Below are positions 1 to 64,000 of a stretch of 64,000 bases of DNA, piece by piece. This DNA comes from Minutocellus sp. GHC0000111. Lineage: Eukaryota. The notes under the pieces are model-generated. The model ran no database searches. It was given only the letters and a program-made list of their open reading frames with translations, and had not been told where the DNA came from. The DNA lies in the NCBI GenBank assembly GCA_977018835.1, contig OZ361260.1, forward strand, positions 930,001-994,000, in the 5' to 3' direction. Both the position numbers and the translations under genes were made by a program. How positions within the stretch are numbered: the stretch's first letter is position 1; each line of letters starts with the position of its first letter.

Positions 1-1520
1 TATTAAAAAGTCATGATGTTGCAGCCACTGCCTTAGGGGCGGCAACGACGGCAACTTTTGAGGATGTCGCGGCCTTGTCGCAACCGGAAGCCGATGCGAT
101 CGATGATGCCGACGAAACGACCAAGGTGGGCGTCCTTCTGCTCAACCTGGGAGGTCCCGAGACCGGAGAGGACGTGGAAGGTAAGCTTATAGGAGTCTTT
201 TTGCGATGAGAATTTGCTTGCGCTGAATTTAATTGCACGATATAGTATGTCTCAATAACTAACTCCGGCTTCGGCTTCTCATTCATATGACTCGACTCGA
301 CTCCTTTCGCAGTATTCCTGTTCAATCTATTTGCCGATCCGGATATCATCCGGCTGCCGAAGCCACTGGCACCGCTACAGAGCGTGATTGCCAAATTTAT
401 TTCGAAGCGAAGAGCACCAAAGTCCCGCGCGGCGTACGAGTCCATCGGCGGCGGGAGTCCGATCCTCAAATACTCCAACGCGCAGGCCGACCTCGTTGCC
501 AAGTCGCTCAAGGAGCGGTATGACATTGACGCCAAGACATACGTGGGGATGCGATACTGGTATCCCTTCACGGAGGAGGCACTGGAAAAGGTCAAGGAGG
601 ACGGGATCAATGCTCTGGTCATCATCCCGCTGTATCCGCAGTTCTCCATCTCGACGTCGGGGTCCAGCCTGCGGGTACTGCAGGAGGAATTCGCACGGAG
701 CAAGGAGGAGTGGGGAGAGCAGAAGCTGGTCCACACGGTCGTTCCGTCGTGGTACGACCGGCCGGGATACGTCGGGGCGATGGCGGACCTGATCAAGAAG
801 GAGCTGGACGCGTTCACCCCCGAGCAGATTGCCCAGGGCACTGCCGATGGAAAGCAGGACTGCGCGCGACACGTGCTGTTTTCGGCTCACGGGGTGCCGC
901 AATCGTATATCGAAGCTGGAGATCCGTACCAGAAGCAAATTCAAGAGTGCGTCCGTTTGATATCGGATGCCCTCCCGGGAGAAGAGGACGGCGTCAAGAT
1001 TCATCTCTCGTACCAATCCAGAGTAGGACCGATCGAATGGCTCCGACCCTATACCGACGATGTCCTTCCAGAGCTTGGCGAGGCCGGTGTGAAGAATCTG
1101 GTTGTGGTTCCCATCAGCTTCGTTAGCGAACACATTGAAACATTGGAAGAAATTGATATCGAATATCGCGAGCTTGCGGAAGAATCTGGCATTACCAACT
1201 GGAGGAGATGTCCCGCTCTCAACACGGAGTCTGCCTTTATTGACGACATGGCCGACATGGTAGTGGAAGCTCTTAGCGAGCCCAGCCAGACGGTGACCGA
1301 AGCCTGCGTGGCGAACAATGTTGGCAACTTGGACCTTCAGAGCGTCGATGGTCAAGCCGAGATCCAAAGCGCGGGAGTTGGTGGCGTCGGAGGTGACTCT
1401 GAACTGCGGATGAGGATGGGTGAGCGATTCAACGGCCGAGTGGCAATATTCGGAGTCCTCACCACACTTCTCATTGAATTGCTGAGTGGCAAGCCAATCA
1501 CCAATCTACTTGGCTTCTAA
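1..1520 (+). CDS. hemH: Ferrochelatase, plastid type with C-terminal CAB-like helix (5'-partial; intron 181-312)
   Basis: KVGVLLLNLGGPE / FLFNLFADPDIIRLP, YESIGGGSP, LFSAHGVP, YQSRVGPIEWL and SFVSEHIETLEEID motifs; GTAAG..CAG intron joins the frames. Confidence 0.95.
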
Positions 1521-1667
1521 AATGGCTGCCACTGTAGCGACATGAAATAGATTCAATTTGTCATAGTAGAAATCGCTAGTATTATATTGAAATTTGCGAT
1601 GCAGTGTGCATCGCCATTTTCTCCAATGCTTCTAAGCTACGTGTACTACAGTACCGATATCGGTGTC

Positions 1668-2555
1668 TCATGTCGTTAGAGACATGATGGCATTGACCAG
1701 ATCGCCGTCGTTCTCCTTTAGAGCGGCAACAGCCTTGGCCCGGGAGCAGGAGGCCTGGGACATGACGAGCTCGATGTCCTTGGCCTCAACGCCGCTGTCA
1801 TCGACGGCCTCGTCGGCGTCGTCATCCAAGGTAGGCACATCACCGCTGCCATCCTTGTCCTGGAGGGCAGCAGCGGCCTTGGCCTGCTGCATAGCGGCTT
1901 GTTGCATGGCGGCCTGCTGTCCGCCGTGGTACGCCTCGCCAAAGATAACATAGGATCCATTCTTCTCATACACGTCTGGAGAGTCGATGGCAAAGTACCC
2001 TCCACCCCTGGGCTTGAAGGTGACGCGCGAAATGTCCGATACGGGACGCATGTTGAGGCGCTGCATCATCTTCCGGGCCTTCTTCTCGGCGCGGTTGAGC
2101 TGCCGAGCAGACGGATCTGCGCCTTCCACGGTAGCACCGATACCATCTTGTTCTTCGAGATCTGGAACATCATCGTCATCGTCAGAGTCCTCCTCCAGAG
2201 TCTTGGCCTTCATCTTGATGGCCGCCTCGGTAGCTGCATCGTCATTGGCCTCATCCTTTTCCTCACCCGCATCAGCACCAGCCGCCCCCGCGGCAGCACC
2301 GAGCAAACTCTCGGCCGTCACCTTGGTCCCACTCTTCCCGCCCTTCAAAGCCTTGACCTCGTTGAACGACTTCAAGTTTTCGTCGGCGTCCTTGCCGTAG
2401 TTGGTCTTCCTCAGTCGCTCCTGCTCGGCCTTGAGGGCCTCTTCTTCCGCCTGGGGCGTGGAGAGGGCTCGGCCGCCCTTTTGAGCCAAGGCAGACGCAT
2501 GCGTCTTCGTCACGCCCTGCTGCCGAAGTGACTCGAGCTCTTCTTGGACTCCCAT
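1668..2555 (-). CDS. NACA: Nascent polypeptide-associated complex alpha subunit, copy 1 (N-terminally extended)
   Basis: NRAEKKARK NAC domain, YVIFGEA, C-terminal UBA KDIELVMSQASCSRAKAVAALKENDGDLVNAIMSLT. Confidence 0.92.
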   Translation of the reverse strand: MGVQEELESLRQQGVTKTHASALAQKGGRALSTPQAEEEALKAEQERLRKTNYGKDADENLKSFNEVKALKGGKSGTKVTAESLLGAAAGAAGADAGEEKDEANDDAATEAAIKMKAKTLEEDSDDDDDVPDLEEQDGIGATVEGADPSARQLNRAEKKARKMMQRLNMRPVSDISRVTFKPRGGGYFAIDSPDVYEKNGSYVIFGEAYHGGQQAAMQQAAMQQAKAAAALQDKDGSGDVPTLDDDADEAVDDSGVEAKDIELVMSQASCSRAKAVAALKENDGDLVNAIMSLTT

Positions 2556-3924
2556 GGTTGTTCTACAAGCGTGACGAATATATGTCCCTCTGCTCTCGGC
2601 AAGTCAGTGCTGACCGGAGACCGGATTTTATCCGATTGATCGTGGGAATTGCAAGCAGAATGATGCGATGGAAATCCTCTGGTCCGTCCGTCCACCCGAC
2701 GCGTTCGTCTGCTGGCGAAGTCCAAGTCATCTTTCAATCCATTCCATGCGGATCATAGACTAGAAGAAGATCATAGATCCACATGGATTGGAACTCATTG
2801 CCGTTATAACGCATGTGTCTACTACTCGTACGTAGCTAGCTAGGTATATGAGCTAGATCTACCGACATAGATCTACCGGTACATGTACGTAGCTAGAGAC
2901 CTACAATGTACCGTGGTGTGTGGTGGTGTCCATGCATCTTTCTTTAAGGCTGATTGTAACTTGGTCTGTTTCTGGCTTTAATCGAAAGTAAGTCTTGGTT
3001 TTCGACTGATTCAAGAGCTCACACGTCGCGTCATGTACACAACATCTTCCCGCTAAGTTAACATATGTACATGTAGCCTAGCTTAAATCTATCTATCGTA
3101 ATGAAAGGTTAGAACCAAATTCAATTGAATAGGTAGCCTCATTTGCATCAGTAAGAACGAATGTCAACAACAGAAACGAAAAATCGCAATGGTAAACATT
3201 GTAGGGTTGCAGGGTAGTAAGATTGAGTGCGGGTGAGATAAGAACCAGTAGGTCTACGTATACATGTACATCTAGTCGAGGTCACGATCTCTCCAAGCGT
3301 TGGGATGACTGGCCGGTACAAAGCCTTCGAAAGTGGTTGCCAGATTAAGTCTGGCTGATTGGCTCCCGGCAGTTCTTCTCGGCACGGTCACTTCTGTGTC
3401 GTCCTCGACCGTTGCTATTACAGATGCTACTGTAGCATTAGTGAGAGCATTGATCGGTAGATCTATTTGTAGAATAATCTACCAATTGGTACTGGAGTTA
3501 CTCAGGTACCGGCACGCAGTCCTTTCAACTCCTCTTCGTTTTTTACTACCGGTACATGTACCGATATTAGATCTAGAGCTAGCTAGAGGTCTACATGTAG
3601 AATACCGGTACATGTAGACTACATCTAGTAGACGACTAGCTAGATAGATCTAGATCTAGCTAGTAGAGACAGTCTACCGTGCACGGTGAATCATTTTCGC
3701 TACCGGTATTTTATTTTTCTGCTTTCATTTCGTTGTCGAGGGGTTTCGAACTTTTACTGTCATTTTTCATTCAATGCCAATGTCCAAACATTTTATGCAA
3801 ACAAGCATACAAACCAGCTGCCGACATAAATTTAACGGAAATGCTTCTGTCGGCCAAGCAAGTTACTCTAATTCAATCATTCAGTACAGGTGAACTTCTT
3901 CTTCTTCTTCTTTCTAGCAGAGAT

Positions 3925-6150
3925 CTACTGTTCCTCGGGTTTCAGGGATGTGAGGAAAGGTAGAATCCAGTTCTCATCAGCATTGTAGACTTCCTTAAGC
4001 TCCATGCCCTGGTCTCCACAGTCATCGTAGAGCTGATCGATGGAATTCTGGACGGTAGACCTGTACATACTTCCGGAGTTATCAACGAACAGGCCAATGA
4101 ACTGGACATTGTTGGAGGTGTAACCGTCCAATTCACAATATGAGGCCCAATCCTCGATAGCCCCGTTACGATCGATGCCGTACTTAATAACTTTGTTGCC
4201 GTCGTTGAGGAAGTTGTCGGGAAGGGAGAGGGGATCGTTGGCTTCATCAGCTGGAATCAGGAGGCAGAACGGACGATAGCGATATTCCTGCCTAAATAGA
4301 TCCCAGAGATCTTCTTGCGTGCATGGAGTATTGCCGTTCCAGTTGTTGCAGTTGAAGTCGTCGTCCTCATCGATAACTGCAACACACGGTGCAAGCAGAT
4401 CCTCATCGAAGCACAGGCAGGAGTAAGGATCGCATTTTTTGCCAACAGCGCAACTGACCTTGGAGCAATCGCATTCAGGATCTTCAACATATGGTTCGTC
4501 CTCATTACAGGGCCATTTGGTTGAGGATCCCACGATAATGAGGTCATCGAAGATGGCATACGGTACGCTTTCAAGATCAAAGACGATCGTCACGTACCCG
4601 TCAGAAGATGAGGATACATCCAGACCAATCATATCGTAGCCCCAATCCAGCTTGAATGGTAGATCCGCGAGATCTGACCCACTTCCTTCACTTCCTTCGA
4701 GATCACCTTCATCGAGGGGCGGCTCACCCCAACCGTTGAAGTCTCCTTCAAGTTCGGGACTGTCCAAAACAGACACGTGGACTTTTGGTTTGTACAAACG
4801 GTTCTCGTAGGTGAATGGACCGCCGCATCCAGGAAGATTTGCAGCGGCGAGACTCATGCCGATGTTGAGGAATGAAAAGTCGTGAGTGTCTAGTGTGAGC
4901 GAAAGCTTGTCTTCTTCTTGATCGGAAAACATGCCGATGGCAAAGTTCCCACCGACGCCTTGAGGGTTTTCGAAAATCGGGTCTCCTTCAGAGTGATCGA
5001 GATTTCTCTGGAGGCCATCGAGATGGACGACCTCGACGGTCTCTTGCTGGTGAAACTTGAAGCCTGATTTAGAGAAAAGAATGTTGATGGCATCATCTCT
5101 AATGTCGGCACCGCCTCCACAACTAGAGAAAACACGACGATTGGGGTCCTCGAAGTCATTTAGGTAGAGGAGACGTTGCATAGGGACACCGGCGTTTTCA
5201 CCACCCCCTGTATCGTCGTTACGACCACTTTGATAGGCAGGGCAGTCCCCTAGATCGAAGCCACACTCTGGCGTCGAATATGCACCGCCATCGCATTCCC
5301 CGTCGCCTAGAAAATCGGGGACCTGAACATGACAATCAGGATATTCAGGGACGATACAATCGCCACCGTCCTTTTGTGGGATGCGAAGAAAGAGAGCAAA
5401 TCAAGCGACATCAGATAAAAAGTAGTAAAGATCCGAAATGAAGAGCATGCGAATTGTGAAGAAGAGCCGAAAGTTTATACGAACACTTACCCAGTCACAC
5501 TGCAAAGTGTTGTGCTCTTCTAGAAGCAAATCACAGCGCCCATCTGAGAGCCAGGATTGCATGGAAACATCGCAGGTGCCATCTGGGTCCGAATCACAGT
5601 CTCCTGCATCCCACCCGCAAGCTTCTGTCGCATATTCACCACCATCGCAGTGGTCGTCGGCCAAGTAAGTAGGGTCGCTCACATGGCAATCGGGGTAATC
5701 ATTGTGGATGCAGTCAGAACCATCCCAATCACAAGCATAAATATTGTACTCTGCCCCATCACATGTACCATCTCCAATCATGGATGGGTCATCAACATGA
5801 CAATCTGGAAGTTCATCAATGATGCAATCGCCTCCATCCCAACCACACTCCTCGACGTTGTAGACACCGCCATCGCATTCGCCATCACCGAGCCAGCTGC
5901 GATCCGGGACGCTACAAGACGCCTGGATGATTGCGGCAGTGGAAAGGTGACGTTCGTCCCTGACGTTCTCGCCTCGCTTCTTGGACATCTCCAAATGCTT
6001 CTCATCGGCTCCACGATTCATCTTCTTCGTCATCATCGCCTTCTTCTTCCTCTCCGCCAGATAATGACCCGTCTCCCCGAGGCGACGTCCAGAAGCAACG
6101 CTCGTCACACCGGCGAGGGCCACCACAAAGGCCACGGTTGAAATCTTCAT
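3925..6150 (-). CDS. Secreted protein with LNR (Lin-12/Notch)-like Cys repeats and a C-terminal vWA-like domain (intron 5371-5490)
   Basis: Signal peptide [14 protein letters not shown]; repeated LGDGxCDGGxYxxxxCxWDGGDC; splicing GTAAG(5490)..AAG(5371) joins to ORF 3925-5181; LFVDNSGSM motif. Confidence 0.8.
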
Positions 6151-6804
6151 GTCTTTTCGTTCCTCCACACTGAGTTGCTCAAATTATATTGTATTTTTGT
6201 GTTCTTTCAGTTCGATCTTTGTTTTATGAGGCAGATTGCAGTGCCTTGAAGGGCCGCAAAATCCGACGATGCGAAGCAGCGAAAACATTCCTCGCATCCA
6301 TCGCGTCGGCACGATTCATTCGTTCATTCAAATCCGACGATGCGAAGCATGCGTCGGCAGGTTTCATTCATTCATTCGGAAGAAATCTCGCTCAGGAAAC
6401 GAAAACGTTTCATATTTTATAAGCCAAGGAGAGACAATACTACCGCACGAACGTTCCTGTGCAAAAATGAGGAGAGGGACGCCACGTCACGGCGCTGCCC
6501 CCAAGTCACCATTGCTCCCGGCGCCATTGGCGCCATGGATGAAGCAATGAAGTCAATTGAAGTGTGCTGCTGCTGCTGGCGATGGCTGGCTGCTGCGGAA
6601 ACAGTTAGTTTCCCACGAGAAAACGAAACGCAAAACACAGAGATATTTTAATCTTAGAATCTTCTGTGCGACGCACCATGGAACAAATGCCGCATGCTGA
6701 CGCAAGGTTGCAAGGTGCCATGGTGCCATGACGACCATCGCGAAGACCAAACCGGCAGCTGCCAGTTGCCAGCGGTATCGCATCGGTAGTGCCAGCGGTA
6801 TGCC

Positions 6805-8915
6805 ATGCCATCGGCAGTGAGAGATGCCATCGGCGGCGACATCGCCGCTGTTGGCGACACCAACATCCGATATCTCTTCAACGACGGCGTTGCCTCCCAT
6901 CCCGTCCTCGAACTGCTTCCCGAGGATGAGAATCCCACCGACGACGTGACCCGAGGCGTCGTCAACGGCAACGAGAACAAGGAGGCCGTCGCCGCTACCA
7001 TCACCCCCTCCTTCGTTTTGGACGTTACGTGGCCTCGTGTGGCAGTGTTCTACCACCCCACGTCGGCCGCATGTCAGGACTTTACGTCCAATTACATTGC
7101 CCTGGCCCGCGCCGTACGACATCGGAGCAGCCGAGTGCCCGTCGCCTTTCATGCCGTGAGCTGCGCCGTTCACGATGAAGTGTGTGCCGAGTTTGAGATC
7201 CGTTCCGTACCGGTGATATTGGCCTTCAAGGCTGGGAGGGTCGATGGGCTGGCGCTCGAACGTACCCAGGATAACACCATTGACATTATGTCGGTTGCTG
7301 ATGTTTTGGAATTGAATTTGGGTCCAGCGGAGGATGGCCAATTTGAGAATGGTGGGGGTGATGGCAATGGGGGCAGGGGGCAAGATGCCGGCGTTATGGT
7401 GGCGGGCGGGATGGCTGGATCTACTACAAAGCATGCAGCAGCGGGGGGTATCAACAGGGGAGCCGGAGGAGGGGGAGGGATCCACCCGGCTACCCATCAC
7501 CATCATGCCGCAGCTTCTGCCGCAGCAGCTGCTGTTGCGGCGGCCGATCCGGAATCCACTGTGGTATTTTCAGACGCGGCCGCATCGTTTATTGTGTCCA
7601 TGGAGCAGACCGTCTACGATCCGAATGGACCAGACTCCCCACTGGCTCGTGAATTAGCCTACACTCTGAGAGAATATCTAGACTTGCTGCACTGGACCCT
7701 TCCACCGAACTGGCGTCAACACGATCTGATCAATGATTTGCGATCCGATTACGACACCATCATTAAGGGCCGAACTCAGCTTCTGCGGGTGCTGGATCGC
7801 CATCGAAACCCCGGCGACCGACCGAGCTGGAGCCGTTCCTGCGTCCGAGGACAATACATTGATCCCAACGAGACTGGTGGATTGGATGTGGTGCAGGAAT
7901 TCTCTGGATACAGCTGCGGTTTGCTCCGCATGTTTCACATATCGGCCATTGGCGTGGCGCAGCAGCACAGTCGAGTGTTGGGAGAAACCGATCGCGTCCG
8001 CCCGTCGCATGTTGCGACGGTCTTCCGAGACTACGTGGAATCGTTTTATGGAGGATCTTCCAGAATACTGAGACGAGTCTTTTTGGAATCCGTTGACGAC
8101 TGCCTGTTTGAGCTGTGCGGTAGTTTGGCAGATGTTCAAGCTGATACACCACAGTCCGATCCGGGTTGGCATGAGCTCACAGTATGGCTGTGGAACGTTC
8201 ACAATCACATTCGTTCGAGCATTGCATCCGGGGGAGCCGCCGTTGTACCGTCACAAGAAATAATGTGGCCAACTCAGGAGGAATGTCCGGCTTGCTTTGG
8301 TACATTGGGAGGTGTGGACAATGCCGCAATATATGATCATGTCAAGTCCGTCTACTGGCCAGCAGGAATCCAAAATCCTCGAATTATTGTCATCAAGCCA
8401 TGGCGTGGGAAGCGCCGGCCTCTCGGTAGATTGCGCTCGGCTGCGGGCGGGGTATTCACCGACTTGATCATAATCGTCCTGTTGGGTGCACTGGGGTTAG
8501 CTCTGAAACAGTACTGGATGAAAAATGACAAACGACTGAAAGAAAGAGGTGGAATATTTTTGACACATTCAACTGGAGTCTGCCAACTATTTCCATTGGG
8601 TCAAGCCGAAATAACAAGAGGAAAGATGGTGCGAATGGACGAACGGGTCTTCGTAGCTACGCACCTGGTAACAGAATGAGACAACGATATAGCACCGGAA
8701 GTAAAACGTCGGGGGGACAAGACCCAAGGGAAAGCTCATCAGGACTTGCTACAGGGCGAGGTAGATCAAGTGCTCGATCTGATAGCAGAAGCAACAACAG
8801 AGCAAGGAATGGTGGGGGGGGCATAGGAGGAGGAGGACTTGCCAATGGCAGGGGCTCAAGTGGCAGAAGAAGCGCAGCGAGTGGTCGGCATCATTCAGCG
8901 TTCATGAATGTATAA
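6805..8915 (+). CDS. QSOX-like protein (thioredoxin fold + Erv/ALR-like + TM), redox motifs degenerate; probable 1-nt frameshift at ~8557-8561
   Basis: GYSCGLLRMFH, WLWNVHNHIR, WPTQEECPAC, C-terminal TM; the shifted frame runs without a stop into ORF 8676-8915. Confidence 0.75.
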
Positions 8916-9194
8916 GTACCGGTAAAACTGTATCCATAGGTCTTCTAGTTCTATCTTAAATGGTTTAGACTTGACTCTAATGCAGAAGAGAGAGGAGAAA
9001 TGTCCGTCTCACCAAAGACGACGCCGGCCCAGAAATCTACGTAGTACGTACGTACAAAACCGGCACATATATGGAAAAGAAGAGAGAACGAGAAGGGAAA
9101 GGGTTAAAAGAGAAAGCTCATAACCCTTTACCTAGGTATTGGTCTGTCTGCCTCTCATTTTTTGAGTTACTCCTTACTTGACCCAATCTCAACC

Positions 9195-9749
9195 ATGACG
9201 GACGCTGAAATCAAGGCCAAGAAGCTCGAGGAATCCGACGACGACGACGTCCCGGATCTCGAGGAGCAGGATGAGGGTGCCGCCGCCGAGGGTGCCGAGG
9301 AGTCGGGCGAGGGCAAGCAGCTCAACCGCGCCGAGAAGAAGGCCCGGAAGATGATGCAGCGCCTCGGCATGCGCCCCGTGTCCGGCGTTGCCCGCGTCAC
9401 TCTCAAGACCGCCGGCAAGGGTGGATACTTCGCCATCGAGGGACCCGATGTCTTCGAGAAGAACGGCACCTACGTCATCTTCGGCGAGGCCCGCCAGGGA
9501 GGTGGCCTCCAGCAGCAGGCCGCCATGCAGCAGGCCAAGGCCGCTGCCGCCCTCCAGGACGATGTGGAGGTCCCCACCGTCGAGGACGCCGGTGATGATG
9601 CCGACGAGGCCGTCGATGACAGCGGCGTCGAGGGCAAGGACATCGAGCTCGTCGTGTCCCAGGCCTCCTGCTCCCGGGCCAAGGCCGTCGCCGCTCTCAA
9701 GGAGAACGACGGCGATCTGGTCAATGCAATCATGTCTCTGACAACGTAA
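9195..9749 (+). CDS. NACA: Nascent polypeptide-associated complex alpha subunit, copy 2
   Basis: Canonical-length NAC + UBA domains; strong C/G-ending codon bias. Confidence 0.95.
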   Translation: MTDAEIKAKKLEESDDDDVPDLEEQDEGAAAEGAEESGEGKQLNRAEKKARKMMQRLGMRPVSGVARVTLKTAGKGGYFAIEGPDVFEKNGTYVIFGEARQGGGLQQQAAMQQAKAAAALQDDVEVPTVEDAGDDADEAVDDSGVEGKDIELVVSQASCSRAKAVAALKENDGDLVNAIMSLTT

Positions 9750-10373
9750 AGCTAGAGTTGTGTCTTTATGCATGTACAATTCCTAAGTGCATATTGTTTA
9801 CATATTATTTGTATGATTTTGACTAATAGATGTGAAATACTTCGGGCGCAGGGTACTCGCCATCACTTGTTGTTATCGATGCTGACGGAAAGTCTTGTTC
9901 AAGAAAAAAGTCAGGGCAAAAAAGAGAAGGACGATTGATTGTTGGATGCGATGCGAGGCGAGGCGAAAGTGATTCACAACAAGCCGCACCATGCCAATCA
10001 GTACCTTTCTCCATCACGCGAGCCAGCAGAAAGATCATACCCATGTAATGAAGTACCGGTACGAAGATCCCCCCCCCCCCATGCGCATGCATGCACCCCA
10101 TTTCATCGAGTCATGATGACGTCCCATCGAAGCCGTTGGCGATGGCCATCGAACGAGCCATGAGCCCATGCCGTCGATGCGATATTCGATACCGATACCG
10201 TACTACCACGGGCAGCCTCTACCTCTCCGGCTGTGGATCGACCAGAATTGCGTACACCCCAAGCGCTCGGTGCAGTCTATACTCTGTGATAGAGTGTAAG
10301 CCTTGACTGGAGCCCACAGTACCCTCCCTGCCTGGTGACACATAACGACTGTGTGGGCGACCGTTTGCTCGAC

Positions 10374-13300
10374 ATGACGGGTGGAGGTGGAGCCAACGGC
10401 GCCGTTGGAGGCCCAGCAGGGAGCGCCACCAACGCCGACTTGCCCCCACACTCGACCGACGTCGACGAGGAATGTCGTCGCGTAGTCCAGGCCCTCGAGG
10501 CAGTGTTTTCGGTCGACGCTGCGGCGGCAGGTTCTCGGTCGGGCTCTCCTGACGCAGCGGCAGATGCAGCAAGCGGCCTGGCAACCAGCCGGGACGTGGC
10601 CAACCGATACCTGACCTCCTTCCAGCGACAGGCAGTGGCGTGGATGGTGTGCGATCGGCTCCTCAACGCAAGCAGCGGTAGTGGAGGCAGCGCAAACAAC
10701 CCAGCGGCCGTACAGTCGCAATTCTTCGCGGCACAGACGCTCCATGCGAAATGTCGGACGGATGTCGTTCAGCTCCCCAAGGATTCTTTGCCCAGTCTGC
10801 GGGATAGCTTGATGAATCACCTCACCAGTGCCAGTACGAGCAGTGGCGGCGGGAATAGGGCGCTTGTTACCCGATTGGCCATGGCAAGTGCGGCCCTTGC
10901 GGTGCAAATGAGCTGGTTCGGTGTTATTGAGGATGTGTTGAGTGGCGTCCTCGGCATCAATCTCAGCGGCGGTGGAAGCGACAACAATGTCAATGCCGAT
11001 ACCATGATCCCAACCCGTCCCGAGTTGGTGCCGGCAGCGCTTGAGTTATTCAAATTGTTACCGGAGGAGACTTGCTCAGATCGGCTCATTCTGGAGGACG
11101 ACATGCTTCGCAATCAGTTCGGTAGGCGGCTGGAGGATTCATCGGGGATGCTCATGGCATTTCTTTTGCGAACGGCCAAGACGAATGCTGAACGTGGTCC
11201 GGCCGCGGAGGATTTGACAATCACAGAAAATATTCTTCACACGCTGCATTCCTGGGTGCGGTATGTGCGATTCCATCCCCGAATGTTGGAGGGCAGTCCC
11301 CTCGTCGAGTGGACCTTCCACGTATTGGCCGATCCGAGGTACGAGGGAGACTGTTACGAGGCTGCTGTCGATGTAGTTGTGGAAATACTAAGAGCTTTCC
11401 CTTCCGATTATCCCGAGAACGAAAGGTTGGTGCACGGCGTGATCCCACTGGCCATGGCACTGGGCCGGCCGGAACCGGATGGGCCGTTCCGTTCCGCCCT
11501 GGCATCGGCAGATGAGGATCTGCTTCGTGGGTACTGCCGCATCTTCACTGAGATGGGGGAGAGCTACATGAGCCTCATCATGTGTCACCGCGACTTGAAT
11601 CAGGCGGCTTTGGTCGACCTTGTGCTGGACTGTTCCGCAATACCAGACAAAGGTAGGTCATTTTGTTGCCTCCCTGTCAGATTGGTTGATTTGTTCAATA
11701 CCAACATAAATTGTTCTCACTCTCACTATTTCCATCAATGTATCACCCGCAAAACACAGAAATCGCATCAATTACGCTCCACTTTTGGTATCGATTCGTT
11801 TCCTGGTTGGAAGATCTCGAGCCATACGAATTTCGTGACCACAAAACAAACGATTTTGCCAACCAGCTGCTTCGGCTGCTTACCATTTGTACATCTCTCA
11901 TGCGGTATCCGCCAGACATAGATTCTCTAACCGAAGATCGCGTCGAGGACATTATCAGAGATCGGTACTACGTATCAGATACCGTCGAGGATTGCTGCCG
12001 GCTTCTTGGTGGTCACGTTGTTCTACAAAATCTTGGAACTCAGCTGCAGGAAGAGTGCAATCGAGTATCGACGCTTCCCGGAGAGAGACAACTGGCCGAA
12101 TGGCATGGAATCGAGGCATGCTTTTTCGCCATTCGAGCAGTTGCTCGATACATACCCGAAGATGAAAATGCCGTTGTCCCCTTTGTTATGAAGATGATTC
12201 CTCAGCTGCCCTCCAATGTAACTCAACTACGCGAAACTGCCAATCTTACCGTTGGCCAATATGCCTTGTGGCTCGATGCTCACATTGAGCTCCTTCAGCC
12301 ACTACTTCCCTACCTTGCTCAGGGATTGCAGATGCAGGTGCCTCAGTGTGCCTCATCCGCAGCTGTTGCAATCAAACATCTCTGCGAAAGCTGCAATAGA
12401 CAGATGTCCCTTGGTGAGCCGGTGTTGGAGCTGTACGATGGTATTATTGCAGCACAGCTGCTACAACAGGCGGGTGCAGCTGGAGGTGGAGTATTGAACT
12501 TGAAAGATGAGCTGGAGGTACTGGAGGGAGCGTGCAAGGCTGTATCGCGGCAACTCCGCCAGGGGGGTATGAGTGCTGACAAAATCACGGAATTCATCAA
12601 CCGCATTGTGCAACCGGTTGGAAGTCGTTTGACTGCCCTTGCCGCTCCAGATAACGGAGCCGGTCCGAAGTCGGCCACTGCTGAAATTGAGCGCCTCACT
12701 GTAATTGTTCGTTTCTTGGAACCCCCCCGAGCGGCAGAACCCAACCAAACCGCCGCAGTGGCGCAACAAACCGCCAGGGCTGAATTTACAAAAGATATCA
12801 TGTCTCAATTCTGGCCCTTACTCGACGCCATTAGTCAGAAGCATTCGCGAGACATCAATCTCGCCGAAAAGCTTTGTCGGCTTCATAAGCATGCGATCCG
12901 AGGCTGTGGTCCCGGTGCATACCGCCCAATGCTTGAGCCCCTTCGAACGCAACTTGTACGAAACTTCTCGCAATCACACTTATCTCCCTACCTCTACTGT
13001 GCCAGTATCTGTGTTGCGGAGTACGGTCGCGATTCTGACCTTATTCCTATGCTCATGAGTATGTTCAACGACTTGTCGGTAGCTATCTTTGCGGCCCTGA
13101 AATCGCCTGCCGACTTTACCGCCCACCCCGACGTTGTCGAAGAATTCTTCTTCTTGGCCGCCAGGACCATGGCGCACTGCCCTGAACCGCTTGTGCTCAA
13201 CCCGCTGCTACATTCTCTTCTACAATGTGCAGCCGTTGGGATGAAACTTGACCATCGCGATGCCAACAGTGGAATCCTAACATTCCTCGAGAATACCATT

Positions 13301-13678
13301 TCATACGGCTTGAGTTTATCCCCAACACCTCCAGCCGGCGCTGAAAAGCAGGCAGTCCGCCAAGCTCTTGAGCAGGCAGTTATCGCGGAAGGCCAGCCGA
13401 TTGTTATCAACGTTGCCCAGGCCCTCCTGGGCGACCTCCCGGCATACCGACTCGACAATGAGCGAGGTTCGATCGCAGGGGTCCTGTTCAAACTTAACGA
13501 ATTATGCCCCCAACTTTTGATGCAGTGGATCAACCCTGCGCTTACTACGGCCCCCCAAGGACCTCGAGACCAATTCCTCAAGAGCCTTGCGAGCAAAGTC
13601 CCTCGGGATGAGCTCAACTCGACCGTCCGCCAATTTAGCAACTCGTGCTATCGCAACCGCAAGTTGAGGAATCGCTGA
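10374..13678 (+). CDS. Importin-beta family karyopherin, transportin-SR/TNPO3 (MOS14)-like (intron 11653-11759)
   Basis: ANRYLTSFQRQAVAW, FFAAQTLHAK, CRIFTEMGESY, ITLHFWY, HPDVVEEFF; intron links ORFs 10335-11921 and 11711-13678. Confidence 0.85.
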
Positions 13679-13926
13679 TCAGGCGACACAATGTGCACAA
13701 TGCTACAGTTGTATCACAAACAAATTCATAATGTAGGCTAAAACGTAAATCGGAGTACAATAGAGATAAGATCTTCACTGATATTTTACTATTAATAGCG
13801 CTATTCATGTGCAAAGTGCAGATTTCTTTGGATTTTGTGCGTAATTGTTTTCTTCCCGCAGTAGCTTGGTCGTCATCTAATGTCGGAATCGAATCGATCC
13901 AAATGAATGAAATGTCCGTCAGGCAA

Positions 13927-16869
13927 TTAATGTCTTTGCTCTCCTGGGCTCGTCTCATTGGTTGTCCATTCGAGATCACAAACAACCGAGACATGATCCG
14001 ATGGCATGAATTCATTTGGCATAGCCACATATCGACTAATCTCGTCAGCGTTGGGCATTGGTGCTGCCTTCTTGGGCCTGAATCCATACCGCTCATGCTC
14101 CGATATTTCGGAAGCCAACACGTAATCGAGAGTCTCAACAAAGTCCACAGCGAAATTGGTGAACTCGGGCATGTCGGGACATCCTGAAACGAGGTTGGGA
14201 AATGAGGGAGGTAGCACAATCGGAGGGGGGTGAAATGGCTCGGTAAATGAGTCATCAGCGAGGGATTCTTCATCTTCGTGAGCCTCTTCAAATGTTTCCT
14301 CGACGTAGAGAGGGTCCTCTTCTGTATCGGCGGTGGCTTCATTGCCGACGTAGCCATGATCTAGCATCCAGGACGTGTCGCCCATCTCCCAGCGATAATC
14401 GTGGAGGTGCTTCCAAGTTTCGTGGTGACTGTCCACCGCCCTCGTGAACAATAGCTGGACGGCTCCGCATAAAGGAGCGGAATTCAAGTCACCGCAAAGC
14501 ACAAGAGGGTATGGATCTGACCCATCTTGACGACGAACCTCATCAATCTTTTTGCATACCACGTAGGCCTGCATGGCTCGTATATGGTCCGCCATAGGGT
14601 GATAAAACAAATGAGTATTTGCCAGTATCATTCGTTTGGGCTTCGAAGCGGCGTTGGCGTTTGTGGCATCATCTCTGGGATTCTTCAAAGTCAAATTTGC
14701 AACTTGAAGGATTTGACCCGTCTTCTCCCTGGCAATGCGCCGCAATTCATCGTGCTTGCCCATCAAATCGAGAATTTCATCCATCGAATTCCACTTATTG
14801 AGCTGCTTGTTTCCGGCATCTTCACTATTGTCATCAGTAGAGCCAAAATTACCTTTTAGGAGGTGATCTTCATGCTCTGCAAAGAGGTCGCGAATCGAAA
14901 TCGTCTTCGTGTCGAATTCAGAAACCTCCTCAAAGCACGATGTGCTCCAAAACATTGCACACCCCTCCTGCTGCGTAGATGCCTTGTTACTGTAGAAGCC
15001 TTGATAGCCCTTGCTCTCGAGAACAGGTCGAAGAAGAGTATCGTAGATCGATGTATCCACTTCTTGGAGGCAAATGACGTCAGCGTTGTATGCCAAAATC
15101 TCGTAGATTAGCATTGGCATTCGTCGCCAACGCATGAGATGACTGAGATCACAATGTGCATACATCAAGTGTTGGTCAACATCCCTGGAGGTGTACAAAT
15201 CCGCTAGGATATTGTATGTGAGAACTCGGAGGTCGTCTCGTTCCGAGGCCGATCTCTTCTGAGTCCAGCCATCTCGGACTGGAGAGACAATCGGCATCCA
15301 CGGCAAAGGCTCGACAAGATTCTTGAAACGATATGCTTCCTCACAACCCCGACCATCATGCCCAGGCCTGGTAGGAACAATAAGAACCGACAATGACTTG
15401 CCAACGTCCTCGGCTTTTGGAGTGTAGCTCCTGTTGTCCTTCGAGACAAGCTCACCGCTGACATACCAATTGATCACAGCTCGAGACGCAAAAATGAGCT
15501 CGGTCTCGATCACAAGTGGCACCCCCACGAACACCTGAGCCTCAAATTTTTCCTATAAATGGGCATAGAAGGGTGCGAAGCAGAGAATTAGCAATTATTG
15601 CAGTGAACATGATCGACAAGCACGCACAGTTACAAGTATACTTACGAATATTTGGACTCGCAGAATTGTAGGCGGGCAACACACTACATCTAAGTGAATG
15701 TAGCTGTCCAGCGAGTCGTCTTCGACGTCTGGATTCAAAACCGATACACCGACACGATTTCTCTGATCGGGATGGAGTTCGTATTCATAAGCTACCTTTC
15801 GCCAGAGCTCGGCATTTGTTAAGCCTGACAAATCTATTTCCTGCAGCTTATCGCCGTTGTCCCATTCATCTTTGGCATTGGCCTTGACAACCATTGAGCT
15901 CGAAGCAGTGACATTCTGAGTTGCGATATTTTCGGTCCTCTTCTTGTTTTGTCTCTTGCCTCTACCGCATCTATGAGTAACTGTTTGCATCTTCTTTTCG
16001 GTTGATAGCTCTAATCTACGCAGTGTTCTTAGCGCACTTTCGTCGGCATCTCGTTTCATGTGGATAAAGAGCAGTTGTGAGGAGCCTTCTTCAGTATCCG
16101 GCGAAGTACTCGACGCACCCACTGACCCCGATTCGGAATTAATTTCTGAGTTGCTTCCACTCCCACTCCCGCTCCCAGGACCGTGAATACTCCGTTGAAT
16201 ATTGACAAAGCTTGGTATGTGCTGACGGAATAGGAACACATCCAAGGTCACCAACAGGTCGCTCTCTCCACCCGATCCAGATAAATCATACTGGCATCCA
16301 TCTTGATCAGCTGGAGCGAGACTGAGAACGTCGCTGCAGACCCCCTCCGATCCCTTCCGTTCTATGACTGGCACCTTGGTGATAGGCTCAACGACCCCAC
16401 CCTCCAAACTGGATGGGTCGATCGCCCACTTGGGCTTGGAAGACTCATATTCGCTAAACGTCTTGGGTAAGATCCTGGCAACCAGTCGGCCAGACCACCC
16501 CCAAGTTGAAGATGTAGCAGACACTGCAGCTACATCATTTTTCAATGTTCGCCGTGCGCTTGTCGATGCCGCCAATCGGGCCTGAGAGATCATCGAGGGT
16601 GACTCTCCTTCTCTCTTCAGATATCGTTCGCTGTACGATGGCTCCTCTTTCTGTTGCTCTCGGTCTGACGCTTCACTCTCTTTCGCCGAAAGGAAACTTT
16701 CACTGCCGCTGCCGTTATTATTTGTGGTATCGCTACGGCCTCTTGATGACGATATTGGCGGTCGTAGCGGACTGGTTTTGGCGCTGCCCCACGTCTTGCC
16801 ACTATTGCTTTTGCTGCCTGCACTTGTTCCGGATGATAAGAATGCCTGAACAATCCCCCGCCCAACCAT
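13927..16869 (-). CDS. EEP-family nuclease, 2',5'-phosphodiesterase 12 / CCR4-Angel-like (intron 15553-15645; start uncertain)
   Basis: RVLTYNILAD, DVICLQEVD, ANTHLFYHP, LCGDLNS, FTNF..TLDY and PSDHVSVVCD catalytic motifs. Confidence 0.85.
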
Positions 16870-17295
16870 CAACCTAAGCAGTACCGCTATGAGTAGTATT
16901 TTGTTGTATGCGAATGACGACGCCCCGAAGGGGGCGTCTCCTACGATTATTCCTCGCCGGTTCTGTCGCTGGGAAATGTTGATATCTGGTTGCTACTACT
17001 ACCGTTTCTTGTTCTTGATGATGATGACTGATGGACTTCTTTCGGCCCAAGATGGCGGATTGCATTTGATTGCTGGTGCTACTGAAAGTGCTGGCAGTTT
17101 TTTGGGTGGTGTTCTCGAGTTGGTACTTGGAGAAGCAGACGCTCATTACTATTGTTTTGCAGTTTGATGAAGCCTTGTACGTGCTTTTGTGAGCAGATCG
17201 ACCACCTCGTTGACTTCGCTTGCGAGTGCTATCGTCGCGATCAGCGTTCTCGTTCGCAAAAGTTGATGCTTTGGCATCGGCGTCAATTTGTGTCA

Positions 17296-17574
17296 GGAGA
17301 GGTCGGAAAAAAATCTCGATCGGCGAAGTTCGTCATCGCAACACGGAATCCTTTTTTACTTTATTTTTTCCGGCGGAAAGATTTCTTTTTCCGCGGAAGA
17401 AAAGGGCGAGGATTTTTTTCCGGCGGAAGATTTTCACATGAAAGTGTTCAAAACAGCAAGGAAAATTTTGGCGAAGTCGGAAAAAGACTTCGCCAAAACT
17501 TTCCGACGGAAAAATAAATCTCTCCGCGGAAACTTCTTCTCAAGAAAATCTTCCGAAAATTTTCCGACCTCTCC
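17296..17574. mobile_element. MITE-like foldback element with 15-bp terminal inverted repeats
   Basis: GGAGAGGTCGGAAAA (17296-17310) and TTTTCCGACCTCTCC (17560-17574); internal 13-bp hairpin; no TSD recognised. Confidence 0.55.
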
Positions 17575-17731
17575 AGAGAGTGGTGGACGGCATGACAGAC
17601 GTTTTTCGATCGAATGCGAGAAGTCAAGGTGCAAGGCTGAGAGAGCTGGCCGAGAGCGAGAGCATAGCGACAGAGTACAGAGTAGCAGGCCGGTACATAC
17701 ATCCGTACCAGCTGCGTTGGTGAAAGGTGCA

Positions 17732-18826
17732 ATGGGGAAGAAAAAGGGCGGCGGCAAGCAGGCCAAGGGCTCGGCAGGTGGTGGCAAGAAGAAGAGAGGT
17801 GGGAAATATGCTGCCATGGAAGACGAAAATAGCGATGACGCCTCATCGCAACCAAGACAGTCACAGGGCAGACGTGGCAAGAAAAAGACGAGGGGAGGCA
17901 ACAAGGCGAGGAATCAACAAATGATGCACGACGACGACGCTTTTCGAAAAACTCTTCTGGCCCAAGGGTCCTTCAGCATTAACGAGATGGCGGCGGATGG
18001 CAATTGTTTGTTCCGATCGCTATCCGACCAGTTATTTGGAGACTACGGCAATCGGCACGATGTTATTCGCCAGAATGTGTGCAGCTTCCTCGAAGATAAC
18101 GAGGAAGAATTTGCGGTATTTCTACTGCTGGACGAACACGATGAGGACGTTGCCGATTTTGACACCTACGTCGGTAGGATGAAGGAGGATGGCGAGTGGG
18201 GTGGAAATGTGGAGCTAGTGGCGGCCGCAAGATTTTATCGAAGGACGATTACGGTGTACAGTCCAACGGGCGCCTTTTCGATCGAGAGTGGCCATGACGA
18301 AGAGTCGGGCGATAAGCTATTGCTATCGTATCATGGGCAGGACCACTACAACAGCATCCGAGACGAAAATACCAAGATCAAACCCATGAGTGTTTCTACT
18401 GATACCAATGGTAGAACCAAGAATTCCAATGGTGGTGGTGGTGGTGGTGGTGGCCGAAAGAAGAAAAAGAAGAAGGACAAGAGCGGATTGGAGGACGATG
18501 AAAAGAAGGATGATTTTGACGAGGGTACGTCTCGTGCTGATGATGATAAAAGTCACTGTGATGATGAAGGCGACAGCGCTGTTGCTGAAGACAAGCAGCA
18601 ACAGAACCAAAAACCAGAGAAGACTTTGCGGAAGAACAATCCTTGTCCCTGCGGAAGCGGGCTACGGTACAAAAAATGCTGCCTCGCTGCGGAAAAGAGC
18701 AAGGCCCGGGCTGCCAAATGGAAGGAGAAGCATGGAATAAACGGAGATGATGGGGAGGCAGGAAAAAATGACAGCGAAGGCGAAACCGACGAAGTGGAAG
18801 GAAGTTTTAGGGTGCTAAAAATATAA
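17732..18826 (+). CDS. OTU-family deubiquitinase (OTUD3-like) with C-terminal SEC-C zinc motif
   Basis: DGNCLFRSLSDQ, WGGNVEL, LSYHGQDHYNS; RKNNPCPCGSGLRYKKCC. Confidence 0.9.
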   Translation: MGKKKGGGKQAKGSAGGGKKKRGGKYAAMEDENSDDASSQPRQSQGRRGKKKTRGGNKARNQQMMHDDDAFRKTLLAQGSFSINEMAADGNCLFRSLSDQLFGDYGNRHDVIRQNVCSFLEDNEEEFAVFLLLDEHDEDVADFDTYVGRMKEDGEWGGNVELVAAARFYRRTITVYSPTGAFSIESGHDEESGDKLLLSYHGQDHYNSIRDENTKIKPMSVSTDTNGRTKNSNGGGGGGGGRKKKKKKDKSGLEDDEKKDDFDEGTSRADDDKSHCDDEGDSAVAEDKQQQNQKPEKTLRKNNPCPCGSGLRYKKCCLAAEKSKARAAKWKEKHGINGDDGEAGKNDSEGETDEVEGSFRVLKI

Positions 18827-19453
18827 AAATGACAATTGGATCTAGCTACTTAGATCTATCTCAGTACTGGTGGATTCCTCTAGAGTTGACTTTAGATCTA
18901 GTTACGTAGGAATATGTACCGGTATGCAGCATGTCAACACACTTGTAGCGCAAAACATGCAGCATTCGTACCAGTATTTTCTGGAGTTGCAAAATTCTTA
19001 AAATGGAGAAATGAACTTTTGAGAGCACTTTGGTCGGAAAGACTGACACACGTCATCTACGACTACGTAGACCCTACGCTAAAATGCCTGAGCACGCGTT
19101 CAATGCGTGTTTAGTGCTGATGCGGTGATGTTCTAGTGGCTAACGCAAGCTCAGGGAGGGGGTACCCATCTGCGCGCATAGAGATAGTTTGCTAGATTTC
19201 CTTTGTTCCGGCACGTAGTCAGATTCGTGTGGATAGTTAGTTGCGCTACAGCAGATGATGATGATGGCCCGGGTGCCCCGATGAGTTGTTGAATGCGAGC
19301 AGAAGCATGTTGTTGTTAAAGTCTAAGTAACGGGTGTGTTTTTATCATGTGTAGATCTACATGTAGTGGTTTTAGAAGGCAGTTTCAACACCATGGCACT
19401 TCGTGCTAGTTTTCTTTTGGAAACACTATGGCACTTCGTGCTGCTATGTTCGC

Positions 19454-19655
19454 TGTTGATGCCGTGGGATATGTACGTACGTATACATACGTACGGTACG
19501 TACGGTGATCAGACCACTGAGACTCAGTGCCCTCTCCTGACCGTTGATCCATGGGCCAACGACATCTCCGATGGCCCATTTTTCATCTACGTAGGTCCTA
19601 TTAACCTCTACTAGCTATATCTATCTAGCTTAGCTTTAGGACCTCTTACTTAGCA
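19454..19655 (+). repeat. 5' LTR (202 bp)
   Basis: TGTTGATGCC...CTTACTTAGCA, near-identical to 25464-25661. Confidence 0.95.
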
Positions 19656-19947
19656 GACCTACGTGATACATCTTTTCCACCCGTGCTCGCCCCATTTCGG
19701 TTCGCACCTCACCGGTTTGTGTCTTGGGTTCTCACTCGTCACGCAAGAAAAACCGACACATCTTCAATCGGCCAAAACGACCGTTTCTTTCGACAATATT
19801 GGAACGACGATCCAATCCCTTCCCCGAAAGTCCTGACCAGATCGACCCATCCAATCGATCACACTTCTCTGGATCGAACCTTCTGTCGATCACACGTCTC
19901 GCAGCAACACCGCCGTGCTGCCTGTCTTCGCTGACTGAAACACCAGC

Positions 19948-21230
19948 ATGAATCCCGACGCAGTTTTTGGCCAACCTCTCGGCGCAGCGCCGATTCTCCC
20001 CACCAAGTTAATCACACGTATGAATGACCCAGGACAACCTCCCCAACGCGAGCGTGTTGCCAAAGCGCTCAAGGAACTTCAACAAGCGGCGGCCAGCATT
20101 CCAGCAGGGGGCACAATGACCACAACCTCGGCCATTTGGGCCTCGTCGTCAGCGATGCCGAATGCACCACCAAAAGTGACGGCCGACCACATGTGCCTCC
20201 GGCAAATCCTGGCCCCAGCCCCACCATTCCCGCCGTGGCCAATCTAGACCAACGCGATCGTGCAATCCGGCGACATCACATCGAAAAGGGCCACTACAAC
20301 TTGTACGAGCAAGTCAACACGGCGCTCAAGAATCTCCTCCTCGACTCGATCGACGCCGTCTACATCAATCATCTCGAAGATGACATGCTCGGTTTCCAGC
20401 CAGTCACCATCCGCCAAATCATCGACAGCATCACCGATCGCTACTTGAAATTCAACGAGACTCAGAAGGAGGAATTAGAGAAGCAGCTCGAGAAGCAGCA
20501 CGACGGGGGACCCATCGACACCCACATCGCCATGTTCAACAAAGTCTTCAAGGCGTTTGAAACGGCCGGCGAACCCTTCACCAACAAGCAAAAGGTCTCC
20601 AAGTTCTACCGCTCCGTGCGCAGGTTCTCATTGGCAAAGAAGGCATGCGAGGACTGGGACGACAGACCGGAGGCCGAACGCACGTGGGCCAACATGCAGT
20701 CAGACTTCCGCGATTGGTGTGATAAGAAGATGGCCAATGCCACCACCGAAGCGGCAGGATATCATGGCGCGAATTTGGCCTCATCGGCCTCGGACGATCC
20801 ATTTCTTTCTCGAGCCGATCTCCTTTTGGCTGATACCACCGAAGCCCTCAAGACCAACCAAGCCATGATGGCGAACCTCGCCAAAAAGAGCAACGAGAAG
20901 GATGATACCATTGCCAAACTTCGCCAAGAAATAGCTTCACTCAAGGCCGAGAACCGCGTTCTGCGTGAGGGACGCAACCATGCTGGTGGCAGTGGAGGCT
21001 ACCGCGGCGGTGGCCAGCAGAACGGCGCCGGCCACTTCCCAGGCCAAGGTCCTAACCTCAACCGCCAGGAGAAGCGGGAACTGCAGTCGATCCTCCCCAG
21101 AGGCCATTATTGCCACACGTGCGGCTATTCGTCCAACCACCCCAGCTTTGAATGCACTTGCAAAGGGCCCAACCACGTTGATAACGCCACCAAGTACAAT
21201 CCTTGCGGTGGTAGCTCGCGTCGTAACTGA
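19948..21230 (+). CDS. gag: Copia gag (1-nt frameshift in G run at ~20107-20111)
   Basis: ASIP..GHLGLVV motif split across two frames; C-terminal YCHTCGY..H.SFEC knuckle-like motif. Confidence 0.8.
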
Positions 21231-24200
21231 GCGGGAGGGACGGTGGACATTAATCAGCATAAAATAGAGGATAGTGTGTCTGAATCCACCTCCTCCCCGC
21301 CTTCGTTAGCTTTTCTTACGTCAAAATGCAAACCTCCAACTCAAGAGCCAATCGTCCTCGCAGCAGATACTGGAACGACGGGACATTTTGTCCAGAAGCC
21401 CCAATGCCTATCGTACGATGGCCCTATTTTCAACGTCCAACAGACAGCAATTCCTGTCAGCGTCACCCTTCCGGATAATAGCACAATGACGAACACCCAC
21501 GAGGCCACGCTTCGCCTCCCTGGGGTTTCCCCATCGGCTAGCAAGGCCTATATTTTCAATAATATGGCATCATCGCTCCTGTCGATTGGGCAGCTGTGTG
21601 ACGATGGATGCATTGCCACTTTCGATAAGGATTCGGTAGTCATCGCCAAGGACAATACCACCGTCATTTTGCAAGGTAAACGAGACCCCTCAACGAAATT
21701 GTGGATGGTAGATCTAAATTGCTCGCCCACCATGTCGCCGCTCCCCGGCCCCAACGTCATCCAACATGCTGCCAACGCCGCAATTGCCCAGGAGACGGTT
21801 CCGGAACGTGTAGCCTTTTTACATTGGTGCGCTGGCAGTCCTCAGCTATCTACCTGGTGCAAATCAATCGATGCGGGATTTTATAGATCTTGGCCAGGCC
21901 TCACATCAAAGCTTGTACGTAAGCACATGCCACAGTCGACACCGATGATTAAAGGTCACTTAGACCAGCAGCGCAAGAACATCAGGTCGACCAAGCCCAA
22001 ACGGTCGATGGCTACGCCAAAGTCTCTCCCTGGGGTGGACGAAACCGAGCAGGATCTCCACCCGGCACAACACCAACTGCGCACCAACTATGTCTTTGCT
22101 GATTGTCATGACATAACGGGCCAGATCTTCTCAGATCAGCCCGGCCGTTTCTTGGTATCGTCTATTTCTGGCCACCAGTACATAATGGTCTATGACTATG
22201 ACTCCAACAGCATCTTGGCCGAACCAATGAAAAGCCGATCGGGAACGGAAATGCGCCGAGCGTACCAAACTATTTTCGAATACCTCTCCAAGCGAGGATT
22301 TCGCCCAAAATTGCAACGATTGGATAATGAAGTGAGTCGAGAGCTGAAGGAGTTCATGGAAGAAAAGGATGTAGATTTTCAATTGACCCCAACGCACTCC
22401 CACCGCCGAAATGCGGCCGAACGAGCCATTCGAACCTTTAAGAATCATTTCATTGCGATTCTCTGTGGTACCGATCCCGACTTTCCCCTCATCTTGTGGG
22501 ATAAATTGCTGGAGCAGGCGGTAATGACCCTCAATTTCCTGAGAGCATCCCGAGTCAACCCTCGACTATCAGCGTACGAGCAACTCAATGGCGGCTTTGA
22601 TTTCAATCGCACGCCTCTCGGCCCCCTCGCATGCAAGGTCATCTTTCACGAGATGCCCTCGGCACGCGGCTCTTGGTCCCCGCATGGCGTTGATGGGTAC
22701 TATGTCGGTCCAGCCATGGAACACTACCGGTGTTACAAGGTTTGGATTGAGGAAACTCGGGCGGAACGCACTGGTAACACACTCGTCTGGCTCCCCAAAA
22801 TGATTCCGGTACCCAAAACGTCGTCGGCCGATGCAGCAATAGTCGCAGCTCATGAACTCCTGCACGCTCTACAGAATCCACATCCAGCGGCACCCCTTGC
22901 TCCCCTTCGAGACGAGCATCGTCAAGCTTTAGAAAAGCTCTCCGAGATTTTCAACAGCGTGACCCCAGCAGAATCTGCCACCTCCGCCTCTGATGAGACG
23001 ATGCAGACAACCGCAGCTCCGAGGGTGCTGGAGAACGATGACGACTCCCAACGATTCCGCCTCGGTACCATCGTCGCCAAAGTGTTTGGAGATCGCAATT
23101 ACAAGGGTAGAGTCGTTGCATTTGACAAGAAGTATAAGTACTACAAAATCAAATACGAGGACGACGACGTAGAAGAGATGAACGAGACTGAAGTAGGCCG
23201 TCACCTTGTCTCCAACCCCAACGCTCCGTTACCTCAGCCCCAGCAACCTCCGAGGGTGGCAAAATCCTCCACATATGATGCAGCCACCACTAAAAGCCGT
23301 CGATCACGTCGATCCAACGCGCCACCTCGCTCGTCAGTTTCTTCCAACTACTACAATCCTTTGGCTGCAGCAGACGAGCCCAACGGCGACGATGATGATA
23401 ATCATGACGACGATGCAACCGTCGTAACATCCAATCAAAGTTCCAATGCCCCCACCTCCCGTCGGCAACGTAAACGCAAGTCTCCAACGATCGACACCAC
23501 TCCAACATTACCAGCTCCAGCAAAATCGACAAGCAAGTCCAAACCATCGACCGCCAAACCACCTCGACGACGATCATACCGTCAGCGAGGGTACATTCCA
23601 CATCGGAACCCTCCCCCACGGCCATCATCTCGTCGTAGTACCCACCACGTGGCCAACATGGCAGCTTTCTCGCCTTTACCAAACCTCCAACACTTTGCTA
23701 ACGCCGTCGTCCATCCCGATACTGGTGCAATGCTTGAATACCGCGACCTCCTCAAAACGAACATGAGGGACCAATTCATTCAAGCAAACACCGATGAAAT
23801 TGGACGGCTAACGGACGGCCGAGTTGGAAACAGTGCTAGCATTCCCTCCAACACAATGGCTTTCGTCCACTGGTCCGAACTACCTCGGGGGGAAAAAGCC
23901 ACATACCTCCGCATTGTCGCCGACTATCGCTCCCATAAACCAAATCCCAATCGAGTTCGATGGACTGCAGGAGGCGACAAAATTCATTACCCTGGTACAG
24001 TCTCGACCCCGACCGCTGAAATGTTGACTGCAAAGTTACTTTTCAACAGCGTCATCTCTACAGACAACGCTCGTTTCATGGGAATTGATATCAGTGACTT
24101 CTATCTCAATAGCACCATGCCAGAGCCAGAATGGATGTGGGCGCCAGTAGCTCTCATCCCCGACGAAGTCATGGAAGCCTACGACCTCCATGACAAAGTA

Positions 24201-25415
24201 AAGAATGGTCGAGTATTGGTCAGAATCAATGGCGGAATGCATGGATTACCCCAGGCAGGGTGCCTAGCCTACAATCAACTTGTCAAGCATCTCAAACCCC
24301 ATGGCTATTTCCCTTGCAAGCGTACTGCCGGCCTTTGGAGGCACAAAACCCGCCCAATTACCTTTTGCCTAACCGTTGACGATTTTGGAGTAAAGCATGT
24401 CGGGAAAGAGCATGCAGACCATCTCATTCAGGCCCTCAACTCCAAGTATAAGATCACTACCGATTGGGAAGGCCGACTTTATTGTGGCATTCAACTCGAG
24501 TGGAACTACGAGGCCAAATGGGTGGATCTATCTATGCCTAACTGCGTCAAGGAGATGCGCCACAAGTTCCAACACGACCGCCCCTCACGGCCCGAGCATG
24601 CGCCATATCGATGGAATCTTCCGACGCATGGCCCGGGACCCCAGCTGCCAGAACCGGAAGACGACTCACCACCACTCGACGCCAAAGGCATCAACGAAAT
24701 TCAACAGGTGGTGGGCAGCTCCTTGTACTATGGTCGAGCAATTGATTCAACAATTTTACCGGCGCTCAACAGCATCTCAGCGGAACAATCCAAAGCTACC
24801 GAGCGCACTCGACAAGATGCCAAGAAGCTTCTAGATTACCTTGCAACCCATCCCGACGCAGTCATTCGACACGTCAAGTCAGACATGATCCTACATGTGC
24901 ATAGCGACGCCTCCTGCTTGTCAGCCCCGAAATCAAGAAGCAAGCTCGGAGGGTGCTTCTACCTAAGCTCCCGACCTAAGGACCCGCACCGCCAGCCTGA
25001 CTCAAGTGATCCCATGCCACCAATGAATGGAGCCATCCTCGTCAATGCCAATATCATCAAGCATGTAATGTCCTCAGCCGCTGAAGCCGAATTGGGAGGA
25101 CTGTTTTTCAACATGAAAGATGCAGCACCAATCCGGGCAGCACTAGAAGAAATGGGTCACCCGCAGCCCCCTACTGCTATCGTCGTTGACAACTCTACTA
25201 CAGCATCTGGAATCGCCAATAAAACCGTCAAGCAAAGACGGACTAAGGCTATGGACATGAGATTCTACTGGGTCCAAGATCGCACAGAGCAACGACAATT
25301 CCAGGTGTGCTGGCGGAAAGGAGCGCAAAATTTGGCCGATTATTTTACAAAGCACCATCCCGCCCGCTACCATGTCGACATGCGACCAGTCTACTTACAT
25401 GTGGATTCCAATTAG
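21231..25415 (+). CDS. pol: Copia pol polyprotein (protease, integrase, Tudor-like insert, RT, RNase H)
   Basis: ADTGTTGHF protease; SDQPGRF/RLDNE/NAAERAIRTFKNHF integrase; LTVDDFGVK RT; HSDAS/SSAAEAE/NLADYFTKHH RNase H. Confidence 0.95.
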   Translation, partial: AGGTVDINQHKIEDSVSESTSSPPSLAFLTSKCKPPTQEPIVLAADTGTTGHFVQKPQCLSYDGPIFNVQQTAIPVSVTLPDNSTMTNTHEATLRLPGVSPSASKAYIFNNMASSLLSIGQLCDDGCIATFDKDSVVIAKDNTTVILQGKRDPSTKLWMVDLNCSPTMSPLPGPNVIQHAANAAIAQETVPERVAFLHWCAGSPQLSTWCKSIDAGFYRSWPGLTSKLVRKHMPQSTPMIKGHLDQQRKNIRSTKPKRSMATPKSLPGVDETEQDLHPAQHQLRTNYVFADCHDITGQIFSDQPGRFLVSSISGHQYIMVYDYDSNSILAEPMKSRSGTEMRRAYQTIFEYLSKRGFRPKLQRLDNEVSRELKEFMEEKDVDFQLTPTHSHRRNAAERAIRTFKNHFIAILCGTDPDFPLILWDKLLEQAVMTLNFLRASRVNPRLSAYEQLNGGFDFNRTPLGPLACKVIFHEMPSARGSWSPHGVDGYYVGPAMEHYRCYKVWIEETRAERTGNTLVWLPKMIPVPKTSSADAAIVAAHELLHALQNPHPAAPLAPLRDEHRQALEKLSEIFNSVTPAESATSASDETMQTTAAPRVLENDDDSQRFRLGTIVAKVFGDRNYKGRVVAFDKKYKYYKIKYEDDDVEEMNETEVGRHLVSNPNAPLPQPQQPPRVAKSSTYDAATTKSRRSRRSNAPPRSSVSSNYYNPLAAADEPNGDDDDNHDDDATVVTSNQSSNAPTSRRQRKRKSPTIDTTPTLPAPAKSTSKSKPSTAKPPRRRSYRQRGYIPHRNPPPRPSSRRSTHHVANMAAFSPLPNLQHFANAVVHPDTGAMLEYRDLLKTNMRDQFIQANTDEIGRLTDGRVGNSASIPSNTMAFVHWSELPRGEKATYLRIVADYRSHKPNPNRVRWTAGGDKIHYPGTVSTPTAEMLTAKLLFNSVISTDNARFMGIDISDFYLNSTMPEPEWMWAPVALIPDEVMEAYDLHDKVKNGRVLVRINGGMHGLPQAGCLAYNQLVKHLKPHGYFPCKRTAGLWRHKTRPITFCLTVDDFGVKHVGKEHADHLIQALNSKYKITTDWEGRLYCGIQLEWNYEAKWVDLSMPNCVKEMRHKFQHDRPSRPEHAPYRWNLPTHGPGPQLPEPEDDSPPLDAKGINEIQQVVGSSLYYGRAIDSTILPALNSISAEQSKATERTRQDAKKLLDYLATHPDAVIRHVKSDMILHVHSDASCLSAPKSRSKLGGCFYLSSRPKDPHRQPDSSDPMPPMNGAILVNANIIKHVMSSAAEAELGGLFFNMKDAAPIRAALEEMGHPQPPTAIVVDNSTTASGIANKTVKQRRTKAMDMRFYWVQDRTEQRQFQVCWRKGAQNLADYFTKHHPARYHVDMRPVYLHVDSN

Positions 25416-25463
25416 GACTCTACATGTAGATTCAATGGCACTAGTCATTGATCTGCGAGGGTG

Positions 25464-25661
25464 TGTTGATGCCGTGGGATACGTACGTACGTATACATAC
25501 GTACGGTACGTACGGTGATCAGACCACTGAGACTCAGTGCCCTCTCCTGACCGTTGATCCATGGGCCAACGACATCTCCAATGGCCCATTTTTCATCTAC
25601 GTAGGTCCTATTAACCTCTACTAGCTATATCTATCTAGCTTAGCTTTAGGACCTCTTAGCA
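25464..25661 (+). repeat. 3' LTR (198 bp)
   Basis: Differs from the 5' LTR by 2 transitions and a 4-bp indel. Confidence 0.95.
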
Positions 25662-25699
25662 TTCGCGTGTCTTTACGCGGGGAGCACTTTGGTTGTGGA

Positions 25700-26500
25700 A
25701 TGGAAGCGATGCGCTGCTGGACGTTTTGATGTGCGCTGGTTGGCCGTTTGACGTGCTGGTTGTTGGAAGACATGCTGCTGCTGCGGCGGCGCACCAATCC
25801 GATTGCACTCTTGAATAGTTACAATTAGTTGAAAAATATTTAAAGATTCACATAGAGGAGTGGTGTAGCAGCATGTCAAAAATGAATGACATGCTTAAAG
25901 AAAATGAAATGATGTTGACACAAGATCCACTACAACAATTGCGCGTCGTGTTCGGTCTCCATTTGTCCCGCCTGTTATTTGGTGGTTCGCGGTTGATGAG
26001 GTTTGATGTGCTGCCGCTGCCGCTGTGGTGTGATTGCTGCTGCAGTTTGACATGCTGGACGTTTTTAGACATGCTGGTCTGTGTTGATGTGCTGCTGGCG
26101 GTTTGATCAGCTGCCGCTATGGATGAGGTTTGATGTGCTGCGGGTGGTCTGATGTGCTTCGGCTTGACATGCTGGACGGTTTGACATGCTGCCGCGGTTG
26201 ATGAGGTTTGATGTGCTGCCGCTGCCGCTGTGGTTTGATTAATGCTGCGGCTTGACATGCTGGACGTTTTTAGACATGCTGGTCCATGCTTGGCGTTTTG
26301 ATGTGCTGGTCGATTTCTTGATATTTGATGACATGCGGGTAGAATTGATTTGCTGCGGTTCGATACGCTGAACGTTTTGACATGCTGCGGGTGGTGAGTA
26401 TGGTTTGATGTGCCGCTGCGGTTTGATTGCTGCTGCGGCTTGACATGCTGGTTGTTTTGACATGCTGCGGATTTGATGAGGCCGATTTGACATGCTGGCG
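25700..26500. repeat. Degenerate tandem repeat array (core TTTGA-[TGTG/CATG/CGTG]-CTG), TpA-depleted
   Basis: Many irregularly spaced copies of ttgatgtgctg / ttgacatgctg. Confidence 0.8.
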
Positions 26501-26592
26501 CGTGACTCATTGAATCTGAAGCACTCCCTTTTAAAATACAAAAAGTCAAATCCAAACTTTCCCCACGACGGGGAGTACCTGCTTCCACTTGT

Positions 26593-26667
26593 GAGATCTT
26601 TGTTCCGAATGCTGGCTTGCTTTCACTTCACTTTTGAGATCTTTGTTCCGAATGCTGGCTTGCTTTC
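26593..26667. repeat. 32-bp direct repeat
   Basis: GAGATCTTTGTTCCGAATGCTGGCTTGCTTTC at 26593 and 26636. Confidence 0.85.
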
Positions 26668-27149
26668 TAAAATCTGAAACACGATCTGCCTGCCACAGCC
26701 GTTCAAGTTGGCATCGCCTGTGTTTTGCAGATGTTTCTACTACGATGTAACACGAGAGAGAGCAAGCAGCGCCAAAATCGACGGAAATAAGCGTGGAACA
26801 TGTGTTTCTTCGTCGACCTAGTTTATTGCAACAAAAAAACTCACACCCTCTTATTGCTAGATGGGCCGCGCCCACCCTCCAAGCGGTGACGACTGTCTGT
26901 CTTAGAGGGCACCCGGGCCCACGTAGCCACGTCGCATGTGAATGTCGCAAGTGACGTTGCGCCGTTGCGCCTTTCACTCACAACCCACTCGCCACATCAT
27001 CAAAACTGGCGGATGCCATCTGCTCTCAACCTTCAATAGCCTGACTTTGCCGCCGATTGCCCATTCTGACTCCTTCGTCCTTCTTCTTCATCCCAAAACC
27101 ACATTGGAGATACTGGTCCTACTAGCCGCTACGCAGTACCTCGTGGACC

Positions 27150-29765
27150 ATGTCGCCTCCAAGATATGGGAGCTCCGAGCATGTCGTCGCCGACGAGGGC
27201 ATTGATCAGCAGAGGCCTCGATTTCATGTCGCCGTGCCAGCCTCCCAAAAACAAAGACCACGACGAGACACAAACGCAAATGCCGAGAAGAACCGATCAC
27301 ACACAAGCAGCTCAGGTACATCGTCAGTGACCACCAGCCGCAGCTTCAACAGCAGCGAAAGCCGGCACAGCAGCCACGAGAGCTTCAGCGTTAGGAGCGA
27401 AGGAAGAATAGTAGGTAGGGGCGGTACCACTCGTGGCGGCCGTGTCCGTGGCAGGCCGTCCTCGTCAATTACATCATCGACAGCACCAAACATTGATGGG
27501 GACGAAGTCATCCGACGACGCCAGGAGCGCAAGGCACGGTCGGCTAGACTGCAATCGGACCTAGACGATCGGCAACACCATCGGCGGTCGTCGAATAACA
27601 ATCATGGAGACCAAAAATCATCGTCAGAGCGGGGTCATCCTCGCTCAGCACAGATTCCCCTTCGTGTCGATGAACATGCCAGTATCTTAGCAGACATAAC
27701 AGGCGGCGATACCAAGGAAAGAGTGAGAACTAGGAGTGCTAGTAGTAGCAAGAGCAGGCGCCGCTCGTCCATGGAACACATGGAACATGTTCCTACCTGT
27801 ACTCACGACATTCGGAGCAGAAGCAGAAGCGCGTCCCGTCAACGATCAATGGAACACGCTCCTCATGCTTCCTCGGTCAACTCAGCTACACAAACGAAGA
27901 CATCGCTTGCAACGGGCAGAGGCCGGCATCATTCGATGGAATATACTTCGAGGGAAAAGTATCATGCACGTGAAACTGCCCCCTCTCGGTCGACTACCGG
28001 TACTGCCAGCAGACGCCGTGCATCCATGGAGCATCACTTTTCTTGGAGCAATGCCCAAAAGGACACATCTGATATCTGGAGCGCATCATCCTCTCGGTCC
28101 GTTCGTGCTCATACCAAAGAATTGAGGCAAGAACACGGAAATAGTGACGACGTTCAAAGGCGATCTTCCAGCAGCACAAGCAGTGGCAATAGCCGTGTCC
28201 ATCTGCGCGCCCGTCGATCGACGTCGATGGGTCATGGAACTTTGTGCGAACAGCCCGGTGCGAATCACACTGGGATTGAACCCACACCTCCGTCTGAGGC
28301 ATCAAGCAGATACATACGAGAAGGTGCCAACGACGACACTTCCAAAAACACCCCAGGCACATCTAGTAGCGAGAATGGCCCTGGAAGACGACGACATTCC
28401 ATGGGCCATCACCGAAGTGGCCATCCCTCTTCGTCTATGACGGCACCACCTGACTCCGTTCCTATAGGGAACGAACAGTCTCAGCCTGAAAGTGAAAATA
28501 GTTCTAGCAGCAGTCGAATGCTACAGGTCCTTCGTAGGGCGTCGATGCAACACAGCATGTCATTTCGTCGACTATCTATCAGCAACCATCCACCGCCGGC
28601 TGTCAAGGAGGAGGACACAAGCCAGAAGGCCGAGCGCCGAGACAGCATTAATAGCACGTCCAGCTTCCTTTCCCTCAAGGAGGAGATTCTGCCCCCTCGA
28701 ACTTTGCGGCACGATCTAAACTCCAGTTTCCGACGTGCGTCCCTGGAATCGGAACAATGCGAAGTCCCTCCTCCATCGGCCCCGCCGCAGCGCAATCGCA
28801 CGTGGAGCGAGAATATTTCATCAGGTGGAGCCATCTTGTCAATTCTCGGGCAAGGATTTCGCCAAGAGACCGAGGCAACCGAAGACAATAGCGACGATAT
28901 ATCTGTTGCAAGCGCTAGAAGCACCAACACTTCTTCCTTGCCATCTCGCAAGAGTTCTATCTTGTCTGGCTTTATATCCAATCTCGATAAAGAAGAGGAA
29001 GCGCCGTCTTCATCCACGTCATGGCTCAGGAAGTCGAACTTCGTGTCTCACGGTGAGAAGGATGCCGACGTAGCGGTCAAGCTGGCCACGGCGCGGAAAC
29101 TAGCCGACACACTCATTGAGACCAACACCATGCTGTGCTCACAGTGGTTCCAGGGGAAGCGCAATCCGGAGGCCGATTCTCTTTCTCGTGACACCGATCT
29201 CTCTGATGCTGACCTCACGAAATTGCTTCTGTCATCTCCCGAATGTCAGCTTCCCTCAAATTTCAGGATTGCACCACTACCCAACGAGATCACTTCCTGG
29301 ATTGTCTCGCAGGCGCGGACGCTGCCCGTCAGGAAGCAGTTACAACGGCCACTGCCGAGAAGCACGCTCTCGCGTGGAGCCGCTGGACTGAGTTCCTGCA
29401 GCTCATCGGGACCGGGGACGACGTCTTCCTCGACAAGGTGTCACCCCGAGACCGAACAGTCATTCTCGGCGCCTTTGCCCACGCCGTCCGACAGGCCAGC
29501 TTTTCGGGGCCAAAGTTTTCGCGACTGGCTGCGTCGACAGTCCGAGACACCGTCTCACATGCATGCTCGTCCTTCCGGCACAACCAGCGCAGGGACCCAG
29601 GGAAAGACGACATCGGCCAGCCTTCATTCCTTCTACAGCGGCAGTTCCGAGGACACAGCCAGTCCGACCCGGCCGAGCGGCCGGAGAAGGCGATCACCTG
29701 CCGGCTCCTCCGAGAGATCGCCTCCGTCAGGGAAACGGAAGAGGACCGTGCAGTCGGGCAACTAG
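27150..29765 (+). CDS. Chimeric ORF: Ser/Arg-rich low-complexity protein fused in frame to the RNase H C-terminus of a YR retroelement
   Basis: Repeated RRxSMEH motifs up to ~29000, then SWLRKSNF...SQWFQGKRNPEADSLSRD (DIRS-type RNase H end). Confidence 0.6.
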   Translation: MSPPRYGSSEHVVADEGIDQQRPRFHVAVPASQKQRPRRDTNANAEKNRSHTSSSGTSSVTTSRSFNSSESRHSSHESFSVRSEGRIVGRGGTTRGGRVRGRPSSSITSSTAPNIDGDEVIRRRQERKARSARLQSDLDDRQHHRRSSNNNHGDQKSSSERGHPRSAQIPLRVDEHASILADITGGDTKERVRTRSASSSKSRRRSSMEHMEHVPTCTHDIRSRSRSASRQRSMEHAPHASSVNSATQTKTSLATGRGRHHSMEYTSREKYHARETAPSRSTTGTASRRRASMEHHFSWSNAQKDTSDIWSASSSRSVRAHTKELRQEHGNSDDVQRRSSSSTSSGNSRVHLRARRSTSMGHGTLCEQPGANHTGIEPTPPSEASSRYIREGANDDTSKNTPGTSSSENGPGRRRHSMGHHRSGHPSSSMTAPPDSVPIGNEQSQPESENSSSSSRMLQVLRRASMQHSMSFRRLSISNHPPPAVKEEDTSQKAERRDSINSTSSFLSLKEEILPPRTLRHDLNSSFRRASLESEQCEVPPPSAPPQRNRTWSENISSGGAILSILGQGFRQETEATEDNSDDISVASARSTNTSSLPSRKSSILSGFISNLDKEEEAPSSSTSWLRKSNFVSHGEKDADVAVKLATARKLADTLIETNTMLCSQWFQGKRNPEADSLSRDTDLSDADLTKLLLSSPECQLPSNFRIAPLPNEITSWIVSQARTLPVRKQLQRPLPRSTLSRGAAGLSSCSSSGPGTTSSSTRCHPETEQSFSAPLPTPSDRPAFRGQSFRDWLRRQSETPSHMHARPSGTTSAGTQGKTTSASLHSFYSGSSEDTASPTRPSGRRRRSPAGSSERSPPSGKRKRTVQSGN

Positions 29766-30998
29766 CAGCCGTCGGCGCCTTCTTCTTCGCGATGAGGTCT
29801 TGCGAATGCTCCAGAGTCAGCGGGGTGAGCGCAGGACCAAGCTGCTCCGCCTCCGCAATATCCAGTTCTACCGCGGCCGACGGCGCATGTGTCACAACGA
29901 CCGGTCCCTCCTCTCAGCAGACTCTGTCTCCGTCACCTTTGAGTTCCAGAAGAACGACGAGCGTGACGTCACGATTACGCAACACTGCACCCACGACGCC
30001 ACCCTCTGCCCAGTTCGAGCTTGGGCTGCCCTGGTGAAACGAGTCCTAGGGTACCCTAGTACCAACAGCGATACGCCGGTAAATGCCTTCGTGGTCAACG
30101 GCGTATTAAAATACATTCCTGCCACCCGAATAGTTGACAAGATCCGAGCGTCGGCCACAGTGATTGGAGAGGACGTCCTGGGCTGCCATCCCTCTGAATT
30201 CGGATCACACTCCATTCGCAGCGGAGCAGCAATGGCAATGTGTCTAAATGATGTTCCCACGTACACAATCATGCTGGTAGGGCGGTGGTCCAGTGACGCC
30301 TTCCTCAAGTACATCCGTCGCCAGGTCCAAGAATTTACATCCGGAGTCTCCACACGCATGATCCAACAACGAGGTAGGTTCCTTCTTCAACGTGCCCCAC
30401 GCACACTCGACGAGCCATCGCGAAGACCCAAGGACCGACCCCAAATTGCCGCCAATCCTTTGCCGGCATCAACAGTATTGGCCGAAATGCCGGCTTCGGG
30501 ACTCCAATGCCCCCCTTCGCCCTGTTCACCTAAGCACGACACACATTATTGGCCGATCTGTGCTACGGAAAGGAGGAGGGGGAGAGGGACCTCACCCTCT
30601 AAGAAGTTTCATTTACCGCCAATGCCAGCTCCAGTTCACGTAGTTTTAAACTGCATTTCATGTTCTACTAAGTTGCATAGAGTTGGGAGAATCAGCGGAG
30701 GGAGGTACTGTGTTCGATGTATCATCGTTGTGGGCACCGCACGGTGGGGATGAGCTGGCGACGGTGGTTAGCAGCAGGCACTAAAACTGCATTCCTGTAG
30801 TGCCCCCAGTTTTTCTGCTGACCACCACCTTCGCCTCCTCTCGTCTCAACTGACCAAGCCACAACCATCTGCGATTGCTGCCGTTGCAATTGCTAAGTCA
30901 GCTTACAGTACCGGCTCCCAGAGCCTGTCTCTCTCTCTCTCAGTAGTTAGTTAGTTTTAAATTCCCTCAAACCCGTCTAAGAAGTTTCATTTACCGCC
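29005..30998 (+). mobile_element. 5'-truncated tyrosine-recombinase retrotransposon (DIRS/Ngaro-like)
   Basis: RNase H tail overlapping the YR ORF; 23-bp direct repeat TCTAAGAAGTTTCATTTACCGCC at 30598 and 30976. Confidence 0.8.
29243..30530 (+). pseudogene. Tyrosine recombinase of the YR retroelement, frameshifted at ~29823 and ~30365 (end approximate)
   Basis: AFFFAMRSCE, FEFQKND, LCPVRAW, HSIRSGAAMAM and GRWSSDAFLKYIR catalytic residues spread over two frames. Confidence 0.85.
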
Positions 30999-31109
30999 TC
31001 GCCTCGCGATCGCAGGCAGGGCGGCTGCCGCTCTTATCTCGACTCGTTCGACTCGACTCGACTGTAGCGAAAATGCAATGGGGATAACCTCCACCCACAA
31101 CCATGTACA

Positions 31110-31913
31110 ATGCCCTACACGTATTTCCATCGCCGACCGATTAGTCCCCTGCACGCCACCGTTCCCCTATCGTGGCGTGAGCGTGTCGTCTGGTCAGCAG
31201 TGGCTGTGCATGTGATGGTTCTGCTGTATCTCAAGGTCACATCGGCATCATCAGCACCAGAGCAGCCGATGAGGTCACAACTTGACGTGCCCGCATTCCA
31301 TGGCGGGGACCCGAACGATTCCATCTATGGCTCGTGCTTTCAGGGAGCCGATGGATACACGATGTGCAGCCCCTTTCTGTCCGTGGGAGTATTGCTCATC
31401 CCCGACCAGCTGCATATAACGTCCTCAACGCCGCCACAGGTTTTACTTTCGCATCGTCCAGGCGAGGACCTGGGCATACTGCAGCGGCAGGTATCGGCGG
31501 GCGAGACAGCAGAATCGACACTGCGCAATCTGATCAAGGAGAGGATTGGGCTGGACATTCAATCATTGCCCGAGGGGAAGGGTCCGTCACTGCTGGGAAT
31601 GTATTCGAAGCCGCCATCAGAAAGTGGCGCCAATGGCGCTTCTGCTCGCAGGCGCCAGCATACTGCTAGAGCCATGTACGTTCTCCATATATTGTCAATG
31701 TCGCCTGAGAAGCCATACACGGATCTTGTCAAAGTGCCCTTATCGAGAAACGCTCGTCGAGAGCCTCTCCTGAATAAGGTTTCGGATGCCGATCGGGCTG
31801 TCCTCGAAGATTATGTGGACAATGCCGCAGCTATCCGGTACGATGCTATAAGTTCAAGAAGATCGGCACACAATCAAGAGATTGGGCCAGACGTTGTCCG
31901 ATCACTGTGCTAA
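31110..31913 (+). CDS. Membrane-anchored Nudix-fold protein with degenerate Nudix box
   Basis: N-terminal TM; VSAGETAESTLRNLIKERIGL resembles GX5EX7REUXEEXGU; LLGMYS. Confidence 0.55.
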   Translation: MPYTYFHRRPISPLHATVPLSWRERVVWSAVAVHVMVLLYLKVTSASSAPEQPMRSQLDVPAFHGGDPNDSIYGSCFQGADGYTMCSPFLSVGVLLIPDQLHITSSTPPQVLLSHRPGEDLGILQRQVSAGETAESTLRNLIKERIGLDIQSLPEGKGPSLLGMYSKPPSESGANGASARRRQHTARAMYVLHILSMSPEKPYTDLVKVPLSRNARREPLLNKVSDADRAVLEDYVDNAAAIRYDAISSRRSAHNQEIGPDVVRSLC

Positions 31914-32123
31914 TTGATACATATTGGATATACAAAGCTCATATGAATGGCAATCAATTGACAGATAGATAGATGGGATGATTGCATCAATTTTGGGCTA
32001 CTACGAGTACATGTACCGAATTTATGATACGTCCGCTAAACTCTTGGGTGCAGCGCGAACAAAGATTGAGGAGGGAAAGTCAAGAACAATTGCGCATTCA
32101 TTTGCATCGATGATTCAAATTTT

Positions 32124-33645
32124 CTAAACGGGAGCACCGCCGAGGACACCAGGACCGAACCAGTCGCTGCGATCAGCCGGCGACGAGGCGTCCGGCATCT
32201 TTGAGGGACCTGGCCAATTCTGCAGGGACATCATATTGCCGACGGGAGAGGTCATATCGGCCAGGGGCATGGCCGAGACCTCCTTTGTGGGGGGAGATAT
32301 CATTGCGAGGAGAGCTTCGGCGATACTGATATCATGCTGGGAGGTGTTGGATGGGACGGCGGCATTGTCACCGGTAAAGAGATGAGGGTGACGAATGCTG
32401 TCCTCTGTGGACAATGGCTCTGCCTCGATTGTTGGGAGACCAAGCGCAGGAAGAGGTTCTTCTTGCACTGGAGACGGGACGGGCGGGGGGATACAAGTAT
32501 AGTGGTGAGTAACTCCAGCAAGTGCAGGTGGCATTGCATTTTCGTCGAGCTCGTCTTGAGGATAGTATCCATCACGATCGGAATAGTCGTTGGCAGATGG
32601 ACTCGCCTCGTTGCCGACGGATGGACTTATCGCCAAAGGGCTCGTGGGCGGCATCTTGGAGGTGCCGCCAGTATAGTTGGCATGCGGCACGACTACAACA
32701 TCGACAGGTGCGGCGATCTTTTCGGGAGTGGTAATGACGGCGGCGCTCTTCGCCGTTGCTGTTGCCTTGGCGGCGGCGGCGGCACCAATGATGCCGGCAC
32801 GGCGGATCTTCTTGCTACCGTTCCACTTGTTCTTCACGCAGTTGGCAGTACGGCCGGGAAGCTGGGCCGAGATTTGGGACCACCTGTTTGAGTGCAATGG
32901 GATGGATAGTATTGAGATGAGGTGGTATGAAGGTGTTTGGGTGAGAAATGAGCACTTTATGCGTGGGTGGCACAGCGGCGATCTTTGTTCGTCTTCACCA
33001 CTATACAAATCCACCACCAGTAATAGGCCACCCCCCCTACAACCAATCCTCCAATATACTACATTGTTGCCGCATAGCCAAATCAACTCACTTGTTTCCC
33101 AGCTCCTTCTGCAGGCGTATGACGAGGGCCGTCTCCTCCTCGGTCCAATCTCCGCGCTTTACAGCAGGATCAAGAATGTTGAGCCACCTCTCCCGCAGCT
33201 GCTTGGAATTGCGCGACGCGCCGTAGGCCTTGGCAACGTGGATCCAGCGGATGCCGCCGCTGACTCCGGCCCGGTGTCCTTGCTGGTTCTTTTTCTGCTG
33301 CCGTTGCTCCTGATCGACGAGGAGGCGTAGGCGCCGGTCCTCGGCGGCTGTCCACGGGGCGCTCTTCTTCTTCGCCACAGTCTTGGTGGCATTGGTGGCC
33401 GCTGTCTTCTTTCTCTTCTCCTTGGTCACGGTGGCGACTCTCTTCTTGTTCTTATTGGAGGAACTGGCCACGGTTGCCTTCATTGTCATTGCGGTTGGAT
33501 TGCCTGCAGCAGCAGTGGCGGCGGTGGCGGCGGCGGTAGCCTTGACCTCCGCCGCCACCGCCGCTCCAGGGTCGAAACGGACTGGCTCCTTGCGGGAACG
33601 GGAGGTGGATCGGCTGCTAACGTTGGTAATGGTGCTGGACAACAT
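32124..33645 (-). CDS. R2R3-type Myb transcription factor (intron 32884-33091)
   Basis: WTAAEDRRL, RNSKQLRERWLNILDP, GDWTEEE..LGNK/WSQISAQLPGRTANCVKNKWN. Confidence 0.92.
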
Positions 33646-33901
33646 GGTGGAGGATTGACTACTGATCGGCTACTTTGGCCAATCTGCAAATCGTCCAGCC
33701 AAGCAGAAGCCATCGCCAGGTTAGATCCTTCCGGGTTTCTTTTTACACATCGCCGCACTCGAGCTTCACCGAGATCGAGAAATTGCCTTGCGGCGGCATT
33801 CGTCATTCGTCTTGATGTTCCGATGGCAGGGATATCCTGACTACTACTTGACTTGTACATTACCACATTAACCCTTCTGCGTAGTATCTTGATTCAACGC
33901 A

Positions 33902-34690
33902 ATGAGCCTAAGAGCCCTTGGATTCTGCGGTGCTGATGATAGCGTCAGTCCAAAGCTGCTTGGCGTCATCTGCCAGTCCTATCCGTTTGTTGAATTTGGC
34001 GTCTTGTTCCGTCCCGATTTGGAGTGGCAGCCACGATATGCCACGGCGTCGTGGGTCCAGCAATTGGGCGACGTGGCCTCCAAATCGAATGGCCGGATGA
34101 AACTCGCGGCGCACTTGTGTGGCGGAAGGGTCATGGAGGTGCTGAGTGGAGACGATGCCTTCGTATCGACGCTGCCCGCGTTGGGATTCAAGCGTGTGCA
34201 AATCAATGCCACGGCCGTGAACGGGGTGGACACCTCGTCGTTGGCGGCGGCTGTGCCGGCCGTGGCGGCGTTGATGGCACGTCATCCGGAATTGGAATTC
34301 ATTATACAAAAGAATGATGAGACCGAACCACTATGGAGAGGACTGCTCGAAAGTGACGGTGAGAAAATGGGTGCGGTCGGATGCCTCCCATCGAATGTTG
34401 CCATGCTGGTCGATGAGAGCAAGGGAACTGGCGTACTGGCCTCCTCGTGGCCATCTCCACCGGAGGGGTACAACATTGGATATGCCGGTGGTATTGGCCC
34501 TGCCAACATCCAAACGGTGTTGAAGGACGTAACGACGGCAGCCCAAGGGAGAGATATTTGGATTGATATGGAAAGTAGCCTGCGAAGTACCAAGAATGGC
34601 AAAGATGTCTTTGATCTTGACAAATGCTACCGGTGCATTGAGGCCGTTTGCGATATGGGAATATTTGAGCATCCCGATTATCTGAAATGA
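33902..34690 (+). CDS. Uncharacterised TIM-barrel protein, phosphoribosylanthranilate-isomerase-like
   Basis: LAAHLCG, RVQIN, LVDESKGTG, GYAGGIGPAN and WIDMESSLR motifs; intronless. Confidence 0.55.
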   Translation: MSLRALGFCGADDSVSPKLLGVICQSYPFVEFGVLFRPDLEWQPRYATASWVQQLGDVASKSNGRMKLAAHLCGGRVMEVLSGDDAFVSTLPALGFKRVQINATAVNGVDTSSLAAAVPAVAALMARHPELEFIIQKNDETEPLWRGLLESDGEKMGAVGCLPSNVAMLVDESKGTGVLASSWPSPPEGYNIGYAGGIGPANIQTVLKDVTTAAQGRDIWIDMESSLRSTKNGKDVFDLDKCYRCIEAVCDMGIFEHPDYLK

Positions 34691-34865
34691 GGGGGGTCTT
34701 TGTGTTTGGTGGGTTCTCTATGGAATATGCATATAATATATATGCCAAACAGCACAAAAGCCTTTGACTATGAAATGATATCGATATTATGACAAAGACT
34801 TGGCTAGCTAGCTAATAGTTGACAAAATCCAATAGCTTTTTACGTATTAAAAATATGCAACCAAT

Positions 34866-35798
34866 CTATGCAAAACTCGGTACAAGATCCTTGGCCCTTC
34901 GCTTGATGCGGGAGGAATGCATCTTGGATCGCATAAGCCACGTTACCTCCAACGATTGACGAGTTGGCTTCCACGACGCAATTTCATATTCTTTTCCCCA
35001 TTCAATTCTGGCCCACATCCGTTCGTACACAAACATGAGAGCAGTCTTGAAGATGGCGTCACTGCCTGCAATCTTGGATGCGACAGACAAGTCCTTAGAT
35101 ATGAGCAAACCAGCCGCCAGCGTATTGCATATGGCAAAAAGACGCCAAGTCAATGCCTTCACCAGGCTTCGTCCCACGTCATCGGCACCCTTGTCACGAC
35201 CAGCGGAACTCTGGTTCATGAGTCGCTCCCCGATGAACATGGTAAGGGCCTTGGAAAAGAAGTCCGATCCGACGATGGAAAGGGCAACCTTGAGAGATCC
35301 CGAGAATTGCAACGAGGTGAAGAGCGTCACAGATCCGGCAATGAACCTCCAAAGCATTGCCTTGATGGCACTTCGTCTTGCCGACTCGCTGAAGCTTACG
35401 ACCTGGCCATTGATCTGCTCGACCAGGAGGACATTCTTCTTTTCCTCGAGGTCATCAACGAGACGCTGGTACTTGTTGGCCTTGGCGAGGTACTTGATCC
35501 GCTTTGTGTTGGCTTTTTGAAGGCCCCTGTCGAGACTGTTCAAAACAGCTTGATTGCCTTTCGACAGGGTGGACGGCATTTGTCGCAGATTCTTGTCGTC
35601 AGGTGCCACTGCAGGCATGCCCAGGTGCGGATCAGCTGCGACCATGTGCAATGTAGCGATGTTGTGAGAGATTCGTCTACTTCTGCCCCTCCCCGTTGAA
35701 AGTGCCAATGCTGCTGCTGTGCTGGTTGACGACGACGTCGAGAAAGCCTCTACTGCCGTGGAGCAGAGGAAACCGATGAGGAGTAGAAGGTGGTTCAT
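34866..35798 (-). CDS. Plastid-targeted membrane protein with two DUF2061-like repeats
   Basis: Signal peptide ending EA-F plus Ser/Thr-rich transit peptide; RSAIKAMLWRF and RSLVKALTWRL..YERMWARIEWG. Confidence 0.7.
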   Translation of the reverse strand: MNHLLLLIGFLCSTAVEAFSTSSSTSTAAALALSTGRGRSRRISHNIATLHMVAADPHLGMPAVAPDDKNLRQMPSTLSKGNQAVLNSLDRGLQKANTKRIKYLAKANKYQRLVDDLEEKKNVLLVEQINGQVVSFSESARRSAIKAMLWRFIAGSVTLFTSLQFSGSLKVALSIVGSDFFSKALTMFIGERLMNQSSAGRDKGADDVGRSLVKALTWRLFAICNTLAAGLLISKDLSVASKIAGSDAIFKTALMFVYERMWARIEWGKEYEIASWKPTRQSLEVTWLMRSKMHSSRIKRRAKDLVPSFA

Positions 35799-36155
35799 TG
35801 TCTGTTTCACTTTTATTTGTCGTCCAATGCCGAGATTCGATTCAATGGTGGCCAAGCCCTCCAAGCATCGGCTCATTGCCTGCCCAGCCACACAGAAACA
35901 ATTTCTCCGAAAAAATAATTTGGCGGAAATCGGAAAATGTGGCCTCGGTTTTTAATGACGTGGCAAAAGTGCCGGCTTGCTCGCGAAAAGATGGTCCCTC
36001 GACCTCATTCTCTTCAAATAATGGTGTGGAGGCCGGCGGGGAATGGGCGATAGCTAAGCCGGGCACGACGTCCATATTACACCAACTGCTCGGTACGCTA
36101 AAAACAATAGCTCTCTGCAGCATTCCGACGAGCGGACCAAGACAGCACAGAAGCA

Positions 36156-36719
36156 ATGGGCCTCCTGTCAATCCTCAAAAAGGTGAAAGAAAAGGAGAAG
36201 GAGCTTCGGCTGCTGATACTGGGACTGGACAATGCGGGGAAGACGACGATTCTGCGCAAATTCTCCGGCGAACCGATCGATACCATCGAGCCCACCCTGG
36301 GATTCAACATCAAAACTCTCGAGCATGGCGGATACAAGCTCAATTTTTGGGACGTCGGCGGCCAAAAGACCATCCGGGCCTACTGGCGCAACTACTTTGA
36401 GCGGACCGATGGACTGATCTGGGTCGTCGACAGCTCCGACCGGCATCGCTTGGAGCTGTGCCGTGCCGAGCTGCAGGATTTGCTGACGCAGGAGAAGTTG
36501 GCCGGTGCCTCCCTCCTCATTCTGGCCAACAAGCAGGATCTGGCCGGGGCCGCCTCGACCGAGGAGATTGCCAAGATATTGTGCTTGGAAACCGATGACA
36601 AATTCGCCAATCGCCATTGGTCCATCTATGGGTGCAGTGCCGTGACGGGGTCGGGACTCGCCGAGGGGATGGATTGGATGGTGTCTGATATCAGTGGCAG
36701 GATATTCATGCTGAGTTAG
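36156..36719 (+). CDS. ARL2: ADP-ribosylation factor-like GTPase 2
   Basis: [40 protein letters not shown]. Confidence 0.96.
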
Positions 36720-37310
36720 CTACCGGTAGGCTACGTAGCTGCTGCAGAGATTTGCTGAGAAAGCCATTTTTTGGTCACGTAGCCCTCTCTAGCTAGTCTA
36801 CATGTATCTAGGATAAGAAAAAAAAAAAAATAGACTCCATGCATACGCGTGGGAAGGATGGATCATCGCCAATCTACTGCATGCTCAATTCAATGCACTC
36901 GTTTCATTAGATCTACTTGTGAGAGCGACAATGCTGTTCGATCATCATCTCCATCCATCCATGTGCCATCAGTCACAAGTTAGAAAGCTGTCTAGATCTA
37001 CATGTAGCTACGTAGATATCTAGCTAGAGCAGGCAGGCCTCGATCCAACGGGTCGGCTTCCTTTCTCACGCTAACACATTATTGGTACACTGAGAGAAGC
37101 CAGTCTGCCATCCGAGCTCATCCATCATCATCAAGCAGCATTTCGATTTCGATTTCGTTTTATTTCAATTTATTCATCGAAAATACCAATGTCCCATGTA
37201 CACCCGCGCCACCGCCACTAGTACCGCGGGGCTCGCTCGGCTGGCGAAAAATGCGCGAAACGACCCAGCATCCCAGCGACCGACCCAGCGCAAGATGAAG
37301 ATGGCATAAA

Positions 37311-39318
37311 ATGCGAAGCCAAGGCGAACACACACAAGTGGCGTTTGACGACAAAACAATCATGGCCGACGACTCGGAGGCAATGGACGATGTGAACCTG
37401 CCAGGTAGCGAGCAGCAGCCCGATACCTTCACATCTGATCCCGTCATTGATATCGACCCTGCACCGGCTGCCAATGGCCACTCCACCTCAAATGGAGAGG
37501 GCTATGCCAATGGAGAAGCGAACGGCAATGGCACCGGCAGCCCGGCGCGCTCCCCCCCTCGCTCCCTCGACAGCATGGAGATGCTGTCCCTTCCCAAGAA
37601 ACAGTCGGGATTATTCGGTGCTTCGTCCAACCTCGTCAACTCCATCGTCGGGGCCGGCATTGTCGGCATTCCGTATGCTTTCCGACAGGCGGGTTTCATT
37701 GCCGGCCTGGTCCTTCTCGGCTTGGTGGCATTCCTCACCGACCGCAGTCTGAGAGTCATTATTAACCTGGCCACGTACCACCCCAAGCTCAAGAATCGCA
37801 ATGTCCTAACGTTTGAAGCATTGGCTTCGTATCCATTTGGCAAGGTCGGCAAGGCATTCATTCTTGTGAATATGGTAAGTTCCAAGTCCCCCGTGGTTTG
37901 TTGGCATTGGGATACTATTGGGCCGATTGTCAATGTCTAACTGGTTCTTCACTAATCCTCATCCTCCCCATCATCCATCACAGTTCATCATGGCCTACGG
38001 TGCAATGGTCGCATATCTCATCATCATCAAGGATACAGTCCCGACCATCCTTGGCGTGAGTGATGGTGCCTTTAAGCGGGAGATTGTGCTGATTATCTTC
38101 AGCCTCGTCATCATGGTGCCCCTGTCAATGCAAAGGGACATGGCGTCGCTTTCGGTGTGGTCCTTCATTTCGGTCCTTGCTGATGTCATTCTGGTCGGTT
38201 TTGTGGCGGCTTTCGCCCCCATCAAGGAGACTGTGTCCGATGCGGGTGGCTTCGGTTCCGTTCTGGCCAGCAACTGGATCAACCCAACCCTGTTTGTGGG
38301 TCTGGGCGTCCTATCGACGGCGATGGCATGTCAGCACTCGGCGTTCATTGTGTCGGGCTCTATCAGGAACCATACCAGCACTCGTTGGAAGATGGTGACT
38401 GTATCATCGATCAGCTTTGCAACTATTCTCTGTGCTATCATGGGCTTCTGCGGTTTTCTGGGATTCCTCGACGATACGCAAGGCAACATTTTGAATAATT
38501 TCGATGCAGGTAGCGTTGCTGCCAATGGTGCCAGAACGCTCCTGGCCATCACAATGTTCTTCACCTACCCGATGGAATCGTTTGTTGCTCGGCATGTGTT
38601 TGTTATGCTTGTTCATCAGGGTGATATGGATGCCGCACATGCCGACGGAGGTAGAGATGGTGGTGGGATCCTGTGCCTCAACAGAAGGCGACTTTGGACG
38701 CTGGGTATTTACATCCTCGCACTTATACCGGCGCTGTTCTTGAATGATCTTGGCCCCGTTCTTTCAATTACTGGGTCTCTTGGAGGCAGCTGTATCAGTT
38801 ACATTGCCCCGGGTCTGGTGTACTTTGGAGTCAATGGCGATGCCTTCCTTGCCATGTGTTCAAGACTTATTAGCAATCATGCGTCTAAACATACCAAACA
38901 GGATGGCGCTAGTAACATTGAGCTACCCGTCGCGGGAGACGCGGACCAAAAGATTGCAGATGATGGGCAGACATCGGAGCTTCCCGTAGAAGGAGAGCAT
39001 CGGACTATGGTCACGGATTCATCTCTTTCGGGGCCGAAGCCTCTTTGGTGGTACTTTGGCCTCTTTCCTCTTTGGTGCGCCATTGCAAGTCGAGGTAGTA
39101 AGGGGATGCAGCTCAAAATGGAAAAGATCGAGGAAGATCGGGAAAACGTCCACGAGCACGACGGCGTTGATGTCATTGCCAACGACGCAGACTATCAACC
39201 GTCGAGCGGAGGGTTCTGCATGGCGATTTTCTTCATCATCTTTGGTGTCGTCGGCGTTGTTGCAGGCATTACGTCCAATGTGATTGTTCAATACGAAGCT
39301 GCTCATGCTGCTTATTAA
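37311..39318 (+). CDS. Amino-acid transporter, Aa_trans/SLC38A11-like (intron 37875-37983; start may be 37362)
   Basis: NLVNSIVGAGIVGIPYA, YGAMVAYLIIIKD, TQGNILNNF, FTYPMESFVAR; multiple TM helices. Confidence 0.9.
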
Positions 39319-39435
39319 GAAGAGGTTGGCGGCTCATGGCTTGCGGCGCATGGCGCGGGTGTTGCAGTGAAGATATTATGTCGATACATCAATACATTAT
39401 TTTTCTTAATCCTTGTTTTTTAAAAGATTATCTAT

Positions 39436-40731
39436 CTACACTTCGGATAACAGCGACATCTGATCGTCGATTGCCGCATATCTCTTTCTCTTTTTCTTAC
39501 GAAAGCATAGCATTTTCATGCTCATCCGAGCTCTCCTAGTCTTTCTTCTTTTGGTTTCCACCATTACGTGGCTATCTTCAAACCAGGCCCATACGTCTTG
39601 AAATTCTCTAGACCTGGCAGATGAAGAGTCATCATCAGATTGGGCAATAGAAGAGGAAGCTCCATCGACTTCAAATAAGGAAATGGGAATCAGATGTGAC
39701 ATTTCCTCGGTGCTCAAGTCGGCGCCATTCGCATCAGGAGGCGTTTGGGGGCTGCTGCTGCCTTTGGTGCTCATAGTCCCTTGACTGTTTGCGTGTAGAT
39801 CTTTTTCGCTTGGCGCGGCTGGAAAAACTACAAAAGCATAATCACAGCCATTTCCTTGGATATTGGAAGCCGTCCTAGCATCATCCAGAGTCGGGACGTC
39901 GTTGATAGCAGTTTCTTCCATACTGCCCGTAGGTTTCGATGCGGAATCAGAGCTGAAGTATCCCGACGAATCATCATCGTCGTCTTCTAAGTATTCAGAC
40001 ATAAATTTGCTCGCACCTTGGGGCTGATAAACACATTGATGATTAGATGCTGTTTTGAGCAGCCGTAGTCTCTCTCGGCAACGATCTTGCTCTTGGCTGA
40101 TCCTTTGGAGCGTCGTGTCAATGGACTTTGGACGTTGAAGAAGAGGCCGTCTATTGAGGAGCATGGAATCAACGATATCGTCAGATTTAGCATGTCTGAA
40201 CTGAGCCTTGAGCTTGCGAGATGCATGCCTTGCATTTACTCTGGCATTCTCTACTTGAATTATGCCCTTTTCATAGTGGTATCCCGCACCGGAATAGAAT
40301 TCGTCGTTTTGTGATGACCAGGGCTCCGGCGATGGTTGTGGCGGTGGCAATGTCACTTCCTCTTGCTCTCTTTTGGCGTGATACTCTTGAAGGAGTTTTG
40401 CTCGGCGAAGTGCATTGCGGAGAAAAACTTCCTTATCCGAGTTTAGTGTGATGGATGATGAGGTCAGAGAAGACACTATAGATTTGCTTGCCAAAGATCC
40501 CGAGAGAGATTCTGTATCGACAGTAAAACAAGTAGGGCTTGTGGAACCGGATGCCATGTTTGAAAAGTCGGAGGAATTCCTGACCATTGTGCTGAAGAAA
40601 CTGTGGCGACCGCTGTCATTGGAGGTGGCAGGAGCAACTTCGAACATGGGTTCTGGATTGCCATGCATACAACTGAGACTATGAGTCTGCGCATCAGTAA
40701 GAATAGGCATTAGGGCAATTATACCGGTCAC
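39436..40731 (-). CDS. Hypothetical Ser/Asp-rich protein
   Basis: 431-aa ORF; no motif recognised. Confidence 0.5.
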   Translation of the reverse strand: MTGIIALMPILTDAQTHSLSCMHGNPEPMFEVAPATSNDSGRHSFFSTMVRNSSDFSNMASGSTSPTCFTVDTESLSGSLASKSIVSSLTSSSITLNSDKEVFLRNALRRAKLLQEYHAKREQEEVTLPPPQPSPEPWSSQNDEFYSGAGYHYEKGIIQVENARVNARHASRKLKAQFRHAKSDDIVDSMLLNRRPLLQRPKSIDTTLQRISQEQDRCRERLRLLKTASNHQCVYQPQGASKFMSEYLEDDDDDSSGYFSSDSASKPTGSMEETAINDVPTLDDARTASNIQGNGCDYAFVVFPAAPSEKDLHANSQGTMSTKGSSSPQTPPDANGADLSTEEMSHLIPISLFEVDGASSSIAQSDDDSSSARSREFQDVWAWFEDSHVMVETKRRKTRRARMSMKMLCFRKKKRKRYAAIDDQMSLLSEV

Positions 40732-41204
40732 AATGTACGTGCAATTGTATGTATGATTCGTGGCGTAGATCTACAATTTATTTGGAAAGGCACCAGAGAG
40801 GATGCGTGTTCGAACAGGCAGGGTGTGCACTGGAGCATGGAGAGGAGGAACGAACATTGATTTGCTGATTATCGTTCGTCTGTGCTCATCGTAGACCAAC
40901 GGCCCAAAAATCAATCAGTTAACATGTAGAGAGGAGAGAAACGGCTTTTCGGTTACCTCTCGGTGGCGATGTGTGTATTCCCTCACTTTGACCTTGAATA
41001 GGGGAGTCATGTCTCATGACTGACTCGACTCATGACGCGCTTGGCTGGCGGTTTGCGCCACACAGCCGCGCGGCGCCCAACCCCACGAGACTCGACTCAT
41101 CACCGCTCGAGCATGCATAGGCCTACCTGCTGCCTTCGTTGGCACAGCGGTCGCAAGTTTCTGAGTGAGCAGCTTACCCTCTACATTTCAATATTACGTA
41201 GTAC

Positions 41205-41963
41205 ATGCTCACCCGTAGGAAAGGAGCGTTAACGCCGACCGGCTCTGTCGGTGGAAAATGGCATCAAAGCTACAGGGAGACCAGTGCGTGGTTGCTCCTC
41301 AGCTTTCTTCACCTACTTTTGTGGACCAAGTTGCCAGACCTCCGATTGCGTTATTCTCCTCGCCCTAGTGCCTTGACTTGGGTGGGAGGCCATCCGCCAA
41401 TTTCTCACCATGCAAATTGTTGGTGCGCTGGTGGTGACGATGTCGAGTTATTCAGTTTCCTTGGAGGAGATGGAATTGCACCGACAAAGCTCTCGCCGCA
41501 GTGCAGCTGCTCTCCGTCCTTGGCGATCGATGCGATACTAACGTCTGGTCCTGATCACATATGGCTGGTAGAGAGGAAGGACACTGGCCAATATGCTTGC
41601 ATGGGTGGATTCGTCGAGGTAAATGAGTCTGGGGAGGAGGCGACGTTACGTGAGCTAGAAGAAGAGACAGGGATTGCACTATCACGAGAGGAGGCCAGCC
41701 CCAAGTTCTTTGGCATTTACTCTGACCCGCGCCGAGATAATCGTCGACCGACAGCTAGTATCATATATGTTCTTGACATTCCCCTTTCTTATGAGCCCAA
41801 GGCTGGTGATGATGCCAAGGGGGTGACGAGGGTGCTGCTATCAGACATTGATCAACTAGATTTTTTTGCCGATCACCTATCCATCTTGTTGGACTACCGG
41901 GAGAGCATAAAGCGACGAGTACCAGTAGACTCTAGTGGAACGAAGGAGGGGCTATGCATTTGA
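41205..41963 (+). CDS. Nudix hydrolase with N-terminal TM segment
   Basis: GGFVEVNESGEEATLRELEEETG Nudix box; GIYSDPRRDNR; PKAGDDAK. Confidence 0.9.
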   Translation: MLTRRKGALTPTGSVGGKWHQSYRETSAWLLLSFLHLLLWTKLPDLRLRYSPRPSALTWVGGHPPISHHANCWCAGGDDVELFSFLGGDGIAPTKLSPQCSCSPSLAIDAILTSGPDHIWLVERKDTGQYACMGGFVEVNESGEEATLRELEEETGIALSREEASPKFFGIYSDPRRDNRRPTASIIYVLDIPLSYEPKAGDDAKGVTRVLLSDIDQLDFFADHLSILLDYRESIKRRVPVDSSGTKEGLCI

Positions 41964-42060
41964 ATCACACAATTTCCTCTAGAAAAAGTTATGGGACAGG
42001 GTTGAGTCGAATGACCGCGACCATGCATGTCTTCTCTTCCGATGAATCTGTATTGGGAAG

Positions 42061-43290
42061 CTAAATGTGCATAGTTACGAGAAGGATGCCAAATACAAAG
42101 GACGCCGCTCTGATTGCCACTGATCCTATTGAGTCAGAGAATGCGCCAGCAGCAGCACTTGTTGTCATATCTGGCGGAGCAGAGGTCATCTTTGTTGAGG
42201 GTTCAAACGTAGGCATTGTTGTTGGCGTTGTACTGTCCGTCTCTGGTATTGACTGCGTTGTTGGCATACCTGAGCTCATCATTTCCTCATCGGCATCAGC
42301 AATAGCATCAGTCGGAGCGTCACTAGTATCAGTGGGGGCAGCAGTAGGTGGCCGACTCAATGTAATATCCTCAACCGGAGTGGTATTATCGGGACATGGC
42401 TCAAAATCACAATTGTTGTCGGGATTGCGAGGCACAAAAGTTCCATCGGAGCATTCTTTCACATCGTCTGTGCAGGCCAAACCGCCACCATCCTCTTCTT
42501 CGTCGTCACATGGAATGAACTCGCAGTCTCGAGAGGGGTCTCTAATATTGCCGCATTCGTTGACATCCAAAGGACAGCGACTCTCGTCTTTCATGTCTTC
42601 TTCAAACATGGCATTTTCGTCAATGGTCGGTTCGGGCGTTACAAATCCTTACAAAAGAACACATAGACCAAGGCCACCAATAGAATTAACAAGTAAGTTC
42701 AGTGATGTGATTAGTGAATAAATCGCAAAATACCAGGGCAGCATAAACCAAAGTTCACGTACCTGGTGAAGGAGCAGGTGTATCTACATTCATTTTGTTG
42801 CACAGATGAGAAGTTGAGTTGAGAAATGTACATCTGGTGCCAGAATGGACGGAGAGGAAGTTATAATTTATGAAGCAGGGTAAGTATTGTGCCACCACTC
42901 TCACCTTCGCATTCCTCCCTGAAGTCGCAATTGAACATAGGGTCACGCATGATGATATTGCCGTTCTAACAGGAATGGTTGAAAAGGGAAGAGCGTAGAA
43001 AGCGCGCCAACAGCAAACGGAGGTGCATAAGTAGCGATATGCAAAGTGTTAAATCTCCATACTTCGGAGATAGAAAGAAAGGTATGCATAATCACCAAAC
43101 TAATCGCCCTTATCACAAAGATACTGCCTCACTCACCTCGCAAACTATAGTGTCGTCATTACATTCCTCCAGCCCCTCATCTTCATCGAAAGGCGGTCCG
43201 GTCTCAAATTCGTCGCAACAAACAAAGACACCATCATGAAGGACCAGCGCCAATACCAAGATTAACGAAATGCGATGCAGAGAGAACATG
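42061..43290 (-). CDS. Secreted, probably GPI-anchored Cys-rich/mucin-like surface protein (exons 43290-43137, 42965-42905, 42783-42763, 42647-42061)
   Basis: Signal peptide; three CxxDxxxC..RDP..CxF repeats; Thr/Pro-rich stalk; hydrophobic C-terminus; GT-AG sites keep the frame. Confidence 0.7.
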
Positions 43291-43522
43291 TCAGACACAG
43301 GAGGTACTATGTGTAGGCGGCTTTTGGCGTGGCTGAGGGACGGGACGATGAATCGTCGCGTCCCTCATCAGCATCGAAGTATGCAGTCATGTCAAGCGAG
43401 TCGAGTTAGTCGAGCCCGTGCGGATCGCCATCATCTTGCCATCATTTCATGCATGCAGCTGATGCATGCATGCGGTAGCACTCAACTCCAGGTCAGACTC
43501 ACTCCAAGCGATCGCAAGCAAC

Positions 43523-44596
43523 ATGGGCCGCAGTGAGTACTTCTTTCTATTACGATATATGGCCCTTTTGCTGTGCAATAAGTTCGTGCCGCTTCATTCT
43601 TTTCCGCAAATTTATCCTAGATCTACTTTCGTCAGATACTCATCCGGATCTTTGCTTGTTCGCATGAAAGGTGACGACAGCGCATCGACTTTGTCTCCGG
43701 CCCCATACCCCCTTGTTGACATCGGCATAAATCTGACGCATCGAGCACTGATCAAACATTGGAAGGAAGTGGTCCAAAGGGCAATCGATGCCAACGTTGA
43801 TCGCATGCTGCTGACTGGAACCAGCATCAAATCATCACGTGAAAGCATCCAGTTGGCTCGGGAGTGGTCTGATGGCAATGGTGGAAAGCGCAATCTGTTG
43901 TGTACAGTTGGAAATCATCCTCATGATGCAAAGCTGTTTCATCCCAAGACATCTGAACCATGTGTAGGTGAAAATTGTGGCACCATTAATACAAGTATGA
44001 ACACAATCGACACCATAGACGAAATGCGCGAGTTGATCACAAAGAATCGGTCTCTGGTCGTTGCAATTGGAGAATGTGGACTTGATTACAACCGCAACTT
44101 TTCAACAAAGGAAGACCAGATACACGCCTTTCGGGAACAAATAAAATTCGCTTGTGAATTACAAATGCCATTGTTTGTGCATGAGAGAGAAGCAAGTGAG
44201 GATACAATGAGAATCTTTGATGAAATTGTTGCAGACTCCGATATCCCCCCTCTGCCACCGGTTGTTATTCATTGCTTTACTGGAAAGGCATCAGAAGCAA
44301 TGGAATACATTGAGAGGGGCTTTTATCTTGGTTTTACAGGTACAATATGCAAAAAAGAGCGAGGGGCTCACTTGAGGGACTTGATACCATCGATCCCATT
44401 GGATCGGATCCTTATCGAAACCGACGCGCCGTTCATGTCGTTCTTGAAGAGAAAGGAAGCAAGACATAGTGAACCATTGCATGTAGTTGGTGTGGCGGAA
44501 GAAATTAGTCGAACGATGGGCATCTCTCTGATAGATGTGTGTAGAACAACTACGAAGAATGCGGAAGACTTCTTTCGCCTACCTTCTGTCTCTTAA
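43523..44596 (+). CDS. tatD: TatD-family DNase
   Basis: VDIGINLT, TVGNHPHDA, AIGECGLDYNR, PLFVHERE, VIHCFTG, LIETDAPF. Confidence 0.93.
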   Translation: MGRSEYFFLLRYMALLLCNKFVPLHSFPQIYPRSTFVRYSSGSLLVRMKGDDSASTLSPAPYPLVDIGINLTHRALIKHWKEVVQRAIDANVDRMLLTGTSIKSSRESIQLAREWSDGNGGKRNLLCTVGNHPHDAKLFHPKTSEPCVGENCGTINTSMNTIDTIDEMRELITKNRSLVVAIGECGLDYNRNFSTKEDQIHAFREQIKFACELQMPLFVHEREASEDTMRIFDEIVADSDIPPLPPVVIHCFTGKASEAMEYIERGFYLGFTGTICKKERGAHLRDLIPSIPLDRILIETDAPFMSFLKRKEARHSEPLHVVGVAEEISRTMGISLIDVCRTTTKNAEDFFRLPSVS

Positions 44597-44766
44597 ATGT
44601 TTGACTCTCTTTTGCATCACTTTTTCTAATTAATTCACGGAATAATGAACATGCATGTATTGAGCGCAAATATACACTGTAAGGCATGAGGCACTGTTGT
44701 TTATTTTTCTAAAAGTTGAGCAACAATAGTATACACGAGAGGAATATATATGAGTAGATTTAGTAG

Positions 44767-47189
44767 CTAATAACAAAGATCGATGAAGAACACGGAGCCG
44801 ACGAATTCATTTGGGCGAGCTGGTGCTACAATGATGGCGTCTTCTTCTGACAGAGCGACAGCAAATCCAAATTCGTCTCCTTGATTCGCATCGTGGGGTG
44901 TCAGTGCGGCTTGTTGAGTCCATGTCTCGTCATCATTTAGAGTAAAGATGTGTACTGATCCTGGATGAACACCCCTTCCAGATGGGGCGCCGACAACAAC
45001 TGTGTCGCCCTTGAAAGCCAGTCCAAGACCAAAACCGAAATTGCCTTCCTCCAACTCATTTGGCAGAAGTTTTGTTTGGAGTTCCCAAGAGGCGTCAACC
45101 AATTTGTAGACATACGCCGATCCAGTCGAGGAACTTCTCCAAGATGAAATCACAGCGCGATTACCGTCAATCGCCACACGCTCTCCAAAGCGATGGTCAA
45201 GGCCAACGTCGTCAGGAACAAGCTTCACCTGCTGCTCCCAGGTATTTGTAGTTGTGCGAGAGAAGATGTAGGCCGCACCGCTCTTATCGCCAAAGTCATC
45301 GCGCCACGGAGAACCGATGATGGCAATGTCGCCGCTGATGTCAACGTGAAAGCCGAAATGGTCCATGGATATGCCGTCGTCGGGGAGGAGTTTGGCTTCC
45401 TCCTCCCAGCCCATATCCGTGAGGGTAAATATGTAAGCTGTCCCGAGGCTGTCTTCTTTCCATATGGAGCAAATAATGACCGAGGTGGCGTCATCATTGA
45501 TGCCAAGATCATATCCAAACTTATCTAGCGGAGCTTGGTCTGCCGGAACAAATCTAGCCTGTTGCTCCCATACGTCACCTATCCGATTGAAGACAAATGC
45601 TGCACCAGCTCTCTGACCAAATTTGTCGTCATGGGGCGCTGGGTGACCATGAAAAAATTGCGGAAGTCACGTCACATACATGGAGAAGAGGAGAAGGTAA
45701 ATGCAAAGATTTAGAATCGTGAATATGAAAATGCCGAAGTAACACCTCCTTCCACCAATATATATATATATATATAGCGCATGTTCGCATCGGCACTGAG
45801 TGGCATCACAATACACTAAGAGTGCCACTTACCTCCGACGATGACGGTATCGCCAGCAATGGCGACGCTGTGTCCAAAGTTGGCACCGGGACCTTTATTG
45901 TCGTCGGCCTTCCCCTCCTCGCTCGGGGACAATATCGCCTGCATTTCCCACTGGCCATCCCTCTTCACGAGGATGTTGACCAAACCCCTCCCTTCGTTCT
46001 CCTGAGGATATCCCACGACCGCCGTGTCTCCATCGATCGCAACGATATTGTACGGATCGTTCCCCAGCTCTGTGTCCTTCGAGGCTGGGAATCTCGTCCA
46101 TTCGCATTGATACGTTGGCATCGGGGTGGGAGCGAAGGTGGGAGCTACTGATGTGGCAGATTCGCCGCCGCCCATTCCAGGGGATATGGAGTTGTTGTCA
46201 GAGGCACCAGATCCTGCAGCTGCAACAGACTCGCTTCCGCCGCCGCCACCCAGAATTCCCGTCCCAGCCAGGGCACCAAGGACGGCGGCAATCGCCACCA
46301 GAGCCCCGGCCAGTACCAGGACGAGCCACACGCATCGCGGGAGGGTGACGCCGCAAGCTCTCCACATCTCGTCCTCCTTGATGGCCGTCACGATCACGTC
46401 CGACCTGAGGGTGGTGTCGTCCCCGTCGGCGCCTGTGCCGACGCTGGTTCCGTTGGCAGTACTCCCGCCGGTCGTCCTGGTTCCGTTCACGGCAGTGGTA
46501 CCGGTAGCGCCGTCGTCGGCCTCCACGACCAGCTCGGCCTCGGGCACCAAAAAGGAGTCTGTGATTGTCGAATTGTCCGGCGTCCCATTACTCGTAAGCG
46601 ATGTATGAGGCTGCACCGTCTGCCGGGTGAGGACGGTCGGCGGGGGGACCCGTGCTCCCCCCAGACTCGAGTCCGAGGGGGCCACCCGATACGCTCCGGG
46701 GGCGCTGCTCCCACGCTGACTGCTGCTGCCGTTGGCCGTGGCCGACACCGACGCCATTGCTTCACCTGCTGCTCCTTCTGGACCTGCGCCGGCCGCGTCA
46801 GCCGCGTCAGCACCACCGCTGTCGGACGTCGCTGCCGAGTCTATGGAGTCCCGGCCAGTCGATCGGCGGTTGCTGCTGGTCGTCGACGCTGTCCGGATCT
46901 TGGATTGCACCTGCCCGTCCGGCGTTTGCAGCGTCGGGGGCTCGGGTGCTGCCGGTGCGGTCTCCAGTTGGGACGATGCGGGTGCACCGGCGGCAGCGGC
47001 GGCGGCGGCGGCAGACTCCTCCTCCTCCTGCGCGGAATCCGCCGGGGGATTTCCTTGCTCCAAAGCATTGCTGCCTTCCTCCTCCACTTCCGCATGATCA
47101 ACACCAACATTATTGTCACCTGTATTTGACTCCTCTCCGGCAGGAGGAGGGGGGACGTGCTCGTCGTCACCAGTCGTTTTCGTCACCAT
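44767..47189 (-). CDS. Single-pass membrane protein with FG-GAP repeat beta-propeller (intron 45639-45832)
   Basis: Low-complexity N-terminus with PGAYRV, TM helix, repeated FGxxVAIxGDxxxVGAP...GAAYIF. Confidence 0.85.
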
Positions 47190-47866
47190 TTATTTTGTTC
47201 CACACACGTGGGGGTTATGCTGCGTGCGTGCTTTGTGCTTGCTGCGTAGATTGAAATATGGCAGTGCAACAAGCAGTATATGTGCTGTGCTAGCTAGTCC
47301 TCGTTTGCATGAAATGCCCCGCGGCGGGTGCGTCTGCGGGGTACTAGCTACTAGCTAGCTACGTAGTACCGATAGATGAGGCAGTGGGTTCACGGACCGT
47401 GGTGGGTTGAGGGTCAACGTCTTCGGTCGGCCAAACTCCGGAAGCGAAGCACGACGCTGCCAGCGCACCACACGCGTGCGCGCGCACAAATTGCTTTCAC
47501 AAAGGGACTGAATGTCGCACTATTTTCTTTTGAAAGAGCTCGCAAAAATAACAAGAGGAATGATATGTTTCTTATCGAGGTCCTGATATTTTAAAAGAGG
47601 GTGTCTTTGTGTTCCCACCTCGAAAGAGCTACGTACGTACTAGCTAGTATTACGTACGTAGTACCAGGAGGCCGCCCTGCCTGGCCTGCGCGCGCCTGCA
47701 AATCAAGCATTTATTATGAAATCAATCAATACATGTAATCGCAGGCAATGCATCTGCTTCCACGCATCTGCCACCTGCCCCCACGCCTTGCCTGCGCCCA
47801 TCTCATGAATGGGCGATATTGATTTATGCCTATCTAAACGACGATTCGAGACAGTAACGGTGTGAG

Positions 47867-49891
47867 ATGACGGCCGTAGCCTCTGCCGGCACCGAAACCA
47901 ACTCTGACCCGTTCGCTTCGTCCAACGGCACAAATGACGAAGAGACGACTAATAGAGGACAATCGGCAGCAGCGCAGGAGGCGCTGCCCAAACCTGAGAA
48001 ATTTACCGACGAAGAGCTGGATAGCATGCTGTATGAGTGGGACGACGGGGTGTATCCTGTAAGGGAATACCACGTCAAGGCCGCTGCTCAACCGCCCCAG
48101 CAACGGCGTGCCAATGACGAGGCCAACACTGGCGATGAAGCAGACGGGGAAGACGAAGAGGGATACGACGAGGTTTATCTCGATGATTTCAACACCGAGG
48201 AGGAGGCATATGTCATCGAATTCTACCAGCCGTGGTGCCCTCATTGCCAGCATTACAAGCCAGCGTACATTGAGATTGCCGCGGCCGTAACTCGACGTGC
48301 CGTGGGGACCAAGGTCAACTTCTTCGCGGTGTCCTGCGAGCTGTATGCCAACCTCTGCCATACGTATGAGGTGCATGGGTACCCTACCATCTTTGGATAT
48401 GGCATTGGTTCGGATCCATTTGCACGGGGGATCGAGCTAAATGGAGAAGATGTACCAGAAATGTCGGCGGAATCCATCGGTGATTTATTGTCCATTGAGC
48501 TGGCACATGAGCAGGTCGATGGTTGGAAGTCGAGTTACAGCAATTCCGAAGACCAGAGGAATCGGGAACAGGAAAAGAAAGAGGCTGCAGCCAAGGCGGC
48601 GGAACTCAAACATGAGTGGCAAAGCTTTCCAAGTACGCTCAATGATCGATACCACAATGCTGGTCTGAGTTTGGCCTTCGCGTTGAAAACGGGAGTTTAC
48701 AACGGGTTCGGGAAGCTCAGTGATGATAGAGCGTTGGCTTTGTCGGACTTTTTAGATCTCATTGATTGGACGACCCCGCAGGTCTGGAACGTGCGTACTG
48801 TTATGGTCAAGGAATTACGCCTGCGATTTCACGACGTAGTTGTTTCGTCAAAGAGCAATCTAATCGACATGGTCGAACGGAATCAAGAGCTGCACGAACT
48901 GAAGAAGGGCGATGCAGCCCTGGACCATCTTTGGGGTTATATTGATGCTCCCCGTCGACCGAAAAGGCGCAATGCAATTACTGGTCTCGGTGGTGATGTA
49001 CCAGACACAAAGCGAACGAATGAGCTAACCAGTAGAAATCGCAAGTGGACGGAGGCTTGCACTCACGGACTTCCGGCGCATGGCTTTACCTGCGGCCTCT
49101 GGGATTTGTTCCACATCATCAGCATTGGAGCTTCTTTGCAGGATCATCAGCTCTATGGCTTTCATGCTGGATATCTCACTTCGCACCGCGATGTTGCTCT
49201 GACTATTCGCAATTTTGTTGCCAACTTTTTCGCGTGCGACGTATGTCGGTGGAATTTTATTGATATGTTCGACAACTGCGGACATGACCACTGCAATCGC
49301 CTCCCATCGGAATCGTCAATCGTCCTCGGTGAAAGTGGGGGGACTGGACGAGGTGCGGAGCTGGTCAAAGAATTGCCTTTGTGGCTCTTTCAGGTGCACA
49401 ATGCCGTAAATGTAAGATTGATGGGTGAAGCTGCCGCACGGGACAATCGCGAAGTTACCATGGAGGAGCGAAGAGCTGCGCTATTCCCTCCTGTTGAAAT
49501 GTGCCCGGGGTGCTGGACCGATGTGGAAACAAATGAATATGACAGTGATACAGTTTACAAATTTCTCAAAAGTTGGTACTGGCCCAAAAAGGAAGATGTC
49601 GATGCCGGCTTTGCTTCAGTTTTGAATCGAAACTTGCTTGCCCGGGGCATCAGGGTAGTTCAGCCGAAGGCAACTCTTTCCTCTTTTTTCTTGACGATAT
49701 CAATCACCATGGGGATATTTGGTTGTATCATCAAGCTGGCCAGTGTCTTTGGTTGGGGCGCCAGCGGGGGGAAGCGTCACCATTACCTTCACTATCCGAA
49801 AAATCATTCATCTACTACAAATGGAAGCATTACAACGATGGCAAATAAGCCTCGGAGGAATAAATTCAGACGACCTCCTGCATACATGTAA
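47867..49891 (+). CDS. QSOX: Quiescin sulfhydryl oxidase (Trx + Erv/ALR + TM)
   Basis: FYQPWCPHCQHY, FTCGLWDLFH, FFACDVCRWNF, HNAVNVRL, CPGC. Confidence 0.88.
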   Translation: MTAVASAGTETNSDPFASSNGTNDEETTNRGQSAAAQEALPKPEKFTDEELDSMLYEWDDGVYPVREYHVKAAAQPPQQRRANDEANTGDEADGEDEEGYDEVYLDDFNTEEEAYVIEFYQPWCPHCQHYKPAYIEIAAAVTRRAVGTKVNFFAVSCELYANLCHTYEVHGYPTIFGYGIGSDPFARGIELNGEDVPEMSAESIGDLLSIELAHEQVDGWKSSYSNSEDQRNREQEKKEAAAKAAELKHEWQSFPSTLNDRYHNAGLSLAFALKTGVYNGFGKLSDDRALALSDFLDLIDWTTPQVWNVRTVMVKELRLRFHDVVVSSKSNLIDMVERNQELHELKKGDAALDHLWGYIDAPRRPKRRNAITGLGGDVPDTKRTNELTSRNRKWTEACTHGLPAHGFTCGLWDLFHIISIGASLQDHQLYGFHAGYLTSHRDVALTIRNFVANFFACDVCRWNFIDMFDNCGHDHCNRLPSESSIVLGESGGTGRGAELVKELPLWLFQVHNAVNVRLMGEAAARDNREVTMEERRAALFPPVEMCPGCWTDVETNEYDSDTVYKFLKSWYWPKKEDVDAGFASVLNRNLLARGIRVVQPKATLSSFFLTISITMGIFGCIIKLASVFGWGASGGKRHHYLHYPKNHSSTTNGSITTMANKPRRNKFRRPPAYM

Positions 49892-49997
49892 AAGTATCAG
49901 GAAGTGATAGTAATTCAGTATCATTTCGTATCTGTCTGGATAAGTTACGACCACTTTCAAATATAAAATTGCATATGACATTAAGAGACACCTACTC

Positions 49998-50993
49998 TCA
50001 CGAGGTACCTTCCTCGCTCTTCTCTGTACGATCATACTTGTACAATTTCTTCAAACCCTTCCACCCACGTGGAAGCGGCACTTCGTCTCCCTGGGCCGAG
50101 CAGTCCGCTTCCGCTGCATCCTTTTTCTCGACAACTGCTGTGTCGTCCTTCTTTTCCTCCTGCTCCGCATCATTCCTCCCTGGGACCTTGGTGCAGTCGA
50201 GCTTAATCTCCCAAACATCGCAGTTGTCAAATTTGTACGTCATCTCCAACATTGCCTTGAAGAATTGCGAGTGGCCGACGATGGCAATGCTGTCCTCGGG
50301 CTGATCGCAGACCCACTGCTCGAATTCGACTATGCGTTTGGCAAACCCACCAAAGTTGCCCGGTATCCATTCCGAGGGGGTCTTCTCTAGCAAGCAGGTC
50401 AATTCCTCCACGCGCTGTACAGGTGGCGATAGCTTCTGTTCCGATGTGGAGTTGCCAGTCACGCAACCCAGCATTCCCTCCGACGTCTGCCTAGCACGAA
50501 GCAGGGGAGAGTGCGCTACCAGCTGCACATTGTTCTCTATAAGAAAGTCATCCGCTCGTAATTGATCACCAACTTGATTGATCTGTGAGAGTAGAGGGTT
50601 GAAACATGGTTGAGAAGGAGATGCATGTATGTAAGCGCCCGAACTGCCTGCCAACAATGCCGTACGAACTTCCGATTCATTCATTCATTCAAACGAATGC
50701 ATTCATTCAAACGAATGTATAAATAACAAACACAAATACCGATCAAGATCAACGAAACCGCAACACTAGCGAATGAAATTACCCCACCAACGCACCTGAT
50801 CCCAACCGACCGCACTGACGTCGCTATCAACCTGGGCGGGAACGTTGATCAATTCCACAGACCGTCGCAAGTCGGAAAGGCGTGGGAGGCTCATTCTCCC
50901 GACGTTGGAGATGGATCGCTGCAAACATCCGATACGCTCATTCTCCAGGCTTTCGGCGTGCCGAATAAGAAACAATGATTTGAGGTCGGACAT
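49998..50993 (-). CDS. Histidine phosphatase / phosphoglycerate-mutase family protein (intron 50583-50795)
   Basis: LIRHAES, HSPLLRARQT, IAIVGHSQFF. Confidence 0.85.
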
Positions 50994-51234
50994 GCTGGGA
51001 TGTAGTTGTGTTGTTAAAACGTGCAGTTGGCTTCGGCGTTGCAACGAACGGTATTGGCACAAAAAATGACGATTACGACGAGCCGCATGGTGAATCCCGC
51101 AAATTTTGTCGGGACTGATTCACTCTCGACCACGCTCGACACTCAAAAAAGGACAAGGCAAGGCTGAAGGTACTCGTAAAGTAGTGGGCCATCCATCTGC
51201 TTTTGTTCCGCCTGACCCTTGACCAGCATTCATC

Positions 51235-53001
51235 ATGACCAGCATCACCTCTCTACCGAGATATCCTCTCTCGGTCGTCCTGTCGTATCTGGGCGAGTGC
51301 GACGGAACCTCAGCCTTGATCACAAACAAGCCATGGTCTCGTAGAGTCCTGCCACATTTTGCACTCCGCCGGCCGCTCGTTTCTGGTGGCAGTGGTAGCG
51401 GTGGTGGTGCCTCATTTGGCAAGAATGATGATGGCAGTGCAGGCAACATTCGAAGGATACCGCAGACACGCCACTCCTATCGTGTGTATCCCGTCCAGGA
51501 CGCGGATACCTTGCTAGCCAGGCTCAACACTCGCCGTCTGGCACAACGACTGGCTCAAATGAGACGCGAGCGATTGCATGGAGTCGTCAAGGCGATTGAT
51601 AACAAGCAAGATGGCGATGGTGGCGATGCCTATTCTGCAGCCTACAAGCTGGGCTTAGATACGAACGACTTGGCATTTTCAGAATGGCAGATGCAAGCTT
51701 CCTCTGATCAGAATGACGGACGAAGAAAATGGCCAGCTGAATTGGAGTTGCTCTTGTGGCGTGAGGGATATTCGAAAAAGACGTCTTCTCTGCCTGTACA
51801 TGTGGTGTCTCCCAAGCCTATGCAAGTTTCTGATGGTGTCATTGTATTGGCCAGCTACCCTCGATCGGGCAACACCTTGCTCCGCTCCCTCTTGGAGCGC
51901 ACCACGCTGTGCGTTACTGGCTCTGATACTCGGCCAGACCGGACCTTGTCACGAGCACTGGCTGAACAGCACAATTTGGTCGGTGAGGGCATTGTCCGTC
52001 CCAAATCTCTCCACCCTGTTTTGGACCATGCAAACGTAGGCGCCGTCAAAACGCATTGGCCGGAGCGCAAGGGATGTGTCCCCTACGCCACTCGCAGGGC
52101 AATCCTCTTGGTGCGAAATCCGTACGATGCCATCGACTCCTATTGGAATCTGTGCGTTACGAACACTCACACGGAGTCGGTTGTTGATTCGATCTACGAG
52201 CGGTACGCCGATAAGTTTCGGGCATTGGCGCTGAGCGAAATGCAAACCTGGATACGATTCCATTCGTTTTGGTTGGACCAGTGTCGAGAACGTGGTATGG
52301 ACATCTGCGTGGTCCGGTATGAAGATTTGGTTACCGACGTTGAGGGGACGTTTCGAGATGTTATGAAATTTGTGCTAGATGCGGAGGATGGTCAAGATTT
52401 GGATGACTTTTGGGAAGGTAGATTGCACCACGTCCTTGGTGTGAAGGATTCCGATGATCAGCAGGTGCAACAGCACGAGGGCTGTACATCGCGCCTGGGC
52501 TCCTATCGCCCTCGTAGTGCAAACGATGATTCGAATTCAAATGCTGCACAAGGTGATTCTTGTAGTACTCTGCGCAAGGTACCTCCTGCGGTGGGCAAGT
52601 CATTGCTGCGCAAAAGGAGATATTCCGAAGAGACCTTGCGTAAAATGCACGATGCAGCAGCTTTGCTGGCAATAGACGCAACATCAGGAGGAGCTAACGA
52701 AGGGGCTGGGTCAAATATTTCTCTCCTCAAGCGCTTTGGCTACGACATTTTCGAACAGGGATTCCCATACAACTTTATTTCCAAGGAACCCTCTGTTGAT
52801 CAGATCTATTCAGGTGTTCACATGGAAAAGAGGGGCAATGTGAGAGGAGAAAGCGGCCTGTGGTCTCCGATGAAAGTGAATGTCGGCGCAGAGATAAGAC
52901 CGCACGACGATCCGTACGGACGAGCAATGACAAATTGGCGCAAGGGTGAAACGTCCAATGATACAGAGCCGTTTCCTACCATGTCGAGATTGAAGAAATA
53001 A
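51235..53001 (+). CDS. Sulfotransferase-domain protein
   Basis: PAPS-binding ASYPRSGNTLLR, VKTH, LVRNPYDAIDSYW, VRYEDL. Confidence 0.85.
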   Translation: MTSITSLPRYPLSVVLSYLGECDGTSALITNKPWSRRVLPHFALRRPLVSGGSGSGGGASFGKNDDGSAGNIRRIPQTRHSYRVYPVQDADTLLARLNTRRLAQRLAQMRRERLHGVVKAIDNKQDGDGGDAYSAAYKLGLDTNDLAFSEWQMQASSDQNDGRRKWPAELELLLWREGYSKKTSSLPVHVVSPKPMQVSDGVIVLASYPRSGNTLLRSLLERTTLCVTGSDTRPDRTLSRALAEQHNLVGEGIVRPKSLHPVLDHANVGAVKTHWPERKGCVPYATRRAILLVRNPYDAIDSYWNLCVTNTHTESVVDSIYERYADKFRALALSEMQTWIRFHSFWLDQCRERGMDICVVRYEDLVTDVEGTFRDVMKFVLDAEDGQDLDDFWEGRLHHVLGVKDSDDQQVQQHEGCTSRLGSYRPRSANDDSNSNAAQGDSCSTLRKVPPAVGKSLLRKRRYSEETLRKMHDAAALLAIDATSGGANEGAGSNISLLKRFGYDIFEQGFPYNFISKEPSVDQIYSGVHMEKRGNVRGESGLWSPMKVNVGAEIRPHDDPYGRAMTNWRKGETSNDTEPFPTMSRLKK

Positions 53002-53190
53002 TTAGATGGTGATATTTCTCAAAACTTGAAAACCTCTTCATGTACTTGTGTTAATTCTAGACCATTTGCAAAGTTCCTACGACCTACATTCGCAACGCAT
53101 GTATGGAATGACCCAATTATGTAGGAACTTCCTCTGTCATGCAACATAAAATAATTTTGACGCCGACAAATATCCTCCCGACTGTTTCAA

Positions 53191-54204
53191 CTAGTTTTCC
53201 TTGAGCAAAGCCGACACCTTGGCCAACTCTTCCTTTTCACCGGTTCGCATAATTTTCTTCCTCCGTTCCATATCCTCCTCGATGCTCAGTGGCTTTGCAT
53301 TGGCCCCATCGGCACCACCACCGGCAGCTCCGTCGTTGAGATCGACCACGCCATCGTCGTCATTATCGGCGCCACCATTCTTTCTGGCCTCTTTCTCTTC
53401 ATCGAGCTTGGCCATCAGGTCCTTGCCGGCCTCCGTAAGGGCCTTCAGATCTTCCCTCCCAGCGACGGCGTTGCTCACGGACTCATGGATGGCTTGAGCA
53501 CCCTCTTTGTCCCCCAGGCAACTCTCGTCCAGTGCCCTCTTGGCACCCTTGGCAAGGCCGTGGGTCTGGCCCAGCTTCGACACGACAGCCCGCAGGTCGG
53601 ATCTCTTCCGACGGGCATCGCGAAGCTTCTTCCGAAGGGTGGCAGTTTCCTCATCGATGGCCGCAACCTGCTCCAACGTCGGAACGGCCTCCTTGTTGGG
53701 CGGTACGGCATGCTGACTTGCGGCCGATGCCGAAGAGGTGCCGTCGGCAATATTGGTTGACTGGTCCGCACCGGTGCCCACTTGGTCGACGCCTCCAGCC
53801 AGATAGGCCTTGACAATCTCCTCTCGTCTCTTTGGGCCGGTACCGACAGGCAGCGCAAATACGTTCCGACAGGCGTACGCCTCGGCAATGTCGAGGTTGG
53901 TACCGTACAAACTACGGAGGATGCTCAGCAACTTCTCCGGAGGGCGCTGGGTTCTTTTGCCGCCCACATCCCCAATGCCACCGATGCTGGGCCGGCCCGA
54001 AGCATCCATATCCTCGGGGAGAAAGGGCAGGCCAGTCTCAATGCTGTTCCGGAGCGCTGCATCAATCTGGTCGTTTAGGCTGTCGAAGATACGGGAGGGG
54101 AGCGAATCGAAGAGAATGGTCGCCGTCTCCCCCGTCCTAGGAATTGGAAGGGCCGCGGTGGCCTCTGGGGGCGCCGATGATGATGTATCCGTGCTGGTTT
54201 CCAT
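53191..54204 (-). CDS. Mis12-like kinetochore protein
   Basis: FDSLPSRIFDSL..NLDIAEAYACRNVFALP resembles the Mis12 signature; followed by coiled coil. Confidence 0.55.
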   Translation of the reverse strand: METSTDTSSSAPPEATAALPIPRTGETATILFDSLPSRIFDSLNDQIDAALRNSIETGLPFLPEDMDASGRPSIGGIGDVGGKRTQRPPEKLLSILRSLYGTNLDIAEAYACRNVFALPVGTGPKRREEIVKAYLAGGVDQVGTGADQSTNIADGTSSASAASQHAVPPNKEAVPTLEQVAAIDEETATLRKKLRDARRKRSDLRAVVSKLGQTHGLAKGAKRALDESCLGDKEGAQAIHESVSNAVAGREDLKALTEAGKDLMAKLDEEKEARKNGGADNDDDGVVDLNDGAAGGGADGANAKPLSIEEDMERRKKIMRTGEKEELAKVSALLKEN

Positions 54205-54293
54205 AGCGGTGGCTGTAGGTTGGGAAACACTGAAGGAACAGCGGTATCTTGTTGCTGGCCGTTTTTTTTTTCCATCATGTTGTGTAGTGTAAT

Positions 54294-54893
54294 GTGTGCC
54301 TTTTCGCAGTACAGGCGCCTGTACCTTTTCACTTACTCAGCGGCTCGCCTCTGTCGAAGACACTAATTGCAAATTCCGAGGAAGAGGGTGCCCGTGGTCA
54401 CGAAGGCTTTCAGGAGGCGGCTGAGGGCTTGTGGGAACGATTGGAGCCCAATCTGATGGGTGGAACGATTGGTGGGAGAAATAGAAAGATAATATTCACG
54501 GGACACTCGCTGGGTGCTGGGACCAGCGAGATGACAGCACTGCATGCAGCGGCGGCATCGACGGGTGGTACGGAAATATCGCAAATCACAACGTTTGGTG
54601 GCCCTTGTATTGGCGACGCCGCATTTGTCCGTCATGTGAATTATGGAGCCCTCGCAAACACGGATATCAAGCACATTGTCCATGATTATGATCCCATTTT
54701 ATTCAATAATGGACCTCTGTGGGAGAAATTGGGATTCGAACGAAGTGGAATTACGTTGGAATGTGATCCCCACGAAGCTAGAATATTGACAGAGGAAAGG
54801 AATGACAACACTTTGGGCCTTCGCATTCCACCATTCAACATTCTCGATCACTGTAAATATCTCGGAGTCTTCGTCGGCCCAAGGTTAAGATGA
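54294..54893 (+). pseudogene. Class 3 lipase, C-terminal half only
   Basis: HEGF, IFTGHSLGAG nucleophile elbow, TFGGPCIGD, HIVHDYDPI, DHCKY; no ATG or N-terminal part. Confidence 0.6.
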
Positions 54894-55021
54894 CCATAAT
54901 ACTTCTGCGCAGTGCAAATCCAATGTATAACCTTTAAAAAAATGATGAAGCATGTATTAAATAATATTAAAAGTTAAGTTGGGATCAGCTTTCTCGCAAC
55001 TGGACATATCGCTTGGGGTTG

Positions 55022-55740
55022 TTACGCCTCTGGCTCCTCGCAATTGTTCTCGTCCTTCTTGATGAATTTCTTGACAATGTTCTCGTCTATCCATGGCGTG
55101 GTACTCAACGCAAGGCCAATGCGGAGAGGGACAGCGAAACGAGCGAAATTGACAAAGGCAAAGGCCTCCGCGCCCAATTTGGCCATTTCCTCCTTGTCGC
55201 TGAAGTTGGGAAGTGTCCGGTAGCCTCGTAAAAGGCGAAGGAGCAGACGGGCACGCTGATGGCCCAGAAACCAAGCTCCCAGAGTGCGTACGAGATAACT
55301 CCGGCAGTTCCGGCCTCCTTCACCTGCTTGAGCAACTTCTGCGACTCGGACAGCTCTTCCTCTTCAGTGATGACGCACTCCTCATCGACGGTGGCCACTG
55401 CCTTCTTGTCGTCGCCATTGTCGCTGCTAAGAGTTTCAAGGTACGGCTTGGGTCTCTCCGCGATAGCAACCCCACCATCCTCGGACTTCTCTTCCTCGCC
55501 GCCAAAGAGGGGCTTCTCGGGCTTCTTCAGTCCCAGCTTCTTGAGGAAGGGAGGCATGCTCATGCTGTTCCCTCTCTGCAAGTTGTTGGTCCGCGCTGGG
55601 GGGCACGACAGCTCAGTGGTCAGCTCGTCGCGACTGGCAACGGACGAGACCCGTCCTGTGAAACTGGAGGGTGCCATTCGTTGAAAGGCAGAGGCGGAGC
55701 ACGCCAGAAGAAGGAGGACCTGGACCGTATATTGCTTCAT
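55022..55740 (-). CDS. Plastid-targeted FAM210/DUF1279-like membrane protein (1-nt frameshift at ~55208)
   Basis: ASA-F signal cleavage; VKEAGTAGVISYALWE; continuation AFVNFARFAVPLRIGLALSTTPWI in the shifted frame. Confidence 0.7.
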
Positions 55741-55953
55741 TGTTGTACTTGTTTTTGTAGCGGGAAATGATCGTCGACTTTCGAGGCGGGGTCTGTCTGC
55801 ATCAGGTCAGTGTCGTCAGGCAGTGATGTGTGATGTGGTGGTGCAATGTCCGGGTTCCTTTCCAACCAACCCCACATACCCGTACCCTCGCTCATATCAT
55901 GCTCGATCGTCATTGCAAAAGCAAAGAGGAGAACAGGGGACAAACATATCAGC

Positions 55954-56727
55954 ATGAGATTCTCACTCACATTCTTTGTTCTGGCGGGGGCAGCGGTGCT
56001 GGACACATGTTCCTCGCTACAATTACCAACCACGGGCAAAGGAAGTCGGAGAAGTGACTTTGCCGGCAACGTTGAAAGTAGCAGCACCAGTACAGGCAGG
56101 CGTGCCTTTTTATCGGCGGCCATGGCTACAATTGGTACTGGTGCATTCGCAGTTCAGCCGTCTCACGCGGAAAAGTTGGGAGACGTCGTAGAAGGAGAGG
56201 GCAACACGTACGAGAATCCAAACATTCCAGCTGGTCCTGAGGAGCGTTCTGGACTCGTGGTCCTTCGAGTTGCTGAAGTGGCCCAATTCCAGGAGAAGAT
56301 TCTGCGAGCCGTCGTCAACGGGGATCTGCCTGATGTTACCGTCTCTCCTCAGCAGATTGTCTTTGGGACTAAAATTTTGCTCAAGAACTCCAATTTGGCT
56401 GGCAATATGAGATTAATGATTGATCAAGAAGTGCCAAGACAGAGGAGAGCTGAGGCCTCGAGAAATGCAGCAACGTGCATGAATACTTTGCAAGAAATAT
56501 ATACCACAGCTGACAATATCCAAAGGCCATTCAACTCCAAGGAGACGATTCGAATAGCCGACCTTTATCGCGACGTGAGGATACAGCTGAATAGTCTGTA
56601 CGAATATTTGCCTCAAAAGGAAAAGGATAAGTACTACGGTTACTTCGTCGCGGTTACAGAATACGAAAAGAAAATTGCAGAGGGAGTGTACAATCCCGAC
56701 GTTGATGGTGTCTTGAAATTTGATTGA
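55954..56727 (+). CDS. Putative thylakoid-lumen protein of unknown function
   Basis: Signal peptide + transit peptide + twin-arginine RRAFL..hydrophobic..SHA cleavage. Confidence 0.7.
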
Positions 56728-57057
56728 TGGTAGATCTAGTATTTTCACGGAGAACTAGTCCGGTACTTCGTGTCATTGGCTGATAGTGAGCTTTGGAGTC
56801 ATGTTTTTATTTAGTTATGTGCATTGTCAAAAGAAGGCATCAAATAAATTAAATTTCTGCCGCAAAGGCTACAGGACAGGGGTAGCGCCTACTATTGTTA
56901 TTACAAGCCACTCAATGAAGCTTCAAATACATGTGTGTTCAAATATGATGTACATTATAATCGCTATCTCTGTTCCTATTTCTCAACTTTCGCGCAAAAA
57001 AGCACCCTGTAGTAATAAATCCCCAACGTTGTATTTATCTACCGGAAGCTCTAGCTA

Positions 57058-58137
57058 CTAGATTGGTTCCATCTGAGTGACTTCCCCATGGAGCGCAGCA
57101 ACTGTTGGGTCAGCTGACGACATTGCCGCCGGCAGGGCATGTGACTCTTGAGAAGGAGCACCACCGCTGAGGGCAGTTGCGGCGCCAACAGGAGGAGGGG
57201 TGTTTGCTCTGAGCGCTTGGAGTGTTAGGGCGGCCTCCTCCTGAGCATCCATTTGCGCTTGCTCAGGATTCTGAAGGAGCTGCTCCTGCTTCGCCTTCTG
57301 CGTCACGCGCCACTTTTCGAGCTCGACTCTGTACCGAGCCTTCTCGCCCTCGGCCTCCTTGTCGTAGGGCTTGCGAGCGTCGGCGTCGAGGGCCTTCCAC
57401 TTGGCGGCGATGTGCTGAGCCAGCTGGGCGAAGCCAATCTTCCCGTGCGACTTGCGATGACGTCGCTTGGCTGGCTGACCAGAAGAGGAGTCAGCGGTAC
57501 CGTTGGTACCTTCAGACTGAGTGCTCGATGTGCCGTTGGCTGTGCTGCTGGTCGTCTCTCCATTTGCTGGAGGTGCTGACTCCTTCAGAAGCTTCTCCCT
57601 TTCGTCTCTGAAGAAGAGATTGTATGCACTGAGGGGACGCTTCGGCTTGTCCTTGGGCTTGGTCCAGGAACGCTTCTTCTTTGCGTTCTTGGCATCGTCT
57701 GGGGCAGCAGAGGACGAGGCTGCGGCCTTGCTTTTGCCATTGGTAGATTTGGCATCCTTCTTCTTGGCCACTGCTTTCGAAGTTTTGGAGGACGACTTGT
57801 TTTTGGCTGGAGACTTGGTACTAGAAGTATGTTGGACATCTTCAGAAGCAGCCTTTTCCAGAATCATGGCCTTTTTGGATGTAGCGCGTCGACGCTTGGG
57901 CGCCGGGTTGATGGCCTTTGCGTCCTCGGTACTTGCTGCGGTAGCTGTAGACGAGGCAGCCTTTGACGTCTTGGCCTTCTTCTTGGCTGGCGACGAGGAG
58001 GGTGGCGTCTCGTCGAGGACTGCTCCGACGGCAATATCTTCGTCCACGGCAGTTGGTGATGGCCGTTGTGGGGATGGCTTGGACGACCCGCCATCCTTGG
58101 CCGAGATGGCGGCTTTCTTCTTGCCTACCTTTGCCAT
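57058..58137 (-). CDS. HMG-box protein
   Basis: KPKRPLSAYNLFFRDER ... HGKIGFAQLAQHIAAKWKAL. Confidence 0.92.
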   Translation of the reverse strand: MAKVGKKKAAISAKDGGSSKPSPQRPSPTAVDEDIAVGAVLDETPPSSSPAKKKAKTSKAASSTATAASTEDAKAINPAPKRRRATSKKAMILEKAASEDVQHTSSTKSPAKNKSSSKTSKAVAKKKDAKSTNGKSKAAASSSAAPDDAKNAKKKRSWTKPKDKPKRPLSAYNLFFRDEREKLLKESAPPANGETTSSTANGTSSTQSEGTNGTADSSSGQPAKRRHRKSHGKIGFAQLAQHIAAKWKALDADARKPYDKEAEGEKARYRVELEKWRVTQKAKQEQLLQNPEQAQMDAQEEAALTLQALRANTPPPVGAATALSGGAPSQESHALPAAMSSADPTVAALHGEVTQMEPI

Positions 58138-58735
58138 GATTGACTTATCGATCCGGTGGATGTAAGGACTGTTTTTGCGTGGGAAGGGTCACCGAAAGCT
58201 GGCTGGACCTTGGTGCAATAATTGTTTTGGGCGATGGGGCGAGAAAGTTTCAGCGGCAATGTAGGGCACAAAATTCAAATGATGACTCGAATCTGATTCC
58301 TGACTTTCAGCTTCCAAATTGCACGATGTAGACGTAATCTAATCACTGGGGTGGCGGTCGAAATAAAGGGTCGAGGGGTCTCTCTAATTACACTTCTGGA
58401 GGGCATAGGCAATCGTCAGATCATCATGGTGCCAACGATGAGATATGATTTGGATGGACCGCGGACATGTATGCCTCATTTTCAGTCAAATCGGGGGGTT
58501 CCCAGGCAGAGCGAGTGAGGGGAATCGAAGCAGCGGCGTCTTTCCGGCTTCCGCACGCTGCTGCTGTGGAAGTCAAAAGATCCTCCGCTCCTGCCTGCTT
58601 GCGCTGGCTTCGGTGCTTCCATTCCCCTCCATTGCGCTCTTTTCCATCCGCATCGGAGGTTGCCGTTCTGATCGCATCGGCACATCTCTTTTATTAAAAC
58701 ACCAAACGCAAATAATTCAGCCATCAAAAGTAATC

Positions 58736-60364
58736 ATGTCGGAAGATCTCTGCGATGTCGGCCTGTATGGCCTTGCCGTAATGGGGCAAAATTTCGCTCT
58801 CAACATTGCGAGCAAGGGCTTCAAGATCTGCGTTGGCAACCGTTCCCCCGCCAAAGTCGATCTGACCGTCGAGAGGGCCAAGAAGGAGGGAAACCTTCCG
58901 CTCGTCGGCGCCAAGAGTCCGGAGGAGTTCATCTCCAAGCTGGCCAAGCCGCGCAAGGTCATCATTCTCGTCATGGCAGGGAAGCCCGTCGATGAGACCA
59001 TTGCCAAGCTTAGCTCCCTCATGGAGTTGGGCGATGTAATTGTGGACGGAGGCAATGAGTGGTACCCCAACTCCATCCGCCGGGCGGAGGAGCTGCAGCC
59101 CAAGGGCATCCACTTCGTCGGGATGGGAATTAGCGGCGGAGAAGAGGGAGCGCGCAACGGCCCCAGTCTCATGCCCGGCGGACCCAAGGCCGCATACGAC
59201 CTGATGGAACCCATCATTACCAAGTGCGCCGCCCAGGTTGCGGACGGTGCGTGTACTGGCTACGTGGGTCCAGTGGGTTCGGGCAACTACGTCAAGGTGA
59301 GACGAATGAATAGAATCGATTCATGCTGAACGAAAGCGCATCTACTGACGATTGTACATGCATGTTTTGTTCTAATGCTCACGTCAAGTGTTTATGCCCA
59401 ACATCCCCACCCCTCCTTTCGCTAAACTGTCAAACCGTAGATGGTCCATAATGGAATCGAGTATGGTGACATGCAGCTGATTGCCGAAGTTTACGATGTC
59501 CTCAAGTCCATCATTGGAATGAGTAACGAGGAAATGTCCAAGACCTTCGCCAAGTGGAACGAGGGAATTCTGGAATCGTATCTGATCGAGATTACCGCCA
59601 AGATCCTGGCCAAGCCGGACGAGATCACCGGAGAAGGATATGTCGTGGACTACATTCTGGACAAAACGGGAAGCAAGGGAACCGGAAGGTGGACAGTGCA
59701 GGAGGCCGCTGAACAGAGTGTCGCTGCCCCCACGCCGGCCGCTGCCCTCGATTCCAGGTACATCAGTAGCCGCAAGGAGGAGCGGTCGAAGGCATCGGCG
59801 TTGCTCAACGGACCGACGGACATTCCAAACGTGTCCAAATTTCAGATCATCGAAGACCTTGAGGCTGCACTGTATGCCGCCAAGATTTGCTCGTATGCGC
59901 AAGGATTGGGAATCATCAAGGCTGCCTCTGATGCCAAGGACTGGAATGTTAACCTGAGTCAGTGCGCCAAGATGTGGAAGGGCGGATGCATTATCCGTGC
60001 CAAGCTTTTGGACAAGATCCAGGGTGCCCTGACGACCGATCCCAACCTCCCCAACCTCATGGTCGACCCGACCTTTGCCGCCGAGCTCAACGAGAGGCAG
60101 CTTGCGTGGAGGAGAAATGTAACTCTGTGCATTGCATCTGGCATTTCGTGCCCCGCTCTGTGCGCCTCGCTCAACTACTACGATTCATACCGCCGCGAAT
60201 CCCTCCCTGCCAACCTAACTCAGGCACAGAGGGACTTCTTCGGAGGGCACACCTATGAGCGTATTGATCGCGAGGGTCCCTTCCACTGCGCTTGGACTGA
60301 TGCTCACAAGGGTATCGGTGACATTTCCGAGCGTACCGCTGGAGAAAACGCGTCCCGTCTTTAG
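58736..60364 (+). CDS. gnd: 6-phosphogluconate dehydrogenase, decarboxylating (intron 59297-59440)
   Basis: GLAVMGQN, DGGNEW, GISGGEEGARNGPSLMPGG, YVK/MVHNGIEYGDMQLIAE, KGTGRWT, QAQRDFFGGHTY. Confidence 0.97.
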
Positions 60365-60705
60365 ACCACAGTGTATGGCAAAAGCCGAGAATTTTTATGA
60401 TCTGGGTGCCAAAGAATAAAAGTGTCTGTGCAGAAGATTCGGCCATGTATGAGCCAAGATTGGTGTCCGTTATAAGATTGAGTAAAATGTTTTCCATCTA
60501 TTTGCATGATATCTATCTATTCATTCATTTACGTAGGAGGATAGCAGAATGAACTAAAAGTGAGCCGATCACAACGATGCCGAAATAGTTGATACACTCA
60601 TGGTCGTGTTTATTCCGTTTCGGCCCTGATTCAAACCAATCACACTGCGCCAACCCGTGCTACAATCGTCCTGCAGCTCAATCATTATTATGTGTATGTA
60701 GCCAT

Positions 60706-61650
60706 TCAGCGACCCTTGGTCCTGGGATTGCTCTTCACCATGAAATCTCCCTTCACGTAAGGCCCATTCTCCTCTTCCCAGGCGTCACACTCATCGCTGA
60801 ATTCATTCATTTCGCATGGATTGATGGCGCCGTACTGCTGCCCGCCCGGGAAACTAATTACTCGCAAACTACCAAAAGAAAGAGGACCAATTCCGTTCTC
60901 AAATTCGGCAACGTTCTTCTCCATGGGAACGGCGGCGATGAACTCGAATTCAACCTTCTTATCCTTGGTCGTTACAGCTTCGATCATGGCGAACTGCCCA
61001 GCATCGGTTCCACCGTCGGGATTATTTGCCAGTACTGATTCACCAGTATCAGCATCATTCACGTATCCATACACGCCCACCTTTTCGAGATCCTGAACGA
61101 AGGAAAAGAAAGGATACATGAACCAATGCGAAGAATCAAAGTAATCAAAATGAGGATGATGATGACTGATTTTCAATCTCTCGGACTAGCTCTGGGACTG
61201 ACGGCTTACCTTCTCGGGAGGTCCCTCCAGATCAGCCTTGACGGTAACTCAAAGACCTCTCATTCCCTTCATGGCCTTCTCTCCTGGGATGGGCTTGCTG
61301 GGCGGGCATGGTGCGGCGCTGTACTGCGGATTCTTTAGGCTGATTTTAACTGGCCCGACAGCTTCGGCCGGTCCACCGGTACTGGGCGTGAGCTGCGTTG
61401 CCGTGAGAGCACCCAGCGACAAGGCCGCGGAATGACCGAGGAAGGACCGACGCGTGCTGGCGATGGCGCCGGTGATTTCACCGCCGTCACTGCTGGCAGC
61501 ATCGTCAGTGGTGGCACTCATCCGAAGAGCACATGATGGAGGTGATGGCGAAGCTCGGGTTGTCGTCGAAGGGGAAAATGCAGAGCAGGAATTTGATGAG
61601 GTGGCCACAATGAAAAGGCCAATAACGCCCTGCAGAGAGAGGGATACCAT
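60706..61650 (-). CDS. Putative thylakoid-lumen protein with in-frame TGA at 61249-61251 (intron 61093-61209)
   Basis: CSA-F signal, TRRSFL Tat motif, AEA cleavage; the frame continues past TGA to a phase-0 GTAAG donor and joins exon 2 in frame. Confidence 0.7.
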
Positions 61651-62153
61651 CGTGTGAAATACAAAGGCGGTTGAGTTTTGGTTGCATTCAAGCCGTGATG
61701 GGCTTTATGTTAGTTGGTGAGGCCTCGGCTGTGAGACTGACTCGACGACGACTCACTCACTCCTCGACGTCCTCGACTGACCGACCTGGCAACACGCTTC
61801 GTCTCGCGCGGAAGATCCATGATTTGACTGCTGACGCACTGACGCATTTGAGAGGTCTCCCATGAGGGCGGGAGGGAATTCGTTGATGTGCAATTCTAGC
61901 TAGAGGCCGTGTCGGAGTTTTTTCGCGTCCAAATCGTAATTTCTGCCAAGGTTTCTTTGCGTCAGCAGATTGAGAAGTCGCCTTCATCTGACGCGTCAGC
62001 ACTTTGTGTTCAGCAAGCCAGCTGTGGCCAAGACATTTCTTCTTTTCTGAACCGAAAACGGGAAACCGGAGGTCCTCACCATACGGCCAACCAACATCAC
62101 AATATGTATGAAACGGCAAATCAAACCATCGTGCAAAAGAAACGTTCCAAAGC

Positions 62154-63115
62154 ATGAAAGCAGACAAGAACCGGCCCCCACCAATTCCATCGAAAGGAAG
62201 GAGAGGTAGGCAAGGCAAAACCAAACGGTGCCACCAGGACGAGGACTGCTGTGGGGGCGCTGGGCTGATGACCCTGGCTGCATCCGAGGCAACACCCAAC
62301 GACGTCCTCTTTGGCCGAGGTTGCAGCCAATCGCCTGGGAATGTGGCCTTCCGCCAGCTCATTGCCGAGAGGGGCGACGATTACCTCCGGATATTACGGC
62401 GGCTATGCTTGCCTCTCAGAGTTTTCATGACTTTCTTTCTACCATCGCTAAACCCACCAGGGATAGTGGACAACAAGTCAGCACGCGAGGCGTCGCTCTT
62501 CCTCCCACTTCGAACAGCGTTATTGCCATCGCCAGTTCTGGTACCAGCGCCGGTGCCTTTCCTATCGCAGACCCACCACATTTCAATCCAGACGCCGGGG
62601 TCTCTTCTGGCAACGCTACACAACACCCTCCTTTAGCACATGCAGACCTATCAGCCATGCGCCAACAATTTATCATTAGTTCTGCTGGCGAGACTGGGCC
62701 TGTAACTGATGCTTCATGTATTCCAACCATGGGCGGCGTTGCTGCGGGATATCAACTCCCGTACACCATGCTAGCACCGTCGTTGATGTCGTCAATCCAC
62801 CAAGCAACACATGCTAGCAGCAATACACCATCGTCTATGACTACGACAGCAGCAGCATCGCTTCCTTTCCCTTTTGCCAATCCTACTGACGCTCAGGCCA
62901 CCACATACAGCAGCAGCACTTCACGACTATCAAATCTGCCAACCTCTTTGTCCTCCGGTCATTCTGCAACCACGCATGCAGGTCCATCGTCGATTGCCAG
63001 CGCTTCGCAGATGCCAACACAGGCCCAGTGCCCTCCTCCCCGGCCACTTGAGGCCGGTGCTGCTGCTGGTGACGACGACTTTCAGAGAGTTCTTGGCTGG
63101 CTCCAACAACAATGA
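62154..63115 (+). pseudogene. DUF6824-like fragment followed by out-of-frame Ser/Thr/Ala-rich tail
   Basis: TPNDVLFGRG..PGNVAFRQLI motif; the second half of the domain is absent; tail lies in ORF 62228-63115. Confidence 0.5.
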
Positions 63116-63277
63116 CGATCTACACATGTACCGGTGGTATAATGCGTGTATGTAACTAAAATTCTATAGCACTTACATGTACACGTAGATCTAGACGTTT
63201 TACCGAGTTGTCGCGTTGAATATGAATATAGATCTATGTAAATTTGCACATGCTACCGGTAGCTGATACATGTAGTA

Positions 63278-63455
63278 CAGTCCGTCCCCGAAAATAAGCA
63301 TATCCATTCTGGAGCTGAGGTCTCAGTATGCTTATTTTGGAATAAGGCATTTTAACACGAATGAGATGCCAATTCTATCTTAGAATAAGCAATAGGCCCA
63401 AAATCTGAGGTCTCAAACAAGCATATTGAATATGCTTATTTTCGGGGACCGACTG
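63278..63455. mobile_element. Tc1/mariner(pogo)-type MITE, 178 bp
   Basis: 26-bp TIRs CAGTC(C/G)GTCCCCGAAAATAAGCATAT with one mismatch; TA on both flanks. Confidence 0.9.
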
Positions 63456-63749
63456 TACCGGTACATTAATTATCGATCGTTCGTCGTCCTCGTCTTGCTT
63501 CTCGCCAACATAAGTCTGGCAGTCACTTTCGAATTACGGTAGATCTGCCAACCAACAATCCTGGTGCTGCCTGGCGAGATATGTAATAATTTTGGTCCGA
63601 TTGACACCGGCACCATTTCCTACGTGAAATTATGATGTGTGCTTTTGCTAATGCAAGTGCGGCAGCCTACTTTCGGATGCATAGGGTTCTATTCTCTTCC
63701 ACTAGAGCTACATGTAGCTACTAGATCTAGACGGGACGACGACACCCTG

Positions 63750-63773
63750 CACCACCACCACCACCACCACCAC
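63750..63773. repeat. (CAC)8 microsatellite
   Basis: caccaccaccaccaccaccaccac. Confidence 0.9.
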
Positions 63774-64000
63774 CCAACAGGCGGCGAGAACAGGTTTTGC
63801 CATGTCATTTGGAATTGTCTCTGTGTCAGAAAGAAATTTCTTGCGAAAGAAACCCGGCGCGGCCGCATGCATCTGCCTGGAGGAACCCATCTTGGCTGGG
63901 ATTACGGCGACGAGAGATTCAAGTACATCTCTTAGGCGTGGCACCATTCAGGTCCGCGCCTCTGTGCAATCAATTTTCGCACCAGATACAGTCGATACAC

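Follow-up and report, generated by a model that had tools for sequence, protein, structure and literature searches.

Covarying LTR complement in place of a tRNA primer site suggests self-priming in a CoDi-like lineage of Copia retrotransposons

The window analyzed here, meaning the whole stretch of 64,000 nucleotides (64 kb), contains a CoDi-like Ty1/Copia retrotransposon whose 5′ LTR is followed directly by a sequence complementary to a segment of that same LTR. In 35 families such complementarity has been kept while its letters changed, and it begins at the base next to the LTR; the finding thus holds up and applies to the lineage as a whole. Judging from these sequences, we consider it probable that the lineage primes minus-strand synthesis in a Tf1-like manner, from its own RNA instead of a tRNA. 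The start site, the cleavage and the primer that we infer for the CoDi-like lineage are set out after the comparative evidence.

The element and its primer site

The element occupies positions 19454–25661 and is flanked by a 5-bp target-site duplication. It has two LTRs with TG...CA ends, the target-site duplication and an integrase encoded before the reverse transcriptase, as is characteristic of Ty1/Copia elements. Its features are the following:

19449–19453, + strand: target-site duplication, left copy TTCGC, the same letters as at 25662–25666
19454–19655, + strand: 5′ LTR of 202 nt, TGTTGA...TTAGCA, with an extra CTTA near its end
19576–19587, + strand: two imperfect initiator-like start candidates, CCATT (A at 19578) and TCATC (A at 19585), both short of the full diatom TCAHW
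19585–19597, + strand: predicted self-primer, a perfect 9-nt core (19589–19597) plus ATC (19585–19587) over a bulged T, with a duplex of −16.0 kcal/mol and a predicted 3′ end at C19597
19593–19644, + strand: competing LTR-internal stem from folding, 19593–19600 with 19637–19644, sharing part of the primer
19656–19667, + strand: predicted primer-binding site GACCTACGT, extendable by GAT, directly after the LTR and without TGG
19948–21230, + strand: gag, ending with TGA in frame with pol, from three-frame translation (ORF 20385–21230)
21231–25415, + strand: pol in Copia order (protease-like motif, integrase, Tudor-like domain, reverse transcriptase, RNase H region), from the ORF, Pfam and homologues
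25457–25463, + strand: purine-rich tract GAGGGTG adjoining the 3′ LTR, likely plus-strand primer
25464–25661, + strand: 3′ LTR of 198 nt, from comparison with the 5′ LTR
25662–25666, + strand: target-site duplication, right copy TTCGC, pairing with the left copy at 19449–19453

Because of the second LTR and the TTCGC duplication, the 5′ LTR's end at 19655 is settled independently of any hairpin. A preliminary description of this DNA had placed the terminal TTAGCA there, followed by GACCTACGT rather than TGG, and had pointed out that this 9-mer (19656–19664) is the exact reverse complement of 19589–19597 and that the pairing can be extended by 3 bp over a 1-nt bulge. We confirmed the LTR end and the 9-mer match in the sequence, and the extension, formed by ATC (19585–19587) with GAT (19665–19667), appears in the predicted fold. 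Within the 64-kb window, the complement of GACCTACGT is present in the two LTRs only. The LTRs themselves differ by two substitutions and the CTTA added in the 5′ copy (19645–19648), which gives a loop of 58 instead of 54 nt and leaves the predicted helix unaltered; these four letters are missing at 19645 in contigs of seven of the eight sequencing runs. No variant was listed within 19656–19664 in the contigs of the eight runs, and in the LTR arm a single X9 contig carried C19590T (depth 13 of 180), this contig ending at 19648, before the primer site.

As a single observation, the 9-mer match in the window copy is suggestive only. Dinucleotide shuffling of the LTR, repeated 100,000 times, produced a match of this kind 137 times, and along the window a 9-mer complement within the preceding 201 nt was present at 160 of 63,790 positions. 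At 9 bp, the stem is also among the shortest of the lineage and falls below the 10 bp required by the screen of Neumann et al. 2019 (PMC6317226). The fold of 19560–19700 as a whole was unremarkable (z = −1.47). When the 5′ RNA of the window copy was folded at 20 lengths, the primer helix reached a probability of 0.74–0.99 at 18 of them and of 0.22–0.23 at the other two, where the LTR-internal stem wins; the same competing stem wins in the 3′ LTR folded without the primer site. At one fixed length, helix probability exceeded 0.5 in 33 of the 35 families, the window copy and L081 lying below this value.

Concerning the coding region, an integrase-like region lies within Pol residues 1–480, upstream of the Copia-type reverse transcriptase, for which the RVT_2 match (residues 833–1021, E 3e-5) lies under the curated cut-off. 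The tract GAGGGTG at 25457–25463 is the likely plus-strand primer, and of the 87 sequences scanned, 46 have a similar purine-rich motif ahead of the LTR start. gag is frameshifted near 20240–20270 in the window copy, as seen in three-frame translation, and Pol is altered at several conserved tyrosines, so that this copy is likely inactive. A Tudor-like domain (PF21743, E 1e-11, approximately 23064–23198, Pol residues 527–571) follows the integrase core and was found, among the 120 best homologues listed, only in the four closest; it recalls the putative chromodomain described for CoDi-A integrases (PMC2774666), and it may steer integration. The gag stop lies in frame with pol at 21228–21245, and 27 of the 30 relative families examined have an in-frame stop 235–325 codons ahead of the integrase core (20 TGA, 7 TAG), with GG 5–10 nt past that stop in 26 of these 27; together, stop and GG look like a likely signal for stop readthrough or recoding.

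The altered tyrosines follow a pattern of their own. Where two outside families both have tyrosine, counted in 16 sequences (the window pol at 21486–25415 and the proteins P0001 and P0121–P0134, i.e. the window plus 15 of the 113 members of its Pol protein cluster), cysteine was read in 99 and histidine in 71 of 428 cells, compared to 0 of 399 in a sister cluster. Both histidine and cysteine occurred at 24 of the 48 tyrosine sites, and in the same element family His>Arg was seen in 0 of 293 and Asp>Gly in 0 of 503 cells. These changes match what would be a TpA-specific hypermutation signature, fitting TA to TG or CA, a type of change that has been reported for viral DNA integrated in Bigelowiella natans (bioRxiv 10.64898/2026.01.13.699255). 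The TA steps within primer and primer site are intact in the window copy, and TA dinucleotide ratios (0.2–1.1 per 500 nt along the window) fail to separate the element from host genes. As to the surroundings, the host genes upstream of the insertion encode an exonuclease/endonuclease/phosphatase-family protein (13927–15297) and an OTU cysteine protease that carries a SEC-C motif (17438–18826), and a degenerate array of repeats, many of them TGATGTGCTG/GACATGCTG units, lies just downstream of the insertion (25740–26480). Overlapping ORFs on three frames fill 27150–30753 and gave no Pfam match; the motifs HSIRSG and GRWSS in the ORF at 29563 recall, as we presume, a tyrosine recombinase, possibly of a DIRS-like element. 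A long inverted repeat (1672–2103 and 9317–9745, 87–93% complementary, approximately 7.2–7.8 kb apart) represents either a segment duplicated in inverted orientation or the two termini of a DNA transposon.

Pairing of primer site and LTR across the lineage

Relatives of the element came from 80 metagenome loci (the best 80 of 522) and six loci from genome bins, while two scans of viral contigs returned no relatives. In many of them a whole element has collapsed to a single LTR, and these were closed at their terminal overlaps. The six bin loci (L081–L086) are CoDi-like elements or pieces in prokaryotic genome bins, L085 lying in a 162-kb contig, and most likely represent eukaryotic contamination. 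gag starts, found by profile, were matched in 50 of the 87 sequences (86 loci plus the window). With the 37 sequences lacking such a match and three situated too near the contig start left out, 47 regions, near-duplicates among them, entered a blind test in which only the longest perfect stem in approximately 520 nt upstream of gag was considered and 564 dinucleotide shuffles provided the null.

In 41 of the 47 regions, compared to 9 of the 564 shuffles, this longest stem measured 9–16 bp and had its 3′ arm directly after CA or TA. Stems of at least 12 bp were found in 25 regions and in none of the 564 shuffles, and a hexamer model derived solely from reverse-complemented LTR starts scored above 3 bits before the stem in 32 of 47 regions versus 21 of 564 shuffles. 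The best stem was located elsewhere in five regions (L032, L033, L050, L071 and L074), and the stem of L027 had 7 bp only. Where an element has its own second LTR, the register can be read directly: the stem begins at the base next to the LTR end in the window copy (9 bp), L037 (11 bp) and L039 (11 bp), and in L033, which also has two LTRs, it covers 11 positions from the LTR end with one G-U pair and one mismatch. Pairing from the first base past the LTR, as the preliminary description had it, is therefore perfect in three of these elements and imperfect in the fourth. The LTR end of the L002 family is backed by the 3′ LTRs of L007 and L021. Two loci were not counted, namely L001, the closest relative among the loci, which is without a 5′ LTR, and L058, where the LTR end is followed by an integrase fragment instead of a leader. 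TA instead of CA stands directly before the primer site in 16 of the 35 families (for example L010, L011 and L017); should they be genuine LTR ends, a non-canonical terminus would be acceptable to the integrase, and the two-LTR elements all have CA.

For covariation, 50 junctions (42 placed automatically and 8 by hand) were reduced to 35 families at less than 80% integrase identity (range 50–79%). The anchors were picked by the stem, so the resulting counts are biased towards structure and the blind test is the unbiased one. At positions 1–11, 372 of 385 cells formed Watson-Crick pairs, whereas with permuted partners the count averaged 208 and never exceeded 253 in 10,000 rounds; the covariation check that the preliminary description had proposed was thus passed. 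The duplex had a mean length of 11.1 and was at least 10 bp long in 28 of the 35 families, as against 9 bp in the window copy; the first pair was C-G in 34 of the 35, and stems were interrupted in three (L032, L033 and L071). Matches of at least 9 bp to the own LTR were present in 32 of the 35 families, compared to 21 of 1190 comparisons with the LTR of another family. Mapped on the integrase tree, of which 14 of 32 inner branches are open, positions 2–11 required 89 changes in the primer site and 84 in the LTR arm, or 91 when both were counted jointly: the two arms change together nearly always.

These data bear on several explanations other than self-priming. That the match is a chance product of a TA-rich, palindrome-rich LTR would suit the window copy, where a single 9-mer chosen after the fact has a rate of 0.1–0.25% and the fold of the region is not significant; because the relatives keep pairing with changed letters, in the blind test and in the covariation counts alike, chance is ruled out for the lineage and we assign it a probability close to nil. 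Priming by a cleaved host tRNA, either a half or another fragment, with the LTR match being secondary, has precedents in the half-tRNA priming known from several Copia lineages (PMC6317226). The families, however, contain 29 distinct primer-site 9-mers in 35, each matching its own LTR, while a tRNA primer would keep the site constant and give the LTR arm no reason to follow. The conserved site that defines the half-tRNA Copia type (Osser, Bryco, Bianca) is accordingly not what these 29 different 9-mers present. ARAGORN found no tRNA genes in the 64-kb window or the 86 relative loci. Overall, we regard a tRNA fragment as very unlikely to be the primer.

Another explanation holds that the stem is real and structural, serving in packaging or dimer formation or to hide a poly(A) signal within the 5′ LTR, while another primer is used. 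Covariation indeed demonstrates pairing rather than priming. Moreover, fungal GalEa elements, which belong to the same Copia branch, have a Conserved Hairpin Site downstream of the LTR that replaces the primer site and starts with a conserved palindrome, and their priming was left open in the description available (PMC5445492). Like GalEa, the CoDi-like elements are Branch 1 Copia elements without a tRNA primer site; unlike in GalEa, whose hairpin is described as having no complement in the LTR (PMC5445492), the LTR here holds the partner, and the sequence can change freely. Also in favor of a structural role, Tf1 requires two further duplexes beside the primer duplex, the ‘pretzel’ (PMC10085805), and in a shuffle test two such flanking duplexes were not clearly present: the leader side was at chance (216 of 300 shuffles reached its score), and the U5-side duplex was only slightly above chance (it scored 131, the shuffles 122 on average; 13 of 300 shuffles and none of 300 partner swaps came up to it). 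What argues against a purely structural stem is its register, as pairing runs from the first base past the LTR end in every two-LTR element and an LTR-type end precedes the stem in 41 of the 47 blind cases, which priming alone would demand. In addition, TGG is absent from the first 8 nt of the primer site in all 35 families. We therefore judge a structural role with another primer to be unlikely.

Transcription start and proposed priming

Along with self-priming from the element's own RNA, the preliminary description had proposed a transcription start near 19585–19589. A published diatom initiator-like motif, TCAHW, in which +1 is the base after CA, was found in 68% of 80-nt gene flanks (PMC4686930) and, being that frequent, is weak as evidence alone. 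In our families, strict TCAHW with its A 15–18 nt from the last base of the arm occurred in 25 of 35, compared to 55 of the 800 remaining 4-nt bins. When the motif was relaxed to YCAHW, a form picked after inspection of the data, it occurred at this distance in 34 of 35 families, compared to 106 of the 800 bins. The window copy is the only one of the 35 families without an initiator-like motif at 15–18 nt. Its two start candidates imply primers of 13 nt (A19585) or 20 nt (A19578), of which the former coincides with the end of the extended duplex and the latter is nearer to the spacing of the relative L049. The eight sequencing runs consist of contigs and revealed neither a start nor a poly(A) site. 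Contigs starting at 19570 were considered as RNA starts and rejected, since they overlap other contigs by approximately 30 nt and read as branch points of the assembly.

The motif can also be seen as CAT(A/T)A, a 3′-end signal, in which case the primer would be the copy of the arm at the transcript 3′ end, or a short LTR RNA acting in trans, and no Tf1-type 5′ cut would be made. The motif is often CATAA(A/T), approximately 12 nt ahead of the arm end, and in 22 of 35 families the arm is followed by an A, which resembles a poly(A) cleavage site. On the other hand, a polyadenylated end would presumably need trimming before it could prime, poly(A) was seen in 0 of the 17 loose contig ends listed (contigs being a weak test), and the motif fits the published TCAHW in the 25 families mentioned (PMC4686930). 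Taken together, we think priming from a 3′ end quite unlikely.

For self-priming from the 5′ end of the RNA, we propose the following course. Transcription would start at the initiator-like motif, approximately 15–17 nt before the 3′ C of the primer (13 or 20 nt in the window copy), and the 5′ end of the RNA would fold onto the primer site, leaving a loop of 19–71 nt (58 nt in the window copy). A nuclease, by analogy with Tf1 the RNase H of the element, would cut after that C and free a 3′-OH, from which the reverse transcriptase would copy the short loop as strong-stop DNA of 19–71 nt; for this step, the poly(A) site would have to lie downstream of the cut. Finally, plus-strand synthesis would copy the primer back into the primer site and so rewrite the site from the LTR, as is general in the replication of LTR elements. 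The coupling of the two arms almost without exception would follow from this copying. Loops down to 19–21 nt count against the scheme, as the R remaining for the first strand transfer would be very short.

CoDi identity and relation to other self-priming elements

The nearest named relatives of the element are proteins of the diatoms Phaeodactylum tricornutum and Fragilaria crotonensis, with 47–52% identity over the integrase region, and the four named matches among the best 120 homologues are all from diatoms. Because these named homologues come from diatoms, we call the element CoDi-like, and its host is probably a diatom. The best segments of L011 and L027 are 73–88% identical to P. tricornutum P0015/P0016, and both loci contain the same stem. 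Naming the CoDi family by published primers was abandoned: of three such primers scanned against the loci, only PtC34 gave a match with at most three mismatches, to L011/L027, and this is too weak for an assignment. LTR retrotransposons have been described as the most abundant transposons of P. tricornutum and as stress-responsive (PMC2806351). The words ‘tRNA’ and ‘priming’ do not occur in the main text of that CoDi paper (Maumus et al. 2009, PMC2806351), the supplement of which may list primer sites. Within the open literature, that is, outside subscription journals, GyDB and Repbase, we found no description of how CoDi or other diatom elements are primed.

The arrangement is similar to that of Tf1/Tf2 of Schizosaccharomyces pombe (Tf1/sushi, Ty3/Gypsy), whose self-priming is experimentally established and where a primer site past the 5′ LTR complements an LTR segment at the presumed 5′ end of the RNA, and the duplexes are of similar length, approximately 11–12 bp (11 nt in Tf1, PMC7175516; mean 11.1 here). 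It differs in that the predicted primer is approximately 15–17 nt long, with its first few bases usually unpaired, and in that the element has the Copia domain order and hence falls outside the Tf1/sushi group, which consists of Ty3/Gypsy chromoviruses with RT-RH-IN order.

Among Copia elements, the preliminary description had held that only whole or half tRNAs are known as primers, which is contradicted by the self-priming predicted for the TAR lineage by Neumann et al. 2019, who also cite earlier proposals for Houba and Osr-1 (PMC6317226). The CoDi-like lineage is hence not the first Copia case for which self-priming is proposed. As in TAR, a plant Ty1/Copia lineage, an LTR-complementary site replaces the tRNA site (PMC6317226). 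Published work places CoDi in Copia Branch 1 together with Ty1 and GalEa (PMC2774666, PMC5445492), and because TAR is absent from the listing of that branch, self-priming in CoDi likely had an origin separate from that in TAR. Going further, we think it rather probable that a diatom Copia lineage independently evolved a minimal, tRNA-free form of self-priming, with one 9–16 bp duplex and no pretzel, a strong-stop DNA down to approximately 20 nt and a site that is rewritten in each cycle. If true, self-priming would have originated here for a third time, Tf1/sushi and TAR being the earlier cases.

So far, experiments have demonstrated self-priming in a Gypsy element alone; for one plant Copia lineage it has been predicted. 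The dozens of joint arm changes on the tree provide strong comparative evidence that a Copia reverse transcriptase/RNase H can self-prime. They also bear on the question of whether hairpin priming, proposed as a hypothesis to be ancestral to tRNA priming (PMC3601003), is indeed ancestral or has arisen repeatedly. Annotation filters that demand a tRNA primer site would miss such elements, and, with close relatives occurring in the transformable model diatom P. tricornutum, the primer should be directly sequenceable.

Follow-up and report, generated by a model that had tools for sequence, protein, structure and literature searches.

Recurrent TpA-specific A:T>G:C transitions on two retroelement families in a Minutocellus genome, with adenine deamination as a probable source

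Copies of two unrelated retroelements, a Ty1/copia element and a tyrosine-recombinase (YR) element, are the targets of a strand-symmetric, TpA-specific A:T>G:C process that acts recurrently on both families, as the substitution spectra of 16 sibling Copia and 21 sibling YR copies establish. Both elements lie in a 64,000-nucleotide stretch of contig OZ361260.1 of Minutocellus sp. GHC0000111, hereafter the window, whose positions are used throughout. The original prediction had drawn the process from tyrosines replaced by His or Cys through TpA transitions, and homologue columns and spectra agree that this observation is real. We consider that a host enzyme of the TadA/ADAT type, deaminating adenine in transposon DNA, is the likely source of the TA>TG/CA transitions in both families (probability about 0.6). 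New here are the second eukaryote lineage, the retrotransposon targets, the TAY context and the spared LTRs.

Results

Structure of the elements

The features to which we refer are the following.

19325..26857, no strand assigned: outer repeat hosting the nested Copia element, made up of 19325-19453 and 25662-26857; joint 19324-26858; about ten copies by depth.
19454..19655, plus strand: Ty1/copia 5′ LTR, TG...CA; all 23 of its TpA agree with the 3′ LTR, and it carries an additional tandem duplication of 4 bases close to its end.
19949..21230, plus strand: gag; the reading frame shifts near 20105-20110, and Tyr>Cys is present at 20163.
21231..25415, plus strand: pol, in frame after the gag stop, with protease, integrase, Tudor-like domain, RT and RNase H (Pfam RVT_2 and PTM_DIR17_Tudor).
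24200..25000, plus strand: RT stretch compared at the DNA level; 15 of the 17 listed variable positions are transitions within 12 TpA sites.
25464..25661, plus strand: 3′ LTR; relative to the 5′ LTR it shows a 4-base indel and, at 19472/25482 and 19570/25580, two CG-versus-TG/CA transitions, with no difference at TpA.
29023..31000, plus strand: 5′-truncated tyrosine-recombinase (DIRS-like) retroelement, RNase H end and YR; multi-copy by depth and missing from another allele (joint 29022-31001).

The protease, integrase and RNase H labels of pol are those we presume from its motifs, and the DIRS label of the YR element, which is truncated and has 514 homologues and no Pfam hit, is likewise our assumption. 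The Copia element has the features of Ty1/copia, i.e. TG..CA LTRs, a target-site duplication (TTCGC at 19449-19453 and 25662-25666) and RVT_2 in the 3′ half of pol, and its empty-site joint is 19448-25662. Within the portion of their description used here, the CoDi Ty1/copia elements of diatoms (PMC2806351) share with it an LTR pair more than 95% identical, TG/CA ends, a target-site duplication, one stop between gag and pol and an RVT_2-family RT. Unlike CoDi, taken as a group with no named CoDi sequences in the comparison, the window copy carries Tyr>His/Cys damage and a frame change in gag. The open reading frames had been thought to look intact; gag shifts frame near 20105-20110 and the YR element near 29822-29830.

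No further match to pol or YR homologues was found by tblastn in the window outside the two elements, and neither viral contigs scanned with pol nor metagenome contigs searched for the exact LTR pattern gave a match. A 42-base match at 62818 was rejected as chance similarity in a Ser/Thr-rich ORF. The outer repeat, whose ends are inverted only loosely, has a TpA observed/expected ratio of 0.37 over 25662-26857 and TA-versus-TG/CA variants at 26081-26083 and 26285.

Conserved tyrosines replaced by His or Cys

The codons named in the original prediction all lie at the positions given for them, and homologue alignments bear out 11 of the 14 Tyr to His/Cys sites. In Copia pol (120 homologues), the Tyr fraction of the column is 1.00 at 24240 and 24543, 0.99 at 24915, 0.96 at 24627 and 0.92 at 24396, and lower at 24870 (0.67, with His 0.00) and 25308 (0.58, with Cys 0.00). 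At gag position 20163 Tyr is found in 105 of 129 distant homologues, although both closest siblings have Cys, and the YR positions 29654, 29807 and 30241 are Tyr in 73/92, 84/84 and 130/143 homologues, respectively. The site at 29136 is weak, being covered by two siblings only, one with Cys and one with His. Two sites were mistaken for lost tyrosines: 20190 is His in the four nearest covering relatives, while 72 of 132 distant relatives have Phe, and 30184 is Cys in all four reference relatives, hence a family residue, and Phe in most distant ones. Position 30310, which we take to be the catalytic Tyr, is retained in the window YR copy.

In the RT/RH of the window copy, 5 of 19 conserved Tyr are changed versus 3 of 169 conserved residues of other kinds (Fisher p = 3e-4). 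Over the whole of pol, 10 of 52 copy-variable Tyr columns are His or Cys in the window, in a patchy manner (8/19 at residues 1004-1360 versus 2/30 at 59-984); in the YR, 7 of 12 Tyr columns are His or Cys. In sibling copies His or Cys recurs independently at these columns, and gag siblings show many additional Tyr>Cys/His changes. Among 79 metagenome Copia loci (44-63% identity), none has at least two such changes, and the 30 His/Cys found in 1479 cells fall mostly at one column among the rows listed; these loci are intact-type elements and are therefore uninformative on the absence of the process.

Substitution spectrum, context and strand

Spectra were derived from amino-acid changes with the window codon as reference; they cover non-synonymous sites, and the copies are not independent. 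No rate includes frameshifted stretches, or columns where window and reference relative disagree, and copies P0150 and P0152 were treated apart as a sister subfamily (TA 2/122). For the 16 Copia copies, the A>G rate by 5′ base is 69/576 at TA (38/147 sites), 16/1069 at CA (5/273), 3/894 at AA (3/239) and 1/1178 at GA (1/301). The 21 YR copies give 71/373 at TA (18/27 sites), 11/1191 at CA, 4/894 at AA and 2/1830 at GA. TA is hit at 12-19% versus 0.1-1.5% for the other 5′ bases, a minority of changes falling on CA, and the context-normalised difference between TA and other A contexts is 8- to 170-fold. Changes of the A>G type dominate both spectra (Copia: 89, with 9 of the G>A type and 8 transversions; YR: 88, 6 and 20), and G>A at CpG amounts to 4/808 in Copia.

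The base on the 3′ side matters as well. Copia rates are 35/201 at TAC, 23/120 at TAT, 10/154 at TAG and 1/101 at TAA; the corresponding YR rates are 59/228, 11/44, 1/87 and 0/14. Counted by site, 33 of 79 TAY are changed versus 5 of 68 TAR (p = 1e-6), and the preference is kept at non-Tyr sites (TAY 17/132 versus TAR 6/162). The two strands are hit alike (TAY plus 44/228, 19%; minus 14/93, 15%), which excludes editing of RNA from one strand, as had been argued. Predicted hairpin loops show no relation to hit frequency in crude 51-base folds (Spearman 0.05, n = 55; likewise none with n = 30). At the DNA level, the 12 variable TpA sites of the RT stretch compare with 0 of 46 CpG, and TG and CA alleles are both found at the same site. 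Recurrence is apparent in 95 of 165 derived-allele pairs that are incompatible with any single rooted tree. Recombination between copies is another way in which incompatible pairs could arise.

LTRs, TpA content and host DNA

The LTR pair shows no TA difference at 53 TAY strand-sites (p ~ 0.001 at a 12% hit rate, 0.07 at 5%); damage of the window Copia copy after its insertion is thus not demonstrated. The siblings show no gradient of hits along pol, with comparable TAY rates throughout (8/51, 5/46, 39/193 and 6/31). A sliding-window check of TpA observed/expected, proposed with the original prediction, gave 0.53-0.72 over Copia versus 0.42-0.89 across the window and hence no dip; TpA erosion over Copia is partial.

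The host 6PGD gene keeps 9 of 9 conserved Tyr, a small control (p ~ 0.1) confounded by purifying selection. Three of the few listed alleles in host DNA are TA versus TG/CA, and restriction of the process to transposons, as originally put forward, is no more than a possibility. A comparison of ferrochelatase with solved structures was too distant to count.

Discussion

Adenine deamination as the proposed mechanism

In the mechanism that we propose, deamination would turn adenine into hypoxanthine while chromosomal DNA is transiently single-stranded, and replication would then fix the change as G. One deamination would remove the TA and leave a poor CA-type target on the opposite strand, so that each site would end as TG or CA. 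The Tyr>Cys/His signature would arise because TAC and TAT are Tyr codons and such changes create no stop, and its occurrence in conserved RT, RNase H, gag and recombinase motifs would disable the copies. More tentatively, the process may be episodic or patchy and guided to silenced repeats, and the LTRs may be largely spared, or the window copy may have been made from an already damaged template.

In the sections of the literature on which we draw, TadA-derived ABE7.10 favours 5′-YAY and disfavours 5′-AAA (PMC10188366), and natural ADAT2 is able to deaminate A in DNA (PMC10354150). The context found here is of the ABE7.10 type, with TAY favoured and TA > CA > AA. ABE7.10 and amphioxus ADAT2/3 make A>G changes in DNA, as here; those activities, as described there, are engineered, in vitro or heterologous (PMC10188366, PMC10354150). 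Amphioxus BjADAT2 is further described as preferring hairpin loops and deaminating C (PMC10354150), whereas we see no loop preference and low C>T. A Pfam scan of 10 window proteins found no deaminase among them. The wider reading is that diatoms have a naturally occurring adenine base editor, namely a DNA deaminase that derives from TadA/ADAT and is directed at silenced transposons, which would turn TAY into TGY on both strands, disable RT and recombinase genes via their tyrosines and spare LTRs, as part of an SAR-wide defence pathway and an A:T mirror of fungal RIP; we offer it tentatively, with the odds somewhat against the whole.

Other explanations

A modified base at the TpA of silenced repeats, methyl-adenine or a modified thymine, could decay or be mis-replicated to give A:T>G:C with no dedicated editing enzyme, much as CpG decays. 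The palindromic dinucleotide target and the strand symmetry would suit such decay, but the graded YAY context and the weak CA hits look like enzyme preference, and the symmetric 6mA of unicellular eukaryotes lies at ApT, not TpA, which also counts against it; we hold this explanation to be unlikely.

The changes could instead arise at retrotransposition, through A-to-I editing of RNA and deamination of minus-strand cDNA, with damaged copies moved in trans. Both LTRs would then be written from one template and be identical, and the LTR pair indeed lacks TA differences within an intact target-site duplication. Positions 19570-20109 show no substitution relative to the X6 RNA contig, the listed LTR TA variants reach at most ~7% of depth (X3, X4) versus 25-90% at RT sites, and damage in the window copy is highest in RT/RH. 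On the other hand, two substrates would have to be hit at nearly equal rates (plus 19%, minus 15%), TA variants are also present in a third repeat in which no coding sequence was detected, three TA>TG lie within the LTR in an X1 contig of low depth, and the rate among siblings is much the same along pol. According to the preprint's main text, the same signature arises in Bigelowiella natans on the chromosome, in single-copy DNA-virus sequence (10.64898/2026.01.13.699255). We hold an origin at this stage to be unlikely.

Pol-eta-like gap filling in the repair of methylated repeats, one of three mechanisms originally put forward, would give WA>WG. A>G at TA on both strands does fall in the WA hotspot of pol-eta as described in the portion of the source used here (PMC7884765), and a few CpG-type transitions are present. 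The low AA rate largely refutes this mechanism: AA is hit 35-40 times less than TA (3/894 and 4/894 versus 69/576 and 71/373) and less than CA. Transversions are rare (8/17804 in Copia) and the CpG transitions needed to start repair are far rarer than TA hits, leaving it very doubtful.

Ordinary decay of dead copies, or family His/Cys residues selected by eye for Tyr, could account for the two of 14 named sites that are family residues, for derived alleles in the majority (C at 24240 makes up about two thirds of X1/X4 depth) and for the missing TpA dip. The 8- to 170-fold excess at TA refutes it for the bulk of sites, His and Cys alternate within one column and non-Tyr TA sites are affected too, so that it is scarcely credible as a general account.

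A technical error, in base calling or in assembly, at modified bases of long reads might be suspected, as siblings on Mb contigs probably come from the same assembly as the window and both frame changes lie at G runs. For the substitutions (not for the two frame changes) it can be set aside almost entirely. TG and CA alleles stand in Illumina RNA contigs of two studies, X6 and X8, in which window CA at 24870-24871 is replaced by TG and window TG at 24898-24899 by CA. X8 has ten differences from the window over 24450-25000, all listed, and agrees with it in C at 24627 and in G at both 24916 and 24955. Tyr>His/Cys is also present in copies P0150, P0152 and P0302, whose contigs are 1.6-3.7 kb long.

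Relation to known systems

Fungal RIP, in ascomycetes, requires RID and converts CpA to TpA by C>T changes, which also introduce stop codons. The TpA process resembles it in making dense, dinucleotide-specific transitions on both strands that disable repeats, and is its opposite in consuming TpA and making no stops. The RIP-type change is all but absent here: CpA>TpA on the opposite strand, scored as G>A following T, amounts to 2/913 in Copia and 0/822 in the YR family.

The closest system is that of B. natans, in which integrated NCLDV and virophage DNA undergoes TpA-restricted A:T>G:C hypermutation (Mettrop et al., bioRxiv 10.64898/2026.01.13.699255). In the main text of that preprint, mutation-accumulation lines acquire the TpA signature de novo on chromosomes, at a rate raised ~1000-fold and in some lines only, and RT and DDE domains are enriched among TpA-poor coding sequences. 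As there, the changes in the window are mostly A:T>G:C transitions, at TpA, to TpG/CpA on either strand of foreign or selfish DNA, with TpA partly eroded, and an ADAT2-type deaminase is the proposed agent in both cases. The differences are that B. natans is a rhizarian and the window organism a diatom-like stramenopile, that its targets are single-copy viral inserts and ours multi-copy Copia and YR families, and that the de novo rate was measured there whereas we have standing variation only. We measured a 3′ pyrimidine preference, weak CpA hits and spared LTRs; the main text of the preprint yielded no trinucleotide analysis, though its supplements may hold one. The words "diatom", "stramenopile" and "retrotransposon" are absent from that main text, and our literature search found no paper on the TpA signature in diatoms or their transposons, although the supplements may hold transposon examples. 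The signature itself is already described, in print for B. natans viruses.

Meaning for the genome

With tens of partly hit copies of two families in one genome, context, strand, patchiness and LTR sparing are directly measurable. Damaged copies still have long ORFs and LTRs that are nearly identical, so that annotation would class them as young and active; TpA indices fail to pick them up. If a host enzyme is responsible, a major phytoplankton group would possess a RIP-like genome defence, the second such system and one with the opposite chemistry, and DNA adenine deaminases, so far mostly engineered from TadA, would have a natural source.

Mobile elements and their insertion alleles

The window (~52% GC) is gene-dense eukaryotic DNA with host genes for ferrochelatase, TatD, an EEP nuclease and 6PGD, and from the look of its genes we take it to be diatom-like. 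A gene that is presumably NAC alpha-like occurs in two inverted, diverged copies (1668-2603 and 9108-9749; 76% DNA identity), and a small MITE-like element with inverted ends of 37 bases lies at 63275-63458. The larger mobile elements are:

19454-25661 (+): complete Ty1/copia element; its LTRs are of the TG...CA type, TTCGC is duplicated at the target site, and matched contigs supply the empty-site joint
19325-19453 plus 25662-26857: smaller outer repeat holding the Copia element
29023-31000 (+): truncated YR element (tyrosine recombinase)

A further reason for the diatom-like label is the build of the Copia element, which matches that described for the CoDi elements of diatoms (PMC2806351). 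The outer repeat with its nested Copia (19325-26857) and the YR element are both presence/absence variants, each being absent in another allele (contig joints 19324-26858 and 29022-31001). The YR fragment splits a long Ser/Arg-rich ORF starting at ~27126, and the outer repeat carries degenerate tandem units (25970-26500) whose variable positions switch among TG, CA, CG and TA; TpA observed/expected is 0.37 across 25662-26857. Contig depth in sequencing run X1 is about 4000-5800 for Copia and about 2600 for the YR element against about 80-110 for single-copy DNA, from which we roughly read tens of copies per family, a depth-based figure and not an exact copy number.

The ORFs, thought intact-looking in the original prediction, contain one frame change in gag and one in the YR gene. 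As pol directly follows the gag TGA (21228-21233) in the same frame, the sequence suggests that pol may be expressed by stop read-through. A PTM/DIR17-like Tudor domain lies between integrase and RT (23064-23200), as in the nearest relatives.

Substitutions concentrate at TpA

We counted non-synonymous single-base changes over opportunities in sibling fragments of both families obtained from searches, mostly on Mb-long contigs that are probably the window's own assembly. The window codon served as reference where it agrees with the reference relative, and frameshifted stretches were masked. In 16 Copia copies, A>G depends strongly on the 5' base (TA 69/576, CA 16/1069, AA 3/894, GA 1/1178; by sites, 38/147, 5/273, 3/239 and 1/301), with CpG G>A at 4/808 and transversions at 8/17804; two sister-subfamily copies, counted apart, gave TA 2/122. 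The 21 YR copies behave alike (TA 71/373, at 18/27 sites; CA 11/1191, AA 4/894, GA 2/1830; CpG changes 5/1706). A 3' pyrimidine is favoured in Copia (TAC 35/201, TAT 23/120, TAG 10/154, TAA 1/101) and in YR (TAC 59/228, TAT 11/44, TAG 1/87, TAA 0/14), also at non-Tyr sites (TAY 17/132, TAR 6/162), and both strands are alike (TAY 44/228 and 14/93). Since Tyr codons are TAC and TAT, Tyr is the visible victim.

Eleven of the 14 Tyr sites originally named as changed to His or Cys were confirmed. The seven pol columns hold Tyr in 58-100% and His/Cys in ≤1% of 120 homologues, gag 20163 is Tyr in 105/129 distant homologues, and YR 29654, 29807 and 30241 are Tyr in 73/92, 84/84 and 130/143. The site at 29136 is weak, being covered by two siblings only (one Cys, one His), and two were wrongly assigned, the window residue being that of the family: at gag 20190 (His in the nearest four relatives, Phe in most others) and YR 30184 (Cys). 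Among conserved RT/RH residues, 5/19 Tyr are changed in the window versus 3/169 others (p=3e-4).

The same Tyr column can be His in some siblings and Cys in others (e.g. pol 1056, 1073, 1166, 1167 and 1214; YR 29807 and 30052), and 95/165 derived-allele pairs are incompatible with any single rooted tree, hence hits recur or copies recombine. Copia elements that are less closely related and belong to other datasets, namely the pol homologues P0216, P0274 and P0289 (52-54% identity) and the gag relative P0575, likewise have several Tyr>His/Cys changes at conserved columns, so the signature extends beyond these two families.

Variation within the Copia family

At 24200-25000, the variants listed from four runs (≥7% share, away from contig ends) occupy at least 17 positions, comprising 15 transitions within 12 TpA, one AA>AG and one transversion, with none at the 46 CpG. 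Illumina RNA contigs from two studies carry TG at 24870-24871 (window CA) and CA at 24898-24899 (window TG), and a contig of one of them (X8) retains the window's His/Cys codons at 24627, 24915 and 24954. A base-calling artefact, which the original prediction proposed to check with short reads, is thereby rejected. The C at 24240 reaches about two thirds of depth in X1 and X4, and the changed alleles together make up about 80-90% of depth in these runs at 24488-24489, 24870-24871 and 24898-24899; the Copia family is thus well eroded. The sliding-window TpA observed/expected ratio put forward with the prediction shows no dip across Copia (0.53-0.72 vs 0.42-0.89 elsewhere).

LTRs, patchiness and host DNA

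No difference between the two LTRs falls on their 23 and 22 TpA (53 TAY strand-sites); they do differ at two CG-versus-TG/CA sites and by one 4-base indel. If the hit rate were 12%, the probability of zero TAY hits would be about 0.001; for a rate of 5% it would be 0.07. Damage to pol is patchy in this copy (Tyr changed 8/19 at 1004-1360 vs 2/30 at 59-984), and 19570-20109 shows no substitution against an RNA contig of X6. These observations speak against simple post-insertion damage: either the LTRs are shielded, or the copy came from an already damaged template, or damage occurred partly during retrotransposition.

Among the 40 of 187 entries listed, no LTR variant at TA exceeds about 7% of depth in X3 or X4, though a contig of low depth from X1 shows three TA>TG changes within 18 bases of the LTR. 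In a low-depth X1 LTR contig, five same-strand A>G within 47 bases (25574-25620; three TA, two CA) hint at processive single-strand deamination. Insertions of 3-6 bases in the transposon copies relative to matched contigs (19645, 25195, 29764, 30368 and 30433) resemble tandem duplications of adjacent bases, three of them at or beside TA; speculatively, they may have been left by staggered nicking in the course of repair.

Restriction to transposons stays at the level of the original proposal. All 9 of 9 conserved Tyr of 6PGD are retained, but the sample is small and the gene is under selection (p about 0.1). Of the five transitions listed for the single-copy DNA that separates the Copia and YR elements, three are TA versus TG/CA (27038, 27317, 27942), a possible spill-over into host DNA of either polarity; the remaining pair set CA against CG.

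Candidate mechanism

We favour, at a probability of roughly 0.6, a host TadA/ADAT-type candidate enzyme that would deaminate A in chromosomal transposon DNA. This reading draws on the order TA >> CA > AA with a 3' pyrimidine, which matches the YAY preference given for TadA-derived ABE7.10 (PMC10188366), and on A deamination in DNA by natural ADAT2, as described in PMC10354150. The latter describes a loop preference for amphioxus ADAT2, whereas no hairpin-loop preference was found in our hit sites. No deaminase was seen among 10 window proteins scanned. A modified base at TpA as the source of the changes is unlikely, if slightly less so than editing during retrotransposition. The CpA>TpA of fungal RIP is absent here, and the pol-eta-like WA>WG synthesis once suggested is disfavoured because pol-eta acts at WA (PMC7884765) and AA is scarcely changed (3/894 and 4/894, vs TA 69/576 and 71/373).

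Relation to known hypermutation

The signature is real and of a kind described once. Mettrop et al. (bioRxiv 10.64898/2026.01.13.699255) describe TpA>TpG/CpA hypermutation, about 1000-fold over background, in two regions of integrated viral DNA in Bigelowiella natans. They propose an ADAT2 homologue for it and find that TpA-poor genes include some with RT and DDE domains; their main text mentions neither diatoms nor retrotransposons. No report of the signature for diatoms was found in the literature searched. Relative to B. natans the finding adds a second lineage, retrotransposons as targets, the sparing of the LTRs, and the TAY context measured here, by which the class of enzyme is narrowed.
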